DNA of 12,773 nucleotides, taken from UHGV virus genome UHGV-1672225. One strand, written 5' to 3'. Each line of letters begins with the position of its first letter. Position 1 is the stretch's first letter. Under the pieces are notes generated by a model that saw only the letters and a list, made by a program, of their open reading frames with translations, did no database searches and had not been told where the DNA came from. A program made the position numbers and the translations under genes. Origin of the DNA: a virus. Positions 1-12,773 of the stretch are shown here, in pieces.

Positions 1-11
1 AGAAATATATA

Positions 12-221
12 TTACTTTGGACAGTTGATTTCCCATGCCATGTTATGAGCCAGAATATCTTTCTTTGTCTGGCGGTCCATAACATCGATGTCGTGATCAG
101 TCAGGTAGATGGGCTTTACCCAATCACAGGCGGTATCAACCACCACCGGGACGCTTCCACGACTCCCGCAGCTCGCGATCAACATCGTCATCAGCCATAT
201 GGTTAACACTCTGCTGTACAT
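12..221 (-). CDS. Rz1-like o-spanin lipoprotein (overlapping the Rz-like gene in another frame)
   Basis: 69-aa ORF with an N-terminal hydrophobic signal and lipobox-like LIASC; starts inside and extends past the 3' end of the Rz-like ORF at 136..414, as in spanin pairs at the end of lysis cassettes. Confidence 0.4.
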   Translation of the reverse strand: MYSRVLTIWLMTMLIASCGSRGSVPVVVDTACDWVKPIYLTDHDIDVMDRQTKKDILAHNMAWEINCPK

Positions 222-414
222 TCCCCACCTCTTTTGTCACTTCTATACGCCGCTCCGCAGTGGCTTTTACGGCGGCTGCATTCTCATTAATGCGCTGCTT
301 TTCAGCTTCATCTTCGGCCTTTTCTCGCCCTTTCATACGACCAAAACCAAACGCGCCGAATGCAACCAATATAATTGTGCCAATAAATGACAACACGGCC
401 TTCAAACCAGTCAT
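136..414 (-). CDS. Rz-like i-spanin (N-terminal TM segment plus charged coiled-coil region)
   Basis: 92 aa; N-terminal hydrophobic stretch LKAVLSFIGTIILVAFGAFGF followed by a K/E/R-rich helical region; immediately downstream of and 4-nt overlapping the endolysin gene. Confidence 0.5.
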   Translation of the reverse strand: MTGLKAVLSFIGTIILVAFGAFGFGRMKGREKAEDEAEKQRINENAAAVKATAERRIEVTKEVGNVQQSVNHMADDDVDRELRESWKRPGGG

Positions 415-953
415 ACCACCACTCGCTCTTTCATCCAGCCGTAGACAAACGACTCATTAGCCTCGCGCTTCTCCGCCAACTCCAGATAGCGTTCGCCCTG
501 CGTACAGTTCAGCGACGTCAGCATCACCCGTTCGCCGTCTTTTCCCCGATTCCCAAGATAAGCACGTAGCGCATTAATGGTACGTGGACCGATTCGTCCG
601 TCTGCATCCAAATCGGGATACAGCTTCCCGCGCAGGTTGAACACATTCAGCCAGCGTTGAAGCATTTTTGACGCCACTATTGGCCCCATGTTCACCCCCG
701 TGTCACACAGCTCTGCGGCAATATCAGAGGATAATGCGGCCACCTGATCAAAGCGTGGTCCGTACCAGTAATCAGCCTCAAGGATTTCCAGTGCCTGTTC
801 GCGGGTTAAATCGCGCATATCGCCACGGTATCCATGAGCACGGGCAGTGTTCTGAGTAATGCCCCACTTTGTTGGGCCTCCCTTGTCGTCAGGGTGATCC
901 ACATAGCCGCCCTCTTTTCCAAGAACGCTGTTAAAAATCTCATCTTTGGTCAT
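411..953 (-). CDS. Endolysin, GH108-type N-terminal domain with C-terminal peptidoglycan-binding domain
   Basis: 180 aa; the N-terminus (KEGGYVDHPDDKGGPTKWGIT) matches the recalled glycoside hydrolase 108 signature; position between membrane/holin genes and spanins. Confidence 0.7.
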   Translation of the reverse strand: MTKDEIFNSVLGKEGGYVDHPDDKGGPTKWGITQNTARAHGYRGDMRDLTREQALEILEADYWYGPRFDQVAALSSDIAAELCDTGVNMGPIVASKMLQRWLNVFNLRGKLYPDLDADGRIGPRTINALRAYLGNRGKDGERVMLTSLNCTQGERYLELAEKREANESFVYGWMKERVVV

Positions 954-1236
954 GATTAAACCCTAATGCGTCAACTATCCGCGCCAGATTGCCCCTGAAA
1001 TACAGAACAACGATGCAGATAATCAGATTTCCAATAACCACCAGCCAGTGGGATTCTTGATAAAGACCGAACACATAACGGAAGGGAACATTGGCGTATA
1101 CAATGACGTAGATATAAGCCAGAAAGGAAACAAATGGACGATGCCTGGAGTCTTTCCGTCGATAAAGCATCAGCGCCATTACTATTACTGTGCAAAGCAC
1201 CGCATTAATCAGTGCTGACGGGTCACTGCTTACCAT
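940..1236 (-). CDS. Small multi-pass membrane protein in the lysis cassette (holin/antiholin-like partner)
   Basis: ORF track gives 940..1272; I prefer the ATG at 1236, preceded by GGAGGGGG. Three hydrophobic segments; overlaps the holin-like gene end and the endolysin start. Confidence 0.4.
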   Translation of the reverse strand: MVSSDPSALINAVLCTVIVMALMLYRRKDSRHRPFVSFLAYIYVIVYANVPFRYVFGLYQESHWLVVIGNLIICIVVLYFRGNLARIVDALGFNHDQR

Positions 1237-1618
1237 TTGAACCCCCTCCACGTAAGCGGGAAAGCATTCCAAAGATGCTACCGAGATCCTGGCTGTTTAC
1301 GAACGTGAGGATTTTAATGGTCAATGCAGCCACAATAACCGCACCAAGCGCATCCAGAGGACGATCGTTGTAGCTGGTCCATTTGGCAAGAAATGAGCCA
1401 ACTAACGGCGCTCCAATCACTCCAACAATGAACGATGTAAAGAAATAGCCAATCAGCTTGAGACGGCTAATATTCACCGCTGTAGCAACATAGAAAACAG
1501 CGCCAGCAAATGCCCCGAATACAACGCCGTAATCAATACCAGTTGCAATACCAAAAACGCTGGCACCCATCAGGCCACCAGCAGCAACGGCCGTACCGGA
1601 AATTGGTTCTGCTGACAT
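1223..1618 (-). CDS. Holin-like membrane protein
   Basis: ORF track gives 1223..1666; I prefer the internal ATG at 1618 (MSAEPISG...), preceded by GAGGA. Gly/Ala-rich multi-TM protein, first gene after an intrinsic terminator, directly upstream of the endolysin. Confidence 0.5.
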   Translation of the reverse strand: MSAEPISGTAVAAGGLMGASVFGIATGIDYGVVFGAFAGAVFYVATAVNISRLKLIGYFFTSFIVGVIGAPLVGSFLAKWTSYNDRPLDALGAVIVAALTIKILTFVNSQDLGSIFGMLSRLRGGGSNGKQ

Positions 1619-1631
1619 TGAAATCCTCGTT

Positions 1632-1663
1632 AAAAAAAAGCCCCGCCGAAAAAGGCAGGGCTT
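1632..1663 (-). terminator. Intrinsic terminator (tR'-like) immediately upstream of the holin RBS
   Basis: Minus-strand RNA forms a 10-bp GC-rich stem (one G-U) with a 6-nt loop, followed by a run of U (8 A on the plus strand at 1632-1639). Confidence 0.6.
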
Positions 1664-1995
1664 CATAAAGCAACAAATTACGCGGTAATCGCTTAACGCA
1701 GTTTTACTACGTTAAATGAAACACTACACCCAGTTACCACCTAAAACAAGGTTTCCCCATAAAAAAACCTTCATATCGTGGTTAATCGATCAATAAAAAA
1801 GCAACGTTCAACTTTTTACCAACTGAACATCCCGACCAGGACTTCCATAATATTCGCCGATATTCCACTGCTTAAGTTGAGTAATCTTCTCCAACTTAAC
1901 TCCCACAGAATCCAATTTCTGCCATGTTTTCGGTTGTATGTGCCTCATTACCCGCTCTGAATATCTAAATACTGCTCGTAGCCTCGCTAAATTGC

Positions 1996-2703
1996 TCACT
2001 TGTCGCCTCCTTTACGAATCTGTTCCGCCCACTCCTCAAGAGATTTCTCCGCATATTCACCGGACAGGCCATCAATCGGATGCGGTTCATTAGCCAACTC
2101 TTCTTTCGCTGACAAAATCATGCGTGTAACGTCGAAAACTTCACGCAAAGATTTATTGATAAATCCGTGATTGAACGCAGCAGCAAGACGGCTGGCGGTA
2201 TAGTTAATCCCCTCGTTGCGTGCTTCCGCACGAATTTCAGCCAGAAAAGCATCGGTGGCTGAAATATTTCCTGTTGCCTTCATGGCCCCCAAAATAACCA
2301 GAACGCCATCTCGCCCAACCTCCTCAGCGATAACCTCGGTGTTGTCGCCAACAACATCGCAGAATGCCTGAACTGCCTTACGAGCCAGCTCATTCTCCGC
2401 CGCCAGCGCCGCACGACTGGCCTCCAGTTCAGCAATGCGTTTGCTTTGTGCTTCCCGTTCATTCAGCAACGCCTGCACTACTTCTGGGTTGAAAGCTGCG
2501 ATATAACGAGCGTTGTTCTCTGCGTTTTTCTGTCCGTCGAATCCTGGCCAGTCGACAATATCTCCGTGATGATTATCTCCTGGTGTGTGCACAGCGTACG
2601 TGCCGTGTTTGCCCGGCGAAATAAATGCGACCCATTCGCCCTGTGTTGCCTGTTTTGCTATCTCACGTAGCGCCTGATAGTTAATTGCTGTGCTGTTAGT
2701 CAT
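1996..2703 (-). CDS. Ea22-like (ead/Ea22 family) phage protein with coiled-coil middle region
   Basis: Start placed at ATG 2703 (GGAGG 8 nt upstream, 4 nt after the stop of the upstream gene) rather than the ORF-track start at 2748. N-terminal INYQALREIAKQATQGEW resembles the recalled Ea22-like signature; an A/E/L-rich heptad region follows. Confidence 0.45.
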   Translation of the reverse strand: MTNSTAINYQALREIAKQATQGEWVAFISPGKHGTYAVHTPGDNHHGDIVDWPGFDGQKNAENNARYIAAFNPEVVQALLNEREAQSKRIAELEASRAALAAENELARKAVQAFCDVVGDNTEVIAEEVGRDGVLVILGAMKATGNISATDAFLAEIRAEARNEGINYTASRLAAAFNHGFINKSLREVFDVTRMILSAKEELANEPHPIDGLSGEYAEKSLEEWAEQIRKGGDK

Positions 2704-3040
2704 TCCAGGCCTCCAGCTCGTTCTGAATCTCCTCGTCAACCTCGTCATTGGTGGCGTCTTCGTTCAGATGGTCGCGCGCCTCTTTGAGATACTGTTCACG
2801 GCGTTCGTGGTACCAGGCTGAGAACTCCGGCGACCATCCTCGATTAGCCCCCTGAAAATCTACCATCGCATTATCCTCGGCCATACGCTCGACCATGCAA
2901 TCCGCGGTGTTCAGTGCAACCTCACGGATGTACCCCCGCAGGTCGCGCTTACGCCAATACGGGCTATATTTTGAGTCGCAGCGGCCTTTAAATTCGACGG
3001 TCCAGCGACGGATGCAGCGTGCGTTAAGTGATTTGCTCAT
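2696..3040 (-). CDS. Hypothetical acidic protein (114 aa)
   Basis: ORF with AAGGAAG RBS; tightly packed between the ASCH gene and the Ea22-like gene; no recognisable family. Confidence 0.45.
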   Translation of the reverse strand: MSKSLNARCIRRWTVEFKGRCDSKYSPYWRKRDLRGYIREVALNTADCMVERMAEDNAMVDFQGANRGWSPEFSAWYHERREQYLKEARDHLNEDATNDEVDEEIQNELEAWND

Positions 3041-3042
3041 AG

Positions 3043-3663
3043 TTATGCTTCCTTAATACGCTTAAACTCAATTACCCATACCCACGGGTTAGATAGCCAG
3101 TTCTCTTGCCCGTAAATACCGCGCCAGATATCACCAAAGCCAACGCGATAAACAGCTTCCGGCGGTGTAATCTTGTACGTCACCGGAGATGCGCCTTCTG
3201 CTTTAGCATCTGCCTCGCTCATGTCATGCAGCCGCTCCACACGCACGTCGGTAATTTCCAGCAAAATACGCGAAGCCCAGCGCGGCATGTGAATCGACGG
3301 GGTCCAGCCCTCAGCTGGCTTGCTACTATCTGAGTAATCAGCCTTGTAATCACACAGTTCAGAAGCCAGAGAGACACCATCTTTGATTTCCTGAATGACA
3401 TCGTTATCCAGCCAAAAAGCGTTGAATGTTTCACGGACCCATATGCGATCACCAACGTTACCGAACGGGCATAAACCATGTTCCAGTGCATCCATAACGT
3501 GGGTATAGACACCATTGCGTTTCTTTGTCGGTTTACGGATAACCAGGCAGTTATCGGCCCTGACATTTTTTACAGGTCGGCGAGTCTGCGTCTTCCTGCC
3601 TTCGAGGATGGCCCTGACCATCGCATCATTAAAAATCATGCCGCGCTCTTTCATCTTGCTCAC
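3043..3663 (-). CDS. ASCH (PUA-like) domain protein
   Basis: N-terminal MIFNDAMVRAILEGRKTQTRR and C-terminal VWVIEFK match the recalled YqfB/ASCH signature. Start placed at GTG 3663, which overlaps the upstream stop as GTGA and has GGAGG upstream; an in-frame ATG at 3654 is the alternative. ORF-track ATG at 3726 rejected. Confidence 0.55.
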   Translation of the reverse strand: MSKMKERGMIFNDAMVRAILEGRKTQTRRPVKNVRADNCLVIRKPTKKRNGVYTHVMDALEHGLCPFGNVGDRIWVRETFNAFWLDNDVIQEIKDGVSLASELCDYKADYSDSSKPAEGWTPSIHMPRWASRILLEITDVRVERLHDMSEADAKAEGASPVTYKITPPEAVYRVGFGDIWRGIYGQENWLSNPWVWVIEFKRIKEA

Positions 3664-4025
3664 TTCAACTCCTCCCGACGACGTTCCTGAAGCTCTAGCA
3701 TTGCGGCTCGGAAATCCTGCCACCATTCCTCATCTGCAACGGGGGTGTTCCGCTCCAGCACCTTGTCCGCATCGGCGATCAGGTTTGCCAGAATCTTGTC
3801 TGAAATCTTCGTTACCGGAGTCGTTGGTTGCTCAACCTGCCCGATAGGTTTTATCGTGCTCAAAAGGAGGCGACGGCGGGAAAGTGGTGCCCCACAACGA
3901 CGGCCATCTTCCTTGCGATATGTTTCTTTCGGACCAACACACCAGGTTGTCGGCGTTTCGCGCAACTTCACTCTTTTCTCACCATCATTGGTAATGATTA
4001 TTCCGGTATGGGTTTTGATGCTCAT
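3660..4025 (-). CDS. Hypothetical protein (121 aa)
   Basis: ORF whose ATG overlaps the stop of the upstream wHTH gene (ATGA) and whose stop overlaps the ASCH gene start. Confidence 0.45.
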   Translation of the reverse strand: MSIKTHTGIIITNDGEKRVKLRETPTTWCVGPKETYRKEDGRRCGAPLSRRRLLLSTIKPIGQVEQPTTPVTKISDKILANLIADADKVLERNTPVADEEWWQDFRAAMLELQERRREELK

Positions 4026-4303
4026 GCCACAGCCCCTCTCAACGGCTTAACTTTGGCTAATAAGGTGTTAAACAACATGGAGTTAGGATTCATGCCAAAT
4101 GGCAATTCCGGTTTAGCGGAGTAGTACAGGCAACCATTTATTTTCCTAGTTGTTATCTGTCCTTCGGCAACCATGCTTCTCAGTCTGCAACGCATAGAGT
4201 TCTGCGACACACCAATGTGCTCCGCGATTACGTCCACTTTTGAACATGGGTGATCGGTCAGGAAATTAATCACATCTTGGGGGTTAATAATTTTGCGTTT
4301 CAT
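4022..4303 (-). CDS. Winged-helix DNA-binding protein, FaeA/PapI-like
   Basis: Start at ATG 4303 (AAGGA upstream) rather than 4324. The pattern INFLTDHP...VIAEHIGVSQNSMRCRLRSMVAEGQI resembles recalled PapI/FaeA-family regulators. Confidence 0.4.
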   Translation of the reverse strand: MKRKIINPQDVINFLTDHPCSKVDVIAEHIGVSQNSMRCRLRSMVAEGQITTRKINGCLYYSAKPELPFGMNPNSMLFNTLLAKVKPLRGAVA

Positions 4304-4348
4304 TGTCGAGGCGTCCTTATACATTTGTATAAATATATAATTCTATAT

Positions 4349-4370
4349 ACGGCGGGAGACGTCCCGCCGT
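4349..4370 (-). terminator. Perfect 9-bp GC-rich hairpin after the DUF3560-like gene (possible terminator or RNA stability element)
   Basis: ACGGCGGGA-gacg-TCCCGCCGT, 12 nt after the stop at 4381; the downstream minus-strand sequence is AT-rich but not a clean U-run. Confidence 0.4.
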
Positions 4371-4380
4371 AGGCTTACTG

Positions 4381-5448
4381 TCAGGCTTTCAATAGCGATT
4401 CTTTTAGATATCGGGCATCAGCCAGGGCGTTTGGAGTAATCTTGCGAACCCATGCATTACGGGTTGGACTCCACTTAAAGGCGCGTGATTTAAGCAGCGA
4501 ACGAATGTTTGCCTCTGGTTTGCCAGGGAAATAAAACAGGATGCGGTTATCCTCTGGATCTATCTCCATAGAAAAGCCGTCGTATTCTTCGCGCTGTGCT
4601 CCTGTTACAGACTTGACCGATTCAAGCTCCTTAATACGGCTCTGTAGTCGTTTGATTTCGGCGTTATTGTTGCTCAGTGCGTATGAAGGGAATCCGATGC
4701 GCCCACAGAAATCTCCGGCCAGTAACTCTTTGGCTTCGCTTTCTGTAAACCTGAGATCGATTAATGCAGAAAGCTGCTGTATTTGGTCTTTTTTGTATTT
4801 GCGAATGGCCTTATTTGCGGCCTTCATTTTGACGTGTGACTTCATGCAGCCTTGCAGCTTACGAAGCAACTTAAATAGCGCATCAGGATCATCAGACGAA
4901 ATTCCATTACGACCAACACCTGCGGCTTTGCTCTCGTAGTGTGATGCTTTACTTTCGCATTCAACAAACGCTTTTCTGAATAACGCATCAGCTTTAGACA
5001 AACGGCGGCGATGGCCTTTCGCGCTATAATGGTCAACTAAAATCGGCTGGCCTAACGGGATCACATCCAACAGGTCATGCGCTCGCTTATGCGCTACCGC
5101 ACCTTCTTTTCTGGCTTTTTCTGCACGAGCAATATATCGGGCAAGACGCGCGTTCTGGCGTTCCTGATAGGTGTTTACGTAATCATCTCCGCGCTGCTGC
5201 TGTTCAAGCCATGCTTTGCGCAGATCTTCTGTTACGTCCACCAGCTCCGCAGGGATACAACCAGTTTGGGCTTCATAAGAGTAACCATCCTCATAGATAC
5301 GCCCATCGTCTTCAACAAAGAAAAAGGTTTCGTGCTCATCGCTTTTGACCATACGACCATTAACATGGCGTAATAGGTAGCCAGTATCAGTGCTTAACAG
5401 GCTGTTAGGGTTGTTGATCCAGTCAGAAATAATTACTTGTTTATTCAT
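4381..5448 (-). CDS. DUF3560-like protein (355 aa), function unknown
   Basis: Start at ATG 5448 (GGAGA 7 nt upstream) rather than 5529. Central GQPILVDHYSAKGHRRRL resembles the recalled DUF3560 motif; long K/E-rich helical middle region. Confidence 0.45.
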   Translation of the reverse strand: MNKQVIISDWINNPNSLLSTDTGYLLRHVNGRMVKSDEHETFFFVEDDGRIYEDGYSYEAQTGCIPAELVDVTEDLRKAWLEQQQRGDDYVNTYQERQNARLARYIARAEKARKEGAVAHKRAHDLLDVIPLGQPILVDHYSAKGHRRRLSKADALFRKAFVECESKASHYESKAAGVGRNGISSDDPDALFKLLRKLQGCMKSHVKMKAANKAIRKYKKDQIQQLSALIDLRFTESEAKELLAGDFCGRIGFPSYALSNNNAEIKRLQSRIKELESVKSVTGAQREEYDGFSMEIDPEDNRILFYFPGKPEANIRSLLKSRAFKWSPTRNAWVRKITPNALADARYLKESLLKA

Positions 5449-5616
5449 CAGATTTCTCCGGTTTAACCAGGGCGGGTATCGCTCGGTTTCGGGTATAACA
5501 TAGGAAATTTTTTCCCACCTGTAAAGCACTTTTTATATAAATCTATAATTATATATTTATAGATTTTCGATGTTCCCGATGTCTACACACCATCAAAACA
5601 GCTCAAAATGACACTT

Positions 5617-5994
5617 TTACTCTCTTCGCTTTTTCAAATAGTCGACAACATACGCCCTGGCTTTTGCCAGCTTCCGGCGATACTGTCTGAGGCTAAGAGA
5701 AAGGGCGTGGGCTTTATCAATATGCGGTGCATTTATGTCGAGGCCCCGAATCTCCCACGCCCCGTATTCAATTCGGACAACCAGCGCCGCAGTCTCATCA
5801 ACTACCGTGAGGGCCGTCACCGCTCCCTCTATACTGGTTTCCAGTGAGTCATTTGGTGCGCCGCCCCCTCCGGTAAACTGGCAGCGCGTAACCATCATCA
5901 TTTCTAACATCGACGCGAAACCGCTACGGGCGTTGCAGCCATTGCGCACCCACAGCGCCCATAGCTCAAACAAGCTATCCAGATCGCGTCTCAC
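5617..5994 (-). CDS. Candidate Q-like antiterminator (Phage_antitermQ-type), GTG start
   Basis: 125 aa; N-terminal LFELWALW and C-terminal basic helix loosely resemble the small Q-like antiterminator family; sits at the end of the nin-like block. Weak call. Confidence 0.35.
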   Translation of the reverse strand: MRRDLDSLFELWALWVRNGCNARSGFASMLEMMMVTRCQFTGGGGAPNDSLETSIEGAVTALTVVDETAALVVRIEYGAWEIRGLDINAPHIDKAHALSLSLRQYRRKLAKARAYVVDYLKKRRE

Positions 5995-5997
5995 TGT

Positions 5998-6330
5998 TCA
6001 GATCTCCCGTATCGTGACGGGATAAAGCGCCTCTACCTGCTTTTTCTTCATGATGTAGACGTCTGTTCGCACACCTTTAGTGTCGACACAATCAATCGTC
6101 CCATCGTCATAAAACACCATGAAATCAAGTTTATAAACGACACCACCTGGCAGATGAAAAGGCACCTGCATAAGAAACGTCACAACGCGGCCAGCTTTTC
6201 TCAGTAGCTTCAGTTCGCAGTAGTAATCAGCCTCTTTTTTGCTATCAAAAGCGATATCATCGACAACCGTTTTTTTATTGCCGTATTTGCTTTTCCTTGT
6301 CGCTGGTTTGCGAAAGCCGGTATATCTCAT
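5998..6330 (-). CDS. DUF1064 family phage protein
   Basis: YGNKKTVVDDIAFDSKKEADYY matches the recalled DUF1064 signature; ATGA-coupled to the upstream Ref-like gene. Confidence 0.55.
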   Translation of the reverse strand: MRYTGFRKPATRKSKYGNKKTVVDDIAFDSKKEADYYCELKLLRKAGRVVTFLMQVPFHLPGGVVYKLDFMVFYDDGTIDCVDTKGVRTDVYIMKKKQVEALYPVTIREI

Positions 6331-6731
6331 TTGGTATCCCCTGGTACTTCACCAAGACTAAGATCAAACCCAATTTCGTCTTTAACTGACTGCGGCAACA
6401 GCTCCCACGTCTGCGCACACAAAAATTCATCTGTGCCATAACGCTCAACAAAGCGAGCACAATTACTCAGGGGAGGGTGACGAACGGCAATATGCGGAGG
6501 CACACGCCCACCACCAGGCACAACACCGCGATGATGTGGTGCGCACAACCCAAAGCTATGGAAGTGGCAATTCTCATCAACGCTGCCGTAATCAGGATCG
6601 TGATGTAGCTCCGTCCACAGCTCTGGATTCTCAATTTCACGGCCATCAATAATGCAAGCTATGCAACCCACGTGAGTGAGCACCGCTTGTATATAAAGTT
6701 TCTCTTTCTTCGTTGGTGTACGTCCGTTCAT
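6327..6731 (-). CDS. Ref-like recombination-enhancement HNH-type nuclease
   Basis: MNGRTPTKKEK...VGCIACII...HHDPDYG...GLCAPHHRG shows Cys/His spacing resembling the recalled P1 Ref-family/HNH pattern. Confidence 0.45.
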   Translation of the reverse strand: MNGRTPTKKEKLYIQAVLTHVGCIACIIDGREIENPELWTELHHDPDYGSVDENCHFHSFGLCAPHHRGVVPGGGRVPPHIAVRHPPLSNCARFVERYGTDEFLCAQTWELLPQSVKDEIGFDLSLGEVPGDTK

Positions 6732-6964
6732 CAGCGCCCCTTACCATTGATAAAGAGGTTGAACTCGTTGATTAACTGGACATACATGCTTCTGGCCGCG
6801 TAGTTCTTTGCCAGCTCTTTACGGGATGAGATCCCGCAAAACTCACGCAGAATCACAGAGGCCTCAGAACTGTTTGAAACGTTCTTCCCTGTTTTACTGG
6901 TCAGAAAGCGCCAGAATTGGGGATTCTGGCAATGCATCGCAGCACCGCGAACATAACTACTCAT
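6731..6964 (-). CDS. Hypothetical protein (77 aa)
   Basis: ORF overlapping both neighbours' start/stop codons (ATGA at 6961-6964; TGATG at 6729-6733). Confidence 0.4.
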   Translation of the reverse strand: MSSYVRGAAMHCQNPQFWRFLTSKTGKNVSNSSEASVILREFCGISSRKELAKNYAARSMYVQLINEFNLFINGKGR

Positions 6965-7476
6965 TGATGGCCCCCGTCATTTCTGGTGCTTTTCACCGTG
7001 CGGCTTCTTAAAAACCTGCCATCACGAACAACAGACACTTCTCGTTTACCCAACCTCATTTCACGGCGGTAACATTCAGAAAATGCCTCGTCCGGCATCA
7101 TATAAATGCGACGCTTCGCCTCCGTATCCAGAAGGGAACGGCTTGGGGTTACATATAAGAACGACTCATCAATAGGGACAAAACCACGAGCAAGAATTGC
7201 TGGCAGAATACCAGGAAGAACGCAGAAAACAGCTCCACGATGCAGCAACATCTGGTACTCCATGACCTCCGTAATCCCCGTAACGACTGTTACGGTGTCA
7301 CGTCTGTTACGGCTGGCAACCAGTCGCTGCACACCTCCAATTTTCTGCTCTACAGATAGACGTTTGCTATCGTTATCAATATGATCGATAACAAATCCTT
7401 TAATCGTTTGATCAAGGTAGTGCACCACCTGCGATTGAATCTGGTGATTATCACCAAAGAAGGCCAGAATCATCAT
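6961..7476 (-). CDS. Hypothetical early protein (171 aa)
   Basis: ORF ATGA-coupled to the upstream Cro-like gene; no family recognised. Confidence 0.45.
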   Translation of the reverse strand: MMILAFFGDNHQIQSQVVHYLDQTIKGFVIDHIDNDSKRLSVEQKIGGVQRLVASRNRRDTVTVVTGITEVMEYQMLLHRGAVFCVLPGILPAILARGFVPIDESFLYVTPSRSLLDTEAKRRIYMMPDEAFSECYRREMRLGKREVSVVRDGRFLRSRTVKSTRNDGGHQ

Positions 7477-7967
7477 TCCTCAAGCCTCCCAAGTGCTGAA
7501 CGCCGGGCGTTGCTAATCTCCTTATGAATCAGCTCGATATCGCTGGAATCTTTATTCTTAAGCTCCAGCACGGTAATCGCATCACGAACCTCTGAAACGG
7601 TTACGTGTGAGTGTTTCCAGCGAGCAATGAATCGCGGACCGCGTAGATTGCAACGCTCCGCAGGCATCCCCAGCTCAGAGAAAACCGCTTTCAGCCTTGA
7701 TAAGCAGTTAACAGGGAGATTCCCTTTGATCTTGTTCTGCCGAACCGATGTGCCATCGCTACGCTGGCGCTGACGTTCGGCAAAATCTGCCGCCCATTGC
7801 TGGACGTTAATCCGGCCTTCCGAATACGCCACCAGCAGCGTCAGGTTATCCGCACGAGGGAATCTCTCGAAGCGATACCAGGCACCAATCAGTGATGACG
7901 TAAAGCCAAACTTTCTGGCAACACCAATTTGGCCTCCATTTTCGTCAACCCACTCCTGAAAGGTCAT
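7473..7967 (-). CDS. Cro-like HTH early regulator with C-terminal extension
   Basis: Divergent from the CI-like gene; helix-turn-helix-like segment GGQIGVARKFGFTSSLIGAWYR near the N-terminus; GGAG RBS; sigma70-like promoter and operators immediately upstream. Confidence 0.45.
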   Translation of the reverse strand: MTFQEWVDENGGQIGVARKFGFTSSLIGAWYRFERFPRADNLTLLVAYSEGRINVQQWAADFAERQRQRSDGTSVRQNKIKGNLPVNCLSRLKAVFSELGMPAERCNLRGPRFIARWKHSHVTVSEVRDAITVLELKNKDSSDIELIHKEISNARRSALGRLEE

Positions 7968-7986
7968 TTAACGAACTCCAGTTAAA

Positions 7987-8022
7987 ACCACGATACGTGG
8001 TATTAAAACCACATATCGTGAG
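7987..8022. promoter_or_regulatory. Two adjacent operator-like palindromes (ACCAC-N5-GTGGT type)
   Basis: ACCACGATACGTGGT at 7987-8001 is a perfect inverted repeat; ACCACATATCGTGAG at 8008-8022 is imperfect. Both are preceded by AAA. Confidence 0.55.
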
Positions 8023-8030
8023 TTTTTCAA
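8002..8030 (-). promoter_or_regulatory. pR-like sigma70 promoter for the leftward early operon
   Basis: On the minus strand TTGAAA (8030-8025), a 17-nt spacer, then TTTAAT (8007-8002); the spacer is operator B and the predicted start lies in operator A. Confidence 0.5.
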
Positions 8031-8089
8031 TGGGCGAAACAAAAAATAACCTTCTATTTGTGGTCCACCTCTCGTCTTACCATGTGAAA

Positions 8090-8104
8090 ACCACTAAATG
8101 TGGT
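8090..8104. promoter_or_regulatory. Operator-like palindrome on the repressor-proximal side
   Basis: ACCACTAAATGTGGT, a perfect 5-bp half-site inverted repeat about 40 bp upstream of the CI-like start. Confidence 0.5.
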
Positions 8105-8141
8105 AATGTATAAATAACCCACCATTCACGATTGATGAGAC

Positions 8142-8798
8142 ATGAAAAGCAACGACGAGAACATCAAGAAAGAAATAGGTCTGCGCATTCAGACTCTACG
8201 GAAACAATCCGGCATGACTGCCGGAGATCTCCAGCAAGTCACTGGAATAGGCTTAAGCACCTTGCAGAACTATGAGGCCGGATTAAGACAACCATCTATA
8301 CCTGCCATCAAGAAAATCGCGCACGCCCTGAAAGCATCAGCGCCTTATATCGCGTGCTTAACAGATAACCCGTTCCCACCCCAGAATACTAACGCTCCTG
8401 TTATTCCTGGGCTTGTAGCTATAAAAAATGACATAGCATCGCACGCCGGAGAAAAGCCAGTGCTGGCGATAGAACAGGAGATTCTACGAAGCAAGAACAT
8501 CAACCCATCGTCTCTGTCAGTTCTCCAGAGCAACGATGAGTTAATGTCACCAACAATATCCCCAGGCTCCCAAGTCCTGATTAATACAGACGATACAGAG
8601 ATTCATGAGGGGATCTATGCCCTTGAAGACAGAAATGGCCTGGTTGTTTTGAGGCACTGTAGAGTCATACCGGGTGACAATGCTGTTATGCTGTCAACCG
8701 AAAGGGATGCTGAAATGAACACTAAGCATCTGAATAACGAGGAATTTAAGCGTTATAAAGTTCTTGGCCGCGTAGTTAGTGTTGTCAACTGGTTATGA
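8142..8798 (+). CDS. CI-like phage repressor (XRE-type HTH plus S24 LexA-like peptidase domain)
   Basis: N-terminal LRIQTLRKQSGMTAGDLQQVTGIGLSTLQNYEAG is HTH-like; the C-terminal 100 aa has an S24-like fold pattern; divergent from the Cro-like gene. Confidence 0.7.
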   Translation: MKSNDENIKKEIGLRIQTLRKQSGMTAGDLQQVTGIGLSTLQNYEAGLRQPSIPAIKKIAHALKASAPYIACLTDNPFPPQNTNAPVIPGLVAIKNDIASHAGEKPVLAIEQEILRSKNINPSSLSVLQSNDELMSPTISPGSQVLINTDDTEIHEGIYALEDRNGLVVLRHCRVIPGDNAVMLSTERDAEMNTKHLNNEEFKRYKVLGRVVSVVNWL

Positions 8799-8804
8799 TA
8801 CACA

Positions 8805-8822
8805 GCACGGCGAAAGCCGTGC
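8805..8822 (+). terminator. Hairpin after the repressor gene (weak or partial terminator)
   Basis: GCACGGC-gaaa-GCCGTGC, 7-bp stem with a GAAA loop, followed by ATTTCT. Confidence 0.35.
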
Positions 8823-8840
8823 ATTTCTACGCTCAAAAAA

Positions 8841-8855
8841 ACCACATTTTGTGGT
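8841..8855. promoter_or_regulatory. Fourth operator-like palindrome, downstream of the CI-like gene
   Basis: ACCACATTTTGTGGT, same half-sites as the switch-region sites; a TTGACA lies 2 bp downstream at 8857-8862. Confidence 0.5.
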
Positions 8856-8890
8856 TTTGACAACATGTAAAAGTATAAAAGAGGCTACGC

Positions 8891-9265
8891 ATGGAATTAC
8901 ATACAGCCAATAAAAACGAAACTCTGATCACTGCTGGAATCGAAATCCAAGCGTTGAACATAGCGATTGAGTGTATGTTATGCCAAATCATTGATAATGA
9001 GAAAGATATCGACTGGATAGAATCTATCCTTCATCTGGCATCAGAACAAAAAGTCTGCCTCAAAACGGCCTTACAATACGATGTGCCAGCGGTATCGAAG
9101 CTGTGCCAGCCATTGATGGCATATAACAGGGCTATTATTTCTGTATGCCTCATGATTCTTGATGAAACCCCCCCTCTTAGCGACCGCTCAGAAGCTGCTC
9201 TAACCCTCTCACGTAAACAGCGACAGCTAGCAAATCAACTGATATCAACGATAGCTGACCTCTGA
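8891..9265 (+). CDS. Hypothetical protein (124 aa) downstream of the repressor
   Basis: ORF with AAGAGG RBS, own operator-like site upstream and an intrinsic terminator downstream. Confidence 0.5.
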   Translation: MELHTANKNETLITAGIEIQALNIAIECMLCQIIDNEKDIDWIESILHLASEQKVCLKTALQYDVPAVSKLCQPLMAYNRAIISVCLMILDETPPLSDRSEAALTLSRKQRQLANQLISTIADL

Positions 9266-9269
9266 CTGC

Positions 9270-9289
9270 AAGCGGGCTAACGCCCGCTT
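9270..9289 (+). terminator. Intrinsic terminator-like hairpin after the 124-aa gene
   Basis: AAGCGGGC-taac-GCCCGCTT, 8-bp stem, followed by AT-rich sequence. Confidence 0.45.
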
Positions 9290-9290
9290 A

Positions 9291-9392
9291 TATGATTATA
9301 GATTTATATAATTATATAAAACGCTTTTCATCAGCCAAAAAGTTGGTTATGCTTACCTCGTTCTATAAATATAGATTTATAGAATTATATAA
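9291..9392. promoter_or_regulatory. AT-rich arrays with TATA boxes at 8-bp phase upstream of parA (candidate operator or centromere-like site)
   Basis: 9296-9321 TTATAGATTTATATAATTATATAAAA and 9361-9392 TTCTATAAATATAGATTTATAGAATTATATAA; the second also contains the palindrome TCTATA-AA-TATAGA. Confidence 0.4.
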
Positions 9393-9415
9393 CCAAACAC
9401 ATGGAGTCTCGACAA

Positions 9416-10069
9416 ATGACTATCTCTGTAGGTATTTTCAACGGAAAAGGCGGCGTAACAAAATCAACAATTGCCCGTGCTTTAGCAGTTGCTTATGCAA
9501 AGGCTGGCTGGAATGTATGCCTGATCGATATGGATGTGCTTAACGGAACGGTAACGCGTTGGGTACAACGCAGAATGGCCAACAATATCGAACCAGCAAT
9601 CGCGGCGCAGCCGTGCGGCACACCATCACAAGTCCAGAAAATCATCGAATCAGAAGTATACGACCTGGTTATCGTCGATGGCGGTGCCTACGCATCTGAA
9701 TCAGTACCGAAGCTATCTGAATTTCTGGATATGGTTATTTTGCCAACCCGATTCTCTACCGATGACCTGGAAACCACCGTTAACACTGCTCACGGCATCG
9801 TTAAAAAGGGTGTACCAATCAAGAAAATTTGCATGGTGTTTTCCGGCGCGGCTGAAAACGAAGCTGACTATATTGAAGCCCAAGAGTACCTGGCTAATAC
9901 GCCATACTTTGTTGTCGATAAGTACATTCCCCACAAGCCAGCTCTGAGCAAAGCTCAGGATAAGGGCTTAAGCCTCATTGAGTGCTCATACGTTGCGCCA
10001 CGCAAAAAGGCAGACGACGTTATTCAGGGGATTATCAACCAGCTTGAGGCTCTGACTACTGCCGCATAA
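9416..10069 (+). CDS. parA: Small ParA-family (deviant Walker A) ATPase, type Ib partition-like
   Basis: Start at ATG 9416 (GGAG 10 nt upstream) rather than 9401. Deviant Walker A GKGGVTKST, Walker B-like DLVIVDG, about 217 aa. Confidence 0.65.
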   Translation: MTISVGIFNGKGGVTKSTIARALAVAYAKAGWNVCLIDMDVLNGTVTRWVQRRMANNIEPAIAAQPCGTPSQVQKIIESEVYDLVIVDGGAYASESVPKLSEFLDMVILPTRFSTDDLETTVNTAHGIVKKGVPIKKICMVFSGAAENEADYIEAQEYLANTPYFVVDKYIPHKPALSKAQDKGLSLIECSYVAPRKKADDVIQGIINQLEALTTAA

Positions 10070-10100
10070 TATATAATTATAGTTTTATAGATTTATATAA
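10066..10100. promoter_or_regulatory. Third TATA-phased AT-rich array between parA and the RHH gene
   Basis: TATAtaatTATAgtttTATAgattTATAtaag: four TATA boxes at exact 8-bp spacing, overlapping the parA stop. Confidence 0.4.
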
Positions 10101-10112
10101 GAGGGGATACAC

Positions 10113-10361
10113 ATGGCCGCACCATCAAAACCACCAAAGAAGAACAGCAAAGGCGTACCGCCATCGATCGAACAACCGCAGGTTTTCGACCCGACTGAAA
10201 CGCCAACCAGAACCAAATCAGGTGGGGCACAAATGGCGTTTAACGTCGACCCTGAATTTAAACGCGAGTACAAAACGTTCGCCAGCTCAATGGATATGTC
10301 ATTGAAAGAAGTGCTGACAAAGTCTTTTGAGTTACTCAAGGCTCAATACAACCAGAAGTAA
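10113..10361 (+). CDS. Ribbon-helix-helix DNA-binding protein, ParG-like partner of ParA
   Basis: 82 aa; flexible basic N-terminal tail, then MAFNVDPEFKREYKTFASSMDMSLKEVLTKSFELLKAQ with a beta-strand/helix/helix pattern; AAGAGGGGA RBS. Confidence 0.5.
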   Translation: MAAPSKPPKKNSKGVPPSIEQPQVFDPTETPTRTKSGGAQMAFNVDPEFKREYKTFASSMDMSLKEVLTKSFELLKAQYNQK

Positions 10362-10423
10362 GAGAAGGTGACGGCCTCCAGCGCCAACTGTTGGCCGTCG
10401 CGACACAACAAGGGGAATTTGTT

Positions 10424-10573
10424 ATGTCCGAGCAACAATATACACGGTTACTGAAAACTCGTCTAACCGACCTCAAACGGCTGCAAGCTGGCTGCTTATT
10501 TGCCCTGCTATCCACCAGGCCAGAATGGGTACGTGAAGCAGTTCTGAAAGGCTTAATGCGCTCCAGCGTTTAA
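10424..10573 (+). CDS. Small hypothetical protein (49 aa)
   Basis: ATG at 10424 with AAGGGGAA RBS; last ORF before the terminator at about 10590. Confidence 0.3.
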   Translation: MSEQQYTRLLKTRLTDLKRLQAGCLFALLSTRPEWVREAVLKGLMRSSV

Positions 10574-10590
10574 ATTCAGCCATAAAAAAA

Positions 10591-10606
10591 GGCCCCCGAA
10601 GGGGCC
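10591..10606 (-). terminator. Intrinsic terminator hairpin (minus-strand orientation, possibly bidirectional)
   Basis: GGCCCC-cgaa-GGGGCC preceded on the plus strand by 7 A (a U-run on the minus transcript); no T-run on the plus side. Confidence 0.45.
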
Positions 10607-11132
10607 TAATCGCTACTTGCTGCTAATGTTTATCGTCACATTCAGAGCGTTATCAGTAATCTTCCAACCCTCCCCATGTGGCGTAAACAAAGCCCCAGTA
10701 ACAACGATAAAAATACACATACAGTATTTTTTCATTGTATGGCCCTTACAGGCCGTTTCACGGCATCCCCACCGACGAAAACAACGCGAGAGCAAGCACG
10801 GCTGCTTGTGCTTGCATGTACGGCAACGGAGAATCCTCCCCTAAAGTCGGTGCCCGGGTGCGAATCGGCGGGAAGGTCCACAGGTATTTTACGATTATTT
10901 TAAGATTAGTAATAGGAAAGAAATTAAACGAAAAAACTCGTTTATTTTCACAAAATCAGTAACCTACCCACAATCTGTGAGTTTGCAGGCACAACAAGAA
11001 CCACAATTTTTTGAAGCATAATAGTGGACTATTATTACCTTTTGGGTAAAATTAACTTGCTGCTTGTGCTTGCGTGGTTGTTTATACAACAACGTAATGC
11101 TGAAAGGACCGCGAATCCGATCAGCACGAAAG

Positions 11133-11159
11133 AACCGTCCTCAATAGGGCGGTTTTTTT
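11133..11159 (+). terminator. Intrinsic terminator inside the ORF-poor region
   Basis: AACCGTCC-tcaata-GGGCGGTT (8 bp, one G-U) followed by TTTTTGTTT. Confidence 0.5.
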
Positions 11160-11305
11160 GTTTCTGCCTACCAATAAACCCACGCTATGTGGTTGTCTCT
11201 GTTAAAATCCTGCCGTATTGACATGAATGCGCCATTGGTGGACACTTTCCGAGCCGTAGCAAAATCTACGGTCGGGATTGGAACCCCGATAATCATCATG
11301 GCGCA

Positions 11306-11326
11306 TACCGCGTTAGCGGTTTTTTT
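11306..11326 (+). terminator. Second intrinsic terminator in the leader (candidate sRNA 3' end)
   Basis: ACCGC-gtta-GCGGT followed by a 6-T run; a perfect -35 TTGACA lies about 90 nt upstream at 11218-11223. Confidence 0.4.
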
Positions 11327-11491
11327 ATGCGTAAAGCACTGCTACACCCAAATTATGGTGGGGCGTGCGGGGGAGTCGTAAGACTCGCCGGATTCCATGG
11401 TGACCGGTAGTTCCAACCCTGTACGTCTCACCACCCAATGATTGGAACCAGACGGTGGTGAGTATCCTTAACCTTTAAGGGAACTATCACC

Positions 11492-11683
11492 ATGACAAAC
11501 TTACCCCATGACTATTACGTCAATCTCGTAAAGATCCTTCTCAAGAAAGCCTCATACGCCGATAAATTCCGCCTGACTGAAATCATCGAGCGCGAAGCTA
11601 TGCGCATCGCCAGCAACGATAACGCTGTTTCTGACGCAAAAATCTCCCTCGTAACCAAAGTAGTTATGGGAGGTGCAAAATGA
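11492..11683 (+). CDS. Small protein (63 aa) translationally coupled to the antirepressor-like gene (icd-like position)
   Basis: ORF with AAGGGA RBS; its stop overlaps the next ATG (ATGA at 11680-11683). Confidence 0.4.
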   Translation: MTNLPHDYYVNLVKILLKKASYADKFRLTEIIEREAMRIASNDNAVSDAKISLVTKVVMGGAK

Positions 11684-12773
11684 AAACGCTTCCGACCGTT
11701 AACACCCTACAGCCTATCCTGCATAACCAGATCCCCGTTATCACCACGGAGCTGCTTGCCAAACTATATGGCTGTAGCGTCGAATGTCTTCACAGAAATC
11801 ACCACCGTAATAAGTCCCGGTTTACAGAAGGAAAACATTTCATAGTTGTAAAAGGTACAGATCTCCAAAGTTTGAAAATCTCTTTAAGAGATTTTCAAAC
11901 CATCGCGAATAACGTTAGAAAGCTCATCCTCTGGACCGAACGCGGGGCTGCACGTCACGCTAAAATGCTCGAAACCGATCAGGCATGGGATGTATTCGAA
12001 CGGCTGGAAGACTGCTACTTCAACCAGAACGCGCAAACGGCCGCGACCGTAACCGTCTCGCCAAACAATGCTCGTGAGGTTGTCGATACGCTCAACGCCA
12101 AACCGATGTTTTACATTAAAGTGTGCAACAACGAGCCACTCACAACCTCAGCCGATGTTGCCCAGGCATTCAGCACCACAAACAATTCCATCGTTATGGC
12201 CATCGATGCGCTACGCATTCCTCGCACGGCTGCGGCGCGTCACTTCTTTAAAGAGCAACGACCGTTGGAAGGAAGCGACCGCGAAATAACAATCTATCGC
12301 ATGACAAAAGACGGATTTACCTTGCTCATGGAGAGTATCGACGGTCCAGGCGTGAAAGATATCAAGCTGGCCTACATTGAAGCCTTTAACGCTATCAGCA
12401 GCGTGTTAAAAACACAGTACGAGCGTGATCTGGCTAAACGACTGTACCAGGAAAAAACGATTATCCGCGCGGCAACAGAGCATAATCGGCTATTAACGGA
12501 ACCGAACTACAGGAAGGAACTAATCAAGGAGTTTGACAAGGCAACAGGGAAAACCAAAGCGGCGCTAAATCTGCCAGCAATGACTCAGGAAAATGTGATA
12601 TCAGCCTTACTTCTTGATCTGCTCAGAAACGCCAGAGCACTTATCAGCTTTGACGAAAACCTGAATCCTCAGCTCAAGCTACTACCACCGACAGGCAAAG
12701 TAGTCGACCAGGCTGATCACAACAGCATACTCAGCGTACTGGATGCAAACCTGCCAGCCAGGACACTACAGGA
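11680..12773 (+). CDS. ORF6N plus Rha-domain antirepressor-like phage regulatory protein (3' truncated by the window end)
   Basis: Hand translation from ATG 11680 (GGAGG upstream) is open for more than 364 codons to the window end; it is absent from the ORF track because no stop lies in the window. N-terminal region resembles the recalled ORF6N domain; the central region resembles a Rha domain. Confidence 0.6.
   Translation, partial: MKTLPTVNTLQPILHNQIPVITTELLAKLYGCSVECLHRNHHRNKSRFTEGKHFIVVKGTDLQSLKISLRDFQTIANNVRKLILWTERGAARHAKMLETDQAWDVFERLEDCYFNQNAQTAATVTVSPNNAREVVDTLNAKPMFYIKVCNNEPLTTSADVAQAFSTTNNSIVMAIDALRIPRTAAARHFFKEQRPLEGSDREITIYRMTKDGFTLLMESIDGPGVKDIKLAYIEAFNAISSVLKTQYERDLAKRLYQEKTIIRAATEHNRLLTEPNYRKELIKEFDKATGKTKAALNLPAMTQENVISALLLDLLRNARALISFDENLNPQLKLLPPTGKVVDQADHNSILSVLDANLPARTLQ

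Follow-up and report, generated by a model that had tools for sequence, protein, structure and literature searches.

Virus genome UHGV-1672225 was analysed as a single stretch of 12,773 nt (one strand, 5' to 3'; hereafter the window), which ends inside a long open reading frame (ORF) preceded by a small one. An initial annotation, made from the letters alone, had proposed that the small ORF is translationally coupled to an ORF6N/Rha antirepressor-like gene, in a way resembling icd-ant of phage P1, and that modules of this kind determine heteroimmunity and prophage induction. The two ORFs are:

11492..11683, + strand: small ORF, ATG start, 63 aa, PHROG 7886, present in the ORF list
11680..12773, + strand: antirepressor-type gene, cut by the window end; ORF6N at nt 11713-11967, Phage_pRha at nt 12142-12396

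The ORF6N and Phage_pRha gene

The frame opening at 11680 was free of stops over 364 codons up to base 12773, as initially described, and was missing from the ORF list because ORFs running off the end of the source were not listed. The full-length protein was read from E. coli plasmids and Yersinia phages 97-99.9% identical to the window. The stop lay 51 nt past the window end, giving an intact protein of 380 aa (E. coli plasmid pE1-5, 99.9% identical), and the 97% identical Yersinia phage vB_YpM_41 likewise possessed a 380-aa CDS. The proposed ORF6N/Rha nature was borne out by Pfam, both domains scoring above the curated gathering cut-offs used as thresholds: ORF6N (PF10543) at aa 12-96 (E = 4.6e-18; 65.7 bits against a cut-off of 27.8) and Phage_pRha (PF09669) at aa 155-239 (E = 3.9e-12; 47.0 bits against a cut-off of 29.9). 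The protein also matched PHROG 8244 (E = 1.7e-244), while its N-terminal domain matched several PHROGs annotated as anti-repressor, these labels being annotations and not tests. The NCBIfam Rha model, named 'phage regulatory protein', scored below its cut-off, and no PDB entry matched the 380-aa sequence at E up to 1. The gene is already annotated in RefSeq as encoding an ORF6N domain-containing protein (WP_094316870.1).

Homology to P1 Ant1 was ruled out, as the best BLASTP E value between the two proteins was 5.0, and P1 Ant1 matched PF03374 where the window protein matched PF10543 and PF09669 instead. Among relatives, the gene located behind the small ORF varied, with at least four types (ORF6N with pRha, pRha alone, P22_AR_N, and ORF6N with P22_AR_C). 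P22_AR designates the P22 antirepressor domain. From the position of the gene, its domain family and precedent in known systems, we infer an antirepressor activity for the ORF6N/Rha protein, together with the roles in heteroimmunity and induction initially proposed.

A conserved small gene overlapping the antirepressor-type gene

The TGA of the small ORF (11681-11683) overlapped the ATG at 11680, forming the ATGA (11680-11683) that had been pointed out in the initial annotation. Four-nucleotide overlaps are more frequent than any other junction between bacterial genes; this one exceeds chance because it was conserved across loci. Thirteen listed loci had the small ORF intact at 63 aa, and in each of them it ended in ...GGAGGTGCnAAATGA overlapping the start of the next ORF; the ATGA was also present in the junction sequences of five more loci (L017-L021), even where an unrelated gene replaced the downstream gene.

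The small ORF was matched over its entire length by PHROG 7886, a family of unknown function (E = 3.6e-47; residues 1-63 against profile positions 1-63 of 63). Its relatives formed 34 protein clusters across Enterobacterales, including 25 clusters of 63 aa from Salmonella, Klebsiella, Yersinia, Hafnia and Erwinia, the nine others being fragments or longer calls with a start located upstream. The dN/dS ratio was 0.08-0.17 in the frame of the small ORF, whereas both alternative frames gave values above 1 and contained stops; across genera, synonymous change was saturated and 22 residues were invariant. Judged by these substitution patterns, the small ORF codes for a protein and is conserved under purifying selection. 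RefSeq already lists it as a 63-aa hypothetical protein (WP_004105259.1).

The AlphaFold model of the small protein consisted of three helices (mean pLDDT 81.5). A fold search of this model against the PDB returned a single, meaningless match (E = 8.4), and neither the Pfam nor the NCBIfam profiles matched the protein. Homology to P1 Icd or P4 Kil was also ruled out: BLASTP gave no alignment with P1 Icd, P4 Kil showed no similarity and no alignment, and model NF033153, which scored P1 Icd at 3.4e-14, did not match the small protein. One distant homologue (L020) had no antirepressor gene downstream, and the C4 search upstream of it gave no match, a sub-threshold SymR-like match being present on the opposite strand.

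The small ORF had a weak, non-conserved Shine-Dalgarno sequence (SD), which read AAGGGA in the window and CTGGAA in vB_YpM_41. The antirepressor-type gene had a strong SD (GGGAGG, 6-nt spacer), located within the following structure:

11643..11673, + strand: hairpin within the small ORF, in which UCUCCC (11643-11648) pairs with the SD GGGAGG (11668-11673) of the antirepressor-type gene

This hairpin was found in both the minimum-energy and the centroid folds, and was the consensus of eight diverse loci; covariation was slight, with compensatory changes at 2 of the 12 pairs. It is a predicted SD-sequestering element for which the evidence is weak, because coding constraint confounds the covariation and the fold was not more stable than shuffled sequence (z-score of -0.23).

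An isrK-like leader and a C4-family RNA with duplicated target sites

Upstream of the small ORF, two structured RNAs and two copies of a bipartite target were found:

11253..11326, + strand: isrK-like leader RNA (Rfam isrK RF01394, 70.2 bits against a gathering cut-off of 50)
11278-11284, + strand: a1, TTGGAAC, in a hairpin loop, upstream copy of the C4 target within the isrK-like leader
11293-11301, + strand: b1, TCATCATGG, upstream copy of the C4 target within the isrK-like leader
11307-11326, + strand: intrinsic terminator, terminator-like site ending the isrK-like leader
11351..11438, + strand: C4-family antisense RNA (Rfam C4 RF01695, 84.3 bits against a gathering cut-off of 45)
11395-11403, + strand: b', CCATGGTGA, exposed segment of C4, in a hairpin loop
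11410-11416, + strand: a', GTTCCAA, exposed segment of C4, single-stranded
11442-11448, + strand: a2, TTGGAAC, 4 nt after the C4 end, perfect 7-nt complement of a'
11487..11494, + strand: b2, TCACCATG, perfect 8-nt complement of b'

The C4 match spanned the full model (positions 1-87) and was on the same + strand as the target genes, upstream of them; a' and b' were assigned through the alignment to the Rfam consensus structure. The small ORF began 54 nt after C4, and b2 covered its start codon (positions -5 to +3). Pairing of b1 in the window amounted to 9 bp including one G-U when counted by eye, the exact-match count being 5 nt. The Rfam c4-a1b1 model matched one relative (L016). Over its initial 78 nt, the small ORF contained 29% C and 12% G. 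A 95-aa version of the small gene, as annotated in vB_YpM_41, was rejected because it starts from an ATG within the C4 b' loop that is out of frame in the window, the conserved start being that of the 63-aa form. The 95-aa 'Ash family' calls of some records begin within the C4 RNA, the conserved gene being the 63-aa form.

Covariation and allele specificity

Complementarity in trans was counted directly by script, MAFFT alignment putting the sites out of register. Cognate a'-a2 and a'-a1 complementarity was 7 nt in all nine C4-type combinations, which covered five different a alleles, and cognate b'-b2 complementarity ranged from 7 to 13 nt, compared to averages of 4.5 nt (a) and 6 nt (b) for non-cognate pairs. 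The a2 alleles of relatives (TTGGCGT, TTAGCCT and TTCGAAC) changed jointly with a' and a1, and their b2 alleles (TCATCATGA and CACAATGAC) covaried with b'. Four further types, with a related sRNA-Xcc1-like RNA, displayed the same two-site logic at the SD of the small ORF. Overall, the antisense segments and their target sites changed together over 13 specificity types (nine C4-type and four Xcc1-type), which amounts to a naturally occurring collection of at least 13 orthogonal antisense/target pairs. Most of this diversity was found in viral contigs and by looking up single proteins, the contig scan with the small-ORF alignment having given one locus (L017).

Between the window and vB_YpM_41, 33 of the 46 differences were located inside 209 nt, from 11282 to 11490, mostly in loops, target sites and the intervening leader, and one pair of differences was compensatory within a C4 stem; vB_YpM_39 possessed the same allele as the window. 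Near-identical members of the family differ almost only in the few nucleotides setting RNA-RNA specificity, which predicts heteroimmune members and hence which of them can superinfect or induce each other. Heteroimmunity is expected between vB_YpM_39, with the window allele, and vB_YpM_41/44, despite 99.7% identity of the antirepressor protein and about 98% identity of the DNA over the repressor region. The phage-plasmid family was present in 71 of 5426 complete E. coli genomes (~1.3%) and has also been isolated as Yersinia pestis phages. Phage HQ103, considered as a literature lead for the vB_YpM phages, was an unrelated 32-kb phage.

Likely promoter, putative operator and repressor

Two elements were located ahead of the isrK-like leader:

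11180..11192, no strand assigned: palindrome CCACGCTATGTGG, putative operator of the CI-like repressor
11218..11246, + strand: likely operon promoter, with -35 TTGACA (11218-11223), a 17-nt spacer and a weak -10 GACACT (11241-11246)

The likely transcription start was near 11253, the position at which the isrK match also begins. The TTGAC of the -35 and the spacing were kept in 15 of the 15 aligned loci, including the diverged ones. The proposed -10 matched the consensus at 3 of 6 positions only, which explains why a consensus promoter scanner was silent on 11218-11246, and no LexA box was seen at the promoter on inspection by eye.

The palindrome sits ~25 nt upstream of the -35 hexamer. Its CCAC-N5-GTGG motif occurred four times in the window (7988, 8091, 8842 and 11180) against 0.07 expected, a count reached in none of 200 shuffles, and the copies at 7988, 8091 and 8842 flank the repressor gene (8142-8798). 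The copy at 11180-11192 is a candidate operator of the repressor. The CI-like repressor (218 aa) had a sub-threshold match to S24 only and, from its sequence, appears non-cleavable, its G-D-S-M motif seemingly lacking the Ser. Induction via an antirepressor would be consistent with this.

Proposed regulation and alternative explanations

The region from 11180 to 12773 and beyond is probably a secondary immunity operon of the P1 immI type, controlled by C4 and with a translationally coupled leader and antirepressor, belonging to an E. coli/Yersinia phage-plasmid of ~47-49 kb. The likeness to icd-ant initially put forward held for the ATGA overlap, the C4 and isrK elements upstream and the covarying target positions, but did not extend to the proteins, which are not Icd and Ant1 homologues. 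The antisense RNA probably blocks the start of the small gene, thereby keeping a prophage-inducing antirepressor silent, and the module would likely be the second immunity system of this phage-plasmid family.

Under this model, the single promoter at 11218-11246 would transcribe the leader with its a1/b1 decoys and leaky terminator, C4, a2/b2, the 63-aa ORF and the ORF6N+Rha gene. By analogy with P1/P7, P4 and Gifsy-1, C4 would pair with a2/b2 in the lysogen and block initiation at the small ORF, which, once free of ribosomes, would leave the downstream gene silent. Silencing could follow from the antirepressor SD being held in its hairpin, to be opened only by a translating ribosome, and from Rho-dependent termination, which the 5' portion of the small ORF, rich in C and poor in G, would permit when left untranslated. 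C4 could be outcompeted through a superinfecting relative with other a/b alleles, through more isrK-like decoy RNA or if the promoter were derepressed. Both proteins of the operon would then be produced together, and the ORF6N/Rha protein would inactivate the CI-like repressor (8142-8798), leading to prophage induction. In P1/P7, C4 blocks ant expression and determines heteroimmunity (PMC12197685; PMC8198154). In Gifsy-1, an upstream ORF with an AUGA overlap must be translated for translation of the antirepressor AnrP, which induces the prophage (PMC4825925), and a start mutation or an early stop in this ORF lowers anrP translation (PMC4825925, Table 1C). C4 and isrK profiles also co-occur with Bro-network genes (PMC10111431).

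The operon could be controlled by C4 while the ORF6N+Rha protein was not an antirepressor but another DNA-binding protein of the Bro network, such as a Rha-like transcription regulator, a lytic-gene activator, a KilA-like growth inhibitor or an exclusion factor. ORF6N and pRha are indeed DNA-binding-type domains, the 'phage regulatory protein' model stayed below its cut-off, the PDB sequence search yielded no solved relative, the PHROG 'anti-repressor' labels are annotations only, kilA adjoins ant in P1, and Bro-network roles vary, repressor included (PMC10111431). We nevertheless hold this unlikely, since relatives fill the same cassette position with P22_AR_N and P22_AR_C, and P1 with Ant, and since the apparently non-cleavable repressor of the window would need such a partner. 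The inducing AnrP of Gifsy-1 is itself encoded behind a C4-like RNA (PMC4825925), and in the related Salmonella phage SW-37 the same position is occupied by an ORF6N-type gene.

Two further alternatives concern the small ORF. Its ATGA overlap could be incidental, the downstream gene being translated independently from its own SD, the small ORF being a separate gene and any C4 control acting via transcriptional polarity alone. The strength and spacing of that SD, the frequency of 4-nt overlaps in bacteria and a hairpin not significant against shuffles are all in line with this explanation; yet it has a low probability in our estimation, as the junction and the SD hairpin were kept in all diverse loci despite swaps of the downstream gene, the P1 annotation states that icd is required for ant expression, and the upstream-ORF mutations of Gifsy-1 reduce anrP translation (PMC4825925, Table 1C). 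Alternatively, the 63-aa ORF could be a regulatory leader only, its peptide having no function of its own, as suggested for Gifsy-1 orf45, whose peptide varies though its DNA is conserved (PMC4825925). The small protein had no domain or fold match, as such a leader would predict, but its low dN/dS with saturated synonymous change, its 22 invariant residues across genera, the dN/dS above 1 and the stops in the other two frames, and a confident three-helix AlphaFold model make this highly improbable.

Within the preferred reading of a C4-controlled leader-antirepressor operon, a more specific proposal can be made tentatively, although we consider it rather doubtful. The 63-aa protein would be a portable 'adaptor' gene that moves with a C4-superfamily RNA and its targets as one cassette, recombined at the ATGA in front of varied Bro-network effectors; its own function would be analogous, but not homologous, to those of P1 Icd and P4 Kil, and the isrK-like RNA would sponge C4. 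This function may for instance be that of a host-targeting inhibitor of growth or division, or of a co-factor for the antirepressor. If this proposal were true, the short terminated isrK-like RNA, as a C4 sponge, would make the module a three-RNA switch. In any case, the place taken by host-killing peptides in P1 and P4 is occupied here by a conserved, uncharacterised 63-aa protein.

Comparison with known systems

The closest design was that of the P1/P7 immI operon (c4-icd-ant1/ant2), which has the same order of promoter, a1/b1, terminator-like hairpin, C4, a2, b2, small ORF and antirepressor gene. In P1 too, a2 starts 4 nt after c4 and the icd/ant1 junction is an ATGA overlap, while the 5' half of P1 C4 is near-identical in sequence to that of the window. 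The a/b alleles of the window and vB_YpM_41 differ between near-identical phages, as do those of P1 and P7, and both P1/P7 and the window element are plasmid prophages. In contrast, the small ORF of the window is not Icd-like (a cell-division inhibitor), its antirepressor-type protein combines ORF6N and pRha where P1 Ant1 has an ANT/KilAC domain, and b2 covers the AUG rather than the ribosome-binding site (SD) as at icd. The primary repressor of the window is of the HTH_3/S24-like CI type, unlike P1 C1, and its phage has P2-like tail genes and a genome of ~47-49 kb. As the proteins are not Icd and Ant1 homologues, the likeness to P1 lies in regulatory design and position, not in protein families.

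The isrK-orf45-anrP locus of Salmonella prophage Gifsy-1 (Hershko-Shalev et al. 2016, PMC4825925) resembles the predicted layout of the window in having an isrK with a terminator read through into an AUGA-overlapping small ORF, as well as a processed C4-like RNA (STnc1160) and a requirement for upstream-ORF translation in antirepressor expression. The window possesses the isrK and intrinsic terminator (RF01394, 70.2 bits; 11307-11326), and read-through would be expected by analogy. In Gifsy-1, orf45 overlies the C4-like RNA and encodes a non-conserved peptide, whereas the small ORF of the window is separate from C4 and under purifying selection. In the related phage SW-37, the ORF6N-type gene lies directly behind C4. 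The C4 and isrK models also matched the CI RNA and seqA of P4 (seqA-CI RNA-seqC-kil), in which the RNA is likewise followed by a small ORF as the first gene to be translated, kil (65 aa when translated); unlike in the window, the downstream genes of P4 are involved in replication and do not include an antirepressor.

C4 and isrK RNAs are embedded in zones of the Bro network (PMC10111431), which comprises ANT, Bro-N, KilA-N, ORF6N, P22_AR_N/C, Phage_pRha and Phage_ASH; two of these domains are joined in the 380-aa protein, with others taking their place at the same locus in relatives. Bro is a network label and not a functional family, and leaves the role of the protein unspecified. Overall, this is a known kind of system, of which the locus is a well-supported further example and not a new kind.

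The antirepressor-type gene and the small ORF upstream

The initial annotation described an open frame starting at position 11680, without a stop in the window and missing from the ORF list, and translation confirmed 364 sense codons from there to the last base. This long ORF was missing because the mechanical ORF list leaves out ORFs running off an end. The window DNA shared 99.9% identity with E. coli plasmids of 47-49 kb (e.g. pE1-5) and 97% identity with the Yersinia phages vB_YpM_39/41/44, and as the long ORF corresponded to a 380-aa CDS in the plasmid and phage records, its stop lies 51 nt beyond the window. The predicted domains were both recovered above the curated Pfam cut-offs, ORF6N at aa 12-96 (E = 4.6e-18) and Phage_pRha at aa 155-239 (E = 3.9e-12). 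Based on the PHROGs search, the protein matched PHROG 8244 (family function unknown) over its full length, several PHROGs labelled anti-repressor in its N-terminal domain, and Rha-like regulators in its middle domain, with no match for the final ~130 residues. No solved structure was found among the relatives of the 380-aa protein.

The small ORF, present in the window sequence and in the mechanical ORF list, possessed an ATG start and 63 codons (11492-11683, +), and its TGA overlapped the ATG at 11680 (…GGGAGGTGCAAAATGA…). The RefSeq annotation covered both genes, as a 63-aa hypothetical protein and an 'ORF6N domain-containing protein'; both were therefore already publicly annotated, one being merely cut by the window.

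Upstream RNAs and target sites

An Rfam scan of the window at gathering thresholds detected two RNAs on the same strand, directly upstream of the gene pair. Their positions, and those of the exposed C4 segments (a', b') and target sites (a1/b1 in the leader, a2/b2 near the small ORF), are as follows.

11253-11326, +, isrK RNA (70.2 bits)
11278-11284, a1 (TTGGAAC), exact complement of a', in the loop of the second isrK hairpin
11293-11301, b1 (TCATCATGG), in the isrK RNA, pairs with b' with one G-U
11307-11326, +, intrinsic terminator closing the isrK RNA
11351-11438, +, full-length C4 antisense RNA (84.3 bits)
11395-11403, b' (CCATGGTGA), C4 loop
11410-11416, a' (GTTCCAA), unpaired C4 segment
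11442-11448, a2 (TTGGAAC), exact complement of a', 4 nt after C4
11487-11494, b2 (TCACCATG), complement of b', at -5 to +3 of the small ORF start codon

In the P1/P7 secondary immunity operon immI, C4 acts as antisense repressor: it blocks antirepressor synthesis by base-pairing close to the ribosome-binding site, and determines P1/P7 heteroimmunity (PMC12197685; PMC8198154).

The small-ORF relatives used to analyse covariation came from 13 viral contigs, a single Yersinia similis genome locus, four contigs retrieved through exact protein matches, the Yersinia phage and the E. coli plasmid. For these, the 300-nt stretch preceding the small ORF was aligned, and complementarity was counted by script. 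Nine distinct a'/b' combinations were found, P1 included. The a' alleles were GTTCCAA, ACGCCAA, AGGCTAA and GTTCGAA in the small-ORF family and CTGTCAA in P1, while the b' alleles included CCATGGTGA, TCATGATGA, GTCATTGTG, TGGTTAC and TGGTTTG; a and b alleles were combined differently among types. In every type, the cognate a' was a perfect 7-nt complement of a2 and a1, and the cognate b' had a 7-13-nt complement in b2, compared to means of 4.5 and 6 nt for non-cognate pairs. The AUG was overlapped by b2 in seven of the nine types; in two related loci (L016, L017), b2 was just upstream, adjoining the Shine-Dalgarno sequence (SD), as in P1.

In five further loci (L014, L015, L018, L019, L021), Rfam assigned sRNA-Xcc1 (RF02221) and not C4 in the C4 position; in the Rfam output, sRNA-Xcc1 has no clan and C4 belongs to clan CL00128. 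Four of these five loci were analysed. In each, a hairpin loop was complementary to the SD region of the small ORF, a single-stranded segment had its complement ~25 nt upstream of the ATG, and both sites recurred ~90-100 nt upstream of the RNA; all of these elements varied between loci. Judging from these complementarities, the sRNA-Xcc1-type RNA appears to fill the role of C4 in the four loci.

The vB_YpM_39 allele was exactly that of the window. Compared to vB_YpM_41, the window had 46 differing positions over 11176-12773, of which 33 fell within 209 nt (11282-11490), mostly in loops, targets and the leader between them, and only 11 in ~1280 nt of coding sequence; one pair of differences was compensatory, in a C4 stem. 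P1 and P7 show the same pattern: the two phages are nearly identical and are set apart in their secondary immunity at the level of RNA.

Coding status of the small ORF

The small ORF is a conserved protein-coding gene. By Nei-Gojobori counting, comparison of the window with relatives of 71-89% protein identity yielded a dN/dS of 0.08-0.17 for the annotated frame, where synonymous change was saturated; the other two frames had ratios of 1.2-4.5 and 2-5 stops. Twenty-two residues, including the N-terminal MTNL-HDYYV, were invariant in Escherichia, Salmonella, Klebsiella, Yersinia, Hafnia and Erwinia. The sole match of the protein was PHROG 7886 (E = 3.6e-47), whose profile has 63 positions and no assigned function. 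Its AlphaFold model (three helices, mean pLDDT 81.5) had no meaningful fold match in the PDB. An Icd-like or P4 Kil-like identity was also considered, and neither resemblance was found.

Some records carry instead a 95-aa call of this gene with Pfam Phage_ASH (vB_YpM_41, 12198-12485; also small-protein clusters P0001, P0002, P0004 and P0006). PF10554 (Phage_ASH) was found on four 95-aa calls, and a fifth, P0008, was named 'ash family protein' by NCBI. The ATG of the longer form is located within the C4 b' loop and is not in frame in the window; the conserved form is therefore that of 63 aa. The Ash-like part seems to result from translating the C4 RNA.

The allele series and this uncharacterised conserved protein are the parts worth pursuing.

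Conserved junction and interchangeable downstream genes

Wherever the small ORF was intact among the listed loci, it ended in GG(A/G)GG-N-ATGA, overlapping the next ORF; the junctions of L017-L021 had the same ATGA. The downstream genes of the related loci were of several types, some with P22_AR, a domain known from the classical P22 antirepressor.

ORF6N+pRha, 380-404 aa
ORF6N+P22_AR_C, L010
pRha alone, L013, L014, L021
P22_AR_N, L015, L019

As ATGA is kept while the next gene varies, the RNA, target sites and small ORF behave as one conserved cassette, linked through ATGA to interchangeable effectors. All these downstream types are included in the domain-swapping Bro network, which co-occurs with C4/isrK RNAs (PMC10111431).

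In the predicted fold, the SD of the antirepressor gene (GGGAGG, 11668-11673) could pair with UCUCCC within the small ORF (11643-11648), and this hairpin was also the consensus structure across eight diverse loci, where two of its 12 pairs showed compensatory changes. As it was no more stable than shuffled sequence and is confounded by codon constraint, this hairpin is taken to fit translational coupling without proving it. Over its first 78 nt, the small ORF contained 29% C and 12% G, a C-rich, G-poor tract of the kind that would allow Rho termination of untranslated message.

Salmonella phage SW-37 (L023 2584-3284) and Stx2a phage Stx2_131990 (L024 2519-3370) had an ORF6N-/Rha-type gene directly behind C4, without a separate 63-aa ORF, and their long mechanical ORFs started within C4. 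In SW-37, this gene appears to carry a frameshift. The most distant small-ORF homologue (P0033, 65 aa, 57% identity; L020 1801-1998) was found in a P4-satellite-like context (AlpA, DUF4222, AAA_25 primase-like). No C4 was detected upstream of it, a sub-threshold SymR-like match was present on the opposite strand of its leader, and its stop was overlapped (ATGA) by a 56-aa ORF that is not an antirepressor.

Phage-plasmid context and repressor

The window belongs to a phage-plasmid; the plasmid record contained RepA, ParA, holins, endolysin and P2-like tail genes. In pE1-5, outside the window, an annotated tRNA-Ile gene (L002 1377-1452) adjoined an MT-A70 methyltransferase gene.

A 218-aa CI-like repressor (8142-8798, +) possessed an HTH_3 domain and only a sub-threshold Peptidase_S24 match (E = 0.0018), and read N-D-E-L-M where S24 proteins have G-D-S-M (the catalytic Ser motif). 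Based on this sequence, it may lack self-cleavage, in which case induction would need an antirepressor. The palindrome CCAC-N5-GTGG occurred in four perfect copies in the window (0.07 expected).

7988-8000, 8091-8103 and 8842-8854, copies flanking the repressor gene
11180-11192, copy ~25 nt upstream of the operon -35 hexamer

These copies are likely operators of the 218-aa repressor; the 11180-11192 copy recalls the C1 operator at the P1 c4 promoter, but with its position its role is uncertain.

In addition, a full-length ryfA RNA was matched at 10585-10881 (-; 141.8 bits, gathering score 80), and 8 of the 13 related viral loci had the same RNA about as far upstream of the module. Elsewhere, ryfA loci are linked to small toxic peptides.

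Proposed mechanism and comparison with known systems

Beyond the RNAs, complementary sites, covariation, coding status of the small ORF and conserved overlap established directly here, a mechanism is proposed by analogy with P1/P7, P4 and Gifsy-1. C4, cut from the operon's own transcript, would pair with a2/b2 and block initiation of the small ORF, and the antirepressor gene would then be silenced through lost coupling, Rho polarity, or both. Relief could follow superinfection by a non-cognate relative, titration of C4 by the short isrK-like RNA via a1/b1, or promoter derepression; the ORF6N/Rha protein would then inactivate the CI-like repressor. Antirepressor activity and heteroimmunity of the module are predictions.

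In the Salmonella prophage Gifsy-1, IsrK provided in trans switches on translation of an upstream ORF and of AnrP, a start mutation or early stop in the upstream ORF lowers AnrP, and AnrP induces the prophage (PMC4825925). The Gifsy-1 upstream ORF lies over the C4-like RNA, whereas the window module has a separate, conserved small protein.

The P1 record has the same layout as the window, in the order a1, b1, c4, a2 (starting 4 nt after c4), b2, icd and ant1, with an ATGA overlap of icd and ant1. The resemblance to P1 icd-ant coupling in the initial annotation, whose observation is confirmed and interpretation supported, thus held for the layout, RNA parts and overlap, but not for protein homology, the module failing the tests against both Icd and Ant1. 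The module is classed with C4-superfamily RNA-controlled Bro-network antirepressor operons, as one that would work in the manner of P1 immI and whose RNA parts are homologous to those of immI.
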